From contig OZ245011.1 in assembly GCA_965223665.1 (NCBI GenBank), positions 352,001 to 416,000 of the forward strand: a stretch of DNA of 64,000 nt. Direction: 5' to 3'. The notes below the pieces were generated by a model. The model worked only from the letters and a program-made list of their open reading frames with translations, searched no databases and was not told the DNA's origin. The position numbers and the translations under genes are program-made. Shown here in pieces: positions 1-64,000 of this stretch. This DNA comes from Nitrospinaceae bacterium (GTDB taxonomy: Bacteria > Nitrospinota > Nitrospinia > Nitrospinales > Nitrospinaceae). How positions within the stretch are numbered: the stretch's first letter is position 1; each line of letters starts with the position of its first letter.

Positions 1-1044
1 ACATTTTATAATCAAATTCCTTCAAGCAAAGGTAAGGCTCCTCAAGTCTATTTTGCTGGCCATAATATCAGTTCCGATTATTTGAACGATTTGTTGCAAA
101 TTATTGAAGGCAAAGATATTTGCATTAATGTTGTTTCCAAATCAGGGACTACCACTGAGCCTGCTATTTCTTTTCGTGTTTTAAAGGAAATTGTTGAGAC
201 AAAATATGGTTTTGAAAAGGGAAAGGAAAGAATTTTTGTGACCACGGATGGCTCCAAAGGAGCTTTGCGTTCTATGGCAGATTCAACTGGTTATAAAACA
301 TTTGTAATTCCAGATGATGTGGGAGGACGTTATTCTGTATTGACTCCTGTGGGTCTTTTACCGATTGCAGTTTCGGGAATAGATATTGAGGAATTGTTGG
401 AGGGCGCTAAAGAGGCCGAAGCGTTAGCTAGTAAAGAAACTTTATTTGATAGAAATCCCGCTTATCTTTACGCGGCCATACGACATTTATTATATTTACG
501 CGGGAAGCATACAGAAGTTTTGGCTACTTTTCACCCAGCTTTACATTTTGTTGCAGAATGGTGGAAACAATTAACTGGAGAAAGTGAAGGAAAAAATTCG
601 CATGGAATTTATCCCTCTTCGGTTCAATATACAACCGATCTTCATTCCATGGGACAGTGGATTCAAGAAGGAAACCGATTCATATTTGAAACATTTTTAT
701 GGATTGCTAACTCTAATAATCAAATGGAAGTTCCATTATTTAAAGATGATGTGGATGGATTAAATTATTTAGCAGGAAAGTCTCTGGACTATATAAATTT
801 AAAAGCTTATGAAGGAACGGCACAAGCACATTTAGAAGGAGGGGTTCCAAATATGACTTGGGTATTACCGGACCGTAGTCCCCATACATTGGGTCAATTG
901 TTTTATCTTTTTCAAAGAGCAATTGCCATTTCAGGATATTTAATGCGTGTGAATCCTTTTAACCAGCCAGGAGTGGAGTTTTACAAAAAAAACATGTTTC
1001 AATTACTAGAAAAACCAGGATATTCAAAGGGAGAATCGCAATGA
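1..1044 (+). CDS. pgi: Glucose-6-phosphate isomerase (5'-truncated by window edge)
   Basis: Frame is open from base 1 (TFYNQIP...VYFAGHNISSDYL). Motifs SKSGTTTEP, VGGRYSV, QLxGESEGK, PFNQPGVExYK. Confidence 0.95.
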   Translation, partial: TFYNQIPSSKGKAPQVYFAGHNISSDYLNDLLQIIEGKDICINVVSKSGTTTEPAISFRVLKEIVETKYGFEKGKERIFVTTDGSKGALRSMADSTGYKTFVIPDDVGGRYSVLTPVGLLPIAVSGIDIEELLEGAKEAEALASKETLFDRNPAYLYAAIRHLLYLRGKHTEVLATFHPALHFVAEWWKQLTGESEGKNSHGIYPSSVQYTTDLHSMGQWIQEGNRFIFETFLWIANSNNQMEVPLFKDDVDGLNYLAGKSLDYINLKAYEGTAQAHLEGGVPNMTWVLPDRSPHTLGQLFYLFQRAIAISGYLMRVNPFNQPGVEFYKKNMFQLLEKPGYSKGESQ

Positions 1045-2285
1045 GTGCAGTGAGCAAAGATTTAGAGAGTTTAGTTCATGAAATTGCTTATCAAAAAATT
1101 AGTGACGGCCATGCGAATAAGGATTTTAAAAGCGATCCTCTATTATCTCAATTAAAAACTACAGGCACCGAACTTTGGATAGACACAGGCGATTTAGAAT
1201 TGGCTCAATCCATATGGCGGTCAGAGCTAACTGCTTTGACTACCAATAATACCCTTGCAAATCAGGTGGTGCAAAAAGGGGTTATGGACGGCGTAATTCA
1301 AGAAACTGTAAAAATATTAAAAGAATCTTCTTTAGGTTTGTCAGAATCTGATTTGGTTATGGAAATTGGATTTGTGATTAATTGTCGAATCGCTTTGCGA
1401 TTGGTTGAGGCTTTTAAGGTGAAGGTAAGCGTCGAATTGCATCCTGCGATATCTAGAGATATAGAAAAAACTTTGTATTACGGTCGCCGTTATTTTAATG
1501 TTTGTCCGGAATTTTTTATTGTAAAAGTTCCTCTTACACCAGAAGGTTATTTATCCGTAAGAAAATTAAGGCAGGAAAAAATTCCTATTAATTTTACTTT
1601 GGGTTTTTCCGCTCGACAAAATTACCTGGCAGCTTGTCTGTCAAATCCTAATTTTGTTAATGTGTTCTTAGGAAGATTAAATGCTGTGGTTGGAGATAAT
1701 TCTTTTGGAGATGGAAAATTCGTAGGCGAGAAAGTGACATTAGAAACGCAAAAAGCGATATTGGAGGCCCGTTCCCAACATTCCTCCATCACGCGTTTAA
1801 TTGCAGCAAGTATTCGCAATGGGGATCAACTTGCCTCTTTAGCAGGGGTTGATGTCCATACTATTCCACCTGCGGCTATGAAAGAATTTCAGGAATCTGG
1901 GAGAACGGCTGATCAAATCCAAAATAATCTCCAGGCAGATTTAAATCCTAAATTTGAGGATCACCCCTGGAGTTCAAAGGTAAAAGATTTATGGACATTG
2001 GATTCGGGCTTTAAATTAATTGTTGAAGAATTGATTCAACGGACTGATTTGGATTCTATGACTGGTGAGGATTTAGTGAAATTTTTTGAGGATCGGAATT
2101 TTGACTTGTTTTATAGGTTTTCTAAAGAAGAATTAAAAACTATTTTTGAACACGGGAAAATTCCTCAACTTAGTCATTGGCCAGATAGGGTTGCCTTGGA
2201 TGATTTAATGACCCATTCAGCACTACAATCATTCACCAAAGATCAGAATTCCTTAGATGATCGAATTCGCTCCTTTCTAAAATAA
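1041..2285 (+). CDS. tal: Transaldolase family protein (long, atypical)
   Basis: WIDTG, TTNNTL, VSVEL, IVKVP (Schiff-base Lys), NFTLGFS, FLGR, AASIR motifs. ATGA overlap with pgi. Confidence 0.8.
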   Translation: MSAVSKDLESLVHEIAYQKISDGHANKDFKSDPLLSQLKTTGTELWIDTGDLELAQSIWRSELTALTTNNTLANQVVQKGVMDGVIQETVKILKESSLGLSESDLVMEIGFVINCRIALRLVEAFKVKVSVELHPAISRDIEKTLYYGRRYFNVCPEFFIVKVPLTPEGYLSVRKLRQEKIPINFTLGFSARQNYLAACLSNPNFVNVFLGRLNAVVGDNSFGDGKFVGEKVTLETQKAILEARSQHSSITRLIAASIRNGDQLASLAGVDVHTIPPAAMKEFQESGRTADQIQNNLQADLNPKFEDHPWSSKVKDLWTLDSGFKLIVEELIQRTDLDSMTGEDLVKFFEDRNFDLFYRFSKEELKTIFEHGKIPQLSHWPDRVALDDLMTHSALQSFTKDQNSLDDRIRSFLK

Positions 2286-2287
2286 AT

Positions 2288-3280
2288 ATGATTTTGGCTG
2301 GGGATATTGGTGGAACCAAAACCAATTTAGCTCTATTCACAGTTTCCTCTGGAGAATTATCGTTAAAAATAATTCGTACATATAAAAGCTCCGAATTTTC
2401 TGATTTCTTTTCCTTACTAGAAAAGTTTCTAAAAGAAATTCCACAAAAATTAACAAAAGTCTGCTTGGGAATAGCGGGACCAGTAATAAATGGAAGATGT
2501 CAGGTAACCTATCTGCCTTGGGTTATCGATCAAAAAGAGCTACAAGAAAAATTAGGAATTAGCTCGGTGATATTAATTAATGATTTAGCAGCAATGGCAG
2601 GGGCAATTCCTTTTCTTTCCTCAACAAAATTAGAAACCATTCATTCAGGTAAAGAAATTTCCAAAGGTAAAATTGGTGTATTAGCGGCTGGGACTGGCTT
2701 GGGCCAGGCTTTTTTGATTCCCGACCCAAGAGGTAGTTATCTAGTTTTAGAAACAGAAGGAGGGCAATGTGATTTTCCTGCTCGTTCTTCAACTGAAATT
2801 GAGTTATTGACCTTGATTAAACAACTTTTTGGACGGGTAAAAATTGAACATATATTGTCAGGGGCTGGACTAATCCGAATTTATGAATTTATAAAAGAAA
2901 AAGGTGGAGAAAAAGAGATTTCCTGGTTAAAAGAGGAATTTAGAAGATTAGGAAAAGTTGAAGCAATTTGTGAATTTGGTTTATCAAAAAAAGAAATCAA
3001 TTGTTTTAAAGCCCTGGAATTATTTTCTCAAATTTATGGTGCAATCGCCGGTAATTTAGCTCTTCAGTTAGTGGCAAGAAAGGGGATTTATATTGGAGGT
3101 GGGATTGCCCCTAAAATCTTACCGTTCTTAAAATCCTCTCTTTTTGTGGATTCTTTTTTGGATAAAGGAGAATTTAAGGACTTTATGAAAGAGATTCCTG
3201 TAAAAGTTATTATGGATATTCAGGCCCCTTTGTGGGGTGCAGCATATTTTGCCTTGGGTGAAAAGGTTTATCAGTGGTAA
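2288..3280 (+). CDS. glk: Glucokinase
   Basis: LAGDIGGTKT, IAGPV, LINDL, GTGLG, EGG, IGGGI motifs. Confidence 0.92.
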   Translation: MILAGDIGGTKTNLALFTVSSGELSLKIIRTYKSSEFSDFFSLLEKFLKEIPQKLTKVCLGIAGPVINGRCQVTYLPWVIDQKELQEKLGISSVILINDLAAMAGAIPFLSSTKLETIHSGKEISKGKIGVLAAGTGLGQAFLIPDPRGSYLVLETEGGQCDFPARSSTEIELLTLIKQLFGRVKIEHILSGAGLIRIYEFIKEKGGEKEISWLKEEFRRLGKVEAICEFGLSKKEINCFKALELFSQIYGAIAGNLALQLVARKGIYIGGGIAPKILPFLKSSLFVDSFLDKGEFKDFMKEIPVKVIMDIQAPLWGAAYFALGEKVYQW

Positions 3281-3332
3281 AGTATCCCTTCCAAAAACCA
3301 TTCCGTTAATTTTTTAGATTATTGAAGGAACC

Positions 3333-4541
3333 ATGAAAACAAAACTGAATAAAATTGTGTTGGCCTATTCTGGAGGATTGGATACCTCTGTAATTATGAA
3401 ATGGCTGGAGGAGAAATATGAGGCTGAAATAATTGCTTACTGCGCTGATATTGGACAAGGGGAAGAATTGGAACCTGTAAGGGAGAAGGCCTTGGCTACC
3501 GGGGCCAAAAAAGTATTTATTGAGGATTTGAGGGAAGAATTTGTAAAAGATTTCGTATTTCCCATGTTGCGGGCAAACGCTTTTTATGAAAACAATTATT
3601 TATTGGGAACTTCTATAGCTAGACCCTTAATTGCAAAAGAACAAATCAGAATAGCGCAACAGGAGGGTGCCGAAGGAGTTTCGCATGGAGCAACCGGTAA
3701 AGGAAATGACCAGGTTCGATTTGAGTTAACTTATATGACTCTCCAACCGGATATTACAATTATTGCCCCTTGGAGAGAGTGGGATCTAGATTCTCGTAGT
3801 AGTTTGATTGATTATGCGAAAAAACATGGGATTCCAGTACCTGTTACTAAATCCAAACCTTACAGTATGGATAGAAATATGTTCCATATAAGCTACGAGG
3901 GAGGGGAGTTAGAAGACCCTTGGTTTGAGCCCGATGAATCTATGTTCCTATTAAGTGTTTCCCCTGAAAAAGCCCCTGATAGTCCAACAGTACTTGAAAT
4001 CAGCTACGAAAGCGGCGATCCTGTAGCTATTAATGGCGAAAAAATGAGCCCAGCGAAATTGTTATCGCAACTTAATGAATTTGGCGGAAAAAATGGTATT
4101 GGGCGAGTTGATATTGTTGAAAACAGGTTTGTTGGAATGAAATCCCGTGGAGTTTACGAGACTCCAGGTGGAACTATTTTACATGTAGCCCACCGAGCTC
4201 TTGAAACTCTGGTTGTGGATCGAGAAGTAATGTTTTTACGAGATTCAATGATTCCCTCTTATGCTCGTATGATTTACAACGGTATGTGGTATTCACCTGA
4301 AAGAACTTTACTTCAAAATTTAATGGATGGTGTTCAACAGCACGTTTCGGGAGTGGTTCGGTTAAAATTATATAAAGGAAATACGATAGTTACTGGCTGT
4401 AAGGCAAATAAGCCGTTATACTGTAAAGACACTGCATCCTTTGAAAAAGATGATTCTTACCGTCAAAATGATGCGGAGGGTTTTATACGGCTCCAAGCAT
4501 TACGATTGAAATTATATTCGCAAACATTTGGTAATAGTTAA
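3333..4541 (+). CDS. argG: Argininosuccinate synthase
   Basis: [37 protein letters not shown]. Confidence 0.98.
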
Positions 4542-4555
4542 AAGTATTTATTTTT

Positions 4556-5950
4556 ATGAGTAATATTCTAGTTGTTGATAACGAAAAAAGTATGCGCGAT
4601 TTGTTATCAATTGTTTTGGCAAAAAGTGGACATGAAATTCATACTGCTAGAAACGGTATCGATGCAGTAAAAATGATTGAAGACCAGGAATTTGATGTAG
4701 TCCTTACAGATATTAATATGCCGCGGTCAAATGGAATTGATGTATTGGATGCAGTGAATCGCCTTTACCCAGAAACTCCGGTCATAATGATGACAGCCTA
4801 TGCCTCTGCTGAGACCGCTGTCGAAACCATGAAAAAGGGGGCCTACGATTATATTGCCAAGCCATTTAAGATTGAAGACCTACAGTTAATAATCAAAAAT
4901 GCCACAGAGAAGAAAAAACTGTCCTCAGAAAACGTTTATCTAAAGTCGGCTCTAAATGACAAGTATAAATTTGCTAATATTATTGGTAAAAGTGAAGGAA
5001 TGCGAAAGGTATTTGACTACATTCACAAAGTAGCGAGTAGTAATGCTACCGTTCTTATTGATGGAGACAGTGGAACCGGTAAGGAATTAGTTGCTAGAGC
5101 TTTACATTTTAATGGCGCTCGAAAAAACTATCCTTTTATTTCTATCAATTGTGGAGCCATGCCAGAGAATCTCCTTGAAAGTGAATTATTTGGACATGAA
5201 AAAGGGGCATTTACCAGTGCAGATACAGTAAAAGAAGGATTAATGGAGGCAGCTAATAAAGGGACTTTTTTTCTGGATGAAATTGGGGAAGCACCTTTGT
5301 CAATTCAGGTAAAACTATTGCGTGTTTTGCAGGAAAAAGAATTTACGCGGGTTGGGGGGACTAAACCCATCAAGGCGGACCTAAGAATAATTGCAGCTAC
5401 GAATAGAGATTTAGTTCAAAGTGTTAAAGAAAAAGAATTTCGTGAGGATCTTTATTATAGATTAAAGGTCATCAACATACGTATTCCCTCCCTCAGACAG
5501 CGAAAAGAGGATATTCCACTTCTAATTCAACATTTTATTGATAAGTATAACAAAGAGCATGGTCAGGAAAAAAGAATTCAAGGAGTAAACCCTGAGGCTA
5601 TGAGTCTATTAGAAAATTATGACTGGCCCGGAAACGTTCGTGAACTTGAGAATACAATAGAAAGAGCGGTGGTTCTGGAAACCAACGATAAAATTGGGAT
5701 TTCAAGCCTTCCAGAAGAAATTCTTGGAACCCCGATGAAAACAGAAAATATGATACCTAATTTTGCTGAAGAACCTATTGACTTAGAAAAAACTTTAGAT
5801 AGTATTGAAAAGAAAATTTTACTAGGTGCTTTAAATAAAACGGATGGTATGATGAACAAGGCGGCGAAATTACTTAATTTAAGTTTTCGTTCTATGAGAT
5901 ACCGAGTAAAAAAGCATAATCTTAAGGGGAACGCCGAATTGCAGGAATAA
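4556..5950 (+). CDS. Sigma-54-dependent response regulator (NtrC/PilR-like)
   Basis: Receiver domain (LTDINMP), AAA+ domain ([35 protein letters not shown]), C-terminal [18 protein letters not shown] resembling PilR. Confidence 0.9.
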
Positions 5951-6001
5951 TTCATTCTGAACTATTCTCAAAGAATAATCTTCAATTTCTTTCCTTGTGC
6001 C

Positions 6002-8017
6002 ATGCTGCACTATTTAAAAACAATCACTATAATTTTACTTTTAAATTTATTGCCTTCGAATGGTTTTTCGCAAGGGTTTTTCGAGACAAGTGATGAAATC
6101 GTTTTGTTTCAACGTGCTGAAACTTTCTTCCATGAAGAAAAATTCTTAGAATCTAGACAAATATATGAGAAATTCATTCAAAAATATCCTCAAAGTCTTC
6201 GTTATCCAAAATCAATATTTAGATTAGGACAAATTGATTTTAAAAATAAGTCTTACTTAACGGCTCTTCGATCTTTTGAACTTTTTTCAGAGAATTACTC
6301 AAGTTCCAGTTGGATTTACCATGCGAAGCTTAAAATTGCTCAGTGTTATTTTTGGCTTGAGCGATATCAAGAGGCGAAACCTCTTTTACGCGAAGCATTG
6401 AAAGCCAATCCTGATATAGGACAAAAATGGCAAGCACAAACTTATTTAGGAATGATAGCCGATAAAAAAGAAAATTATAATCGTGCCATCGATCTCATGA
6501 AAAAGGTTGTGGCGGAATCCTCTAATGCTACTTTTAAAAGTATAGCGGAAAAAAATATCGAAGTTATAGTCAATCAAAAACTAAATAAGGAACAACTAAT
6601 AGCGCTGATTGAAAAAAGTGATACCGAATATCCAGCAGACCTTGCCTTAACCCGTTTGATCTCAATCTATAGATCGAATCGAAATTTATTTCAATTTGAC
6701 TCCGCGATCAAGACCTTTATTGAAAAATTCCCTAACCATAATTTAACACCTGATTATGAAAAAATTTTGGCAAATCAAAAAATAGATGAAAACCGGAGGG
6801 AACTAAAAATTGGTGTGGTATTACCCTTGTCTGGTAACCGGGCTTTGGTGGGTCAGCAGGTGTTGCAGGGTATTCAATTAGCTTTTAATAATTTATCTCT
6901 ACAAGAAAGAAGCCGGTTTGCGCTAAAAGTAAAAGACTCAGGTTTGGGGCAATCGGTTCAAAAAATTGTGGAAGAACTTTCTCAGGATCCCAATGTGGTT
7001 GGAATCATTGGGCCTGTCTTTAGTGAAGATATCCTAAATATTGTCTCAATTATTGAAAAGTATAAATTACCCATTTTTTCTCCTACAGCTTCTACTTCAG
7101 GTTTGGCAGATCTTAGTCCATTTGTTTTTAGAAATGCCCTTACTAAAGAAGTGCAAGCTACGTTTTTAGCGCGCCATGCTGTAAATGATTTGGGTCTCCA
7201 TCGCTTTATGGTTGTTTATCCTGAAACTTCTTATGGAGAAACAATGAAAGAAGTTTTTGTAAAAGAAGTAACGGGGCTGGGAGGTCATGTTGTCGATGCG
7301 CTTTCTTATAAAAGAAGTCAAAATGATTTTAAGAAATTAATTTTTCATATTGGAGGAGCTTCCGATCAACAGTTGAAATCTAAAGCTATGAGATATTTAC
7401 GTAGTGGAAGAACGCCGCCCGAATTAAATGATAAAGGAAATATTTCGCGTCCTGCAATTGATAGTGGATTGTTTTCGGGGAATGAAGTTGAAGGATTAAA
7501 TGTAAGCCTGGAGTTAAACTACGATTCAATTTTTATTCCCGGATATTATGATAAGATTTCTCTCCTGGCTCCCCAATTGGTTTTTTATAATATTGAAAAT
7601 GTCCTTTTATTGGGTGGCAATGGTTGGAATTCTCAAGAATTAATTGATAATGCGAGAAACTATTTAAAATCCGTTTTGTTTGTGGATGGATTTTTTGCAG
7701 AATCCTCACAGCCTGAGACTCAGGATTTTGTGGAAAAATATGAAACTAATTTTGGGGAAAGACCTTCAGTTTTAGCTGCTCAAGCCTTTGACACTTCAAA
7801 TATTTTTATTAAACTTTTGAAGGAAGGGGCAGACAGTAGAATAAAGATTAAATCGGGACTTGAAACTATTAGAAATTTTTCAGGGGTAACGGGTAATACT
7901 TCAATAAAAAATAATGGAGACTCAGAAAAGTCTTTAGTTCGTTTGACAGTCCAGGATGGAGAAATAATGGTACTAGATGAAGATGATACTAATGCCTTAG
8001 GAAACTCTGAGTTCTAG
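6002..8017 (+). CDS. LpoA-like penicillin-binding protein activator (N-terminal TPRs + type-I periplasmic-binding-fold domain)
   Basis: Signal peptide, BamD/CpoB-like TPRs, then KIGVVLPLSG, IIGP and FSGVTG motifs of the LpoA/LivJ-like fold. Confidence 0.7.
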   Translation: MLHYLKTITIILLLNLLPSNGFSQGFFETSDEIVLFQRAETFFHEEKFLESRQIYEKFIQKYPQSLRYPKSIFRLGQIDFKNKSYLTALRSFELFSENYSSSSWIYHAKLKIAQCYFWLERYQEAKPLLREALKANPDIGQKWQAQTYLGMIADKKENYNRAIDLMKKVVAESSNATFKSIAEKNIEVIVNQKLNKEQLIALIEKSDTEYPADLALTRLISIYRSNRNLFQFDSAIKTFIEKFPNHNLTPDYEKILANQKIDENRRELKIGVVLPLSGNRALVGQQVLQGIQLAFNNLSLQERSRFALKVKDSGLGQSVQKIVEELSQDPNVVGIIGPVFSEDILNIVSIIEKYKLPIFSPTASTSGLADLSPFVFRNALTKEVQATFLARHAVNDLGLHRFMVVYPETSYGETMKEVFVKEVTGLGGHVVDALSYKRSQNDFKKLIFHIGGASDQQLKSKAMRYLRSGRTPPELNDKGNISRPAIDSGLFSGNEVEGLNVSLELNYDSIFIPGYYDKISLLAPQLVFYNIENVLLLGGNGWNSQELIDNARNYLKSVLFVDGFFAESSQPETQDFVEKYETNFGERPSVLAAQAFDTSNIFIKLLKEGADSRIKIKSGLETIRNFSGVTGNTSIKNNGDSEKSLVRLTVQDGEIMVLDEDDTNALGNSEF

Positions 8018-10401
8018 AATGATTCTTCAGATGATTCAAGAGATTCAATGTTTTTATCTGGTGCTTTTTCGTCCAAAAAAGCTTCAAAAATAGCTTCTTC
8101 ATCATTAAAGGAAGCCTCCAACCCAGTTTTAGGATTAATTTTTGTGAATTTAATATCCTGGGGAATTGGAAAACTTTGAACGGGCCTTCCCCTTAGAGTT
8201 TCCTCCATGAATTTCAGCCAAATTGGAATTGCTGCCCGAGAACCTGTTTCATTCACACCCAATGATTCGTCCCTGTCTTTTCCAACCCAAACCCCTGTTA
8301 CCAATTCGGGCGTATACCCTATAAACCAAGCATCAATATAATTATTAGTAGTTCCAGTTTTAGCTGCAACGGGTCGTCCTAGCTTCCGAACCTTCATCCC
8401 GGTTCCTTCTTTTACAACGCTCTCTAATAGACTGGTTACTAAATAAGCTAAGCCGGGGGAGAATACTTGTTCCGTTTCAGGTTGTGAACTAAAAATTATT
8501 TCATCTTTTCGATTTTTAATAAAACGCACGGGCGTGGGTTCAATACGTTGCCCTTGATTAGCAAATACAGCGTATGCGGATACAATTTCAAAAAGAGTCA
8601 TGCCAGAAGAACCTAATGCAATAGACAAATTATTGTCTAAATGGCTTTCTATCCCTAATTTACGGGCTACCTCGATGGCTTTGTAAACACCAATATTTTG
8701 TAAAAGTTTAATTGTGACCACATTTCGCGAATGGGTCAATGCGGTACGAATTGAGGTGGGCCCAAAAAATTTCTTTTCAAAATTAACGGGTTTCCATTTA
8801 TCAAAAGTATCTTCTTTTTCTTTAAAAATAACTGGAGAGTCTATAATAATACTTGCCGGGGTATATCCATCTTCCAACCCCGCAGCAAAAATAATTGGTT
8901 TAAAAGCAGAACCTGGTTGACGAATTGCTTGTGTTGCTCGGTTGAATTGGCTTTTAGTGAAATCATATCCTCCGACCATTGCTTTAATATGACCCGTATA
9001 CGGGTCCAAAGAAATTAACCCTGACTGAACCTCGGGATCTTGTTCAAGTTCCAATTCCCAAGATCCACCTGGCGTTTCTTTAATCATTTTGACCCAAACA
9101 ATGTCTCCCGAAGAAAGAGCTTCTTTAACACTTTTTATTCTTACTCGTTTCCCATCTAACTTTATATTAGGTTTTCTTGCCCACTCCATTGACTCTAGAA
9201 AAATTAATCCCTCAGTTCTACCTAAATAAACCTTAGCTTTATTTTTACTTACATCGGTCACTATTCCTTTTACAATATCACCTTCCTGAAAGAGTCTATC
9301 CCCTATATCTTTATTCCATTCTTTTATTTTTTGATTTAATAATTCCAGATCTTGTTTAAAATCCTCTTTACCTTCAGGTCCCCGGTAACCATAACGTTTG
9401 TCAGCTTTTTTTAATCCAGTTTTTATGGCTTTTTGTGCATTCTCTTGAGCATTGATATCTAAAGTTGTGTGTATTTCTAATCCATCGCGGTACAATTTAT
9501 TGCTTCCATATTTTTCCTGGATGAACTGCCTTATATACTCGGTAAAATAGGGAGCGCGATTTAGTTTTTCCATTTCTCCCTGAAGTTTGATTTCCTCTTT
9601 GACAGATTCGCGCTTTTCCTTTTCGGAAATAAATCCCAAAGATGCCATACGGCGAATAACATGATTACGCCTCTTAAAGGCTTTTTTGTAATCGCGGTAA
9701 GGTGAATAATGATTTGGCGCCTTTGGAAGGGCAGCAATGGTAGCACATTCACTTATGCCTAATTCTCCAACTTTTTTTCCAAAATAAGTCCTGGCCGCTG
9801 ATTCTACGCCATAACTACCATGTCCGTAATAAATTTGGTTCAGATACATTTCCAAAATTTCATCTTTTGTGAAAACTAATTCCAAGCGAATTGCCAGAAT
9901 GGCTTCTTGAATCTTTCTTTTAAAACTTTTTTCGAATGAAAGGAATAAAGTTTTTGTTAACTGTTGAGTAATTGTGCTACCCCCTTCAACGACATGTCCT
10001 GCCTTTAAATTTGTTAGAAATGCTCTGAAAATTGCTTTTGGATCAATCCCAAAATGATGGTAAAAGTTAGAATCTTCGACTGCTAATGTTGCCTGTTTTA
10101 AACGAAGAGGAATTTTGGATAGAGGAATCAAAATTCTCTTTTCAATATAAAACTCTGCTATTAGTTCATCAGTATCAGAAAAAACTTTGGTGATGGTGCT
10201 GGGTGAATAATCCCTTAATTCTAATACGTCCGGTAATCCTTTAGAATATTTTGAATAAAGAATCCAGCCTCCTATAAAAGAAGTTATCAAAACAATAAAG
10301 AATATTGAAACCAGTGATCTGATTACAAATTTTTTCAGTTTTCCCGGTTTCTTTTTTTTATTTTTAAAAGGAGATTGATTCTTTAGGATTTTATCTTTCA
10401 T
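8014..10401 (-). CDS. mrcA: Class A penicillin-binding protein 1A
   Basis: TM anchor, transglycosylase motifs (EDSNFYHHFG, GGSTITQQL, YLNQIYYG), OB insert, transpeptidase SAFK, SRN and KTGT motifs. Confidence 0.93.
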   Translation of the reverse strand: MKDKILKNQSPFKNKKKKPGKLKKFVIRSLVSIFFIVLITSFIGGWILYSKYSKGLPDVLELRDYSPSTITKVFSDTDELIAEFYIEKRILIPLSKIPLRLKQATLAVEDSNFYHHFGIDPKAIFRAFLTNLKAGHVVEGGSTITQQLTKTLFLSFEKSFKRKIQEAILAIRLELVFTKDEILEMYLNQIYYGHGSYGVESAARTYFGKKVGELGISECATIAALPKAPNHYSPYRDYKKAFKRRNHVIRRMASLGFISEKEKRESVKEEIKLQGEMEKLNRAPYFTEYIRQFIQEKYGSNKLYRDGLEIHTTLDINAQENAQKAIKTGLKKADKRYGYRGPEGKEDFKQDLELLNQKIKEWNKDIGDRLFQEGDIVKGIVTDVSKNKAKVYLGRTEGLIFLESMEWARKPNIKLDGKRVRIKSVKEALSSGDIVWVKMIKETPGGSWELELEQDPEVQSGLISLDPYTGHIKAMVGGYDFTKSQFNRATQAIRQPGSAFKPIIFAAGLEDGYTPASIIIDSPVIFKEKEDTFDKWKPVNFEKKFFGPTSIRTALTHSRNVVTIKLLQNIGVYKAIEVARKLGIESHLDNNLSIALGSSGMTLFEIVSAYAVFANQGQRIEPTPVRFIKNRKDEIIFSSQPETEQVFSPGLAYLVTSLLESVVKEGTGMKVRKLGRPVAAKTGTTNNYIDAWFIGYTPELVTGVWVGKDRDESLGVNETGSRAAIPIWLKFMEETLRGRPVQSFPIPQDIKFTKINPKTGLEASFNDEEAIFEAFLDEKAPDKNIESLESSEESF

Positions 10402-10475
10402 GAATTATGGGAAGTTGATAGATTAGGAGTTTGTAAATGACTAGCTTAACTCGAATTAAGTTAAATTGGAAATAA

Positions 10476-10889
10476 CTAAATCCGACCCTCTTCAAGATCA
10501 ATAAGGTCAACCCACTTTTGAATATCTTTTCGATTTGAATCCAGTTGGTCTCGGAGTTCATAAAAACGCTTCCATTTTTCTGGAGAATCTGGTTGACTAT
10601 TTAATATAGAATCATTAATTTCTTCGATTTTTTCAGAAGAGTGGGATATGGCAAGTTTGGCTACCCAGGTTTTAATTTGGTTTTCCTCCATAGTGCAGGC
10701 TTTATCTGAAAACTCCTCTTTGTCAATTTTCAGAAAATCCAAAATAATGCTATCTAAAGGGCAGGGATAAATATAATCTCCCAATGTATTATTTTTATAA
10801 GCTCGTGCTTTATCGACCATTCTCCCAACATGAACCAAGTCTGAAATCTTTTCCTTAGGTGATCTTGGAAATTGAGAAGTTAAATCCAT
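10476..10889 (-). CDS. DUF5069-like protein
   Basis: PRSP...GRMVDKARA...YIYPCPLD...DLIDLEEGR pattern. Confidence 0.7.
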   Translation of the reverse strand: MDLTSQFPRSPKEKISDLVHVGRMVDKARAYKNNTLGDYIYPCPLDSIILDFLKIDKEEFSDKACTMEENQIKTWVAKLAISHSSEKIEEINDSILNSQPDSPEKWKRFYELRDQLDSNRKDIQKWVDLIDLEEGRI

Positions 10890-10941
10890 ATTTTTCTTCT
10901 GGAAGGTGAGGAATCAATATAGATAATAATCATTATTATTG

Positions 10942-11409
10942 TCAGTCTAATCGGACTCGATTTAACTGTCTATATAATTTTGATTTTTTAATTACTGAAG
11001 CGCCTTCTGTTCCAAGGTGATTTCTGAATAAGTCCAGGGTTGTCAGTTTGGGAAAACTTTCCGAAGCAGCGAAGTGCTTTGCTCCTTCTTCACCAATTTT
11101 ATTGAACTTAATAATTAGTTGATCCAATTCTGGAAAATTTGTAGATTCAGCTAAAGATAAAGCCCCTTTTTCAGTGATGTTATTTGATTTTAAATTTAAA
11201 ATTTTTAATTGGGTTAAATAAGGACTTTCCGCGATAGCGGCGACTCCTGTATCACTAATTTCGTTGTCTCCCAATTCCAAGCGGCTTACTTTAGATAAAA
11301 CTTCCATTTTCGATAAAGTGGTGACACCCTCATCTCCTAATTTACGATTCTCTAAATCTAATATACCATCCGAGTTCAGGTTGTTTTGTACTAATTGTTC
11401 GATATCCAT
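10942..11409 (-). CDS. Leucine-rich repeat protein (RI/GALA-like repeats)
   Basis: About five ~28-aa repeats of LxLxxNxI(G/S)xxGxxxLA. Confidence 0.85.
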   Translation of the reverse strand: MDIEQLVQNNLNSDGILDLENRKLGDEGVTTLSKMEVLSKVSRLELGDNEISDTGVAAIAESPYLTQLKILNLKSNNITEKGALSLAESTNFPELDQLIIKFNKIGEEGAKHFAASESFPKLTTLDLFRNHLGTEGASVIKKSKLYRQLNRVRLD

Positions 11410-11530
11410 TTTTATGAATTTTAGAAGATTGAAAAATAATTATGTGACAGTGTATTGAATTTTTGTGGCGTGATCAACATTTCCTTGATAGGTTAATTCC
11501 TTTATTATTTTGACCTCTTAAAGGATTTAA

Positions 11531-14500
11531 ATGGCCGATAAAAAAATTGAGGGTATTTTTTCCTACCATGAACAAACCAAGCACCGTTATCAAGGGTATG
11601 CCAAGGGGCCTGGCCATTTAGATTGGGCTACTCAGCCTAATCCCTTTCGTCGTTTTCAGGAGGCTCCGCTGGTTTATTTACCTCCTATAGTTGAAGATGA
11701 ATCCCCTCCTTATTTCAAATTATTTGAATCTAGCCCAATTCCTTCCCAGGAAATTAATGTTTATCAGATTTCCCGATTTTTAGAATTATCTTTGGCAATA
11801 TCAGCGTGGAAACAAATGGGTGATTCGAAATGGGCCTTGAGGAGTAATCCATCTAGTGGAAACTTACACCCAACAGAAGGTTACTTAATTTTGGATTCGT
11901 TAAAAAATGTCCATAATCAAGCGGGGGTTTATCATTATGCCCCTGAGGAACATGGGTTAGAAAGAAGGACAGAGTTTTCTTCGCAATTGTTTAATGAATT
12001 AATAGAAGAAGTTCCGAAAGATGCCTTTTTAATGGGTCTTACTTCCATTCACTGGAGAGAAGCCTGGAAATATGGAGAGAGGGCTTTTCGTTATTGCCAA
12101 CATGATATTGGTCATGCCCTGGCTGCTTTAAGAATTGCGGCCGCAGTTCTGGGGTGGAATTTGATTTTAATTGAAGCTATAAGTGACATGCATTTGTCCC
12201 AATTGTTAGGCTTGGACCGTAAGGGTGATTTTTTAAATGCAGAATTAGAGCACCCTGATTTACTTGCTATTGTTACGAATTGTAAAACATCTAATGTTGT
12301 AACCAGTGGAATAAATACTGTTGCTCTAAACAAAATTGTCGATCAACCCTGGTTTGGAAAAGCTAATCGTCTTAGCTCTAATAATCGTATTTGGGATGCG
12401 ATTGACTTTGCAGCAGAGCATTCAATAAAAAATGAATCCAAATCTCTTAATTCTAATTTTCAAAGAACTTCTTATTCATTAACAAATTTTTCTTTAGAAT
12501 TGCGTCAAGAGAGAATTTCTTGCAGACAAATTATTCGCCAAAGAAGAAGTGCGGTTTCTTTTGATGGGGTTACTGGATTGACCGATCAGCAATTCTATTC
12601 AATTCTAATTCAAACCATTCACAATATTCCCTGGGATTGCACTACTTGGGAGCCTCGGATCCATCTGGCGTTATTTGTTCATCGAGTAAAGGGGATAAAG
12701 CCAGGCCTGTATTTTTTAGTGAGAAATAATTTAAAACTGGAAAATTTGAAAGAATCCATGAAGTCAGAATTTGTTTGGGAGAATCCCTCTGGTTGTCCAG
12801 ATGATTTAAATCTTTATTTGTTGCAGGAAGGTTCTTTTCAAACAATTGCATCCCGCGTGAGTTGTAATCAAGATATCGCCGGCCAAAGTGCTTTTAGTTT
12901 AGGGATGATTTCGGACTTTTCTTCTCCAATTAAAAGTGAGGGAGCTTGGTACTACAGAAGATTATTCTGGGAATCTGGAATGCTAGGTCAGATGCTTTAC
13001 TTAGCTGCCGAGTTTTCTGGTTTAAGGGGTACAGGGATTGGCTGTTATTTTGATGACCCGGTTCATGAAATTTTGGGCCTTCAAGACAACAGCTTTCAGA
13101 GTCTATATCATTTTACCATTGGAGGCGCAGTAGAAGATAAGCGATTATCTACTTTGCCATCTTATACCTGGTCGTGTGATTTGGTTCGTCCAAGGTTTGT
13201 TTCAAGAAATTCTGGTTGTGAAATAAATCCCAGTCAAAGGATTTTGAAAAGTTTGCCAGAAAAAGCAAAAGTGTCATGGAGGGGAAGGGGGTTATCCAGA
13301 ATTGGATTGGGTACAAGAAACTTTAGTTTGATAAACTCACAACACGAAACTTCTTTAATGTCCTATCTTAAGGGGCCAATGAATGTTGTTGAGGTTTCGC
13401 CGGATTGGACACATGGATCGGATGAGATATTATTGGGTGACTGTATAAATAAAACTTTGGAATCGGAATTAATGGAGGCTGAAGCCCTTTTTATAATTTC
13501 TAGAACAGGACCCGTACGGGGAAATAATTTAAGAATGTTTGAGGAAATGAACCGTCGTAATCAGCCTATTCCAAATATTTTTGATTTAAAGGAAGGTTTA
13601 GGCCATTGCCTCCACCCGGAGTTCCTCAATGACCAAATGTTAAGGTCTATACATCGTATAGGTTGCTCAAGTCTGGATTTATTACTAGTAGATGTGCCTT
13701 ATGCACTAGTAAAAATTCTGGGTAAGGTGGAATTGTTTAAACAATTAAAAATGTCCTCAGAGTTTTTACAAATGCAGTGTCAGAAAGGGAGATTGAAGGG
13801 GTTCGGAGTTTCTTTAGGTGATTTATTTCCAGAAAATGAAAACGCACCCTGGTTTACCCCTAAAGAAATTTTTCAAGTGTTTAGGGAGTTCCAAGGATTT
13901 CAGGCTGTAGAATTAGTAGGAAACTTTATAGAAAGCAGACCCTTTAAGGAATTCAATGGGAACAAATCTTTTATCCAAGAAATCAAAGAGAATGGATTGC
14001 TAACATTAGTTGGTACACCACTAAGAGCCCATTATGAAGGGCGAGAAATTTTGTTGATTGATTATCCAAATATCGAGGAAATAGATTCTGAAGCTAAATG
14101 GGATTGGGTACTGGGTGAGCTAGAATCCACAACAAACCAAATTCATTTATCTTCAATGGCGGATGGCAGAACATTAAAAGAGGTATTACAGGCCTCGGGG
14201 ATATCTTCACCGTTTTATTTTCGTCGGGCGGTTGAAACAGCTCAAAAATTTCAACCTCAGAATTATGATCAAGTAAATCAAGTGGAACAAAATATAAATA
14301 ACCTCTATTTACGTGCACGTGGGTTGGGTGAACAAGTTGTGCAAGCGCGGTTATGGGATCCCGCGCATTTTGATGAAAAGATGAATGAGGCGCATGAATT
14401 GTTAGACTGGGTAATACAATGTATTAAAATTCGTGGAAGCCAGGGAGAATCGAGCTTTTATGATGAAATTCGAGATAAGTATTTCCCAAACCTTAGTAAC

Positions 14501-14623
14501 GACATTTCTTTGCAGACCTTGGGAATATTGTGGTTATTTGATCATGGTGTGGATATTGTTCTTAATGGTATGAGGCGACAAAGTTATATCAACGAAGCTA
14601 AGGCAATATTAGAAGGATTGTAA
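11531..14623 (+). CDS. SagB/ThcOx-family tandem nitroreductase fused to a degenerate aldo/keto-reductase domain
   Basis: N-terminal ~545 aa: YHEQTKH, LRSNPSSGNLHP, WREAWKYGERAFRYC, RQRRSA, GTGIGCYFDD. C-terminal part: SRIGLGT, HCLHPEFLNDQ..RS..R.G...LDL, VLNGMRR (AKR-like). Confidence 0.8.
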   Translation: MADKKIEGIFSYHEQTKHRYQGYAKGPGHLDWATQPNPFRRFQEAPLVYLPPIVEDESPPYFKLFESSPIPSQEINVYQISRFLELSLAISAWKQMGDSKWALRSNPSSGNLHPTEGYLILDSLKNVHNQAGVYHYAPEEHGLERRTEFSSQLFNELIEEVPKDAFLMGLTSIHWREAWKYGERAFRYCQHDIGHALAALRIAAAVLGWNLILIEAISDMHLSQLLGLDRKGDFLNAELEHPDLLAIVTNCKTSNVVTSGINTVALNKIVDQPWFGKANRLSSNNRIWDAIDFAAEHSIKNESKSLNSNFQRTSYSLTNFSLELRQERISCRQIIRQRRSAVSFDGVTGLTDQQFYSILIQTIHNIPWDCTTWEPRIHLALFVHRVKGIKPGLYFLVRNNLKLENLKESMKSEFVWENPSGCPDDLNLYLLQEGSFQTIASRVSCNQDIAGQSAFSLGMISDFSSPIKSEGAWYYRRLFWESGMLGQMLYLAAEFSGLRGTGIGCYFDDPVHEILGLQDNSFQSLYHFTIGGAVEDKRLSTLPSYTWSCDLVRPRFVSRNSGCEINPSQRILKSLPEKAKVSWRGRGLSRIGLGTRNFSLINSQHETSLMSYLKGPMNVVEVSPDWTHGSDEILLGDCINKTLESELMEAEALFIISRTGPVRGNNLRMFEEMNRRNQPIPNIFDLKEGLGHCLHPEFLNDQMLRSIHRIGCSSLDLLLVDVPYALVKILGKVELFKQLKMSSEFLQMQCQKGRLKGFGVSLGDLFPENENAPWFTPKEIFQVFREFQGFQAVELVGNFIESRPFKEFNGNKSFIQEIKENGLLTLVGTPLRAHYEGREILLIDYPNIEEIDSEAKWDWVLGELESTTNQIHLSSMADGRTLKEVLQASGISSPFYFRRAVETAQKFQPQNYDQVNQVEQNINNLYLRARGLGEQVVQARLWDPAHFDEKMNEAHELLDWVIQCIKIRGSQGESSFYDEIRDKYFPNLSNDISLQTLGILWLFDHGVDIVLNGMRRQSYINEAKAILEGL

Positions 14624-14762
14624 AAAAGGCTTTATGTCAATGTTTTCAATTAGCTGATGCCACTTTTTCTGCCCTTATAAATAGTAGAAAAGGGTTTGAT
14701 TTGGTGTTCCCAAAAATGATAAATTGAGGGAATAAGTTAACTCACTTTTGGGAGGTTACACT

Positions 14763-15125
14763 ATGAAAAAGTTCTTTTCTATTTTTACAACTCTTATCAT
14801 ATTATCATTGCCTTTATTTGCAATAGCCAGTGAAGGACCTATGAAAACTCCAAGTGGCGCTAATGCTGAAGCCGCGAAACATAATGACGAAGGAATAGAT
14901 CATTGGAACCAGGGCCATTTTGATGTAGCTTTAAAGCATTTCCAAGCTGCTTCCAAAATTGATCCAAGCATTGGAGAGATTCATTTTAATGAAGCGATTT
15001 CTTTAGATAAATTGGGTAAGCATGGAGAAGCTACCATGCATTTTAAAGCGGCAAAAGGCAAAGCTAATGGGAATAAAGCAATACTTAATTCAAATATCTT
15101 AAATGCTCATATTGGTGGTCATTAA
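14763..15125 (+). CDS. Small secreted TPR protein
   Basis: GGAGG RBS before ATG 14763, signal peptide (MKKFF...AIA), two TPR motifs. Confidence 0.75.
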   Translation: MKKFFSIFTTLIILSLPLFAIASEGPMKTPSGANAEAAKHNDEGIDHWNQGHFDVALKHFQAASKIDPSIGEIHFNEAISLDKLGKHGEATMHFKAAKGKANGNKAILNSNILNAHIGGH

Positions 15126-15218
15126 TTAAACTCTGATTTTGAATTCAGCATAGATTATTGAAATTAATGAAGTAATTAAATTATTTGTTGGAGAACCTCA
15201 AATTTTTGCTAAGGTTTG

Positions 15219-15227
15219 TGCTATACT
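15219..15227 (+). promoter_or_regulatory. Putative extended -10 promoter of tatA
   Basis: TGcTATACT ~45 nt upstream of the tatA start. AAGGAG RBS at 15259-15264. Confidence 0.4.
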
Positions 15228-15273
15228 CCACGAATAATTTGACTTTATTTCATTATATAAGGAGTTTTTTGCC

Positions 15274-15807
15274 ATGATGGGAATTGGTTTCCCGGAATTG
15301 ATGGTTATATTAATCATCATTATGATCATTTTTGGTGCTGGTAAATTGCCTCAAATTGGCTCTGCTTTTGGACAAAGTATTAAAAACTTTAAATCCTCCA
15401 TGAAAGAAGCTGCGGAAGAAGAAGCAGCGGAAAGTGAAGCTTCGGAAGATTCAGCTGGAGAATCTCCCGTTGCTCAAGAGGGACAAGAAGGAGGAGAGAT
15501 TCCAAATAATCCAACAGAGACAGTTGCTGCCAATAAGGAAAGTACTGTAAAGTCTCAGGTTCAACCATCTTCTCAGCAGACGACCGCAACCCAGGGTACC
15601 AAGCCCAAAGATAAAAAGAAGGAAGAAAAGTCTGAAGAAGAGAAAATGATTGAAGATGCGATTAAAGAATTAAAAGAAAAACGTATTGGTACCATTAGAA
15701 CGCCGCATGACGGATTGGTTCAACAAAACGATGTTTTTACTGATTCATTAAAGCGCAATCCTTGGGGCAAAGGACGTGATCGTGGTGTTCAAAGGGACGT
15801 TTTATAA
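15274..15807 (+). CDS. tatA: Twin-arginine translocase TatA/E subunit with long C-terminal tail
   Basis: MMGIGFPELMVILIIIMIIFGAGKLPQIGSAFGQSIKNFK signature. Confidence 0.9.
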   Translation: MMGIGFPELMVILIIIMIIFGAGKLPQIGSAFGQSIKNFKSSMKEAAEEEAAESEASEDSAGESPVAQEGQEGGEIPNNPTETVAANKESTVKSQVQPSSQQTTATQGTKPKDKKKEEKSEEEKMIEDAIKELKEKRIGTIRTPHDGLVQQNDVFTDSLKRNPWGKGRDRGVQRDVL

Positions 15808-15822
15808 AGAGTAATCATGATT

Positions 15823-16830
15823 TTAAGGTTCTTCATGGGAGGAAGCTCTCCCCCCTGAAGGCCTTAAAGCCATTTCCCATCCTAAAAATAATCCAATTCC
15901 AATCCAAACCAATTCTCGCACTCTCCTTACTAAGGAAACTGTTAGACCAAAATCAATTGACATTCCGAATGACTTAAAAATCCATACCAATCCTCCCTCC
16001 TGAGCCCCTAAGCTTAAAGGTATGAAAAAACTGCAAACTCTAATAAGTTGCGTTAAAGCTTCAATGAGCCAAAGTTTTTGAAGAGTCATTTCCATTCCCA
16101 AAAACCTGGTGGTTATGTAAAGCTCTAAGATACCTGTAATCCAACCTAAGAACCCAAAACCAATTGAAGCCCAAAACTCCTTAGAGTGCTTTTTATAGTA
16201 ATTAATCATCATTTGGTCTAATGCTATGAATTGAGAGAGAAAACCTTCTTCAGAATTTACCTTAAATAATTTTGATAAAAAATTAGAAAACTTACTTAAT
16301 CCTCCTGTAATTTGAAATATCAAAAATAAAAAAATTAAAGTAGAAAAAATAATAAGAGCAGTAAGACTTATTTGTATAAATTGACTGGAAATAGAAGATG
16401 AATGAAAGAGAAGGTAAACCCCTGGAAGAAAAAAAAAGATTAAAGAAATCAAAAGAGTAGTGCGGCCGACTACTTGGGAAGCCAATCCCTGTTTAAATCC
16501 CAAACTATGATGATCTTTTAACAATTGAGCTTTTACAGGCTCGCCGCCTAAGGTTCCTAAAGGTGTAAGAGCATTAAAAGATTCTCCTATGGTGCGTATT
16601 TTAAATAAACTAAAAACAGAAAAGTTTGTTGCTTCTTGAGGTTTAAAAGCGTATTTCCACGATAAAGTGTCCCACCATATAACTATCCCATAAGTGAGGA
16701 TAATCCAAACAAAGCCACTGCCAAATTTCTTCATTAATTCGAGCACAGAAGAAATATCTACTTTTTGGAGAACCCATGCAAATAATAGGACACCAAAAAT
16801 AATAAAGATAAACTTGAAACTTTTTGACAT
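15823..16830 (-). CDS. Lysylphosphatidylglycerol synthase TM-domain (UPF0104, flippase-like) membrane protein
   Basis: Multi-TM protein with NALTPLGTLGGEPVK and IPLSLGAQEGG motifs. Confidence 0.75.
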   Translation of the reverse strand: MSKSFKFIFIIFGVLLFAWVLQKVDISSVLELMKKFGSGFVWIILTYGIVIWWDTLSWKYAFKPQEATNFSVFSLFKIRTIGESFNALTPLGTLGGEPVKAQLLKDHHSLGFKQGLASQVVGRTTLLISLIFFFLPGVYLLFHSSSISSQFIQISLTALIIFSTLIFLFLIFQITGGLSKFSNFLSKLFKVNSEEGFLSQFIALDQMMINYYKKHSKEFWASIGFGFLGWITGILELYITTRFLGMEMTLQKLWLIEALTQLIRVCSFFIPLSLGAQEGGLVWIFKSFGMSIDFGLTVSLVRRVRELVWIGIGLFLGWEMALRPSGGRASSHEEP

Positions 16831-16949
16831 AGATTAGGTATGGAATAATCGCTAAAAATATTATTGCAATTAAGTGCTTTATTTGGAGGCGGCTAATAAA
16901 AAAATATTATAAGGGGTATTTAATGGGGAGCAAAAAAAATCTAATTTAT

Positions 16950-18140
16950 TTATCGGTCACACTCTCCACCGATCATATTGATCATATCAAAGGTAGGGAT
17001 GATATCGGCCAGCATTTGGCCTTTAACAATTTCTTCGACGCCGGCGGTCATAGTAAAGCAAGGAGGACGCACTCGGCATTTAAATGGTCGTCCACTTCCA
17101 TCACTGACTATATAAAAACCTAATTCACCATTGGCTGCCTCGGTTGCCATATAAACTTCACCCACAGGAGGTTTAAGGCCTTCAATTGTCATTTTAAAAT
17201 GTGCGATCATTTCTTCCATCTTAGAATAGACATCTTGCTTAGAAGGTTGACGCATATATGGGTTATCTACATTGATCGGACCATCGGGTATATCTTTCAT
17301 AGCTTGCTTAATAATTCGAAAGCTTTGCTTGATTTCTTCCATACGTACTAAGTACCTATCGAAATTATCTCCAACCGTTCCAATGGGAATATCAAAGTCA
17401 ATTTTATCGTAAACTAAATAGGGTTCAGCTTTTCGAATATCATAATCGACACCACAAGCACGTAAGCAGGGCCCTGTATAACCAAATGAAATTGCTGATT
17501 CTTTAGAAAGAATCCCTGTATCCCGCATACGATCGAGAAAAATTCTATTTTTAGTCAACAGTTTATCTACGTCTTCAAATAAAGAATCTAATTTGGGATA
17601 TACTGCTTTTAGATCATCGTCGAAGTCTGGAGGCAAATCACACATTAGACCCCCGATTCGGACATAGTTTGAAGTTAATCGCGCACCACATACTTTTTCA
17701 AGTAAATCCCAAATGATTTCCCGTGTTTCAACAAAATAAATAAAAGCAGTCAAAGCCCCTAATTCCAAAGCGGCTGCGGCAATATTCGTATAGTGGTCTG
17801 CTATTCTTGAAAGTTCGTTGGTTACTACCCTGATATATTGGCATCGTTCTGTAGCTTCAATTCCCAATAATTTTTCGACTGCAAGTGCATAGCCAATATT
17901 ATTCATAATTGCTGAACAATAATTCAATCTATCTGTATATGGGAACACATTAGTCCATGTAACGCTTTCACACATTTTTTCAAAACCACGGTGCAGATAA
18001 CCAACATCAATAACACAATCAACAACAGTTTCTCCATCCAGTGTTAATAGAAACTTGACCGTACCATGGGTAGCGGGGTGTGAAGGCCCCATATTCAAAA
18101 CTAAATGCTCAGTATGTAAACTTTCTTTTAAATCAGACAT
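16950..18140 (-). CDS. nuoD: NADH-quinone oxidoreductase subunit D
   Basis: NMGPSHPATHG, GYLHRGFEK, YTDRLNY, GECDR C-terminus. No Ni-binding CxxC pairs. Confidence 0.92.
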   Translation of the reverse strand: MSDLKESLHTEHLVLNMGPSHPATHGTVKFLLTLDGETVVDCVIDVGYLHRGFEKMCESVTWTNVFPYTDRLNYCSAIMNNIGYALAVEKLLGIEATERCQYIRVVTNELSRIADHYTNIAAAALELGALTAFIYFVETREIIWDLLEKVCGARLTSNYVRIGGLMCDLPPDFDDDLKAVYPKLDSLFEDVDKLLTKNRIFLDRMRDTGILSKESAISFGYTGPCLRACGVDYDIRKAEPYLVYDKIDFDIPIGTVGDNFDRYLVRMEEIKQSFRIIKQAMKDIPDGPINVDNPYMRQPSKQDVYSKMEEMIAHFKMTIEGLKPPVGEVYMATEAANGELGFYIVSDGSGRPFKCRVRPPCFTMTAGVEEIVKGQMLADIIPTFDMINMIGGECDR

Positions 18141-18175
18141 AAGATATTGTTAGGAAACTTTCCACTTCTATAATT

Positions 18176-20806
18176 TTAATTGGCTTTTGAAATTTTTACT
18201 GATACTAATCCTTCTTCCCCGTTTCTTAACATGTTAATAGGAATATCGGGCCAGTTTTTAGGAATATAAACAATTCCTTTTGGAGATCTACCATTGACTT
18301 CTACCGGTAAATCTACAGATAAGGATTGTGATTCCACACGAATTTTATCGCCAGATTGAATTCCCAATTCTTTGGCATCAGCTGAATTAATTTCTGCAAT
18401 ACAATCAGGGCCAACATCCACGAGAGCTTTTGCATAGTGTGTGTAATTACCAATATGAAACATGTGATTATTAGCAATTAACTTCATTGGAAATCCATCC
18501 TTATCGGATTGGGAGTCGCCTTCAGTTACGATAGAAAACCCTGGTTTGTCACCAGATTTTGTAGGAGTCCATTGTTTATACCGGTTACCAGGGAACAGTC
18601 CCCGGTAGGAAGGGGTAACCTTTTCAATTTCTTCATGTAAATCAGAAAGAAACGTATAATCTAAGGTTTTCCCACATTTGTCAGCTAATTCTATGAAAAT
18701 ATCAAAATCTGGACGGGATTGACCTTGAGGTAAAACGGCAGGTGCCACTTTCTGAACATGCCGTGTCATATTTGTGAAAGTTCCTTCTTTTTCCGCATAA
18801 GTACTTGTGGGTAAAATTATGTCGGCTAATTTTGCTGTTTCTGTCATATAAACATCCTGAACCACCAGGAATGGGACCGTTCGCAAGGCCTCTTTTGCCA
18901 ATGACCCCTTATAGTAGGAGTGACAAGGATCCTCTCCGGCAATGTAGAGCATTTTTACCCAACCTTTGACACAGTTATTCCAAAGGTCCTCCACTAAGTT
19001 ATCTTGTTCAAGTTTTAATTCCTTGACTCCCCATGCTTCGCCCAAGTTTTTGAGTGCGTCAGTATCATTAAGGGATTGGTAACCTGGCAAATAAGCAGAT
19101 GTCATTCCCATATCATTAACGCCCTGAGAATTACAATGTTCTCTTGGAGGATAGGCGCTAACGCTACCTTCACCACCAATATGAACCAATACACACAAAT
19201 TCAAAATGGCAGCTAATATGTTTTTGCCCTGGCCGGTATCTAATATATCGTTTCCTAAAAGAATGAACCGATCTGCTTTTTTAGCGAATTTTTCAGCAGC
19301 TTCTGTTAACAAAGTGTCGCTAATTCCAGTCGCTTTTTCTGCATAATCGGCAGTGTACTTTGTTAGCGAATTGGATAATTCATTAAAATTAGAAATAGCC
19401 GATTTTACTTTTTCTAAATCTACAAGGTTTTTTTCAATAATAATCTGGCATATTCGGTTTGCAATTACTAGATCTGATCCAGGTGAATAAGTGAGGCGCG
19501 TTTCTGATCTGGACTCATGTTTAAATTCAACTTTTCTCGGATTTGCAATTAGAATATCTGTATTGAGTCTTATTGCCGCTTTACGAATTGCATTTCCTGC
19601 TACTGGGTATTCTGAAGGAATGTCGGTATTAAACAAAAGGACTACATCCGCTTTTTCCAATTCAGGAATAGGTTTGCTGATTATTCCATTATCAAAACAA
19701 CCAACCATGAATTCATTAAGATAAGGGGCTCTTAAATTTGCCAGATTAGTTACCTGATTGGAGCCTAAGATTCCGCGATAAAGTTTTTGTAATAGATAGT
19801 TTTCTTCATTGGTTAGTTTTTCTCCTCCAATTGCTGCAATAGTATGCGGTCCACTTCGATTGACTGTTGTTTTGAATCGGTCCGCGATGGTATCTAAGGC
19901 TTCTTCCCAAGAAATTTCTTTAAAGGTTCCACCCACGTTCATTAATGGGGTTTGAATCCTCTTTTCATTTTGAACCATTCCATGGCCGAACCGACCTTTA
20001 GCACAGAGATTACCTTCGTTGATTCCAACATCAAAATTCTCATCGGCTTCAATTCGGATTAAATTTCCTTTTTTTGTTTGAAGGCGGATTGTACAACCCC
20101 AGGAACAAAAGTTACAGGTAGAATGCGTATTATCAAACATTGCAGCCAATCCTCTTGCCTCTGAGGATAGGTCCATTAAAGCACCGGTTGGGCAAACGGT
20201 AATACACTGGCCACAAAATTCACAATCAAGCGGCTCATCATTTGCAGTTCCAATTGTTACTTTATACCCGCGCTTATGGAAGTCCAGCGCCTGGACTCCT
20301 TGAACTTCGTCACAAACCCGAACGCACATCCCGCACATAATGCATCGGTTTAAATAAAATTCGATAATGGGATTTGTTTTAATACTTGGTTCGTTTCGAC
20401 GTTTGATTTCAAACCGGCCATTATAAAGCTTTAGCCAATCTGTATTGTCTTGAAGAGGACAAACTCCGGATTTGTCGCAAATGGGGCAATCTAAAGGATG
20501 TTCAACCAAAAGCATTTCAAGACAAGCCTGATTATACCGGTTGGTTTCCTCCGTATCACTTTTGATTTCCATTCCCTCTGAGACGGGATGAGTGCAGGAA
20601 TAGACCAAATCTTTTTTGCCATCCACCTGCACTTCCACCATACAGGTTCTGCAGGCAGCAAATGGTTTCAATTGTCGGTTAGAGCAAAGGTTTGTGATGT
20701 AAATTCCTTCACGTTTAGCCGCATCTAAAATTACTGTTCCCTCAGGGGCGGAATATGGTTTCCCATTGATTGAGAAATTGACGACCTTTTGTTCTTTAAC
20801 GCTCAT
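18176..20806 (-). CDS. nuoG: NuoG / FdhA-like Fe-S molybdopterin-oxidoreductase-family subunit
   Basis: [2Fe-2S] Cys set, HPLDCPICDKSGVC, CIMCGMCVRVC, CEFCGQCITVCP, CNFCSWGC...LCAKG. C-terminal Mo-bisPGD-fold domains (ADIILP, EKEGTFTN). Confidence 0.8.
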   Translation of the reverse strand: MSVKEQKVVNFSINGKPYSAPEGTVILDAAKREGIYITNLCSNRQLKPFAACRTCMVEVQVDGKKDLVYSCTHPVSEGMEIKSDTEETNRYNQACLEMLLVEHPLDCPICDKSGVCPLQDNTDWLKLYNGRFEIKRRNEPSIKTNPIIEFYLNRCIMCGMCVRVCDEVQGVQALDFHKRGYKVTIGTANDEPLDCEFCGQCITVCPTGALMDLSSEARGLAAMFDNTHSTCNFCSWGCTIRLQTKKGNLIRIEADENFDVGINEGNLCAKGRFGHGMVQNEKRIQTPLMNVGGTFKEISWEEALDTIADRFKTTVNRSGPHTIAAIGGEKLTNEENYLLQKLYRGILGSNQVTNLANLRAPYLNEFMVGCFDNGIISKPIPELEKADVVLLFNTDIPSEYPVAGNAIRKAAIRLNTDILIANPRKVEFKHESRSETRLTYSPGSDLVIANRICQIIIEKNLVDLEKVKSAISNFNELSNSLTKYTADYAEKATGISDTLLTEAAEKFAKKADRFILLGNDILDTGQGKNILAAILNLCVLVHIGGEGSVSAYPPREHCNSQGVNDMGMTSAYLPGYQSLNDTDALKNLGEAWGVKELKLEQDNLVEDLWNNCVKGWVKMLYIAGEDPCHSYYKGSLAKEALRTVPFLVVQDVYMTETAKLADIILPTSTYAEKEGTFTNMTRHVQKVAPAVLPQGQSRPDFDIFIELADKCGKTLDYTFLSDLHEEIEKVTPSYRGLFPGNRYKQWTPTKSGDKPGFSIVTEGDSQSDKDGFPMKLIANNHMFHIGNYTHYAKALVDVGPDCIAEINSADAKELGIQSGDKIRVESQSLSVDLPVEVNGRSPKGIVYIPKNWPDIPINMLRNGEEGLVSVKISKAN

Positions 20807-20825
20807 TCGATCTCAACTCCAATTC

Positions 20826-21347
20826 TTAATCGTCAACCGAGTACTGATCACAAATATCATAGGTTTTTTCAGGGTCAATGCTACCATGAGTGTCATCGCC
20901 AATGATAGCCATTGGTGCAGCCCCACAGTTTCCTAAACAAGAAGCAAACTCTAAGGTAAATAACTTGCTTGGATCAGTTTCTCCCTGTCCCATATTGTAT
21001 TTTTCTTTGAGCTTTTCAGCGATTATAGGAGCCCCTTTTACAAAACATGCTGTTCCATAACACAATTTATATATGTATTTCCCAGGTTCAGTTATACGAA
21101 ATTGTTTATAAAAAGAAATCACTCCATAAATTTCTGCACGGGTTAAATTAAGCTCATCCATGATGACTTGAATGGTTTCCTCAGGTAGCCACCGGAATTG
21201 TTCCTGTACTTTTCCCAAAATTGGAATCAAAAATTGGCGGGAGCGGCTGGGAAATTGATCTAAAACCTTGTAAACCACTTCCAGGTCTATTGATTCATCT
21301 TTTATTTCAGGGGAAGGTTCGGTATTTTCTGAAGTAGTAGAGTTCAT
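20826..21347 (-). CDS. nuoE: NADH-quinone oxidoreductase subunit E ([2Fe-2S])
   Basis: GVISFY, CYGTAC and CLGNCGAAP motifs. Confidence 0.88.
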   Translation of the reverse strand: MNSTTSENTEPSPEIKDESIDLEVVYKVLDQFPSRSRQFLIPILGKVQEQFRWLPEETIQVIMDELNLTRAEIYGVISFYKQFRITEPGKYIYKLCYGTACFVKGAPIIAEKLKEKYNMGQGETDPSKLFTLEFASCLGNCGAAPMAIIGDDTHGSIDPEKTYDICDQYSVDD

Positions 21348-21455
21348 GGAATATAAATTTTTTAGAGAACTAACTCCAAAAGTTGCTTGTTAATTAGTTC
21401 GGTTGACGAGCTAGTTTGTTGTTTAATATAACGCCAAAACAATTAAAAAACACGA

Positions 21456-21485
21456 AGTATATAGGCCCAAATCCATAACTGTCAA
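21456..21485 (-). promoter_or_regulatory. Putative sigma70 promoter of nuoE-G-D
   Basis: Minus strand reads TTGACA (21485-21480)-N18-TATACT (21461-21456), ~110 nt upstream of the nuoE start. Confidence 0.55.
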
Positions 21486-21814
21486 CTTAATAATTGATTA
21501 AAGATAGGAGTAGGAAATGAATTAAAGTTAAAGGTAGATTTTTTATTTCAAAATTTGTTTTTTCAAGGCTAAACGAAGTATGATTTCTGGTTTTTCCAGC
21601 TTTTTTAGGAAAAGTGAAATTATTAATATTGCTACTAAAAAGGTGGTTTATTAGCCAACAACAGGTTGCAAAAATTGAAGAAAACTATTTACATACCTTT
21701 AAGGAATGTTTTGCCAAATATATAAATTTAAAATAGCTGGAATTGGAGCAAAATCTTGGTATGAAGTTAATCTAAAGAATACCTACTTTAGGGTATTTTT
21801 GCGAATGGATAGTC

Positions 21815-24070
21815 TTACTTTAAATTGTACTGTGATTTTGAATAAACAGGTTGTATCGAAGGCAACTGATCAGTTGATTTTAATTGGATTAGGTTAGAAT
21901 AAGCCCCTGAATGTTTGGGGTTTATAGATAAGGCGGTTTGAAAAGCCTCAAAAGCTGCTTTTTTGTTGTTAGTATTCAAATAATACTCTCCCAATGAAAA
22001 ATAAATATCTTCATCCTGGGGATTATTCTTTAAAGCCTTTTTTAAAGTGTAAATAGCTTCCCAATATTGATTCATTTCCCCTAAAGACCAAGCGATATTT
22101 TTATAAAGTTGGCTGTTTTGAGGATACTTTTTCAAGGCTTTTTTAAAAGTTTGTATGGCCTCCTGATGACGTCCCAGTAATTCGTAAACGAGTCCCAATT
22201 GATTTAAAGATTTTAAGTGGTCTTTATCGTATAAAAGTGCTTTTTGAAGGGCGTCTATGGCTGTTTCATGACGACTCAAAATTGTATTTATTTTCCCGAT
22301 CTGATAGTACACATTTGCTTTGCTGGGACTCAATTCAATTGCTTTTTGGTAAACATTTAAGGCTTCTTCGTATCGATCAAGTTTTAAAAAAGCTGTGGCT
22401 AACCCAATTAACAGTTTTTGATTTGTAGGTTCTTTTTCCAAGGATTTTTCATAAGGGAAAATAGCCAGTTTAAATTGATGGGTTTTTAGATAATTTTCAG
22501 CAATCAACTTTTGGGCTTTTAAATTGTCAGGCTGTTTTTGAATAATTTTTTTTAGATAAAATATTCCCTGCTTGGGTTGATTTAGATAAGAATAAGCAAA
22601 ACCCAATCCAAACTCCGCTCCAAAGTTGTTTGGAATTAATTTCAAAGATTTTAAAAAAGGGTTAATCGACTTTTTATAATTTGAAAGCTTTAAATATGCT
22701 TGTCCAAGGTATTGAAACCCCCATCCCAACTTTTTGTCTAACCGAGTTGCTTGTTTTAACGGGAGTATGGCCTCTTTATATTCTTTTGTAAAATAAAGTG
22801 ATCGTCCCAGATTGAACCAGGTTTCGGCTGAATTTTTATTGTGTTTTAAAGTTTCTCTTAATTCAGGAATAGCGTGAGCATATAGCTCCATTTCCAAAAA
22901 ACATTTTGATAGTTTTTCATGGGCCTCTTTGTGGTTTGGATTCAATCGAACCACTTCTTGAAAAGCAGATACTGCTTCAGGATATTGTTTTAAATCAAAG
23001 TTTATTTTGCCTATCTTATAAAAGGATTTTATGCTCTTAGGATTTACCCTGACCACTTGTCGGTATTGTTCAATGGCTTTATGGGGAAAGTTTAACTTTT
23101 CATAGGATTGGGCCATTTTATAATAAGCGGTCTTATAATTTTTGTTTAACCTAACAGCCTCTGCAAAATATTTATTGGCTTTTTTAAGATTTTGCAATTT
23201 ATAGTAAATCCAACCTAATTTATAAAAAGCTTTTGAGTCTTTAAACCTGACTTTGATCAATTTTTTATAAGGCTTTATTGCTAATTTTAGTTTTCCAAGG
23301 TTGATATAAGCTTTTCCTAAATACTCCAAAGCAATGTCATTACTTGGATAAATAATCAATGCATCTTTTAAAGGTTTGAGAGCCTGTTCGGAGTGTCCTG
23401 ATTTTACTAAGGTCCGCCCAATAGCGGCATGAATTGAGTGCAAATTTGGGGAGAGGTCCAAAGCTTCCTGATAATACATTATGGCACTTTGATATTTTTT
23501 TAAAGCCTCAAAGTTTTCCCCAAGCTCCAAAAGCCAATCTGGTTGGTTGGGGTCCAATTGTAGGGCCTTTTGAATTTCCTCAACAGCTTTTTGGTGGTTT
23601 TTTAGTTTTGAAAGGGTTGCTCCCAATGCAAAATGGGAAGAGGCCAAATTGGGACTTAAATTAATTGAGGTTTCAAGGTGTTCTTTAGCTTTGGAATAAC
23701 GTTGCAATAAACGGTAAGCATTTCCTAAACCATATTGAGCTTCAGGATAATTGGGATCCAGTTGCACAGCCTCTAAATAAGATTGAGCCGCTTTTTTATT
23801 TTTATGTAAGGCAAGGTAGCTTTCGCCCAAATGAAAATAGGCTGATGGAAATAGGGGTTCTAATTCAATTACTTTTTTATATTCTTGAATGGCTTCTTTA
23901 TATAATCCCATTTGTTCAAATGATCGGGCTAAACCAAAATGCGCCAGGTGGTCATTTGGGTTGGTTTTCAAGACCATTTTATAATCTTGGACACCCAAAA
24001 AATCCGCAAAACATGGAGAAAAAGTTCCCAAAATCCAAAAACAACTGAATGCGATAAATAGTTTTTTCAA
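21815..24070 (-). CDS. Secreted multi-TPR protein (~20 repeats)
   Basis: Signal peptide followed by continuous 34-aa TPR periodicity (LG..Y...A...Y..A...P). Confidence 0.88.
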   Translation of the reverse strand: MKKLFIAFSCFWILGTFSPCFADFLGVQDYKMVLKTNPNDHLAHFGLARSFEQMGLYKEAIQEYKKVIELEPLFPSAYFHLGESYLALHKNKKAAQSYLEAVQLDPNYPEAQYGLGNAYRLLQRYSKAKEHLETSINLSPNLASSHFALGATLSKLKNHQKAVEEIQKALQLDPNQPDWLLELGENFEALKKYQSAIMYYQEALDLSPNLHSIHAAIGRTLVKSGHSEQALKPLKDALIIYPSNDIALEYLGKAYINLGKLKLAIKPYKKLIKVRFKDSKAFYKLGWIYYKLQNLKKANKYFAEAVRLNKNYKTAYYKMAQSYEKLNFPHKAIEQYRQVVRVNPKSIKSFYKIGKINFDLKQYPEAVSAFQEVVRLNPNHKEAHEKLSKCFLEMELYAHAIPELRETLKHNKNSAETWFNLGRSLYFTKEYKEAILPLKQATRLDKKLGWGFQYLGQAYLKLSNYKKSINPFLKSLKLIPNNFGAEFGLGFAYSYLNQPKQGIFYLKKIIQKQPDNLKAQKLIAENYLKTHQFKLAIFPYEKSLEKEPTNQKLLIGLATAFLKLDRYEEALNVYQKAIELSPSKANVYYQIGKINTILSRHETAIDALQKALLYDKDHLKSLNQLGLVYELLGRHQEAIQTFKKALKKYPQNSQLYKNIAWSLGEMNQYWEAIYTLKKALKNNPQDEDIYFSLGEYYLNTNNKKAAFEAFQTALSINPKHSGAYSNLIQLKSTDQLPSIQPVYSKSQYNLK

Positions 24071-24182
24071 TAGGTTTCCCTCAATATCAGTTCTTTTCTC
24101 CTATCGGCATTTTTATCTAAAAAAATAGTGTGTGGTTAATAAATTGAGGTGGAATTGAAAAAACTGATCTAATGGTACTGAA

Positions 24183-25199
24183 TTAGCCTTGCTTACGATG
24201 AAGTTGATACTTACGGACGGCAAAATTATGGTCTTTTAAATTATTTGAAAATTGGTGGCTTCCATCTTGTCGTGAAACAAAATAAAGATGGTTGGTTTGG
24301 GCAGGTTGGATCGCGGCATGTATGGAAGCCAACCCGGGATTCGCAATGGGGCCAGGGGGCAGACCAAAATGCTTATAAGTATTGTACGGTGAATCAATGG
24401 ATAAATCTTTTTTTCTAATATTCCCATCAAAATGAGCCATGGCATAAATTACCGTTGGATCGGTCTGGAGTCGCATTCTTTTCTCAAGGCGATTATGGAA
24501 AACAGAAGAAATAATTTTTCTTTCGGAGTCCAATCCGGTTTCTTTTTCGATAAGAGAGGCTAAAGTTATCACTTCATGAAAGGTTAACCCTGATTCTTTT
24601 ATCATTTCTTTAGTTGATGGATTCAAAACCTTTTCTTTAAATGTATCAACCATTTTCTCAATGATTTTTCGCTCTCCAGTGTTTTTGCTGAAACGATAGG
24701 TTTCTGGAAAGAGGTATCCTTCTAAACTCTCTGCAGATATTTTTAAAGATTTAATTAATTCAGAGTTTTGTGTTTCTGAAATAAATTTTTTAGAATTGAC
24801 TAAGCCTTCTTTTTCTAAAATCGACGCAATTTCAGCAATGCGATGGCCCTCTGGTATGGTTACGGTATGTAGATGGGTACGGCCGTTGGAAATAATATCC
24901 AGGATTTCGTATGGTGTCATTTGCCCTGATAATTGATATTCACCCGCTTGAATGTGGTCTTGCTTTCCTTGAAAATAGGTGAACATCATGAATTGTTTTT
25001 CACTTGAAATTATTTTCTTGGATTCTAATTGATGGGAGACTTGACGCAACGTTGTTCCATTAGGAATTTCTAAAACTGAAAGATTTGAAGGGATGTTGCT
25101 TGGGGAAAATGCGAAATTATAAAGGGTGCCAACAATAGAAATACATAGAACAACAACTAATATTGCTAAACCCACTAAAAATTTTTTTATGGTTCGCAT
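24183..25199 (-). CDS. mltG: Endolytic transglycosylase MltG
   Basis: TIPEG, LEGYLFPETY, ASLIEKE, LQTDPTV, SPYNTY, GLPPGPI motifs. Start may be the TTG at 25214. Confidence 0.93.
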   Translation of the reverse strand: MRTIKKFLVGLAILVVVLCISIVGTLYNFAFSPSNIPSNLSVLEIPNGTTLRQVSHQLESKKIISSEKQFMMFTYFQGKQDHIQAGEYQLSGQMTPYEILDIISNGRTHLHTVTIPEGHRIAEIASILEKEGLVNSKKFISETQNSELIKSLKISAESLEGYLFPETYRFSKNTGERKIIEKMVDTFKEKVLNPSTKEMIKESGLTFHEVITLASLIEKETGLDSERKIISSVFHNRLEKRMRLQTDPTVIYAMAHFDGNIRKKDLSIDSPYNTYKHFGLPPGPIANPGLASIHAAIQPAQTNHLYFVSRQDGSHQFSNNLKDHNFAVRKYQLHRKQG

Positions 25200-25254
25200 A
25201 AAAGGAATCCCCAAATGTTGGATAATTTATGAATCGGCAATTTTGGGGTTTGCC

Positions 25255-26325
25255 TTAATTGATGATTTCTTTTAATTTTTCAAGAAATGCATCATTTTCC
25301 TCAGGAGTTCCAATAGTAACCCTTAGGCAGTTTTTAAGCCTGGGGTGACTGCTGAGGTCACGAATTAGTATACCTCTTTCTGCCAATTGATTAAATAGTT
25401 CTGTTGAATTATGGGTTGTGCGAAAAAGTATAAAATTAGCATCTGAAGAAAATACAGCTAAGGAAGAAAACTGGGAAAGTGATTTTTTAACTCGGTCTCT
25501 TTCTTGAAGTATGGTATCTATTTGTTCTTGAATAGGTTCAAAGTTGTTTAACAATTGTTCAGCTAAGTTTTGCGAAACTGTGTTGGAATTGTATGGCAAT
25601 CTCACCTTATTGATTTCATTGATTATAATGGGGTCTGCGATGGCGTATCCCACTCGCAGTCCAGCCAAGCCAATTTTAGAAAGACTTCGTAAGATTATGA
25701 CATTATTGTGGTTTGAAATTTTCTCTAAATAGGTCGTTTTCGAAAAATCAAAATACGCTTCATCTACCACAACTATTCCAGAAAAGTTTTCTATCACCAG
25801 TTGAATTTCTTTTTGGGAAAAGCAATTTCCAGTTGGATTGTTAGGATAACTAAAAAATATAATTTTAGGTTTGTTATCTTTAATTGAGCTTAATAAATCG
25901 TTTGCTTTAAAATTCCATTGCGCATCTAGAGGAATGGTGTGTGTTTTTAAGCCCATACCTTTTGCTAATATGGAATACATTGCGAAAGTAGGGTCAGGAA
26001 AGGCAACTGTTTCACCCATATCACAAAAAATCTGTAAAATGATTTGAATCAATTCATCTGAACCATTTCCTAATACCAGGGACTCTGTGGAAATATTTAA
26101 TTTTTTTGACAAAGTTTTTCTTAAGGTTGCCGAATCAGGGTCGGGGTATCGATTCAAATCGTAAGTACGAAAGGATTCCTCAAATAATTTTTGAATACTT
26201 GAAGGAAGGGGAAACGAATTTTCATTTGCATGTAATTTGACAGCGCAATCAACGTTATCCACATGATAAGGTTTTAAAGTTTTTACTTTGTCTTTTACCA
26301 AAGCTAGTAAGTCTACATTTGCCAT
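25255..26325 (-). CDS. hisC: Histidinol-phosphate aminotransferase
   Basis: KLHANEN, NRYPD, GNGSDELI, PNNPTG, DEAY, RSLSK..LAGLRVGY. Confidence 0.93.
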   Translation of the reverse strand: MANVDLLALVKDKVKTLKPYHVDNVDCAVKLHANENSFPLPSSIQKLFEESFRTYDLNRYPDPDSATLRKTLSKKLNISTESLVLGNGSDELIQIILQIFCDMGETVAFPDPTFAMYSILAKGMGLKTHTIPLDAQWNFKANDLLSSIKDNKPKIIFFSYPNNPTGNCFSQKEIQLVIENFSGIVVVDEAYFDFSKTTYLEKISNHNNVIILRSLSKIGLAGLRVGYAIADPIIINEINKVRLPYNSNTVSQNLAEQLLNNFEPIQEQIDTILQERDRVKKSLSQFSSLAVFSSDANFILFRTTHNSTELFNQLAERGILIRDLSSHPRLKNCLRVTIGTPEENDAFLEKLKEIIN

Positions 26326-26330
26326 AAAAG

Positions 26331-26951
26331 TTAATCCATTTCCATTAGTTCTCTTAAGCTAGGACAAGAACTTTGAAACCTATTAGTTTTGCTTTTTTCC
26401 GCCTGAACAATTGCTGAAATATTTTTAACCACATCTTCTACTACATTATTAGTTAATACATAGTCGTACAAGGACCATTTTTTTATTTCTAGTTTTCCAA
26501 CTTCAATTCGTTGATCAATTTTTTCTGCTGACTCAGTTCCCCTGCTATTGAGGCGATTTTTTAGCTCTTCCAAGGAAGGAGGTAGGATGAATATGAAAAT
26601 ACCGTTAAAATTTATCTTTTTTAATTTTTCTGCTCCTTGTACATCAATTTCCAAAATTAAATCATTTCCTTTATCTAGAATATTCTCAATTGTGGAATGG
26701 GCGGTTCCATAAAAATTTCCATAAATTTCAGCCCATTCCAAAAATTCGTCCTCTTTAATCATTTCTTGAAATTGACTTTTGCTAATAAAGAAATAGTCTT
26801 TTCCATCAGTTTCATTGGTTCTTGGGGATCGAGTGGTATGAGAAATGGAAAACTTAATATCTGGAAAATCCGTTTTTAATTTCTGACAAATAGTGGTTTT
26901 GCCTGTTCCCGAAGGAGCTGAAAGAATAATGGCTAAACCTTTTTGTTTCAT
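26331..26951 (-). CDS. gmk: Guanylate kinase
   Basis: SAPSGTGKTT, SHTTRSPR, EIDVQG. Confidence 0.96.
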   Translation of the reverse strand: MKQKGLAIILSAPSGTGKTTICQKLKTDFPDIKFSISHTTRSPRTNETDGKDYFFISKSQFQEMIKEDEFLEWAEIYGNFYGTAHSTIENILDKGNDLILEIDVQGAEKLKKINFNGIFIFILPPSLEELKNRLNSRGTESAEKIDQRIEVGKLEIKKWSLYDYVLTNNVVEDVVKNISAIVQAEKSKTNRFQSSCPSLRELMEMD

Positions 26952-26996
26952 TCAGTTGTGATCCCTAATTATAGTTTTGATAGAAATAGTGACAGG

Positions 26997-27878
26997 TCAT
27001 TCGATGTTTTGGAGTTGCTCGCGTATTTTTTCCAAGTGGCTTTTTATTTCGATGACTTTTTGGGAGATTTCATAGTCAGGAGATTTCGATCCAATAGTGT
27101 TCACTTCCCTATTAATTTCCTGGACTATAAATTCCAATTTTCTTCCAATGGGTTCTGTCATTTTAATAAAATCAAAGAACTGTTTTAAATGGCAATTCAT
27201 TCGGGTTAGTTCTTCAGAGATATCGCATCTGTCTGCAAATAATGCTACCTCTTGAGCTAATCGCCCGGGATCCAGTTCAATTCCTTCAGAAAGGGTTTTA
27301 ACTTTCTCATTAAGCTTATGCTTATAATCTTCTACGACTTGAGGTTGTCTCAGACTAATCTGCTGATTTAAAGTTTCAATGGTTTGAATATTTTTAGTTA
27401 AATCATTTTGCAAATGCTTCCCTTCTTCCTGCCTCATTTTTATTAAAGAAATTAATGCCTCCTCCACGGACTCTAAAACTAAAGACTCCTGATTTTCATC
27501 AAGTGACATGGGTTCAGTTTTGATAATGTCTTTAACATTTAAAAGTGCTTCCAAAGGAAAATCACCAGAAAGTCCAACCTCATTTTTAATTTTTTCTAGT
27601 GCCTGGATATATTGTTTTGCCAAAGGGACATTAGATGTAACTTCTAAATCTGATCCGTTTTCTTCATTCTTTTCTACATTAATGAATATGTCAAAAGAAC
27701 CACGAGAACATTTGGATTTTATTAATTTTTTTAGAGGAAGTTCCAGCGAGGAAAGATATTTAGGAAAACGAGCATTAATATCAATAAAGCGGTTATTAAC
27801 AGAACGGATCTCAACCTTACAGGATATTATTCCATTCTGTTTTTCTGACCGGCCATAGCCGGTCATACTTTTTAGCAT
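26997..27878 (-). CDS. yicC: YicC/YloC family endoribonuclease
   Basis: SMTGYG, SVNNRF, GRKLEF..QE..REVNTIGSK, REQLQNIE. Confidence 0.92.
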   Translation of the reverse strand: MLKSMTGYGRSEKQNGIISCKVEIRSVNNRFIDINARFPKYLSSLELPLKKLIKSKCSRGSFDIFINVEKNEENGSDLEVTSNVPLAKQYIQALEKIKNEVGLSGDFPLEALLNVKDIIKTEPMSLDENQESLVLESVEEALISLIKMRQEEGKHLQNDLTKNIQTIETLNQQISLRQPQVVEDYKHKLNEKVKTLSEGIELDPGRLAQEVALFADRCDISEELTRMNCHLKQFFDFIKMTEPIGRKLEFIVQEINREVNTIGSKSPDYEISQKVIEIKSHLEKIREQLQNIE

Positions 27879-27892
27879 TCCTTTAACAACCT

Positions 27893-30277
27893 TTATGCTT
27901 TTTCAATGACAATTTTATGATGTCCGTTTTCTTTCACCTGGGATAAAAGCTTATGACCATCGTTTTGGACACTTCGAGGAACATTTTTTGCGGGTTCACC
28001 ATCATCCAGCAAAACTTCCAATACCTGACCGCTTTGCATCCCCTCTAATTTAAGCTTAGTTTTAACATAATTAAAAGGGCATTTAACTCCTAAAAGGTCA
28101 ATAGTCTCGTGATTAGAATTTGCCTCTTGGTTATTTTCTGAAAGTGCTTCCTGAACATTACCGGTCGAGCCCACTCTAATCCGAAGGCTTTTATCCGACT
28201 GCATTTTGTTATGGGCTTTTTGAGATTCGATAACAAGTCGGTTACATTCATCTAACGACTCTTCAGCTTTTTTCAAATCAGCCTTTTCCGGATCTTCTTG
28301 GAAGCGTTTAGTAACCCCTTCATGAGATTCAGATACAATACCGGTTTCAACAATTAACGATTCAAATTTGCTGAGAGTTTCTAAGTTATCGGTAAAATCC
28401 ATTCCTTCAGTGACCAATAAGGCTCTTGCTGCTGAGGCAATTCCTCGATTGGCTTGACGAACACATTCTGCGAATATTTCTTTTTCAAAAGCACGTTGAC
28501 TTTGAAAAAGTGCACGCTCTGCTTCAGAAAGATGATCCGTTATCATATCTGTGACCGCACCAGCACATTCACCCTGTCCTCGGTCATCCAATGAAAACTT
28601 TTCTTTAGCGTGGTAGTCAATATAAGACTGAGGAGATTCCTCAATGGATGGCAGTTCTTTAAGATCAGCTAGAAGCTCAATGAAATACCCTTTACCCATA
28701 CGCTCAAAAAAACTTGGAAATGATTCTCCTTCTTTTCTTTCTCGTTTATAGTTTTCCACCGTTCGACGAGTTGCATTGGGTACGTTTTTTGCCGGAATTT
28801 TAATAACATTTGTTCCAAACTTAACCCCATCTTCATTAATTTCTCCACCAAGCATCACTTCATAATGAGGAGCTAAAACCCCATTAATTTTTTTTGCTGA
28901 GCCGGAGAATCCAATGGAAGCAATGTGATGTTGACCACAAGAATTCGGGCATCCGCTGGCTTTTATTGATACTCCGTCCAATTGTGAGGAATCTGTGACC
29001 TCATTTTCAACATCATCTGTAATTTGATTAATCAAACCGCGGGAATGGGTGATCCCTAAATTACAGGTTTCAGATCCGGGACAGCAGGTCATATCTTTAA
29101 GTTCTTCGGTGCCAGCTTTATGAAGATCGATTTCCTTTAGAGCACCATAAACATTGCCTAGGGCATCTTCTGAAACCCAAGGAATCATAATATTTTGATG
29201 GACCGTATTGATGAGTGTATCTCCAGCAAGCTTTAATGCAATATCAGCCAGTGCTCGAGCTTTGGTGCTATCAATATCACCTAATTGAAGTTTGACATGG
29301 ACATTGTAAAATCCATGTTGCCGTTGTTCGTGAGTATTTCGTGTTTTCCAATTTTGGAACAATGGGTCGGATGCAAACGCTACATTTTTTTCAAACTCAG
29401 GTGTTTTGGGAGTAACTTCATCCAGAGCCTCAATGGTTGGATAAACTGTATCCTTTTGGGCCTCAAATTCTTCTTGAATCATACTTGTAACTTTTTCAAT
29501 ACCATATTTATCCACAACATATTTAAATCGAGCCTTGTTTCTGTTTCTTTTATCTCCATACTTATCAAAAACTTTTACGATAGCTTCGCAAGTGCGCAAT
29601 AGCTCTTTAGCAGGAACAAAATCAGAAAACGGTTGAGCGGCATGTGGAAACGATCCCAAGCCTCCACCAATTATCATTTTAAATCCCCGTTCACCATCTT
29701 TAACAACTGCGGTCATTCCAATATCATGAATTGGGGCCAGTCCGCACCCTTTGCATCCACCTAAACTGATTTTAAACTTTCTAGGTAAATTTTGGGTTAA
29801 TGGATGTCGTATTAAAAATTTGGAAACAGCTCCGGCATAAGGAGTTACATCAAACAATTCATTTTTACAGGTACCAGATTTATGGCATGCTGTAACATTG
29901 CGAACGGTATTTCCACAAGCTTCACGAGTGGTTAGGCCGTGATCGGCTAAATCCTGCAACGCCTGCGGTACATCATTTATTTTTACAAAATGGAACTGAA
30001 TATCTTGGCGAGTGGTTACATGAAGAATTCCATTTGAATAATTATCTGCGAAGTCAGCAAGACAAATTAATTGATCCGAAGTGTATTTACCAAAAGGAAG
30101 TTTGGTTCGCACCATATGGACATCGTTTTGTCGTTGGCCATATATTCCTTGTTGAAGGCGAAACCTTTTAAAATCTTCTTCACCTACATTTCCTTGATTG
30201 AGGCGTTCCACTTCTGCAGCAAAATCTTCAATTTCTTGTTTAATTTCTTGAGGTATATTTAAAACCTTGGTATCCAT
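27893..30277 (-). CDS. Ferredoxin-type siroheme sulfite/nitrite reductase with HEPN-like and C-terminal TusA/SirA domains
   Basis: TTRQDIQ, LPRKFK, TCCPGSETCNLG and SGCPNSCGQH siroheme/[4Fe-4S] motifs. C-terminal DLLGVKCPFNYVK (TusA). Confidence 0.85.
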   Translation of the reverse strand: MDTKVLNIPQEIKQEIEDFAAEVERLNQGNVGEEDFKRFRLQQGIYGQRQNDVHMVRTKLPFGKYTSDQLICLADFADNYSNGILHVTTRQDIQFHFVKINDVPQALQDLADHGLTTREACGNTVRNVTACHKSGTCKNELFDVTPYAGAVSKFLIRHPLTQNLPRKFKISLGGCKGCGLAPIHDIGMTAVVKDGERGFKMIIGGGLGSFPHAAQPFSDFVPAKELLRTCEAIVKVFDKYGDKRNRNKARFKYVVDKYGIEKVTSMIQEEFEAQKDTVYPTIEALDEVTPKTPEFEKNVAFASDPLFQNWKTRNTHEQRQHGFYNVHVKLQLGDIDSTKARALADIALKLAGDTLINTVHQNIMIPWVSEDALGNVYGALKEIDLHKAGTEELKDMTCCPGSETCNLGITHSRGLINQITDDVENEVTDSSQLDGVSIKASGCPNSCGQHHIASIGFSGSAKKINGVLAPHYEVMLGGEINEDGVKFGTNVIKIPAKNVPNATRRTVENYKRERKEGESFPSFFERMGKGYFIELLADLKELPSIEESPQSYIDYHAKEKFSLDDRGQGECAGAVTDMITDHLSEAERALFQSQRAFEKEIFAECVRQANRGIASAARALLVTEGMDFTDNLETLSKFESLIVETGIVSESHEGVTKRFQEDPEKADLKKAEESLDECNRLVIESQKAHNKMQSDKSLRIRVGSTGNVQEALSENNQEANSNHETIDLLGVKCPFNYVKTKLKLEGMQSGQVLEVLLDDGEPAKNVPRSVQNDGHKLLSQVKENGHHKIVIEKA

Positions 30278-30595
30278 AACAGGCCCTGATTCCGTGAAAT
30301 GTTATTGCAATGAGACCGACAACTTTATATGTTTGGTCAATAGAAATAAGATTGCAAATTATTATTGAGGGCAATTTCTCTTAATTACAAAATGATGATA
30401 AAGAACCCCCAATTATTGCAACTGATTGTTTATCATATAACAAATTGGAATTAAAAAACAGAGGAATACCTTTAAACCGTAACTTTATGCATTTTGGTCA
30501 TAAATTTATACTTTTGAATTTTGGGGTATTTTTTTTAATATTTAGCAAATAAGCCTTATTTCCGGTTTATTAGGCTATACCTGGAGGACTAAGAA

Positions 30596-31333
30596 TTGGA
30601 ATCTCTTGATATCGCCACTTATTGGATATGGGCAAACTTTTTGATTTTTTTGACTGTATTTTCGGTCGCAATTTATATAAACCAAAGTTTTAATATTTGG
30701 CTGGTTGGTCTAATTTATATTCTTCCTCTTGTTCCTGTGGGTTTAGGTGAAGACAATTTAGCCAGGTTTTTAATCCAATCATTGCAAAACTTGGTATTTG
30801 GTGTGATTGAAATTGTGATTTTTGTGATCACTGTCCGCGAGGCTGATTTTAAATTTGATAAACCTCAAATAAAACAATTTGTCGGTCATGTTTTACCCAT
30901 AGCCATTGCTTCCATTGGGATGTCATTTTTTTCTCGAGTATCTATAGAACCTGTGAAAATGGGAGAAATGATATTGATCATGCTGATTTTTCTAATAGGT
31001 TGTGTTTTACGTGTTGTTGCAGTTTATCAGCTGGGTGCGGTGGCTTTTAAATTTGATATTATTTTTCGAGAAAATCAAAAAATGCAAACCCAAAAACTTT
31101 ATTCTATTATTCGGCATCCTTCGTATACCGCAATGGTTATTGTATTTCTCTCCTACGGCTTAACCACACATCACTGGATTGCGGGAATCCTGGGTTTATT
31201 TTTAGTTTGGTTTGGACTTCAATACCGGATTTTTTATGAGGAAAAAGCACTGCAAGATCACTTTGGCGATGATTACATCCAGTATCAAGCTAAAACAGGG
31301 ATGTGGATACCGTTATTAAAAAAGAAACTTTAA
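30596..31333 (+). CDS. Isoprenylcysteine carboxyl methyltransferase (ICMT/PEMT) family membrane protein
   Basis: YSIIRHPSY, RIFYEEKAL..FG..Y..Y motifs. GGAGG RBS before the TTG start. Confidence 0.8.
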   Translation: MESLDIATYWIWANFLIFLTVFSVAIYINQSFNIWLVGLIYILPLVPVGLGEDNLARFLIQSLQNLVFGVIEIVIFVITVREADFKFDKPQIKQFVGHVLPIAIASIGMSFFSRVSIEPVKMGEMILIMLIFLIGCVLRVVAVYQLGAVAFKFDIIFRENQKMQTQKLYSIIRHPSYTAMVIVFLSYGLTTHHWIAGILGLFLVWFGLQYRIFYEEKALQDHFGDDYIQYQAKTGMWIPLLKKKL

Positions 31334-31351
31334 GAAACTAAACATATTTGC

Positions 31352-31798
31352 TCAATTAATTTCACTGGGAAACCAACTTTTCCAAAGTGGTTGGGATATT
31401 CCTGCATTTTCAGTCGGGGATTGAAACCATAAGGATAAAATGAAAAGAACGATTATGTATAAGTAACTTGCTCCAAAAAAAAGGGGTTGATTTATTGCAA
31501 GATTTTTGTGATTTTTTAAGCCTGATTTTACGATCCCTTTGACACGATAAAAGTTTGATATGGATATTAAAACAAATAGTACTAGCGGGCTATATTGAAA
31601 TATGGCCATAATAAAAGCTACCAAAGGGGAGACTAGCAATAAAATGGGAACTTTTAGAAAACTGTTTTGGGTTAATTCATCACATATATTTAATACGGCT
31701 AAATAAACGACTAAATAAAATAAACCAGTTAACATTAACCAAATTAAAAACGAAGCAATAGTAGAGCCGCCTATGATGTCTTCCCAACCTAGAATCAT
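31352..31798 (-). CDS. Hypothetical membrane protein
   Basis: 148 aa, about 4 hydrophobic segments, fills the gap between flanking genes. Confidence 0.6.
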   Translation of the reverse strand: MILGWEDIIGGSTIASFLIWLMLTGLFYLVVYLAVLNICDELTQNSFLKVPILLLVSPLVAFIMAIFQYSPLVLFVLISISNFYRVKGIVKSGLKNHKNLAINQPLFFGASYLYIIVLFILSLWFQSPTENAGISQPLWKSWFPSEIN

Positions 31799-31854
31799 TT
31801 TGGAAATTTACCAAAGCCCGCTACTAAAGGCAAATGGGTTGCAGGGAGTTTTTT

Positions 31855-32226
31855 ATGACTCAAGAAAGTAAAGATTTCGGTGTGGCTGGAGAGAAAGCGG
31901 CAGAAAAATATTTAAAAAAGAATGGCTATAGAATTATTAAAAAAAATTATCGAACTCCCATAGGGGAGATCGATATTATTGCAGAACAAGATAAAGCCCT
32001 CGTATTTATAGAAGTAAAATCAAGGAAGAGTCTTCAATTTGGCCATCCCATTGTTGCAGTGACTTCACAAAAGCGAAGAAAAATAATACAGATGTCACAG
32101 GTATTCTTAAAAAATTTTTCCATTAAAGACCGAGTAATACGATTTGACGTTGTAACTGTTTTAGGAGACCCCGAATGCCCAAACGATTGGGAATTTAGGC
32201 TTTTTCAAGATGTTTTTCGTGTATGA
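31855..32226 (+). CDS. yraN: YraN family (UPF0102) nuclease-like protein
   Basis: GEKAA..YL..GY.I..NYR..GEIDII...FIEVKSR, RFDVV. GGAG RBS before ATG 31855. Confidence 0.9.
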   Translation: MTQESKDFGVAGEKAAEKYLKKNGYRIIKKNYRTPIGEIDIIAEQDKALVFIEVKSRKSLQFGHPIVAVTSQKRRKIIQMSQVFLKNFSIKDRVIRFDVVTVLGDPECPNDWEFRLFQDVFRV

Positions 32227-32360
32227 AATCAACCTTGAACTGCAAATTTATTCTAAATGACCCTAAATTTTTCATTCTTAAACAGTTTATTTAGAACCTT
32301 TTCTAATACAAAGCATCTAGATTCTAGAACTTTTGTTTCCCAATATAAGGAGATTCTTGA

Positions 32361-33191
32361 GTGTCCTCAATTTTAAATAGCTTGAAAGAATTATTCGTAA
32401 ATAAAAAAAGGGAAGAGGAGAGTTCGAAATCAGAAGATTCCACAGCTTCCTTTTCGGAAGATAAAATAATTCAACCTTCACCTAAAGAAGAAATTAACTC
32501 GAAAACACCCGAAGCCTTTCAAGAACCGCCTGCAAGACGCAGAGTGATTCAGGCTCCAGTAATTGCGAACATGGCGGATGATGATGGTTTCAATAATTCT
32601 GATGAGATAAAAATAAAAGCCGAACCTTCGCAGGCAGGAGATCAGTGTAAATTCATGGTTAATCGGGTTTTGTTTAATGGAAAGTCCTGGTTGTTTTCTA
32701 ATTTTGAAAGTGCCGCAGGTTCTCCTCTAGCTGAATCTATTTTTAGCAATGAGTTTGTGGAAACGGTCCTGGTTCATAATTCAACTGTATTAATCACTAA
32801 GGAAGGGGCAAAAGGCCTAACTGATTGGCAAGAACTAGCCAAAAAGGTAGGTCAATCCATTCGTAAAGCTTTAGATTCTAAAGATGCTCTAATTTCTGCT
32901 GAAATTGTTGATAGCATTCCTGCCGAAAACCAAATTCGAGACGATATTCAAAAAATAATTGATACCGAAGTGAATCCTGGAGTGGCGGGTCATGGGGGAC
33001 ATATTAAGCTGACAAAAGTAGAAGGAAATGCGGTAACCATTGAAATGGGAGGCGGTTGCCAGGGATGCAGCGCAGCCGACTTGACACTCAAACAGGGAAT
33101 TCATAACTCCTTTCGTAAAGCGGTGCCATTTGTCGGGGCAATATACGATGAAACGGATCATGCTGCCGGTCAAAATCCCTATTTTTCCTGA
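32361..33191 (+). CDS. NfuA/NifU-family Fe-S carrier (Nfu_N + NifU-C domains)
   Basis: VNPGVAGHGG, MGGGCQGC, TLKQGI, D.TDHAAG.NPYF. Confidence 0.85.
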   Translation: MSSILNSLKELFVNKKREEESSKSEDSTASFSEDKIIQPSPKEEINSKTPEAFQEPPARRRVIQAPVIANMADDDGFNNSDEIKIKAEPSQAGDQCKFMVNRVLFNGKSWLFSNFESAAGSPLAESIFSNEFVETVLVHNSTVLITKEGAKGLTDWQELAKKVGQSIRKALDSKDALISAEIVDSIPAENQIRDDIQKIIDTEVNPGVAGHGGHIKLTKVEGNAVTIEMGGGCQGCSAADLTLKQGIHNSFRKAVPFVGAIYDETDHAAGQNPYFS

Positions 33192-33199
33192 GATAATTC

Positions 33200-33544
33200 A
33201 TGCCTAAATTAAATAGATTTAAATTAGAAATTCAAACTGGAAATATAGGAACCGAAGGTCCTGTTCAATTTACGATAAATAATCATAAATTACCTCTTGA
33301 AGATACTGAAGGAGGGGTAGGGCCAAATGAAACTTTTCGCGGTGGGTTTGAAGTTAGAAGTTTTGCACACTCTTTAACTTTAGTGGGACCCGAAAGTGGT
33401 GAATGGGATATCGAGAAATTAAAAGTAGATTTTGAATGTGAACATACGGATCCTTATTCAATTACATATGGACCGGTTAAATTGGATGAAACAACCGAGG
33501 TTAATATTTGGCGAGATCCTCCTCAGCCTGTTTGGGATGTTTAG
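33200..33544 (+). CDS. Hypothetical beta-rich protein (possible PLAT/LH2-like fold)
   Basis: 114 aa, 8 nt after the nfuA-like gene. Pattern F.L.I.TG..GT..PV...W.I..L.V. Confidence 0.6.
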   Translation: MPKLNRFKLEIQTGNIGTEGPVQFTINNHKLPLEDTEGGVGPNETFRGGFEVRSFAHSLTLVGPESGEWDIEKLKVDFECEHTDPYSITYGPVKLDETTEVNIWRDPPQPVWDV

Positions 33545-33550
33545 CTTTTT

Positions 33551-34474
33551 CTAATTGGAATTGGAAGCAATCTGGTGACTGTTATATTTTCTTTCTTTAA
33601 AATGTGCTTTCAAATCTCCTAATAAAATATAATCCTTTACGGTAGTTTGAAAAGGAATTAAATGTGAGGATGTCCAAAGCATCAATTCCCCAGAGTCAGT
33701 TTTAAATACATCTTTAGGGATTTTAACTTTAATTAAAAGTAGGTCATCAATCGGGTCCTGTCCTACTAATTTTGCGAATCTTTCTTTTTCTTCATCTGAA
33801 TTGATGTAAGCTGATATTTCTTTCATGCTCTGATCGGGTATTGTATCAATTTTAAAGTTTTTTCCCTTTTCCAGCTTTCCATAAGCCTCGTTTCGAAAAT
33901 TATAAAAGGCCGCTAAAACGTCATCGAAATAAATTCCTTCCGGTATTGTTTCAGACTTATTTTCTACAAGCTCATCATCTTTGTAAAGCAACCAAACATG
34001 TTTTCTAGTTCTATAATCTAGATAATGGACCGTTCGTTCACTGCTTCTTCCTACAATAACTTCTCTTTCAAATTGACGAGTCCTGACTCGCTTTCCGTTA
34101 TCAACAACGTCAAAGATAGATTTATAAACATGTTTGCGATAATTAGTGAAAAATCCAACGAATCCTTTAGTTTCGGCAACTAAGCGAGCCTGAAAGTGCC
34201 CATTAAATTTGCTGAATTTTATTTCTGCGGTTGCAGCGTTGTTAAAAAAAAGAAAACTGACATCGTAGTAAAGAGTTTCTCCGGCAAACCGACGAATATC
34301 CCCATTGGGAGAAAATCCTTGGTATTGTCCTCTGGAAAGGTCCAGGTTAACAGAATTCGGAGTCTCTAAAATCTTATTTTCAGCAAAAGAAATGGAAGTT
34401 ACTCCCACATGAGAATAAAATATAAATAAGAGTGTGAGGATACTGCTAATTCTGCTTTTTGGTTGAGATTGCAT
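33551..34474 (-). CDS. DUF3108-like exported protein
   Basis: Signal peptide, GETLYYDVSFL, DVLAAFYNFR, W.S...IP pattern. Confidence 0.6.
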   Translation of the reverse strand: MQSQPKSRISSILTLLFIFYSHVGVTSISFAENKILETPNSVNLDLSRGQYQGFSPNGDIRRFAGETLYYDVSFLFFNNAATAEIKFSKFNGHFQARLVAETKGFVGFFTNYRKHVYKSIFDVVDNGKRVRTRQFEREVIVGRSSERTVHYLDYRTRKHVWLLYKDDELVENKSETIPEGIYFDDVLAAFYNFRNEAYGKLEKGKNFKIDTIPDQSMKEISAYINSDEEKERFAKLVGQDPIDDLLLIKVKIPKDVFKTDSGELMLWTSSHLIPFQTTVKDYILLGDLKAHFKERKYNSHQIASNSN

Positions 34475-34591
34475 GTAGTACTTTCTTCCCTTTGGGGGGT
34501 TGAAATCCCTTAAATGATCCTCTACTATAACTAAAATTATATTCTCAGTTTTTATTGAGCCAATTGTAATTATTTTATTAGTTTAGTAGTT

Positions 34592-34939
34592 ATGCCTGTC
34601 GAAACCTTACCTGAAATATTACCCGAAACGTTGCCCATTGATGCACCCGATGTTGTTGAGGAGGAAAATGTTCACAAAAAAAGTGACCTTTTACCCCTTT
34701 ATCGAGTCATTATGTGGGATGACGATGTGACCACCATGGAGTTTGTGGTGCGTATGCTGATAAAAGTCTTTAGCAAAGATTTTAAAACAGCAGAAAAACT
34801 TATGATGGAGGTTCACCTTACAGGGAAATCCCATGTAGATACGTTACCATTGGAAAGAGCTGAGTTCAAGGTTCAGACGGTCCACTCCGCGGCCATTTTG
34901 GAAGATTTCCCCTTTAGGTGCACAATAGAACCTTTTTAA
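34592..34939 (+). CDS. clpS: ATP-dependent Clp protease adaptor ClpS
   Basis: YRVIMWDDDVTTMEFVV..L, MMEVH..G. Confidence 0.92.
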   Translation: MPVETLPEILPETLPIDAPDVVEEENVHKKSDLLPLYRVIMWDDDVTTMEFVVRMLIKVFSKDFKTAEKLMMEVHLTGKSHVDTLPLERAEFKVQTVHSAAILEDFPFRCTIEPF

Positions 34940-34977
34940 GTTTACTTATTTTTTCAAGCCACGATTGATATTAAGAA

Positions 34978-36264
34978 TTACCTCTCTTTTTTAGGTGTGT
35001 AATTTCGTCTGGTTTCACCTAAATAAACTTGTCGTGGGCGACCAATTTTAAAATCTTCGTCCTCTTGCAATTCTTTCCAGTGCGCAATCCAACCGGGTAA
35101 TCTACCAATGGCAAACATTACAGGAAACATATTGATAGGGATGCCCATGGCTTTGTAAATCAGCCCTGAGTAAAAGTCTACATTTGGATAAAGTTTTTTA
35201 GAAATAAAATAATCGTCACTTAAGGCAATCTCTTCTAATTGTAAGGCTATTTCCAGCAAAGGCTCTTTGATTCCTAATTTATCGAATATTTGATGGGCTA
35301 AGGTTTTAATTATTTTCGATCGGGGATCAAAGTTTTTATAAACCCGATGACCAAAGCCCATTAGCCGAAACTCACTATCTGCATTTTTTGCTTTTTCGAC
35401 ATACTTTTTTACATTGCTGTCATCATCATGTATCAATTGCAACATTTCAATTACGGCTTGGTTGGCCCCTCCATGTAATGGACCCCAAAGCGCGTAAATG
35501 GCTGCAGAGACTGAGGAGTATAGATTGCAACGAGAACTACCTACTAATCGAACAGTACTTGTAGAGCAATTTTGTTCATGGTCAGCATGGAGAATTAAGA
35601 GGACATCCAACGCTTTTGCAACTAATGGATCCACCTCGTATTCTTCACAAGGGTTGGAAAACATCATATTTAAAAAGTTTTCGGTATAACCCAGTGAGTT
35701 TGTTGGGTAAGGTAACGGCTGTCCGATAGATTTTTTATAACTATAAGCCGCAATTGTTGGGAGTTTTGCAATAAGCCGATGAATAGTAATTTCTATTTCC
35801 CGTTCATTTTGAACATTTAGTTGATCTTGATAAAAAGTTGCTAACGCTCCAACAACTGCACTGCAAACAGCCATTGGGTGCGGATTATTGGGAAATCCGT
35901 CATAAAAATTTTTAATTGACTCATGCACCATCGAGTGATGAGTGATATGATGATTGAAGTAATCTAATTCTGTAGAATTAGGTAGATTACCGTAGATAAG
36001 CAAATAGGCAGTTTCTATGAAATTACTTTTTTCTGCTATTTGCTCAATAGGTATTCCTCTGTAAAGCAAAATTCCTTTCTCGCCATCCAAAAATGTGATT
36101 TTGCTTTTGCAGCTTCCAGTGCTAACAAAACCCGGATCGTAGGTAATAAGACCGGTTTTGGACCGCAGTTGGGTGATATCGATTGCTTGTTCGCCGCAGG
36201 TCCCTTCTATAAGAGGTAAATCATAGTTTTGATCACTATGGGTCATTCTAATTGTTTTTGTCAC
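34978..36264 (-). CDS. gltA: Citrate synthase (type II)
   Basis: LHADHEQNCST, GPLHGGAN, GFGHRVYK, YPNVDFYSG. GTG start with GGAGG RBS. Confidence 0.96.
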   Translation of the reverse strand: MTKTIRMTHSDQNYDLPLIEGTCGEQAIDITQLRSKTGLITYDPGFVSTGSCKSKITFLDGEKGILLYRGIPIEQIAEKSNFIETAYLLIYGNLPNSTELDYFNHHITHHSMVHESIKNFYDGFPNNPHPMAVCSAVVGALATFYQDQLNVQNEREIEITIHRLIAKLPTIAAYSYKKSIGQPLPYPTNSLGYTENFLNMMFSNPCEEYEVDPLVAKALDVLLILHADHEQNCSTSTVRLVGSSRCNLYSSVSAAIYALWGPLHGGANQAVIEMLQLIHDDDSNVKKYVEKAKNADSEFRLMGFGHRVYKNFDPRSKIIKTLAHQIFDKLGIKEPLLEIALQLEEIALSDDYFISKKLYPNVDFYSGLIYKAMGIPINMFPVMFAIGRLPGWIAHWKELQEDEDFKIGRPRQVYLGETRRNYTPKKER

Positions 36265-36364
36265 ATTGGCCTCCCTGAAGGTTAACTTTATCTCTATTCT
36301 TTTTATTATAACGTGAGTTTAATGTATTTTCGAAAAGTTGATCACTCTTTCCACAGGTGTTGAA

Positions 36365-37591
36365 ATGAAAAAAAATTGGTTGTTGTATTTTATTCTTGTT
36401 GGAATATTTTTTGGTGGACTGTGCGGTTGGTTATTTGGAAAAGAAATGGAATCAGTCGACTGGATTGGTGAAATGTTTTTAAATGCTTTAAAAATGCTAG
36501 TAATCCCTTTAATAATTTCTTCTTTGATAGTTGGAATCGCAGGACTGGGTGATATTACAAAAGTGGGAAAAACTGGGATAATTGCATTGACATATTTCAT
36601 GGCTACCACGGCGTTTTCTGTAATTGCTGGGTTAATTTTTGTTAACCTGTTTGAACCAGGAAAAATGGTGGAAATGGTAAGTCATGTTCCTGAGAATGTA
36701 ACCGGTAAGGAAACCATTGGGATCACGGACATATTTATTAGTTTTGTATCTCCCAACCTTGTGGAGTCCATGGTTAAGATGGACATCCTACCCTTAATAA
36801 TATTTTCACTATTTTTTGGAGGTGTGCTAACCACACTAGGCGAAAAGGGTAAAGGGGTCATTGATTTTTTTGATACAGTCAATGAAGCTATTATGAAGAT
36901 GGTTCATATCGTGTTGTATACAGCACCTGTGGGGATATTTGCTTTAATAGCTTCAAAATTAGGCGCTGCAGGAGGGGGTGACCAGTTTGTTGCTGAATTA
37001 ATGAAAATCGGGAAATTTGCGCTTACAGTAATATTAGCGTTACTTTTTCATGCGGTTATTGTTTTGCCCAGTATCCTCTATTTTTTTACCAGGCGAAATC
37101 CATTAACCTACTTTAGAAATGTTACCGAGGCATTAACGACGGCTTTTTCTACAGCAAGTAGTTCAGCAACCTTACCAGTTACCATTGAATGCGCAGAAGA
37201 TAATAACAAAATATCAAAAAAGAGCGCTTTATTCATACTTCCCATAGGGGCAACAATAAATATGGATGGAACAGCGCTTTATGAAGCGGTAGCAGCCATT
37301 TTTATTGCACAAATGGTGGGTCATCCTCTGGGATTTTCTGAGCAAATTTTGATATTTTTAACGGCTACCTTGGCGGCTATTGGGGCCGCGGGTATCCCTG
37401 AAGCTGGTTTGGTTACCATGGTAATGGTTCTTCAATCAGTGGGTCTTCCGTTGGAAGGAATTGGAATGCTCTTATCAATTGATTGGTTTTTAGATCGGTG
37501 TAGAACCACGATTAATGTTTGGGGCGATTCTATTGGCGCTGCCGTTGTGGATCACCTGGAATTGAAATATGTGGAAGGAGGACAAAAGTGA
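36365..37591 (+). CDS. Dicarboxylate/amino acid:cation symporter (DAACS, GltP-like)
   Basis: AFSTASSSATLP, GATINMDG, DWFLDRCRT..NV.GD. Confidence 0.92.
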   Translation: MKKNWLLYFILVGIFFGGLCGWLFGKEMESVDWIGEMFLNALKMLVIPLIISSLIVGIAGLGDITKVGKTGIIALTYFMATTAFSVIAGLIFVNLFEPGKMVEMVSHVPENVTGKETIGITDIFISFVSPNLVESMVKMDILPLIIFSLFFGGVLTTLGEKGKGVIDFFDTVNEAIMKMVHIVLYTAPVGIFALIASKLGAAGGGDQFVAELMKIGKFALTVILALLFHAVIVLPSILYFFTRRNPLTYFRNVTEALTTAFSTASSSATLPVTIECAEDNNKISKKSALFILPIGATINMDGTALYEAVAAIFIAQMVGHPLGFSEQILIFLTATLAAIGAAGIPEAGLVTMVMVLQSVGLPLEGIGMLLSIDWFLDRCRTTINVWGDSIGAAVVDHLELKYVEGGQK

Positions 37592-37950
37592 TATCTTTAG
37601 TTTTGTTAGGTTTGCTAGTTGGATTTCTTTCCTCTTTCTCAGGTTTAGGAGGAGGGTTTTTAGTAGTTCCATTACTCATTTATTTAGGTAAGAAATCTAC
37701 TTTAGCTGTAGGAACATCTTTGCTGGTAGTTTTCTTGGTGGCTATTTCGTCCTTAATAGCTCATAGTCGTTTGGGAAACGTTGATTTTAAAACCGGCGCG
37801 TTAATTGCCCTGGGGGGAGTGGTTGGTGCTCAATTGGGACCCATTCTCTTAAAGAATGTACCTGAAATAATGTTTAAGCAAATTTTTTCGATAATTTTAG
37901 TTGGAATTGGAATCTGGTTATTTTTCAGTGCCAGAAAGACCCTTGGGTAA
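37588..37950 (+). CDS. Half-size TauE/SafE (TSUP) family membrane protein
   Basis: GTG at 37588 overlaps the symporter TGA, with GGAGG upstream. GLGGGFLVVPLL, AVGTSL and G.VD motifs. 120 aa. Confidence 0.8.
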   Translation: MISLVLLGLLVGFLSSFSGLGGGFLVVPLLIYLGKKSTLAVGTSLLVVFLVAISSLIAHSRLGNVDFKTGALIALGGVVGAQLGPILLKNVPEIMFKQIFSIILVGIGIWLFFSARKTLG

Positions 37951-37974
37951 ATTTATCTAATTGAAGTTAAAGAA

Positions 37975-38418
37975 TTATTCATCAGCCGGACCCTTTTCTT
38001 TACGCTCTCCACGCACTAATCTGGCAGCAAAAGGACCCTCTCCAAGTTTATTGATCCAATTTGATCGTCCTTTAATGAGATTGAACATCATCGCTCGGTC
38101 TCCATTAACCGTATCCGTCCAGGTAACGTCTGCACAATCAGCTTCAAATACCTGAGGCAGATGGATCATGTCTCCCCCTTTGGCTTTAAGTTGTTGACTT
38201 TTATCAAATATCGTTTTTATATCTTCGAGTTTACATACCCGCCAATCCTTAAAGCCACCAAAATTTTCCTTATTCAATTCCTCTGCATAATTTTTGCACT
38301 GTTCCAAATTCCGCCATTTCCCCAACATTTGGCGGGTGTCTTTTTTGAGCCAAGTCAAGTTTGTTTGGGTGTCAGTAATTGTGTCGTTTCCATTGTCGAC
38401 GAATCTAGATTCGGACAT
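37975..38418 (-). CDS. DUF1566 / Lcl C-terminal domain protein
   Basis: RFVDNGNDTITDTQTNLTW, GGFKDWR, ARLVRG. Confidence 0.8.
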   Translation of the reverse strand: MSESRFVDNGNDTITDTQTNLTWLKKDTRQMLGKWRNLEQCKNYAEELNKENFGGFKDWRVCKLEDIKTIFDKSQQLKAKGGDMIHLPQVFEADCADVTWTDTVNGDRAMMFNLIKGRSNWINKLGEGPFAARLVRGERKEKGPADE

Positions 38419-38495
38419 AGTTTCCTCAAAGTAGTTTAAGAAAAATGTTGTTTTGTAATTTTAGCATCAATTTTATAGGTGAGGATTCTTGGAAT

Positions 38496-38531
38496 AAAAA
38501 AAGCCGGTAGAACAAAAGTTCTACCGGCTTT
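38496..38531 (-). terminator. Intrinsic terminator
   Basis: Perfect 14-bp stem AAAGCCGGTAGAAC / GTTCTACCGGCTTT with a 4-nt loop and a U-run on the minus strand, 14 nt past the stop at 38545. Confidence 0.85.
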
Positions 38532-38544
38532 AATTTTAGGAAAA

Positions 38545-38997
38545 TTACTTCAGAGTTGGGTGATATTCGCCACAAATATCATTAGGAACTAAAGGCTCAG
38601 GCATATAACCTTTGCGATCCTGATTCATTTGCTTGCGATATGCATCGTCAGAGTTGTCTCCACGACAGTCACCAGCAACTAACCCAACAACTTGAGCTTC
38701 TTCTACAGTTTTTGCAGCTTTCCAGGATTGGTCCGTTTGTGAAGAACCAAATTGTTGGTCAACGTTAATACCCCTGTCAGAATTACGGGACAAATGCGCT
38801 CGAGATGCACGGTTAACAGCGTCTGTCAACGCTCGTTGTTTTGCACCCATTTGAACTATGGTTTGTCCAACGCCCATTACACTTTGATCCTGTTGAGCAT
38901 ATTGCCCAGGAATCATTTCGTCAGCAGCTACATTAGAAACACCCAAAAACATAGCAGCCATAAAACATGCTACAGCTAAAAGTACTTGTTTCTTCAT
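38545..38997 (-). CDS. Secreted hypothetical protein
   Basis: Signal peptide MKKQVLLAVAC...VAA, GGGGAG RBS, dedicated terminator. Confidence 0.75.
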   Translation of the reverse strand: MKKQVLLAVACFMAAMFLGVSNVAADEMIPGQYAQQDQSVMGVGQTIVQMGAKQRALTDAVNRASRAHLSRNSDRGINVDQQFGSSQTDQSWKAAKTVEEAQVVGLVAGDCRGDNSDDAYRKQMNQDRKGYMPEPLVPNDICGEYHPTLK

Positions 38998-39173
38998 CCT
39001 TTGTCTCCCCTTCAAAAAATTGAACTAGTAAGAAGCTAAAAGAACCAACTATCCATTAAACCTCAATGAATTAGGTATCGGCGTGAATTGTGGAAAACAT
39101 TTCTAAATTTTACCTCAAAGTTACTCTATAGCAAACCATAAAATAAAAAAGCACTTTGAGGATTTCAGGACAG

Positions 39174-39202
39174 AATTTATATTCTTACGGTCCGTTTGTC
39201 AA
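39174..39202 (-). promoter_or_regulatory. Putative sigma70 promoter of the 38545-38997 gene
   Basis: Minus strand reads TTGACA (39202-39197)-N17-TAAATT (39179-39174). Confidence 0.45.
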
Positions 39203-39362
39203 TAGAAAACATAAGTTTATTTAAAATTGGTTTCTGAATTTTATTTTTTTATGGTCCTACGAAAAATTTGGCAAAGAATCCATTAATTTTTTTTTCTTTG
39301 TTTCAGTGAATTTTATAGAAAAAAATACTTTAAGTATCAATTGAATCAATAATTTAATGTGA

Positions 39363-40133
39363 TTAAACCAAAAGACTTTTTATTTCACGAACCAATTTTT
39401 TATTTCCCACCAGGGCAGAACCCTCAGTCAAATTCGGGGTTTTTCCTGAGAAATTTAAAAATGCTCCTCCGGCCTCTTCTGCCATGATTTTGATAGGTGC
39501 GAAATCCCAAATAAAAGCCCAGGGGTCGACCATAGCATCCACAATTCCTCTGATTGCCATTAAATGACCAAATGCATCCGGATAGGTACGAGTTAATAGA
39601 GATACTTTTTGCAATTGGTTAAATAATCGCATTCTCTTTTTTTCTTTAAAACAATAAATATCTGCTGTTGCAAGAGTGGATTTCTTTAGACTATTTTGTC
39701 GGGAAACTTTCATCGGAGAGTCATTACAGAATGCCCCGTGTCTTTTTACTGCCCAAGCAGTTTCGCCTAAAGCGGGTAAACTCATTACACCTAAAACTGG
39801 GTTTCCGTTTTGTAAAAGTGAGAGCAAGGTTGAATAAAACGGAAGACCGCGAACAAAAGACCGAGTCCCATCTATGGGATCAATGGTCCAAACCCACTCT
39901 CTTTGAATATCTTCTTCTCCAAATTCCTCACCTATAATTCCATGATTGGGGAAATTTTTTTTTATTTGTTTTCTTAATATTTCTTCCGCTTTAAAGTCGG
40001 CTATGGTGACAGGGCTTTGGTCTGCTTTTTTTTGAACCTTTAGGTCTGTGCGAAACCATTTTAAGGTTTCTTTGTTTACTGGTTTGAGCCAGGATAGAGC
40101 AGCATTTTTAATTTCCAGAAGGTTGCTTGTCAT
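39363..40133 (-). CDS. hisN: Inositol monophosphatase family protein, likely histidinol-phosphatase HisN
   Basis: KKADQSPVTIAD, GEEFG, IDPIDGTRSF, WDFAP. Confidence 0.7.
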   Translation of the reverse strand: MTSNLLEIKNAALSWLKPVNKETLKWFRTDLKVQKKADQSPVTIADFKAEEILRKQIKKNFPNHGIIGEEFGEEDIQREWVWTIDPIDGTRSFVRGLPFYSTLLSLLQNGNPVLGVMSLPALGETAWAVKRHGAFCNDSPMKVSRQNSLKKSTLATADIYCFKEKKRMRLFNQLQKVSLLTRTYPDAFGHLMAIRGIVDAMVDPWAFIWDFAPIKIMAEEAGGAFLNFSGKTPNLTEGSALVGNKKLVREIKSLLV

Positions 40134-40207
40134 CAGTAAGTAGCATTTTCTTGATTAGGGTTTAATTTGAAATTAACAAAATGGGAATTAAATACTAAGG
40201 TTTTCCT

Positions 40208-40615
40208 TTAAATAATTTCTATATACCATTTTGGTTTTATTCTTCCAAAGTCGGTTCTCTTATTTTTTTTTAATGAACTTTTAGGATCCAAAACATAGCT
40301 TTCTGTTTTTTTCCTAACAAAAATAGTCCAATGCCAATACGTGTCCCCTTTTTTTTGGTGCCATTTAATTGCTAATAATGCAAGATTTGGAAGTTGGTTC
40401 CAATTTTGGAAAGGTTTTTCCGAAGGAGAAATATTTATTCCAAAATGTGTCAGTAATGTTCGGATATATTTAGTTTCGGACCATAGTTTGGGATCCTCCA
40501 CTGAAATTTGTTTTTGATTTGCTGCGTTTTTTACAATCTTGTAAGTTGTACCTGCAAGCATAGCCACACAAGCAAATCCACACCCTGTTACATCTTTTTG
40601 TAATACTAATTTCAT
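40208..40615 (-). CDS. Stand-alone C39-like cysteine peptidase
   Basis: Q.....CG.AC.AM, HW and VLDP (Cys-His-Asp triad pattern). Confidence 0.65.
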   Translation of the reverse strand: MKLVLQKDVTGCGFACVAMLAGTTYKIVKNAANQKQISVEDPKLWSETKYIRTLLTHFGINISPSEKPFQNWNQLPNLALLAIKWHQKKGDTYWHWTIFVRKKTESYVLDPKSSLKKNKRTDFGRIKPKWYIEII

Positions 40616-40789
40616 AACACCTTTTAACTATAACAAAAAGAATTGATATATACAGTTTTCATATAGGGCTCAATTTGAACTTGAGGGATTATAGAAACAT
40701 AAAGCCTTAATTTAAATAGATTTTGCCGTTTTTATTCATTATAATCCCAGTTAGATTCAGCCTGAAATTCTCGATTTTACTAGGAGCTT

Positions 40790-41713
40790 ATGAAGAACAA
40801 ACATTTGGTCTTTGGCGTTATTGGTTGTTTTTTTATATCAATTTTATTTCTGTTAGTCATTGTCTGGGAAATCAAAAAATCTATTGATCATGATAAACGG
40901 ATTCGGACTTTAGCGGCAAAATCTAAGGAAGTTACCATTCAGGACAACCGAGACTTTAGTATATACGAAACCTTGACAGGTGATGATAATCGGGAAATGA
41001 TTTTGGTCCCCGAAGGAGTTTTTACTCGAGGCTCACTAGAGGGTGGATTCGATGAAAAACCGCAACAAGAAATTTATCTTGACGCGTTTTATGTTGATAA
41101 GTATGAAGTAACCGTCGAATCCTATAACCAATTCCGTAAAGCTGCAAACTATGTAGAACCTTCTGTACCCTTTTTTCAGGGAGACTATGAGATGCTGAAA
41201 ACCCCTAATTTCCCGGTAGTCGGGGTTTCCTGGTACGATGCGGTAAATTACTGCACCTGGGCAGGAAAGCGACTTTTGACTGAAGCAGAATGGGAAAAGG
41301 CTGCACGTGGTACGCATGGATTAGTTTATCCCTGGGGTAACGATATGCTTCCCAAAAGAGCGAATATTTCGGGAACAGCAGATGGATTTAAATTTATGGC
41401 ACCTGTAGGTAGCTTTCCTATGGGTCGTAGTGTATATGGAGTTTATGATATGGCAGGTAATGCTTCTGAATGGGTGCAGGATTGGTACAGTCAATTTACC
41501 TACGAGGAATCTCCCATGATCAATCCCACAGGAGCAGGAAAAAGTAAAAATCGTGTTTTTCGAGGTGGTTCCTGGGATGCACGTAAAGTGGATATACGTT
41601 CCGCGAAACGCTTTGCCGCAACTCCGGGCCGAAAAGATAGCATTGTGGGTTTTCGTTGTGGTAAATCCGTAGTTCCTAAAAATTCCCAAGGCGCCGGAAA
41701 GTCTAAAAGTTGA
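40790..41713 (+). CDS. FGE-sulfatase (SUMF1/EgtB/PvdO-like) domain protein with N-terminal TM anchor
   Basis: KYEVT, PVVGVSWYDA, RLLTEAEWEKAARG, DMAGNASEW, RGGSW, GFRC. Confidence 0.88.
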   Translation: MKNKHLVFGVIGCFFISILFLLVIVWEIKKSIDHDKRIRTLAAKSKEVTIQDNRDFSIYETLTGDDNREMILVPEGVFTRGSLEGGFDEKPQQEIYLDAFYVDKYEVTVESYNQFRKAANYVEPSVPFFQGDYEMLKTPNFPVVGVSWYDAVNYCTWAGKRLLTEAEWEKAARGTHGLVYPWGNDMLPKRANISGTADGFKFMAPVGSFPMGRSVYGVYDMAGNASEWVQDWYSQFTYEESPMINPTGAGKSKNRVFRGGSWDARKVDIRSAKRFAATPGRKDSIVGFRCGKSVVPKNSQGAGKSKS

Positions 41714-44550
41714 CGGATGTTCTTTTCTTGAATCGATCCCAATATAAATTTTGGATATTTGCGTTTTTCTTTATTTCAGGGGCTTCTGGACTGATTTATG
41801 AAGTAGTTTGGACGCGACTTTTAACCTTGGTAATGGGAAATACACATTATTCTGTGTCTACAGTTCTGACAACCTTCATGACCGGGCTTGCTCTGGGGAG
41901 TTATTTTGGGGGGAAGTTCATTGATCGTGGTGGGCGTCCTTTATTTTTATATGGCATTTTAGAAGGTTCGATAGGCCTTTATTGTCTTTTAATTCCCTTT
42001 TTGATTGATGGAGCATTGCCTGTTTTTCAATGGATTTATGCAAATTTTCAAAATTCTTACGCCACAGCAAGCCTTTTACGTTTTCTAATTTGTTTCTTAA
42101 TTTTAATCATCCCTTCCTTTTTCATGGGGGCTACTTTACCTATCCTGGGAAAATTTGTTTCAAATGACCCAGAAGTAATAGGTCGTGATGTAGGGACCCT
42201 TTATTCCCTTAATACTTTAGGAGCGGTCGTCGGTGCTTTTGCGAGTGCGTTTTTATTGATGAAAAATTTTGGGATTTCCAACACTATTTTAATCAGCGCG
42301 GGTCTTAACATTTCAATTGCGGTTATAATTTTAGTTTTTCTAAATAAAAGTTCTTATAAAAATATTTCTTCCAATGAAGACGAAGTAAACTCTGCCGAAT
42401 CAGCTAAAAAATTTACTCCTGAAATGTTATTAATTCTTTTGGGGTTTGGTATTTCCGGAATTGCTGCGCTAATTTACCAAGTCACCTGGAATCGAATTTT
42501 CTCCCTTCTCTTAGGTTCTTCTGTTTATGCGTTTAGTTTAATTTTAACTGGTTTTATTCTAGGTTTAGCTTCTGGGACGATGATTTTTTCTCGAATATGT
42601 CATCTCTTTAAAGATTTACAAAAGGTTTTTGGATTGCTTCAAGTGGGTATTGGTTTATCCGCTTTAATCGCATTGCCTTTTTTCGGGAATATTCCAATGG
42701 TGAATCGATGGGTATATCTAAATTGGGGTTTAGATTTTGTTTCTATTCAAGGAGCCAATTTTTTAATTATTATAACTTTAATCTTTATACCCACTTTTTT
42801 GATGGGTGCCCAGTTTCCCGTGGTTGTAAAGCTTATTGCTAAAAAACTTGAAACTTTGGGACACCATGTAGGTACTGCTTATGCTTCTAATACCATTGGA
42901 ACTATTCTAGGTTCATTTTTAGGAGGATTTCTTCTTATACCCTGGTTAGGAATTCAAGGGACAATAATGTTTGCAATCTTTATGAATGTAGTTTTGGGGG
43001 TAATTTTGCTTTTTGGATCCCAAACCTTATCTTCAATTACAAAAGCCTATGTTCTTCCTGGTCTCATTTTCTTAGTCTTATTTTCTCCAAAAGTTATTAA
43101 GCCGTGGGATAAAGCAGTCATATCCAGTGGCTCATTTATGCCCTATAGAATTGATGATTTAAAAGAAGCAATTCAGCAGAATAATAAGATTCTTTATTAT
43201 AAAGAGGGAACTCATACTACGGTTACTACTGAATTAGCAGTTACAGGGAATATTTTTCTTCGGGTAAATGGAAAAACTGATGCTTCGCTGGCAATGGATA
43301 TGAGGACTCAGTTGCTTTCTGGTTATTTGCCAATGTTTTTTGCAAAAGACCCACAATCAGTTTTAGTGGTGGGTCAAGGTAGTGGAGTGACTTTGGGTGC
43401 CGTGGAGCAATTTCCAGTTAAAGAAATTGACTTGGTAGAAATTTCTCCCGCAGTTATTGAAGGAAGTCAATATTTTGAACCATTCAATCACCAGGCTTTA
43501 AAAGATCCCAGAGTTCGTTTAATTCTAGAAGATGGAAGAAATCATATTACACTTACTGAAAAAAAATACGATGTGATCATTTCTGAACCATCAAATCCTT
43601 GGATATCTGGTGTTGGGGCTTTATTCACGCAGGATTTTTATAAGTTAGTGCGCCCGAGATTGAATCCGGGTGGAATTGCTTGTATCTGGATGCATACCAA
43701 TATGTCTCCTGAAAGTTTTAAATCGATATCAAAGGCATTCCATTCCGAGTTTCCCTTCGTCACTATGTGGGAATCCATAGTAGGGGATGATTATCTTTTG
43801 ATTGGTTCTGATGCTCCTTATACGATTCCTTATGAAAGAGTAAGACGTTTAATTGAAGATTCAATACAGGGTAGGGATTTGCGGAGGCTTGGAATCAGAA
43901 GTGTTAGGGATCTTATGGGACTCATGATAATGGATCAGGCCAACCTAAAAAAGTTTATTAAATCCGCTCCAATTCATACAGATGATAATTCATTATTAGA
44001 GTTTGGCGCTCCGGAATATATCTATAAGGATGAAAGGCATATCATTGTTCAGCAATTAACGCCTTTTTTCCAAACTTTTCCGGAAATATTAAGATTTGAA
44101 GAATTGCCCATTGATAAGCAGAAACAGGTTAGAAAAGAAATTGCCTCTTTGGATCGGTCTGAAATTCAAGTTAGGGAGATAAAACGAAAAGCCAGGATCG
44201 ATCAATATTTGGATCAAGCGGTGGAAGCGGTCAACCGTGGTGGTTTAGAAAAAGCGGTCCAGTTTTATAAAAAGATCCTGGAACAGGAGCCTGATCATAT
44301 TCTAACGCATTTAAACTTGGGTAATATTTATTCGGAAATCCAGGAGTATCAGTTGGCTGAAAAGGAATATTTAACAACATTAAAAATAAATCCCTATTAT
44401 GTGTTTGGAAATTTAGCGTTAGCAAGATTGTATTTGAAAACTCAAAAATCTGAAAAAGCCATCGAGGTGTTGGAAGATGTTTCGAAACTTTTGCCACATG
44501 ACAAAGATATTGCAAAATTTTTGGATATTGTGCGTAAGAAAAAGGCATGA
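41710..44550 (+). CDS. Fused multi-TM (MFS-like) / spermidine-synthase-like SAM domain / TPR protein
   Basis: Two SG..ALIY.V.W.R TM repeats, VNGKTD, VGQGSGVT, VEISP, EDGRN, DVIISEPSNPW, C-terminal TPRs. Confidence 0.85.
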   Translation: MTDVLFLNRSQYKFWIFAFFFISGASGLIYEVVWTRLLTLVMGNTHYSVSTVLTTFMTGLALGSYFGGKFIDRGGRPLFLYGILEGSIGLYCLLIPFLIDGALPVFQWIYANFQNSYATASLLRFLICFLILIIPSFFMGATLPILGKFVSNDPEVIGRDVGTLYSLNTLGAVVGAFASAFLLMKNFGISNTILISAGLNISIAVIILVFLNKSSYKNISSNEDEVNSAESAKKFTPEMLLILLGFGISGIAALIYQVTWNRIFSLLLGSSVYAFSLILTGFILGLASGTMIFSRICHLFKDLQKVFGLLQVGIGLSALIALPFFGNIPMVNRWVYLNWGLDFVSIQGANFLIIITLIFIPTFLMGAQFPVVVKLIAKKLETLGHHVGTAYASNTIGTILGSFLGGFLLIPWLGIQGTIMFAIFMNVVLGVILLFGSQTLSSITKAYVLPGLIFLVLFSPKVIKPWDKAVISSGSFMPYRIDDLKEAIQQNNKILYYKEGTHTTVTTELAVTGNIFLRVNGKTDASLAMDMRTQLLSGYLPMFFAKDPQSVLVVGQGSGVTLGAVEQFPVKEIDLVEISPAVIEGSQYFEPFNHQALKDPRVRLILEDGRNHITLTEKKYDVIISEPSNPWISGVGALFTQDFYKLVRPRLNPGGIACIWMHTNMSPESFKSISKAFHSEFPFVTMWESIVGDDYLLIGSDAPYTIPYERVRRLIEDSIQGRDLRRLGIRSVRDLMGLMIMDQANLKKFIKSAPIHTDDNSLLEFGAPEYIYKDERHIIVQQLTPFFQTFPEILRFEELPIDKQKQVRKEIASLDRSEIQVREIKRKARIDQYLDQAVEAVNRGGLEKAVQFYKKILEQEPDHILTHLNLGNIYSEIQEYQLAEKEYLTTLKINPYYVFGNLALARLYLKTQKSEKAIEVLEDVSKLLPHDKDIAKFLDIVRKKKA

Positions 44551-44661
44551 ATATGCGACAAAACTTCATATTAGTCTCTAAAGAAATTTTGCTCCGTTAT
44601 GATATTACTTGTATACTCGCAAGCTATTGGAAACAAATATTTTTTATTGAAAGAAGTGTCA

Positions 44662-45399
44662 ATGCCTAGAAAAGTGAAAATTCTGTGGGTTGTTTGTTGT
44701 ATTTTTATTTTTATTGGATTTATATATTTGTCCATGCAGGATCAGATGCAAAAGGCTCAAGTAAAGTCAAAAGAAAGGCAAGAAAGAATTCAACAGCAGA
44801 AAAAAGAGAAACTGGCAAAGCTGAAGGAAAAAGCAGCCCTAGAGGAACAAGTTCAAAAAATAAAAGAACTCAATGCATTGGGGAAACACTTAGAAGCTGC
44901 TGAGGTAGCTAAAAACTTAATTGAAAAAGATCCCAAAAATGCGAAAGCGTATACTTGGTGGGGAATCACTTTGGTTAAATTAGATAAATATGATGAGGCT
45001 TTGGAAAAGTTTATTACCTCCTCACAAGTCGACCCGAATCAAGTCCAAACCTATATATACTGGGGGCTGACTCTTGATTTACAGAAAAAACATGAGGAGG
45101 CTATTGATAAATACGAAAACGCTTTATTGTTGGATCCTCATAATAGTAAGGCTTATGCTTCATGGGGAGCGGCATTAAATCAAATGGGAAAATATGATGA
45201 AGCCATAGAAAAATTAAAAGAGTCGTTGGACTATAATCCACATAATAAGTCCGCCTATGGGGTTTTGGTAGATTCGTATTTCCATAAGGGTGAATATAAA
45301 AATGCATGGGAGGTGGTATCTAAAGCCAGGAATGCAAAAATTACCATTTCCAAAGCGTCCTTGAAAAGGCTGGCGGATGCAAGTCCAGAGCCTAAGTGA
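44662..45399 (+). CDS. Membrane-anchored TPR protein
   Basis: N-terminal TM, coiled-coil, about 5 TPRs with WG motifs. Confidence 0.8.
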   Translation: MPRKVKILWVVCCIFIFIGFIYLSMQDQMQKAQVKSKERQERIQQQKKEKLAKLKEKAALEEQVQKIKELNALGKHLEAAEVAKNLIEKDPKNAKAYTWWGITLVKLDKYDEALEKFITSSQVDPNQVQTYIYWGLTLDLQKKHEEAIDKYENALLLDPHNSKAYASWGAALNQMGKYDEAIEKLKESLDYNPHNKSAYGVLVDSYFHKGEYKNAWEVVSKARNAKITISKASLKRLADASPEPK

Positions 45400-45528
45400 G
45401 ATAAAAGTTTTTTTTGATATTGGCTTTTGATATATTAAACAGGTTATACCTATGATTAATGGATCTTACCTAAAATTTACATTTTCCTCCCTCCACTTTC
45501 TTTTGTTGAAAGGAAGCTCAACAAATAA

Positions 45529-46575
45529 ATGAAAACTCTTCGATCTAATTCATGGTTCCTTATTTTTGCCATAGTAAGTCTTTTGCTTTTTACTTCTGTT
45601 TCTTCTGCAGATGAATCAATCCAGGAAAAGAGTACCTTGATTGAAAAGGTCAGCTTGGGTTGGAAGGTGGTGAAACAGAAAACATTTGAAATTCCCAATT
45701 ATGCTAAAACTATTGCAAATTATAAGCCTTCTTTTGAAATTCCAAATTTTGCAAAGACTATCGCAAATTATAAGCCTTCCTTTACGAAATATCTTTCCTG
45801 GCCAAAGTTAACTGAGCATGATTATGGAAGAGTTGTCCTGGTAAGTTCTGAAGGGCGGGCATTAAACAGTTATTATGAATCCAGTGATTTAGATTCGATT
45901 TATGCGCAAAATGAAATAAATAATGATGATCCATTTGAGGATCCGTTTGCCAGTGAGGAAGTAAAGTATCCTCCACTAAAAGATCCTTGGGAAGGCTTCA
46001 ACCGTTCTATGTTTTGGTTTAATGATAATTTGTATGTTTATTTTCTTAGACCTGTCGCATTAACTTACCGAGAAATCGTTCATGAAGACATTCGAATTAT
46101 TGTTAGCAACTTATTTGATACCGTGGCCGCGCCTGCTAAATTATTCAGTAGTATTATGCAGGGTGATTTTAATAAATCCGGACGAGTTATTAGCCGAACG
46201 GTGATTAATATACTATTTGGCTGGGGAGGAATGTTCGATGTTGCGGGTGAGGAATATGGGATAAAAAATGTAAATGAAGACTTTGGGCAAGCTCTAGGAA
46301 ATCATTTGTTTCCACCCGGTCCCTACTTAGTGTTGCCTTTTTTAGGACCTTCCACCTTGAGAGATACTTTTGGGCGCGTGGTGGATTCGTTTTTAAATCC
46401 GATTTTTTTCTTGAATCCAGGTTTCTTTGTAAGTGCAGGCTTAACGGCAACTAATATGATAAATGAAACTGCTTTTCGAATTAAGGATATTGATGCCCTA
46501 AGGGAGGATTTTGACCCTTATTCAAATATGAAGAATTTTTATCATCAATTCCGTGAAAAAGCGGTCGAGGAATAA
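45529..46575 (+). CDS. mlaA: MlaA/VacJ family protein with N-terminal extension
   Basis: DPWEGFNRSMF.FND, EDFGQALG, GPYLVLPFLGPSTLRD. Confidence 0.85.
   Translation: MKTLRSNSWFLIFAIVSLLLFTSVSSADESIQEKSTLIEKVSLGWKVVKQKTFEIPNYAKTIANYKPSFEIPNFAKTIANYKPSFTKYLSWPKLTEHDYGRVVLVSSEGRALNSYYESSDLDSIYAQNEINNDDPFEDPFASEEVKYPPLKDPWEGFNRSMFWFNDNLYVYFLRPVALTYREIVHEDIRIIVSNLFDTVAAPAKLFSSIMQGDFNKSGRVISRTVINILFGWGGMFDVAGEEYGIKNVNEDFGQALGNHLFPPGPYLVLPFLGPSTLRDTFGRVVDSFLNPIFFLNPGFFVSAGLTATNMINETAFRIKDIDALREDFDPYSNMKNFYHQFREKAVEE
45685..45780 (+). repeat. 48-bp tandem duplication (16 aa x2) in mlaA
   Basis: FEIPNYAKTIANYKPS / FEIPNFAKTIANYKPS; 6 nucleotide differences between copies. Confidence 0.95.
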
Positions 46576-46704
46576 TCCACAATTGGCTTTCTCCGATTTA
46601 ACTCGGCTAATTAATATAGAATTTGGTTTTTAGCTTTCTTCCCTACATAAGATTTTGTATCCTTGATCCATCCAAATTTATTTTTGAACTTTACAAGGAT
46701 TACA

Positions 46705-48894
46705 ATGTCCCCTTCGCAGTTTACGAATCGATTAATAAATGAAACGAGTCCCTATCTTCAACAGCATGCTCATAATCCAATAGAATGGTTTCCTTGGGGA
46801 CCTGAAGCTTTTAATAAGGCCAAACAGGAAGATAAACCTGTTTTCCTAAGTATTGGGTATTCGGCTTGTCATTGGTGCCATGTCATGGCAAATGAATCCT
46901 TTGAAAATATTGAAATTGCCAAACTTGCAAACGAATTGTTTGTAAACGTAAAAGTAGACCGAGAGGAACGACCCGATATTGATGCCCTTTACATGAAGGC
47001 CATAGTTGAACTTACAGGCCATGGGGGTTGGCCACTGAGTATTTTTTTGACTCCTGATCAAGAACCCTATTTCGGGGGAACTTACTATCCCCCAAAATCA
47101 AGAAATCGTCAGCCGGGGTTTAAGGATGTATTGAACCAGGCATATGATCTTTATAAAAGTCAAAAGGATCAGTTGGGAACAAGAACAAGAAATTTACTGA
47201 CAAAAATACAAAGTAAAAATGAAGCGGGAGATTCTAATCAGGAGATACCTGTTAGTGAGTTTATTTCCAAGTCTACTCAATTAATGGCAGAGCGTTTTGA
47301 TGAGACGTATGGTGGTTTTGGAGGGGGAATGAAATTTCCCGAACCAATGATTTATGCTTTGTTACTTCGTCATTGGTGGAAAAATGATAATAACGAAGCA
47401 ATAATGATGGTCGATAAATCTCTTACCAAAATGGCAGAAGGTGGAATGTATGATCAATTGGGTGGTGGGTTTCATCGATATTCCACGGATAGAAAGTGGT
47501 TGGTTCCGCATTTTGAAAAGATGCTTTATGACAATGCTCTTTTAACTAAACTTTTTTTAGAAACCTTTCAGGCAACAAAGCAGGAAATATATGAGCGTAT
47601 TCCCTGCGAAACTTTGGATTATATTTTAAGAGAAATGACTTCCGAAGAAGGAGGTTTTTTTTCGAGTCAAGATGCTGATACGGAAGAAGGAGAGGGAAGC
47701 TTTTTCCTATGGCAAATGCGAGAAGTTCTCGATCTATTGGGTCCACGTCATGCGAAGGTGTTTTGCCGAATTTATGGAATTACTTCTGCGGGAAACTTTC
47801 AAAAGAAAAATGTGCTGCATTTGAAAGATTCTCTGGAAACCATTTCCGATGAGGAAGGGATACCCATTTTTGAAGTGAGTCACATAGCAAAAACTGCCAA
47901 ACAAACTCTATTCCAGGCTAGAGAGAAAAGAAAATTACCGTTTGTAGATGAAAAAATTCTTACAGGATGGAATGGAATGATGATTGGAGCTATGGCTTAC
48001 GGTTACTTTGTCTTAAGGAACCCGGAATATTTAAAAGCTGCTTCAAAGGCTGCAAATTTTATTTGGGATCGATTACGTGAAAATGAAAAACTTTACCGGG
48101 TCTATAAAGATGGGCAATCTAAAGTGCTTGCTGGAATAGAAGATTATTCATGGTATTTAGATGGCTTATTAAGACTATACGAGGCATCTTTAGATTTGGA
48201 ATGGATTAATAAGGCAAAAATAATAGCTGACGAAATGATTAAATTATTTTGGGATATATCTGATGGGGGTTTTTTCATGACAGGAAGTCTTCAGGAAAAC
48301 TTGATAGCGCGAATTAAGGATTCTCACGATGAAGCAATTCCTTCGTCTAATTCAATTGCAGCTAAAGCTTTAATAAAATTAGGTCGGTTAACGGGAAATA
48401 CCGAATATTCTTTAAAAGGTAGGAAAACTATTCAGGCGTTTCAGGGTTCTATAGAACTTCAACCGGCAGCACATTCCAGTTTCTTAGATGCATTGGAATA
48501 TTATGATTCTCCGCCATTGGAAGTTGTTATTTCAGGTGACGAAAATGATAAAGAGTATCTTGAAATGCTAAAAGTGATATATCAGGATTATCGTCCTAAC
48601 TTGTTATTGGTTGGATATAAAGGTGAAAAAACTTTTGAAATAATACCCTGGGCTCAGGGCAGAGGGCCTGTGTCGGGAAAAACAACAGCTTATGTTTGTA
48701 AAGACAATTCTTGTCACCCTCCAGTGCATGATTCGGAGTCACTTAATCATCTCTTAGGTCGTCCTCCGAGAATTAGCTTGAACATTTTTGATCAGGAGAA
48801 ACAAGTCCAAGATATGCAATCACGTGAGCAAGATAATTTTCTTAACGCGATGTCAGATATTTTTAAGTACTCAGGGTTAGGAAAAAAAAGATAA
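46705..48894 (+). CDS. YyaL/SSP411 (DUF255) thioredoxin-domain protein
   Basis: [45 protein letters not shown]. Confidence 0.9.
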
Positions 48895-48896
48895 AA

Positions 48897-48940
48897 AAAT
48901 AGCTCATTTAGAATTACAAAAAATTCTAAAGGAGCTATTT
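48897..48940. terminator. Putative bidirectional terminator between convergent genes
   Basis: AAATAGCTC-a-TTTAGAATT-loop-AATTCTAAA-g-GAGCTATTT hairpin between stops at 48894 and 48960. Confidence 0.6.
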
Positions 48941-48959
48941 ATATTTAATTTATTTTTAC

Positions 48960-49505
48960 CTAAATTCCCATCGATAAGGTTAGATCGATTAAATCTAAAA
49001 TTATTCCAGTGTCATTTTCTACTAAAGCTACTTGGTTATTAAAATAATATCGGCTGGTTCCAGGGTGTGAGGGAGGTAACTTATCCAATAATTTTTGTGG
49101 AAGTGACTCTCCTGAAATATCTTTGGGAAACTTTTCCTCTTTAATTAATCCAGGAGCTAGATATCCGTTTTCACTAACTGATCCCTTGGGAATTGGTTGT
49201 TTTGCTTCCTTGGGTTTCCACTTAATAGGATGCGGCTTATGGTACTGACTGTAATAGTTGAGAATGACTCTTCGTTCCAATTCTCCAAATCCGATTTTGA
49301 CATTTGAAGCAAGCTTGATTTTTTTGCTTGTATTTGGGGTTTTAGTTTCTTTTGTTACCTTTAAATTATTTTCAAATGTAAATCCCGATAAAATAGATCC
49401 CATAATAAATAATATTGATACCAAAGATTTTAGGTGGAAATCTATTTGATTGAAATTTAATTCAGAGCCTATCCTTAACAGTTTGGTTTTCCGGTTAACC
49501 CACAT
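48960..49505 (-). CDS. Hypothetical exported protein (RcnB/CigR-like C-terminus)
   Basis: Hydrophobic segment, then L.PGL...LP..LL.KLPP..PG..R......V.LV...T..ILD.I. Confidence 0.5.
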   Translation of the reverse strand: MWVNRKTKLLRIGSELNFNQIDFHLKSLVSILFIMGSILSGFTFENNLKVTKETKTPNTSKKIKLASNVKIGFGELERRVILNYYSQYHKPHPIKWKPKEAKQPIPKGSVSENGYLAPGLIKEEKFPKDISGESLPQKLLDKLPPSHPGTSRYYFNNQVALVENDTGIILDLIDLTLSMGI

Positions 49506-49713
49506 GTTTGTGCTACTCCAAATAGATAGATAGAAATTTAATGTTATTCTAATATTTGAAATTATTTAACAGGCAATGTCCAAATAATTTTTCATTCCAA
49601 AGGGAATAAAAAATATATTCTTAAATCAAATCTAAATATAAAGCCGAAATTCAAAATGAATTTGGTGTAGGGTAAATGTAATGGGGTGAAGGAAAAAATT
49701 CTAAAAAAATTAA

Positions 49714-50169
49714 TTAAAATTCAGACTCATAAACATGATAACCCGCATGGACCATTCCTAAATTTTCGTAAACCAATTTGCCAATTCGGTTTTCTTCTTC
49801 AACATAAAGTCTTAGGCCGACAACTCTTGGGTTAGCTTTAGCTAATGACTCAATATGTAAGAATAATTTTTTAAAAATTCCCTGGTTTCTATAATCCGGA
49901 TGGACGTAGACACTTTGCAACCACCAAAGTTCTCCATTTCGCCAATCACTCCATTCGAAAGTAACCATTGCTTGTCCGAGGACAGAACTGGCTTTTTCGG
50001 CAACATAATATTGACAAATATTAGGTTGTGTTAAACCCTGAATCACTCCCTGCTTTAAGGTCTCTGGTTTAAGAATTTTAGATTCAGTTTCCCAGGCCAT
50101 CTTATTATTAAATTCAATAATGACGCTGGCGTCCTCAGGAATTCCCTTGCGAATTACTATATTGTCCAT
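49714..50169 (-). CDS. GNAT family N-acetyltransferase
   Basis: EWSDWRNG, VYVHPDYRNQGIF, VYENLGM. Confidence 0.88.
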   Translation of the reverse strand: MDNIVIRKGIPEDASVIIEFNNKMAWETESKILKPETLKQGVIQGLTQPNICQYYVAEKASSVLGQAMVTFEWSDWRNGELWWLQSVYVHPDYRNQGIFKKLFLHIESLAKANPRVVGLRLYVEEENRIGKLVYENLGMVHAGYHVYESEF

Positions 50170-50182
50170 TTTAAACTTTGAA

Positions 50183-50710
50183 TTAAATATTTAGCTGTTG
50201 AATTAAGCTTTGAACCATTTCTTCAATTTTAGAATGCGCTTTCTCAGAAATTAGGCGGTTTTTATCGTCAAAATCTTCATAATTGGTATAAACAATAGGT
50301 TGAATGGTTGTGGCATGGCATTCATATGCTAAAACTTTATCTAAATCTGCAGATGACATGTAGGAATGCTTTCCTCCCGCGTTGCAAACAATACCGGCAA
50401 ATTTTTTGTCATATGCGTTCGATGTAATCTCGATAAAATTTTTCAATACTCCTGAAATAGAATAACAATATACCGGCATTCCAAAAACAAATCCCTGGCC
50501 GCTTTCCAATTTTTTATATACCTTGACCATTGAGTCAGAGTATTTTTTTAAGGGCCTTCCATCGCAAAATTCCATATTTTTTATTTTTCGCAGATCGATG
50601 GTTTCGCAGGGGATTTTGAATTTCTTGAAAAGTCTTGAAATTTCTTTTAGTACAATTGCTGTTTTAGATTTTTTACTCAAGCTTCCTTGGATTAAATAGA
50701 TTTGGGGCAT
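50183..50710 (-). CDS. NADPH-dependent FMN reductase
   Basis: GSLSKKSKT, PVYCYSISGVLKNFIE, AGG. Confidence 0.82.
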   Translation of the reverse strand: MPQIYLIQGSLSKKSKTAIVLKEISRLFKKFKIPCETIDLRKIKNMEFCDGRPLKKYSDSMVKVYKKLESGQGFVFGMPVYCYSISGVLKNFIEITSNAYDKKFAGIVCNAGGKHSYMSSADLDKVLAYECHATTIQPIVYTNYEDFDDKNRLISEKAHSKIEEMVQSLIQQLNI

Positions 50711-50726
50711 ATTAATTCCAGTATTA

Positions 50727-51929
50727 TTAGAGTTGTGTCAAAACCTCATTGATTTTTAAATGAGCCCAATCGATATCGTCCCTTTTTATTATTAGAGGCG
50801 GTGCAATTCGTAGAACATTTTCCTGAGTTTCTTTGCAAAGCAAACCTCTTTCTTGAAGTGCTTCGCAAAATCGTCTTGCTCCACCCGCTGTGGGAAATAA
50901 TTCAATTCCGATGAGTAATCCTTTTCCTCGAACCTCTTTTATGTAGGGAGAAGAAATTTCTTTTAATTTATTTTGAAAATAGTCACCCAGGATTCTAGAG
51001 TTTTCAATTAAATTTTCTTCTACAATAACTCGAAGAGCTTCACGGGCAACTGCACAGGCCAGAGGGTTACCCCCAAAGGTACTTCCGTGATCACCAGGAC
51101 GAAATACTCCTAATACTTCGTGATTAGAAAGGACTGCTGAAATGGGGTAGAATCCTCCAGACAAAGCTTTACCCACCAATGTTAAATCTGATTCTATATT
51201 TTCATGTTCTTCAGCAAACAACTTTCCAGTACGGCCAAGTCCAGTCTGAATTTCATCCAAAATCAACATTACATTTTTTCTCTTACAAATATCTCGAGTT
51301 TCTTTTAAGTAGCCGTTGGGAGGAACAATTACTCCTCCTTCTCCCTGAATGGGTTCTACCAGAAATGCCACAGTATTTGGGGTAATTGCATTTTCTAATG
51401 CCTCACTATTTCCAAAAGGTATAGATTTAAATCCTGGAGTAAAAGGAGCATATCCCTGGCGATATTGTTTTGACGAACTAAATCCCACGATAGTTAAAGT
51501 TCTTCCATGAAAGTTATTTTCGCAAACAATAATTTCAGCTTTCTCATAAGGAACCTTTTTCACTTCATAGCCCCATTTTCGAACCGCTTTAATAGCAGTT
51601 TCTACTGCCTCGGCACCACTATTCATAGGTAAAATGGAGTGCGAATGGGTTAATTCACAAATTTCCTTATAAAATAAACCTAAATGTTCATTTCGAAAGG
51701 CACGGGAAACCAAGGTTAATTTCCTGGCCTGTTCCGTCAAAACCTTTAGAATTCTTGGGTGACAATGGCCCTGGTTAACTGCCGAATACGCAGATAGGCA
51801 GTCCATGTATTTTTTACCTTCTATATCCCAAACCCAAATTCCCTGTCCTCTGGATAAAATAACGTCTAAAGGCTTATAATTATTAGCCCCAAACTTATTT
51901 TCTAAATCGATATAGTCCTGTGTTTTCAT
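50727..51929 (-). CDS. rocD: Ornithine--oxo-acid aminotransferase
   Basis: [58 protein letters not shown]. Likely start is MKTQ at 51929. Confidence 0.93.
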
Positions 51930-52120
51930 TGGTATCTTCTGGATGTTTATTGTTGAATTCTCTATATTTACCAGTTTATCATAGGACCCAAGAACAAAAA
52001 TAAATCTTATCGGAATTGATTTCTTTGGGATTCCCATAGGAATAAGCAATTTCCGTTGATAAAACAATGGAATAATGTATAATTCCAAAGTTTACCAACC
52101 CCATTGAAAGAGAAAAGCTT

Positions 52121-53074
52121 ATGGCCATCGATGATAAAGAATTAGATGAGATGATGCCGGCGACGGAGCTCAATTGGACCGAAGACGCCAAATCCAGAAT
52201 GCTAAATGTCCCTTTTTTCGTGCGGAAAAGTGTAGTACGGGGGATTGAACAATATGCGAAAGACAAAAGTATAGAATTAATCGATGATGAAGTGGTTTCT
52301 CGAGCACGTCAAGAACGTGAAGGTGCTGCAATAGCTGAAAGAAAAGCCCAACAGTCTCAGCAACAAACGGAGGATGGGAAACCTGTTCGACGCCAATTCG
52401 TAAACTTCTCTTTCTTTAAATTGGATCCTGCATATCGGCGTTTGCCTCAAGAAGAAATTGATAAAGGAAAAAAAGAATTTATAGAAGTTTTAGAAGATTA
52501 TGACAATTCGGATGAAGTAATTGTTTTGACTTATACGATGGTTGGAATCCGGGCGGATGCTGAAATTATGCTATGGAGAATTTCCTACCGTTTGGAGGCT
52601 TTTCAAGAAATGACCACACGGTTATTACGAACCGGATTGGGAAAATATTTAAATCAAACCTATTCTTATTTTTCTCAAACTAAACGTTCCATGTATATGG
52701 ATATTTTTAATCCAGAGCATGAGGAAGATCGTACCCATATTATTCCGGGAAAGGCCAAATACCTATTTATCTATCCATTCACAAAAAAACGTGAGTGGTA
52801 TTTGCTGACCAAATTTACCAGACAGGGAATCATGGATGAGCATATTCATGTTGGTAATAAGTTTCCCTCTGTAAAATTAAATACCACCTATTCTTTTGGA
52901 ATAGATGATTATGAATTTGTCGTTGCATTTGAAACCGATTCACCGGATGACTTTTTAGATCTAGTCATGGAATTGCGTGAAACTGAGGGAAGCCGGTACA
53001 CCTTGGAAGATACTCCTATCTTTACATGTACGGCGCTATCAATTCATGATGCTGTAGATTCACTTGGGATATAA
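52121..53074 (+). CDS. Coproheme decarboxylase (ChdC/HemQ)-like, chlorite-dismutase-family protein with N-terminal PCP_red domain
   Basis: WTEDA..RM..VPFFVRK.V...IE.YA (PCP_red-like), then YPFTK.REWY, EHIHVG, TTYSFGIDD, E.SRYT..DTP. Confidence 0.8.
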   Translation: MAIDDKELDEMMPATELNWTEDAKSRMLNVPFFVRKSVVRGIEQYAKDKSIELIDDEVVSRARQEREGAAIAERKAQQSQQQTEDGKPVRRQFVNFSFFKLDPAYRRLPQEEIDKGKKEFIEVLEDYDNSDEVIVLTYTMVGIRADAEIMLWRISYRLEAFQEMTTRLLRTGLGKYLNQTYSYFSQTKRSMYMDIFNPEHEEDRTHIIPGKAKYLFIYPFTKKREWYLLTKFTRQGIMDEHIHVGNKFPSVKLNTTYSFGIDDYEFVVAFETDSPDDFLDLVMELRETEGSRYTLEDTPIFTCTALSIHDAVDSLGI

Positions 53075-53160
53075 ATATTTCCAGGAAAAGTCTTTAATGA
53101 ATAAAACTGGAATATAGCGTACACTCTCCCTTTTTATCTTAGTAGGATAAAAAGCTTTTA

Positions 53161-53195
53161 CCGGGCAACCCAGGAAAATTCCTTTGGCCGCCCGG
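53161..53195 (-). terminator. GC-rich 3' stem-loop between convergent genes
   Basis: Minus strand CCGGGCGGCC...AGGA-attt-TCCT...GGTTGCCCGG forms a 10-bp stem with two G-U pairs. Confidence 0.45.
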
Positions 53196-53215
53196 CATAA
53201 ACCTGGTAACAACTA

Positions 53216-55240
53216 TTACTTCACAGAAAACCCAACTGCTTTACCGTTATGATGGACAACCGCGCCATTGCTATTAACAATAGCCCGATCATAACCCCTT
53301 AATGTAAGTGTATAGCCGCACTTATCCATTTTTGAAGTGTCTAACTGCCAAACCCCGTTTCCATCCCCATTATCCGACAGGGAACCGTAGCTTCTGCATT
53401 GAGGCGAAGCTTTTGTTCCATTGGTATGAGTACTAGGTTGAAGATCTAAATGCCATTTCCAAAAATGTTTATCGACTGCCCTAAGATGTCCTTGAATTGT
53501 GTCTCCTTGGTCATAGCTATGACAATCTCCTCCGTCAATAACAATATCCAAAGTAGAACTAAAGTCGATGGATGTATTGGCCGTAGGACTTGCCAAATAA
53601 TTCGTATTATCCAAAACAATTGTCACTATATCTGAGTATTTAATATTGATTGGATTCAACCCTGGATAATCTTGAGTGTAAGCAACACGAAGATCATAGG
53701 GACCTTCCAAACTGCCTGTACTCCAACTTGCTAAAAAGGCACTTTCTTCAAGAATAGGGGGAGAAGCCGTGGGGTCTTCTTGGTAGGGAAACCAACCATC
53801 GGGCCTATTTTCAGTTTTTACCTCGACAGGATGAAGCGGATCGAAAGGGTTGGGGTGTGCTAAACGATAAGTAATTTTATTGGTAACTGGAAGCCAATTA
53901 TTGGCACCGTGAGGTGAATATTGTACTTGATAATAAACACTTCCAGGAACACCGGTATTATAGATCCTACCTTTTACCGAAACGTGCCCACCAAAGGGTC
54001 TGTCTTTAGCAGGCTGACTGCAATTGGCTGGGTTAAGTATTCCCATTGAAGGATTAGCCAGAAAGGTTGAAGAATCTATATTCTCGATCGGAACATTGCC
54101 TACATAATATAGTAAATCTATCAATCCAGTGCCACGTTGTTTAATGTGTCGCAAACGAACCAGACGATCCAAACGGTTTCCCCATGTGTTTAGTTGATCA
54201 GGGTCTGTTGTAGAGGGAGGCACTGCCCATGATAATACAGCACGTATTCGAATGATATTTGGGTCATCACAACCTTTAAGTTTATCGGTTAGATTTATCG
54301 GTAAAAACACACTATAAAATAATCCATTATTTGGGATATTATTTATGTCGTGTACATCGACTGAGGCCGTACCCAAGTATTTATCATAAACACCGTTGTT
54401 ATTACAATCGGCCCAAAATGCGACATATTCTTTGCTTCCGCTTTGACACAAGCTTCCACTATAACCGGAGGATTTTTTTAAATGGATTACGGCTCCTAAG
54501 GTATCAGTTGCCGTATTCAAACCTACACAAACAATTTCTTCAAAACTTACATTAGCTTTATCTTCAGAAATAGCTTTAATTATTTTATTGAAATCAATAT
54601 TTAGTTCCTTCAATTTTGTGAAATCCGGTTGAAGGGAAGCTTGTGCAAATGATTGATTTTTGAGAAACATTGGACCAACCGCATCGTAGATAATTCGATG
54701 GTCAGGAACCTTTGCTTTTCTATATTTTTCCACCAATTTGCTATAGGGGACTGGATTAGGTTTTTTGAGTTTAAGGTTGGCATCAAAGTCAATGGATTCC
54801 AAAATTTCCGGGTTGGGAAATTTAATGAATTCATTCTGAATAAGACAATTGAAACTAAACTTTGGACGGATTTGAATATCTGCGTCTACGTGATTTCCAA
54901 ATGGAGGCATATAATTGGGATCTAAAGGTGGAATTTGGTTCCAAGCTAAAATAGCTCGAACTTTGGGTAATACACTGGTGTTACAGCATTTTTGATAATC
55001 ACTGTCCTGCAAAGGAAGAGTGACCATAGCTTCCAATTGTGATAATTGAGGATTAAAACCAACGCAATGAAGTTCCTCCCAATGTGTAGTACCAATAAAA
55101 GGAAAAAATTTTTCAAATTGATCTGAAAAAATAGTTTCTGCTGCAAATAAATTTGCAAGAATAGTTTTTCGGGTTTCCTCCAATTGCCTAATTCGGTTTG
55201 GATTAATTTTTACAAGTTTTCCTGTTTTTACTTCAATCAT
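53216..55240 (-). CDS. Hypothetical beta-rich protein with an internal domain duplication
   Basis: Two EE..CVG.N...RA.L.W..PP..P....GN..D repeats and a C-terminal Ig-like region. GGGAG RBS. Confidence 0.7.
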   Translation of the reverse strand: MIEVKTGKLVKINPNRIRQLEETRKTILANLFAAETIFSDQFEKFFPFIGTTHWEELHCVGFNPQLSQLEAMVTLPLQDSDYQKCCNTSVLPKVRAILAWNQIPPLDPNYMPPFGNHVDADIQIRPKFSFNCLIQNEFIKFPNPEILESIDFDANLKLKKPNPVPYSKLVEKYRKAKVPDHRIIYDAVGPMFLKNQSFAQASLQPDFTKLKELNIDFNKIIKAISEDKANVSFEEIVCVGLNTATDTLGAVIHLKKSSGYSGSLCQSGSKEYVAFWADCNNNGVYDKYLGTASVDVHDINNIPNNGLFYSVFLPINLTDKLKGCDDPNIIRIRAVLSWAVPPSTTDPDQLNTWGNRLDRLVRLRHIKQRGTGLIDLLYYVGNVPIENIDSSTFLANPSMGILNPANCSQPAKDRPFGGHVSVKGRIYNTGVPGSVYYQVQYSPHGANNWLPVTNKITYRLAHPNPFDPLHPVEVKTENRPDGWFPYQEDPTASPPILEESAFLASWSTGSLEGPYDLRVAYTQDYPGLNPINIKYSDIVTIVLDNTNYLASPTANTSIDFSSTLDIVIDGGDCHSYDQGDTIQGHLRAVDKHFWKWHLDLQPSTHTNGTKASPQCRSYGSLSDNGDGNGVWQLDTSKMDKCGYTLTLRGYDRAIVNSNGAVVHHNGKAVGFSVK

Positions 55241-55578
55241 CTCGATTCTCCCTAAAGTTTTGTTAGTAATTTATTATAGGGATCATCTAATAAATATAGG
55301 TTTGCCAATATCGTTGAATAAATGAAAAATATGTCGTGCGGGTCGAAATTCCCCTGTCGTAATTAAAACTACAGAAAAATGAGAGAAGGGTGGAGTAATT
55401 TAATCTGTTGGCTAGGAATTATATTTTAAATAAATTATAGGATATTTATTTAATTCCTATCATTTTATATAGGAGTGATTTCATGTGAAAATATCTAAAA
55501 GTAATGTTGCCTGATTTATATGAGAGATAAGATTTAGAAAGAGACTAAAACCTAAACGGGAAATTCAAATTAACTAGG

Positions 55579-56271
55579 TTAGGAGAGTAAGTATCCATTT
55601 TCCCAAAGCCCTCCATAAACTTGACCACTAGCTAAAATGTGTACGCCTTCTCCATGGGGTAGGTCGTCTTTAAAATACCCCATGAATCGATCTCCATTGG
55701 CATAAATATAAGTTCCTTTCCCATGCATCCTATCTTGTTGGAAACCACCTGAGTAGGAATCTCCGTTTGCATATATCATCTTTCCCTGGCCATCGGGTTT
55801 GTTATATTTGAATTGCCCAGTGTAGCGGTCTCCGTTGTTAAAGGTGTAAATACCCATCCCATGCATCATATTGTTTGACATCTGTCCTTCATATCGGTCT
55901 CCATTTTTCCAAACCCTTGTATAGAACCCAGGGGCCTCTTCAGATTCAAAATGAGAGTTGGGAGAAGATTCAGGGTCGCTTTTTGGGGATTGAGTTGAAT
56001 CATCTTCTGTTTGAAATTGAGAGTGCCTAAATTTGGGATTGGATTGGTCATCTGCATAACGAATGTTATTTTGATTATCCAGGACCGATTCTATTCGTTT
56101 ATAAGCATCAAGAATTTTTTGAAATTTTTTATGGGCTCTTTTCTGTAAATCTGTGTCCTCAGAGGGAAAACGGTCAGGATGCCAACGTTTTACTTGTTCC
56201 TTGAAAGCTCGTTTGACATCCTTCCAAGTGGCGTTTGGTTGAACGCCTAAAATTTCGTAATCATTGAGCAT
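55579..56271 (-). CDS. J-domain (DnaJ) protein with MORN repeats
   Basis: YEILGV, WHPDRF, then 4-5 G..Y.G.......HG.G.Y..A/N repeats. Confidence 0.85.
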   Translation of the reverse strand: MLNDYEILGVQPNATWKDVKRAFKEQVKRWHPDRFPSEDTDLQKRAHKKFQKILDAYKRIESVLDNQNNIRYADDQSNPKFRHSQFQTEDDSTQSPKSDPESSPNSHFESEEAPGFYTRVWKNGDRYEGQMSNNMMHGMGIYTFNNGDRYTGQFKYNKPDGQGKMIYANGDSYSGGFQQDRMHGKGTYIYANGDRFMGYFKDDLPHGEGVHILASGQVYGGLWENGYLLS

Positions 56272-56332
56272 TAAACACCTAAAGAAGAAAATAGATTCTA
56301 GGCATTATATAGGACTCTATTAAAAATAAAAA

Positions 56333-57253
56333 TTAGAATTGGGGTTCAGCTTCCGGAACTAATGGAGTTTCAGGAGCCTCAATCTTTTCTAAAGGCTTTA
56401 GAGGCTTTACAGGTCTATTCATAAAGTGACAAAGTAGTTGATTAATCTGTTCACGCAATTCTTTTCGATGAACCACTTGGTCTATGAGGCCATGTTCCAA
56501 AAGAAATTCCGCAGTTTGGAAACCTTCTGGAAGTTTTTGATTAATAGTTTGCTCAATAACTCTTGGGCCGGCGAACCCAATCAAAGCTCCTGGTTCTGCA
56601 ATAATCACATCTCCCAAAAAAGCAAAACTTGCAGAAACACCTCCCGTCGTCGGGTCACTTAGAATAGAAATATAAGGAAGTTTATGTTCGGCTAATTGCT
56701 TAAGAGCGGAGGAGGTTTTTGCCATTTGCATTAAAGAGAGAATGCCTTCCTGCATTCGCGCTCCTCCGGAACAACTTATAATAATTAGTGAATTTTTATT
56801 TTGAATGGCGCGTTCAATTGATCTGGTAATTTTCTCACCTACGACTGAGCCCATACTTCCACCTAGAAAGCCAAATTCAAAGGCGCAAACTTCCACTCGA
56901 TGTTCTCCAATCATACCTGTTCCACAAAGTATTGAGTCTGAACTTTTTCCCTGTTTGAGAGAGGATTTGATTCGGTCTTTATATTTTTTTTTGTCTTTGA
57001 ATTTCAGTGGATCCGTTGAAACCAAGTGATGATCATGCTCTACAAAAGAATCAGGGTTTGTGAGTGATTGAATTCTTTGCATTGCAGACATACGAAAATG
57101 ATAATCACATTTGGGGCAAATATGTGAATTCGCTTCCAAATCAATTTCGTATACTTGTTCTTTGCATTTTTTGCATTCCACCCAAGATTCGGTAGGCTTG
57201 GGAATTTTTTTAGTTAGTCCAGATTTAGTTTTAAATTTATCGATCCAAGACAT
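56333..57253 (-). CDS. accD: Acetyl-CoA carboxylase carboxyltransferase beta subunit
   Basis: CKKC/CPKC zinc finger, [31 protein letters not shown]. Confidence 0.96.
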
Positions 57254-57302
57254 AAGCAATAATTAGAAAAGATGAATGAGTGTTAGAGAGAAAAGATAAA
57301 AA

Positions 57303-58055
57303 TTAAGAGGTTTTTTTTATCTCCAAATTTTGTTTCCGCTTTGAAATAGAAGTAAGCATCATTAAAGGACCGGATAAAGTATAAATGAGGCTTACCGTAA
57401 ATAAGGCTATTCTAGGTATGGTTGCTATGGTGTAGAGGAATAATATTACAAACATAAAGCGCGTGAAAGTGACACGTTTTTTAATTTCAAACTTCTTAAA
57501 TGTTGGATAAGGAACATTGCTTACCATAAGAAAAGCTAAGAGATAAACAACAAACACCATAATCATGGGATTTAATCGCGTTGCAAATAAATCCTCGAAA
57601 GCAATCACAATACATGCAATTACTGCTGCGGCTGCAGGGATAGGTAAACCGGTAAAGCGATTGTTGCTTTCTTCAGGTTTCGTAATATTGAATCGTGCTA
57701 ATCTTAAAGCTCCACAAAGTAAAAATAGAAAAGCGGCCATCCAACCTAGGCGTCCAAATGGTTTTAATACCCAAGAGTAAGCTAAAAGGGCAGGGGCCAT
57801 TCCAAACGAAATTACATCTGCAAGGGAATCATATTGAACCCCAAATTCACTGGTTGTATTTGTTAGGCGTGCAACTCTTCCATCAAGTCCATCGAAAACA
57901 ATGGCCAGGATAAGGGCACAGGCAGCCATGTAATACTGTTCATTCATTACGGCAATTAAGGCATAAAAACCGCAGAAAACATTTCCTGTAGTGAAAAGGC
58001 TGGGAAGAATATAAATGCCTTTTTTAAACTTTATTCGATCTTTTTTGAATTTCAT
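57303..58055 (-). CDS. pssA: CDP-diacylglycerol--serine O-phosphatidyltransferase
   Basis: DGLDGRVAR...FG..YDSLAD..SFG, RLARFN. Confidence 0.93.
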   Translation of the reverse strand: MKFKKDRIKFKKGIYILPSLFTTGNVFCGFYALIAVMNEQYYMAACALILAIVFDGLDGRVARLTNTTSEFGVQYDSLADVISFGMAPALLAYSWVLKPFGRLGWMAAFLFLLCGALRLARFNITKPEESNNRFTGLPIPAAAAVIACIVIAFEDLFATRLNPMIMVFVVYLLAFLMVSNVPYPTFKKFEIKKRVTFTRFMFVILFLYTIATIPRIALFTVSLIYTLSGPLMMLTSISKRKQNLEIKKTS

Positions 58056-58714
58056 GCAGCCTCTGAGGTGCGGGAAGGACTCTCCTCTCCTAAAAATCCA
58101 ATTATGCTTGATCCTCCCTTAACATGATCGCCGATTGTCACTTTAATTTCAGCATTTTTCGGTAAAAAAATATCTGTGCGTGAACCAAATCGGATTAATC
58201 CGAATCGCTGGCCTAATTGATAATTATCACCTTCTTTAGCCCAACATACAATTCTTCGAGCTATTAACCCAGCAATTTGTTTGATCAAGACTTTATTTTT
58301 TCCTGTGTTGATTAATAAAGCATTTTGTTCGTTATCCAAGGAAGCTTTGTGGCTAGCAGCATTTAAAAACTTTCCTCGGTTGTATCTTACTGCTTCAATG
58401 GTCCCACCCACTGGAACTCTATTGACATGTACATTAAACACATTGAGGAAAATACTCACTCTTTGGAAGGATTCTCCTAAAAGTGGATCAGTGTCTTCAA
58501 CTATTTCAACAACTTTTCCATCAGCAGGTGAAACCACAACATTTTTCTGCTGGGGAATTTCTCTTTCAGGGTCCCTAAAAAAGTTTAACACAAAAATAAG
58601 TGCTAAAAAACAAAGGCCTGCCAACCAAAAAATAGATAGAAACCCAAATAATAGCGTTAACAACAGCAGCGGAATGATGAAGCGGTAACCATCTGAGGCG
58701 ATTGGAATTCTCAT
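58052..58714 (-). CDS. psd: Phosphatidylserine decarboxylase proenzyme
   Basis: FFRDPER, SPADG, NVHVNR, IRFGSR cleavage motif. Confidence 0.93.
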   Translation of the reverse strand: MRIPIASDGYRFIIPLLLLTLLFGFLSIFWLAGLCFLALIFVLNFFRDPEREIPQQKNVVVSPADGKVVEIVEDTDPLLGESFQRVSIFLNVFNVHVNRVPVGGTIEAVRYNRGKFLNAASHKASLDNEQNALLINTGKNKVLIKQIAGLIARRIVCWAKEGDNYQLGQRFGLIRFGSRTDIFLPKNAEIKVTIGDHVKGGSSIIGFLGEESPSRTSEAA

Positions 58715-58726
58715 AGTCGTCTCAGA

Positions 58727-59743
<1,017 letters not shown>

Positions 59744-59769
59744 CTATAAATAATTTGAGAGATTAAGAA

Positions 59770-60258
59770 TCAATTTAAAGATTTAATTCCGCGGCTGAGA
59801 GCAATTCGACCGGAACGAACGATTTCTTTTATTCCCAAAGGTTTTAATAGTTCCAGAAATCCTTTAATTTTTCCTTCGTCTCCGGTAATCTCAATCGTGT
59901 AGGTGGACGAACTAACATCGACGACTTTAGCTCTAAAAATTTCCACAATTCGAAGAATTTCTTCTCTCACTCGTGGTTCTGCATTCATTTTTACCAAAAT
60001 CATTTCGCGATCAATAAAGTTTTCTTCAGTAAGATCTACGACTTTAATTATGTCCACCAATTTGTTTAATTGTTTGGTAATTTGCTCAATGACTTTATTG
60101 TCACCTCGCGTGACAATAGTCATTCGGGAAATATTAGGGTCATTGGTCTCGGCCACGTTTAAACTTTCAATATTATACCCTCTACCGCTAAATAGGCCGG
60201 AAATTCTAGATAGGACACCAAATCGATTGGCCACCAAAACGGAAATCGTATGTTGCAT
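59770..60258 (-). CDS. ilvN: Acetolactate synthase small (regulatory) subunit
   Basis: GVLSRISGLFSGRGYNIESL, QLNKLVD, IFRAKVVDV. Confidence 0.96.
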   Translation of the reverse strand: MQHTISVLVANRFGVLSRISGLFSGRGYNIESLNVAETNDPNISRMTIVTRGDNKVIEQITKQLNKLVDIIKVVDLTEENFIDREMILVKMNAEPRVREEILRIVEIFRAKVVDVSSSTYTIEITGDEGKIKGFLELLKPLGIKEIVRSGRIALSRGIKSLN

Positions 60259-60393
60259 GGATTTTGAACCTAAAGGAAATGAAAAAGTTAAAAAGATTCG
60301 AAAATTGAAGAGGTTATACTAGCAAAAACAAGGCTTTTTTTCTATAGTTCTTGGGCATAGATTTCTTTAAAACCTGTATTTTTTAAAAAAACC

Positions 60394-61047
60394 TTGGACA
60401 ATTCCACTTTAATTAAAGTCATCAGGCAATTAGATAAAAATCTGCCCAAATGGAATAAACCCACCGCAGTAAAAATTGCCGAGTCGGGAAATCCATTTAA
60501 AATTTTATTGGTAAGTTTATTGAGTTCCCGAACCCGCGATGGGGTTACGGAAGAAGCACTCAGCCGGTTATGGAAATTTGCAAGTTCCCCCACAAAATTA
60601 CTTACGTTGAAAGTTGAAAAAATTGAAAAGCTTATTTTCCCGGTAGCGTTTTATAAGAATAAAGCTAAATGTTTGCAATCAGCTTGCCGGGATATTGTGG
60701 GAAAATTTGAAGGCAAAGTACCTGAGAATATCCAAGGATTACTATCATTAAAGGGAATTGGGAGAAAAACCGCCAATTTAATTTATACACTTGCGTTTAA
60801 TGGAGAAGGAATTTGTGTTGATACACACGTCCACCGGATTGTGAATCGATGGGGGTATGTCAAGACCTCTTCAGCAGAATTAACCGAGCAAGCTTTGCGG
60901 AAAAGATTGCCAAAAAAATATTGGAAAAAATTTAACGAATTATTGGTAACTTTTGGGCAAAATTGCTGCAAGCCTCTTTCCCCCATTTGCAGCGAATGTG
61001 CAGTTGCAAGGTTTTGCCCAAAAATCAGTGTAAAAAACCAACGATGA
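60394..61047 (+). CDS. nth: Endonuclease III
   Basis: HhH motif GIGRKTAN, VDTHVHR, [4Fe-4S] C.P..P.C..C.....C. Confidence 0.9.
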   Translation: MDNSTLIKVIRQLDKNLPKWNKPTAVKIAESGNPFKILLVSLLSSRTRDGVTEEALSRLWKFASSPTKLLTLKVEKIEKLIFPVAFYKNKAKCLQSACRDIVGKFEGKVPENIQGLLSLKGIGRKTANLIYTLAFNGEGICVDTHVHRIVNRWGYVKTSSAELTEQALRKRLPKKYWKKFNELLVTFGQNCCKPLSPICSECAVARFCPKISVKNQR

Positions 61048-61078
61048 AAATTTGATTATAAAATCAATTTAATAATTT

Positions 61079-61804
61079 CTAGTCTAAATTACCTATAATT
61101 TTCTTTTGAATTTCAATCAATTCCTGTATTCCCTTGTTGGCTAAGGTCAACATTGCTTCCATCTCCTTTTTTCCAAAAGGGTCTCTTTCTGCAGTACCTT
61201 GAATCTCAACAAATTTGCCTTTCCCGGTTTTGACAATATTCATGTCAACTTCTGCGATAGAATCCTCGCTATAATCCAGATCTAGAATCTTATTTCCTTC
61301 AAATATTCCTACACTGGTAGCCGCCACAAAATCTTTTACCGGAATTGATTCAATTTTCTGATTTTTCTTTAATGATTTTAATGCTAGACAAAGGGCTACA
61401 AAAGCACCTGTGATGGATGCCGTTCTAGTTCCGCCATCTGCTTGAATTACATCGCAGTCAATCCATATGGTTCTTTCTCCAAGTTTTTCCATATCGATTA
61501 CACTTCTAAGAGACCGTCCAATAAGTCTTTGGATTTCTTGAGTACGGCCAGAAACTTTTCCTCTGGATGATTCTCTTGGGGTTCGGGAATGTGTTGCTCT
61601 TGGAAGCATTGAATATTCTGCGGTGACCCAACCGTGATTAGAGTCTCTTAAAAAAGGCGGAACCTTTTCATCAACGCTTGCATTGCAGATCACTTTAGTA
61701 TTTCCTACTTCAATTAATACGGAACCTTCTGCATGCTTGATGAAATTCTTCTTAATGGAAACTGGTCTCAGTTGTTGAGGGGAGCGTCCGTCATTTCTGA
61801 TCAT
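61079..61804 (-). CDS. rph: Ribonuclease PH
   Basis: [41 protein letters not shown]. Likely start is MIRNDGR at 61804. Confidence 0.96.
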
Positions 61805-62096
61805 TATGACCTCTGTCTTTGAATTAGAGATGATAGGGGTATCCTTTAAGGAAATCGAAAATTTGAAGGGCATAAAATATCAGGATTTGTATATATTATC
61901 AATCAATTCCCATGTTGATTCTTTGTGTTATTTGTAAATAATTTTGGAAAATAAGGCTCAATCAAGAAATAAATTGGGAAATGGATGGTTAAATGCAGAA
62001 AGGACTTGATATTTAGTTATATAATTGATTATAAAAGGGAAACCCGTTACTCTGAATTTAGGTTCCAATATTAATTATATGGAGATAAATTAGCGC

Positions 62097-64000
62097 ATGG
62101 ACTCTTATTTTCAAAAGGGTGTAACGCTCAAAGGAGTATTACGTTCCAAGGGAGTTGTCCACATGGAAGGCGATATGGAAGGGGAAATTATATCCTCTAG
62201 TCATTTAATTGTCGGAAAAGGTGGAAACGTAAAGGGTGATATCGAATCTTATGACATTACAAATATGGGGTCTATTAAAGGAAACATAAATGCCAAAAAT
62301 AAAGTTTCCTTAATGGATGATAGTCATTTGGATGGTGATATTGCTACCTACCAATTGATTGTGGAGGAAGGTTCAAATTTTGAAGGAAAATGTAAAATGC
62401 TAGGCAAAGCTCCTTCAGAAAAAAAAACTCCAAAATCCCCAGAGAAGAAAAATGGAAAAGGAAGCGATCCTTCTTGGGAGTCTCTTCAGCAAAACCTAGA
62501 TCAGATTGGACTGCCCCAAAAGGACAGTAAAGCTGATAAAAAAGAGCCGGAAACTGCAGCTGCTCCCAAAAAGAGTTTTTTTCCAAGAATTTTGACTAAA
62601 TTAACTATGTTGGTTTTGGGAGTTGCGGTTTTGGCCATGATAGGTCTGAATTTGCCTTTTTCCCCCGATGAAGATGTCGGGGGATTTTTGAGTAAAGGAA
62701 GGGAGTTAATAAAAAATAAGCAATATGCGGATGCTGAATCTGTATTTAACGAAGGTATAAAACAAGTTCGTGATAATCCTGAGTTACATTTAGAATTGGG
62801 AAATATTTACTTACTAAAAAAAAACTTTAAGAAAGCTTTAGTTGAATTTCAAAGATCTTTAGAAATAAATCCTTCCAAAGAAATCTACCGATTAAAACTA
62901 TCAGAAGCATTATTAGGATTAGGACAACTCCAAGAGGCTGAGAAAAATCTAAATGAATTAATAGAGAAAAACTCTAATAGTTTTAATGCTTACTATGGAT
63001 TAGGGCTTTTAAAAGTTAAGGCCGGCAAAAATCAGGAAGGCATTGCAGCTTTTCAGCAAGCCTCAAAAATTGATCCGGATAATTTCAATGTTCATCAGAA
63101 GTTGTTAGAAATTTTTCGTTCCGAAAAAAACCATTTGGATTCCATTCGAGAAATGGAGGAAATGGTTCGATTAAAACCTGAAGAACCTGGGCTTAGGCTA
63201 ACTTTAGGTGAAATGTATTTTGAAAATAAAAATACTAAAAAAGCTGCAGAGCAATTTCAAAAGGTTTTAAAACTTCATCCTGAAAACCAATTGGCCCAAT
63301 TAAGGGTTGCTGATTGGTATTACGAGGGAAAGATGTATGACGATGCTTTAAAACTTTATGAAACTGCTTTGAAAAAAAATCCAGATAACCCAGATATACA
63401 GGTAAAATTAGGAAAGATTTACCTTCAAAAAAGAGATAAAGCCAATGCGGAGCTTGCCTTTCGAAAAGCGGAAAAGAGTAAAACACAAAATAGCGAAGCC
63501 TATTTTGAGCTTGGTAAAATTTTAACTTCAGATTTGAAATATGATGAGGGTCAAAAACAATTTGAAAAAGCGATTGAATTGAATCCTAACTATGGGGATG
63601 CTTATTACGAACTGGGAAAAATATGGGAAGTAAACGAAAAAATGGGAAATGCCCTCCAATATTATGAAAAGGCGGTGGAATTTGAACCTAAAAATACGGA
63701 ATACATTTTTTCTCTCGGAAAAACATATATAGAAGAGAAAAAATTTGATAATGCAGTAAAATTTTTGAAAACTGGGATTAAAATTGAACCTAATAACGGA
63801 AATTTAATTTTTCAGCTATGCAGAGCCTATCGGAAAAAAGGTTATTACACGATTGCGATCAGGCATTGTGAGAAAGCTTTAAGTATTATTCCAGAATCAG
63901 ATGCTGTAAATAATCGATTAGCATGGCTTTATGCCAAAAAGCAGAAAAAACTTGATAAAGCTTTAAAAATGGCCCGGAAGCTTGTGATCAAATACCCAGA
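62097..64000 (+). CDS. Bactofilin-domain / TM / multi-TPR fusion protein (3'-truncated, absent from the ORF track)
   Basis: Manual translation is open from ATG 62097 (GGAGA upstream) to the window end. MDSYFQKGVTLKG...HMEGDMEGEI...LIVGKGGNVKGDI...IKGNINAKNKVSL...LDGDIATYQLIVEEGSNFEGKCKM, then a TM at ~62590-62660, then TPRs. Confidence 0.85.
   Translation, partial: MDSYFQKGVTLKGVLRSKGVVHMEGDMEGEIISSSHLIVGKGGNVKGDIESYDITNMGSIKGNINAKNKVSLMDDSHLDGDIATYQLIVEEGSNFEGKCKMLGKAPSEKKTPKSPEKKNGKGSDPSWESLQQNLDQIGLPQKDSKADKKEPETAAAPKKSFFPRILTKLTMLVLGVAVLAMIGLNLPFSPDEDVGGFLSKGRELIKNKQYADAESVFNEGIKQVRDNPELHLELGNIYLLKKNFKKALVEFQRSLEINPSKEIYRLKLSEALLGLGQLQEAEKNLNELIEKNSNSFNAYYGLGLLKVKAGKNQEGIAAFQQASKIDPDNFNVHQKLLEIFRSEKNHLDSIREMEEMVRLKPEEPGLRLTLGEMYFENKNTKKAAEQFQKVLKLHPENQLAQLRVADWYYEGKMYDDALKLYETALKKNPDNPDIQVKLGKIYLQKRDKANAELAFRKAEKSKTQNSEAYFELGKILTSDLKYDEGQKQFEKAIELNPNYGDAYYELGKIWEVNEKMGNALQYYEKAVEFEPKNTEYIFSLGKTYIEEKKFDNAVKFLKTGIKIEPNNGNLIFQLCRAYRKKGYYTIAIRHCEKALSIIPESDAVNNRLAWLYAKKQKKLDKALKMARKLVIKYP

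What the first reader, a model, noticed from the sequence alone, without database searches (positions are those of the whole stretch)
62097..64000. Bactofilin cytoskeletal domain fused through a TM helix to a long TPR array (ORF missed by the track)
Seen: an uninterrupted frame of more than 630 codons. The first ~100 aa have the bactofilin beta-helix pattern ending LIVEEGSNFEGKCKM. A Lys/Pro-rich linker follows, then one hydrophobic helix (ILTKLTMLVLGVAVLAMIGLNLPF) preceded by basic residues, then about a dozen TPRs. Known: bactofilins (BacA/B, CcmA, BacM) are usually small soluble or peripheral polymerising proteins that recruit cell-wall enzymes through separate membrane partners. Inference: this single polypeptide could project a cytoplasmic filament across the inner membrane to a periplasmic TPR scaffold, acting as a hard-wired shape or polarity landmark.
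Basis: partly seen in the sequence, partly recalled or inferred. Interest (0 to 1): 0.75.

Follow-up and report, generated by a model that had tools for sequence, protein, structure and literature searches.

The report
Membrane-spanning bactofilin-TPR fusion of Nitrospinota
A cytoskeletal filament-forming domain is fused in one protein, through a single membrane helix, to a long repeat scaffold that probably lies outside the inner membrane; the design is conserved across marine nitrite-oxidising Nitrospinota, has not been studied, and is cut down to the filament part in the cultured Nitrospina species.

Summary
An open frame starts at 62097 and runs off the window. In the genome it is a 757-aa gene with five parts:
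- a bactofilin domain, aa 5-100 (Pfam 79 bits against a cut-off of 27.9);
- a Lys/Pro linker;
- one hydrophobic helix with basic residues on its N side;
- 14 TPRs, aa 196-672;
- a Ser/Thr/Pro tail.

The organism is a Nitrospinaceae bacterium, not a spirochete. In 83 of 120 Nitrospinota genomes, covering all 9 families, the orthologous bactofilin domain heads an ORF of at least 400 aa. All parts are under purifying selection (dN/dS 0.09 against the sister species).

The membrane-TPR part has been lost or has decayed at least three separate times. One loss is in Nitrospina gracilis and N. watsonii, which keep a 169-173-aa bactofilin at the same locus.

The Phe needed for polymerisation in BacA and TtBac is kept.

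Six searches of the held papers listed nothing on this fusion by title or abstract, and public annotation calls it "TPR repeat protein".

Verdict: a real, conserved, uncharacterised variant of the bactofilin cytoskeleton. It resembles the known bactofilin-plus-membrane-client pairs, made covalent.

The parts
62081..62084 (+). GGAG ribosome-binding-site-like motif, 13-16 nt before the start codon
   Evidence: Sequence printed. The start is fixed by a stop one codon upstream and by conservation of MDSYFQ in all 20 family orthologues.
62097..62399 (+). Bactofilin beta-helix domain (aa 1-101), with no N-terminal tail; predicted cytoplasmic
   Evidence: Pfam PF04519 at aa 5-100, 79.2 bits. PDB sequence matches to BacA 2n3d (E 1.4e-8) and TtBac 6ria (E 3.2e-6). 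33 invariant columns in 19 orthologues, including F95, which aligns with BacA F130 and TtBac residue 105. dN/dS 0.05.
62400..62585 (+). Lys/Pro-rich linker (aa 102-163) ending in the juxtamembrane motif KKSFFPR
   Evidence: Composition K13 P8, net charge +4. Poorly conserved in sequence but present in all long forms. dN/dS 0.10.
62586..62666 (+). Single hydrophobic, predicted transmembrane helix (aa 164-190)
   Evidence: Maximum 19-residue Kyte-Doolittle mean 2.21, and the only such segment. Present at the same place in 17 of 17 family long forms and 11 of 11 representatives of families f2-f9. 0 non-synonymous against 10 synonymous changes versus the sister species.
62682..64000 (+). TPR array: repeats 1-12 and most of repeat 13 (aa 196-634). 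Repeats 13-14, the cap helix (to about aa 684) and the tail (aa 685-757) lie beyond the window at L001:3405-3774.
   Evidence: 34-residue register parsed. Pfam TPR_2 8e-55, TPR_19 6e-48 and others. PDB best matches are consensus/engineered TPR proteins and the OGT TPR superhelix. dN/dS 0.07. Repeats 12-14 are the best conserved across the phylum, mean column identity 0.51-0.61.
61079..61873 (-). Divergent neighbour rph (RNase PH); synteny marker, not part of the system
   Evidence: TIGR01966 393.8 bits. The order rph | fusion | Ca/Na antiporter is kept in families f1, f2 and f4 and at the truncated Nitrospina loci.

Best explanation
**Proposal.** The gene encodes a bitopic inner-membrane protein. 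Its N-terminal bactofilin domain sits in the cytoplasm and stacks end to end with copies of itself, and perhaps with the two small paralogues, into a non-polar protofilament. A flexible linker of about 60 residues leaves the C-terminal end of the beta-helix, and one helix crosses the membrane. A 14-repeat TPR superhelix is thereby displayed in the periplasm as a docking scaffold for an unknown envelope partner.

**Geometry.** Bactofilin subunits meet tail to tail, so the membrane anchors and TPR domains would emerge in pairs about every 6 nm along the filament. The protein would work like the known pairs of a bactofilin with a bitopic client (CcmA-Csd5, BacA-PbpC, BacA-LmdC), with the adaptor step replaced by a peptide bond.

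**Shown.** The domain order, its conservation across the phylum, purifying selection on every part, retention of the polymerisation-interface Phe, and modular loss of the TM-TPR half.

**Inferred.** Topology, polymerisation, pairing and spacing, and a role in organising the envelope (shape, growth zone or another periplasmic complex).
For: **Domains.** Pfam bactofilin covers the full profile at 79 bits, plus TPR families, and the domain matches BacA and TtBac by sequence.

**Polymerisation interface.** F95 aligns with BacA F130 and TtBac residue 105. Both papers report that changing this residue to Arg blocks polymerisation (passages read). F95 is invariant in 19 of 19 family orthologues. In 19 phylum-wide long forms the column holds 16 F, 2 L and 1 I.

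**Topology.** One hydrophobic segment is present in 28 of 28 long forms examined. The N flank is more positive than the C flank in 26 of 28.

**Distribution.**
- 83 of 120 Nitrospinota genomes, in 9 of 9 families, have the orthologous domain heading an ORF of at least 400 aa (my tally of the table).
- 36 of 37 long proteins among the 150 nearest of 1.84 billion representatives carry bactofilin followed by TPR.
- 77 of 78 clusters carry both.

**Selection.** dN/dS is 0.05 (bactofilin), 0.10 (linker), 0 (TM), 0.07 (TPR) and 0.30 (tail).

**Modularity.** Truncated or decayed forms always keep the bactofilin part and nest inside long-form clades.

**Division of labour.** The two other bactofilins of the genome sit in a parA-parB cluster, which leaves this copy free for an envelope role.

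**Filament geometry.** Non-polar filaments with N-N and C-C interfaces and a dimer repeat of 5.7-6 nm are reported in 10.1101/617639.
Against: - No structure or complex prediction ran, so the beta-helix fold, self-association and TM topology rest on sequence alone.
- The canonical N-terminal membrane-targeting tail is absent. A TPR superhelix on every subunit could crowd a filament sterically.
- One of 17 family orthologues (L010) has a net negative N flank, and one of 11 outside representatives (L133) has equal flanks.
- The three g2 orthologues have only moderate hydropathy, 1.28-1.46.
- Gene neighbours are housekeeping genes and give no functional link. Envelope-related neighbours in three deep families rest on one locus each.
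- 14 genomes keep only a short form and 20 show no orthologue-level match, so the TPR half is dispensable in some lineages.
- The phylum-wide conserved TPR motifs (NRLAW, YxDTLSE) also occur in unrelated TPR proteins of Planctomycetota and Verrucomicrobiota, so they may be structural rather than partner-specific.
Confidence: 0.55

Rival explanations
1. Outside-in landmark. The periplasmic TPR array binds a pre-existing envelope feature (a peptidoglycan-associated or outer-membrane complex) and thereby fixes where the cytoplasmic bactofilin assembles. Information flows from the periplasm to the cytoplasm, as Csd5 directs CcmA in H. pylori.
For: Passages in PMC9507126 state that CcmA cannot reach the envelope without Csd5 and that Csd5's periplasmic SH3 domain binds peptidoglycan. 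The best conserved periplasmic part, TPR12-14, is as conserved as the bactofilin domain across the phylum (0.51-0.61 against 0.61).
Against: No partner is known. Lineages that lost the TPR half keep the bactofilin under selection, so it can act without this anchor. The architecture is the same as in the main explanation, so sequence data cannot separate the two.
Confidence: 0.2
2. The bactofilin domain here no longer forms filaments. It serves as a small cytoplasmic oligomerisation or interaction module of a periplasmic TPR membrane protein, for example to cluster or dimerise it.
For: The N-terminal tail that mediates membrane binding in canonical bactofilins is missing. A bulky extracytoplasmic domain on every subunit is unusual for a polymer. 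No self-association test could be run.
Against: The whole 98-position profile is matched. The C-C interface Phe is kept. The domain stays intact and conserved in lineages where the TPR half is gone, which argues for a function of its own. Deng et al. stress the strong tendency of the beta-stack interface to form.
Confidence: 0.15
3. The hydrophobic segment does not cross the membrane and is only a peripheral or re-entrant anchor. Both the bactofilin and the TPR array would then be cytoplasmic, as the TPR domain of LapB is (recalled).
For: Topology was judged only by hydropathy and flank charges. Three orthologues have modest hydropathy, 1.28-1.46.
Against: The segment is 18-24 residues long, sits at the same place in 28 of 28 long forms, and mostly follows the positive-inside pattern. 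Two decayed forms end right after it (G090, G096), which is consistent with an independent membrane anchor.
Confidence: 0.07
4. Artefact: two neighbouring genes joined by an assembly or sequencing error.
For: The genome has few, long contigs, as long-read assemblies do, and those can carry indels.
Against: The same continuous frame occurs in 83 genomes and 77 protein clusters. Contigs of runs X1 and X2 show no indel or joint over the gene. dN/dS is 0.09.
Confidence: 0.01

Closest known systems
Canonical bactofilins: C. crescentus BacA (PDB 2n3d) and T. thermophilus TtBac (PDB 6ria)
   Same: The same beta-helical domain over its whole length. The conserved Phe of the C-terminal polymerisation interface is kept.
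   Different: The canonical proteins are 120-190 aa and bind the membrane peripherally through an N-terminal peptide. This protein has no N-terminal tail. It is anchored from the C-terminal side by a transmembrane helix and carries about 560 further residues.
Bactofilin plus bitopic client pairs: H. pylori CcmA-Csd5, C. crescentus BacA-PbpC, H. neptunium / R. rubrum BacA-LmdC
   Same: The same logic: a cytoplasmic bactofilin is coupled through one membrane helix to a periplasmic domain that acts on or binds the envelope (passages read).
   Different: There the two parts are separate proteins joined by a short cytoplasmic peptide, and the periplasmic part is an SH3 domain, a PBP or an M23 peptidase. 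Here the link is covalent and 1:1, and the periplasmic part is a non-enzymatic 14-repeat TPR scaffold.
Bactofilins with N-terminal transmembrane helices (P. mirabilis CcmA type; about 3.2 % of UniProt bactofilins according to PMC12448750)
   Same: An integral-membrane bactofilin.
   Different: Those have the helices before the bactofilin domain, and the passages read mention no large extracytoplasmic domain. Here the helix follows the domain and leads into a TPR array.
Periplasmic TPR scaffolds and adaptors (NlpI, CpoB/YbgF, LpoA N-domain, PilF/PilW; recalled, not tested)
   Same: A TPR array in the periplasm that would dock envelope proteins. NCBIfam gives weak sub-threshold matches to PilW, YbgF and NlpI models.
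   Different: None of those scores reaches its family cut-off, and none of those proteins is fused to a cytoskeletal domain. The likeness is generic TPR.

Membership tests
Bactofilin (Pfam PF04519) | Match to the bactofilin beta-helix profile over its length, above the curated cut-off | tested here: met
   Aa 5-100 match profile positions 3-98 of 98, 79.2 bits against a cut-off of 27.9, E 2.9e-22. 83.8 bits in the genome scan.
Bactofilin (Pfam PF04519) | Conserved hydrophobic residue of the C-terminal (C-C) polymerisation interface (BacA F130, TtBac F105) | tested here: met
   F95 aligns with both. It is invariant in 19 of 19 family orthologues; 19 phylum-wide forms have 16 F, 2 L and 1 I. The role of the residue is taken from passages.
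Bactofilin (Pfam PF04519) | Nucleotide-independent self-assembly into filaments | not testable with these tools
   Complex prediction never accepted the job (queue full at every try). This needs purified protein and electron microscopy.
Bactofilin (Pfam PF04519) | Right-handed beta-helix fold | not tested
Only sequence-level matches to the solved BacA and TtBac are available.
Canonical membrane-associated bactofilins | Disordered N-terminal tail carrying a membrane-targeting peptide (hydrophobic doublet plus basic residue) | tested here: inconclusive
   There is no tail: the domain starts at residue 5 and a stop lies one codon before the ATG. The invariant MDSYFQK has a Tyr-Phe doublet and a Lys, but an Asp at position 2. 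Deep families do carry a basic N-terminal extension.
Tetratricopeptide repeat proteins | Tandem 34-residue helix-turn-helix repeats matching TPR profiles | tested here: met
   TPR_2 8.3e-55, TPR_19 5.6e-48, TPR_1 2.5e-45. 14 repeats in register at aa 196-672. PDB best matches are consensus TPR proteins and the OGT TPR domain.
MamA (NCBIfam NF040959, magnetosome protein) | Orthology to the magnetosome TPR protein MamA (model length 204) in a magnetosome gene context | tested here: not met
   The 213-bit score (cut-off 200) is summed over 5 stretches of a 14-TPR array. An unrelated 751-aa TPR protein in the same window scores 387 bits. The neighbours are housekeeping genes.
Bitopic inner-membrane protein, N-in / C-out | One membrane-spanning helix with more positive charge on the cytoplasmic side and no signal peptide | tested here: met
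   By hydropathy and charge counts only. There is a single segment in 28 of 28 long forms, and the N flank is more positive in 26 of 28. No dedicated topology predictor was available.

The most novel reading that the evidence does not exclude
This would be a covalent trans-membrane cytoskeleton. Bactofilin protofilaments on the inner face of the membrane would template a periodic row of paired TPR superhelices in the periplasm, one pair about every 6 nm. Positional information would then pass across the membrane without any adaptor and pattern envelope growth or a periplasmic complex.

On this reading, natural loss of the TM-TPR half in Nitrospina gracilis and N. watsonii would contribute to their long, straight, slender rods, in contrast to the curved or helical cells reported for other cultured Nitrospinaceae.
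Probability: 0.2. Interest if true: 0.8.

Novelty: new variant of a known kind. Interest (0 to 1): 0.6.

Why it matters
**For the bactofilin field.** The open questions are how filaments reach the membrane and how they pass position to periplasmic enzymes. Every studied case uses a short membrane-targeting peptide and a separate bitopic client. Here a whole phylum has hard-wired that link into one polypeptide. This fixes the stoichiometry at one periplasmic scaffold per filament subunit and moves the membrane attachment from the N-terminal to the C-terminal end of the beta-helix.

**A natural deletion series.** Nature supplies full-length forms, a bactofilin with only the membrane helix, and a bactofilin alone. 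The cultured species N. gracilis and N. watsonii represent the last state. The question of what the periplasmic half adds is therefore directly testable.

**For ocean microbiology.** Nitrospinota are the main known nitrite oxidisers of the ocean according to the abstract of PMC8026999, and nothing is known about how they build their cell shape or envelope.

Tried and rejected
- **First guess, Leptospira.** Low GC and a BatC_Lepto hit suggested a bactofilin paralogue of the LbbA-E set. The 90 %-identical orthologue lies in a record titled Nitrospinaceae, so this was rejected. The Leptospira paper (PMC5867249) is not held.
- **MamA membership.** Rejected; see the membership test.
- **Structure.** There is no model and so no fold search.
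- **Complex.** The queue was full each time and no job ran.
- **Expression.** No RNA holder was listed.
- **ESM Atlas.** Only generic TPR clusters, best score 0.88, and no structure model.
- **TPR region against PDB.** Only consensus and OGT-type TPRs, no functional lead.
- **Planctomycete look-alike of the C-terminal TPR module (L121).** A 927-aa protein with only TPR hits; uninformative. L080 ORFs were listed and not followed.
- **Promoter and terminator scan.** Nothing above the shuffles.
- **Cultured helical and curved strains (VA, EB).** I tried to learn by name whether they carry the long form. Exact look-up, a region search and a locus scan gave no record with those names, so the shape correlation stays untested.
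- **GTDB placement of seven records labelled 'Nitrospirae bacterium'.** The tool gives no kinship for them.
- **Earlier notes of this scan.** None on this protein. Two notes on bactofilin-HTH fusions in Omnitrophota did not bear on the reading.
- **Supplements of the papers.** Not opened. Figure 7-supplement 1 of PMC12448750 (distribution of TM-bearing bactofilins) might list such proteins.
Full report
**What is in the sequence.** One search confirms an ATG-initiated frame at 62097 that is still open at the window's last base (634 codons). The window maps to G000:C1:352001-416000. In the genome the frame ends 370 bases further on, giving a 757-aa protein. A stop lies one codon before the ATG and a GGAG lies 13-16 nt upstream, so the start is firm.

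**Domains.**
- Pfam places a complete bactofilin domain at aa 5-100 (profile 3-98 of 98, 79.2 bits, cut-off 27.9) and many TPR families from about aa 200.
- By sequence alone the N-terminal 110 residues find the two solved bactofilins, BacA 2n3d (E 1.4e-8) and TtBac 6ria (E 3.2e-6).
- My parse of the 34-residue register gives 14 contiguous TPRs at aa 196-672, a capping helix, and a 73-residue Ser/Thr/Pro/Glu tail.
- Between the domains lie a Lys/Pro-rich linker (aa 102-163, net +4) and the protein's only strongly hydrophobic segment (aa 164-190, Kyte-Doolittle 2.21).
- The TPR region resembles consensus-designed TPR proteins and the OGT TPR superhelix. It is therefore a regular, continuous array.

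**Whose gene it is.** My first guess was Leptospira, and it was wrong. The 90 %-identical orthologue lies in a record titled 'MAG: Nitrospinaceae bacterium'. Every named relative is Nitrospina, Nitrospinaceae, Nitrospinales or Nitrospinota, apart from two groups:
- seven MAGs that their submitters labelled 'Nitrospirae bacterium' and two labelled only 'bacterium';
- one partial protein labelled Verrucomicrobiales.

Five of those differently labelled genomes do hold a bactofilin-headed ORF of 561-669 aa. I could not check their placement. Named holders of the long form include 'Nitrospina sp. LS_NOB' and 'Candidatus Nitromaritima sp. SCGC AAA288-L16'.

**How widespread.**
- In the window's own family, 17 of 21 genomes (4 of 5 genera) have the full-length form.
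- Across the phylum I searched 120 genomes with aa 1-110 and tallied the open-frame column by hand:

| Class | Genomes |
|---|---|
| Orthologous domain heads an ORF of at least 400 aa (all 9 families) | 83 |
| Only a short ORF under 215 aa | 14 |
| Cut by contig ends | 3 |
| No orthologue-level match (completeness 57-97 %); two of these have only a small f5-type bactofilin, which the tree places outside the orthologues | 20 |

- These are stop-to-stop frames. I verified the hydrophobic helix in the 17 family long forms and in 11 representatives of families f2-f9.
- An exhaustive HMMER search of 1.84 billion representatives with the bactofilin domain gave 11,459 hits at E up to 1e-3. Among the 150 nearest, I gave Pfam the 37 proteins of 320 aa or more. 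Of these, 36 carry bactofilin followed by TPRs.
- A word-index search restricted to aa 1-135 of a family-f4 orthologue found 78 clusters, 77 of them with both domains.
- Outside this lineage, only the C-terminal TPR motif region finds look-alikes, in Planctomycetota, Verrucomicrobiota and others, and these have no bactofilin part.

**Selection and integrity.**
- Against the sister species (90 % identity), dN/dS is 0.089 overall: 0.05 for the bactofilin domain, 0.10 for the linker, 0 for the helix, 0.07 for the TPR array and 0.30 for the tail.
- Contigs of public runs X1 and X2 tile the gene without indels or joints. Strain variants cluster in and just before the linker. The runs come from one study and may be the source sample.
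- No RNA run was listed.

**Topology.** There is no signal peptide, and the bactofilin domain begins at residue 5. The net charge of the 15 residues before the helix exceeds that after it in 16 of 17 family orthologues (L010 is reversed) and in 10 of 11 outside representatives (L133 is tied). By the positive-inside rule, the bactofilin is cytoplasmic and the TPR array periplasmic. This is inference, because no topology predictor or structure tool was available.

**Polymerisation.** In the alignments, F95 pairs with F130 of BacA and with residue 105 of the TtBac chain.
- PMC12448750 (passages read) calls F130 the conserved Phe of the C-terminal polymerisation interface and reports that F130R fails to polymerise.
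- F95 is invariant in the 19 family orthologues and hydrophobic in all 19 phylum-wide forms (16 F, 2 L, 1 I).
- The same preprint describes non-polar filaments with alternating N-N and C-C interfaces and a dimer repeat of 5.7-6 nm.

The linker leaves the C-terminal end of the domain. The anchors and TPR domains would therefore emerge in pairs at each C-C interface (inference). Canonical bactofilins bind the membrane through an N-terminal peptide. Here that tail is absent and the attachment is C-terminal.

**A natural deletion series.**
- In genus g3, the same locus (rph | gene | Ca/Na antiporter) holds only a 169-173-aa protein: the bactofilin domain, a Pro-rich tail and the ending GNFFRQLFSG, with no remnant of the helix or the TPRs.
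- Proteins of identical sequence are on record as 'bactofilin family protein [Nitrospina watsonii]' and NITGR_800003 / 'Cell shape determination protein CcmA' of Nitrospina gracilis 3/211.
- In family f4 I inspected four short forms:
  - G096 keeps bactofilin, linker and helix and then stops.
  - G090 does the same, with frameshifted TPR remnants downstream.
  - G074 has the domain joined to a TPR fragment, with further remnants in other frames.
  - G071 has a TGA inside the domain and decayed TPRs.
  - Three of these (G071, G074, G090) are single-contig assemblies, so some frameshifts could be sequencing errors.
- A maximum-likelihood tree of the domain (37 rows, 105 columns) supports derivation by truncation:
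  - the g3 short forms are next to the window's genus (support 93/90), inside the long-form family clade;
  - G074 falls inside its long-form genus (94/93), with G096 beside it (90/81);
  - the genome's two small paralogues fall outside.
- The short forms are therefore derived orthologues from at least three independent truncations. The g3 stem branch is long (0.66).

The bactofilin half thus has a function of its own, and the TPR half is an add-on that most lineages keep.

**Context.**
- The flanking genes are housekeeping: ilvC, ilvN, psd, pssA, accD, nth and rph upstream, and a convergent Ca/Na antiporter downstream.
- This synteny holds in families f1, f2 and f4.
- In three deep families the neighbours are envelope genes (LpxI, a GH3 enzyme, a heptosyltransferase). 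Each rests on one locus, so this is a weak hint.
- The genome has two further bactofilins, 35 % and 30 % identical to this one. Both sit in a gidB-parA-parB cluster with a ParA-like protein. From memory, this recalls the Myxococcus bactofilin-PadC-ParABS arrangement and suggests that those paralogues serve chromosome segregation.

**Comparison with what is known.** Passages read describe three cases:
- Csd5, a transmembrane protein that binds CcmA in the cytoplasm and peptidoglycan through a periplasmic SH3 domain (PMC9507126);
- LmdC, a bitopic M23 peptidase bound to BacA through its cytoplasmic tail (PMC10945521);
- PbpC, recruited by its N-terminal peptide (PMC12448750).

The Nitrospinota protein has the same three-compartment logic in one chain. 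About 3.2 % of UniProt bactofilins have N-terminal TM helices. A helix after the domain leading into a large extracytoplasmic scaffold is not mentioned in any passage I read.

**What is in print.** These searches returned nothing on this fusion by title or abstract, and I did not open most of the papers:

| Search terms | Papers |
|---|---|
| bactofilin + Leptospira | 27 |
| bactofilin + tetratricopeptide | 11 |
| bactofilin + Nitrospina | 1 |
| bactofilin + 'transmembrane helix' + periplasmic | 6 |
| bactofilin + TPR | 10 |
| Nitrohelix + Nitronauta + helical | 2 |

Automatic annotation does see both domains: JGI names it 'TPR repeat protein/cytoskeletal protein CcmA'. NCBI calls the long forms 'tetratricopeptide repeat protein'. 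The NCBIfam MamA hit above cut-off is a repeat-summing artefact.

**A possible link to shape, untested.** PMC8026999 (section read through passages) describes three morphologies:
- N. gracilis as long slender rods;
- strain VA as helical;
- strain EB as short curved rods.

N. gracilis and N. watsonii have the truncated gene. I could not establish by name which form VA and EB carry.

**Verdict.** It is a new variant of the bactofilin system. The mechanism (filament, membrane crossing, periplasmic scaffold) is the best-supported reading at about 0.55. No structural or experimental test was run.

Noticed in passing
L136:3713-8648 (G000:C1:2961000-2971500, outside the window): The genome's two small bactofilins (145 and 187 aa) lie in a cluster: gidB, parA, parB, bactofilin, a tetrapyrrole methylase, a 438-aa ParA-like protein, bactofilin, and a YkuD L,D-transpeptidase. 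From memory, this recalls the Myxococcus parAB-bacNOP-padC arrangement.
   Followed up: partly
L136:3713-4273 (-) and L022:1486-2004 (-), L023:1501-2007 (+): The 187-aa paralogue ends in KSLVSQLFSVG, and the truncated Nitrospina gracilis and N. watsonii proteins end in GNFFRQLFSG. A shared C-terminal QLFS-x-G ending may be a membrane or partner peptide. The full-length forms have a related FF-plus-basic motif just before the helix.
   Followed up: no
window 21818-25214 (-): A 751-aa multi-TPR protein lies directly upstream of mltG on the same strand. It scores 387 bits on the NCBIfam MamA 'equivalog' model (cut-off 200), so that model fires on generic long TPR arrays.
   Followed up: no
L040, L041, L042, L043 (genomes G074, G071, G090, G096): These are decayed or truncated copies of the fusion gene. 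Frameshifted TPR remnants, an in-frame TGA in one bactofilin domain, and two 'bactofilin plus helix only' forms were seen. G071, G074 and G090 are single-contig assemblies, so some breaks may be sequencing errors.
   Followed up: partly
A1 columns 701-785 (C-terminal tails; L007-L017): In genus g5 the otherwise variable acidic Ser/Thr/Pro tail ends in a conserved (A)EEL at the very C-terminus. This is reminiscent of C-terminal peptides bound by TPR clamps (recalled). It is absent from the window's own protein, which ends ETRIN, and from genus g2, which has no tail.
   Followed up: no
window 62336-62510 (L001:1740-1914): Contigs of the public runs show several single-base strain variants clustered from the end of the bactofilin domain into the linker, and contig breaks there, but no indels.
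   Followed up: no
window 41710-44547 (+) and 11531-14620 (+): A 946-aa fused MFS/spermidine-synthase-type protein and a 1030-aa protein with a SagB-family dehydrogenase domain; both are unrelated to the finding.
   Followed up: no
L132-L135, L045 (families f5-f9): Deep-branching long forms are shorter (527-698 aa, with fewer TPRs). They carry a basic N-terminal extension before the bactofilin domain (for example MRKRSKSEKSD...) that the window's family lacks.
   Followed up: no
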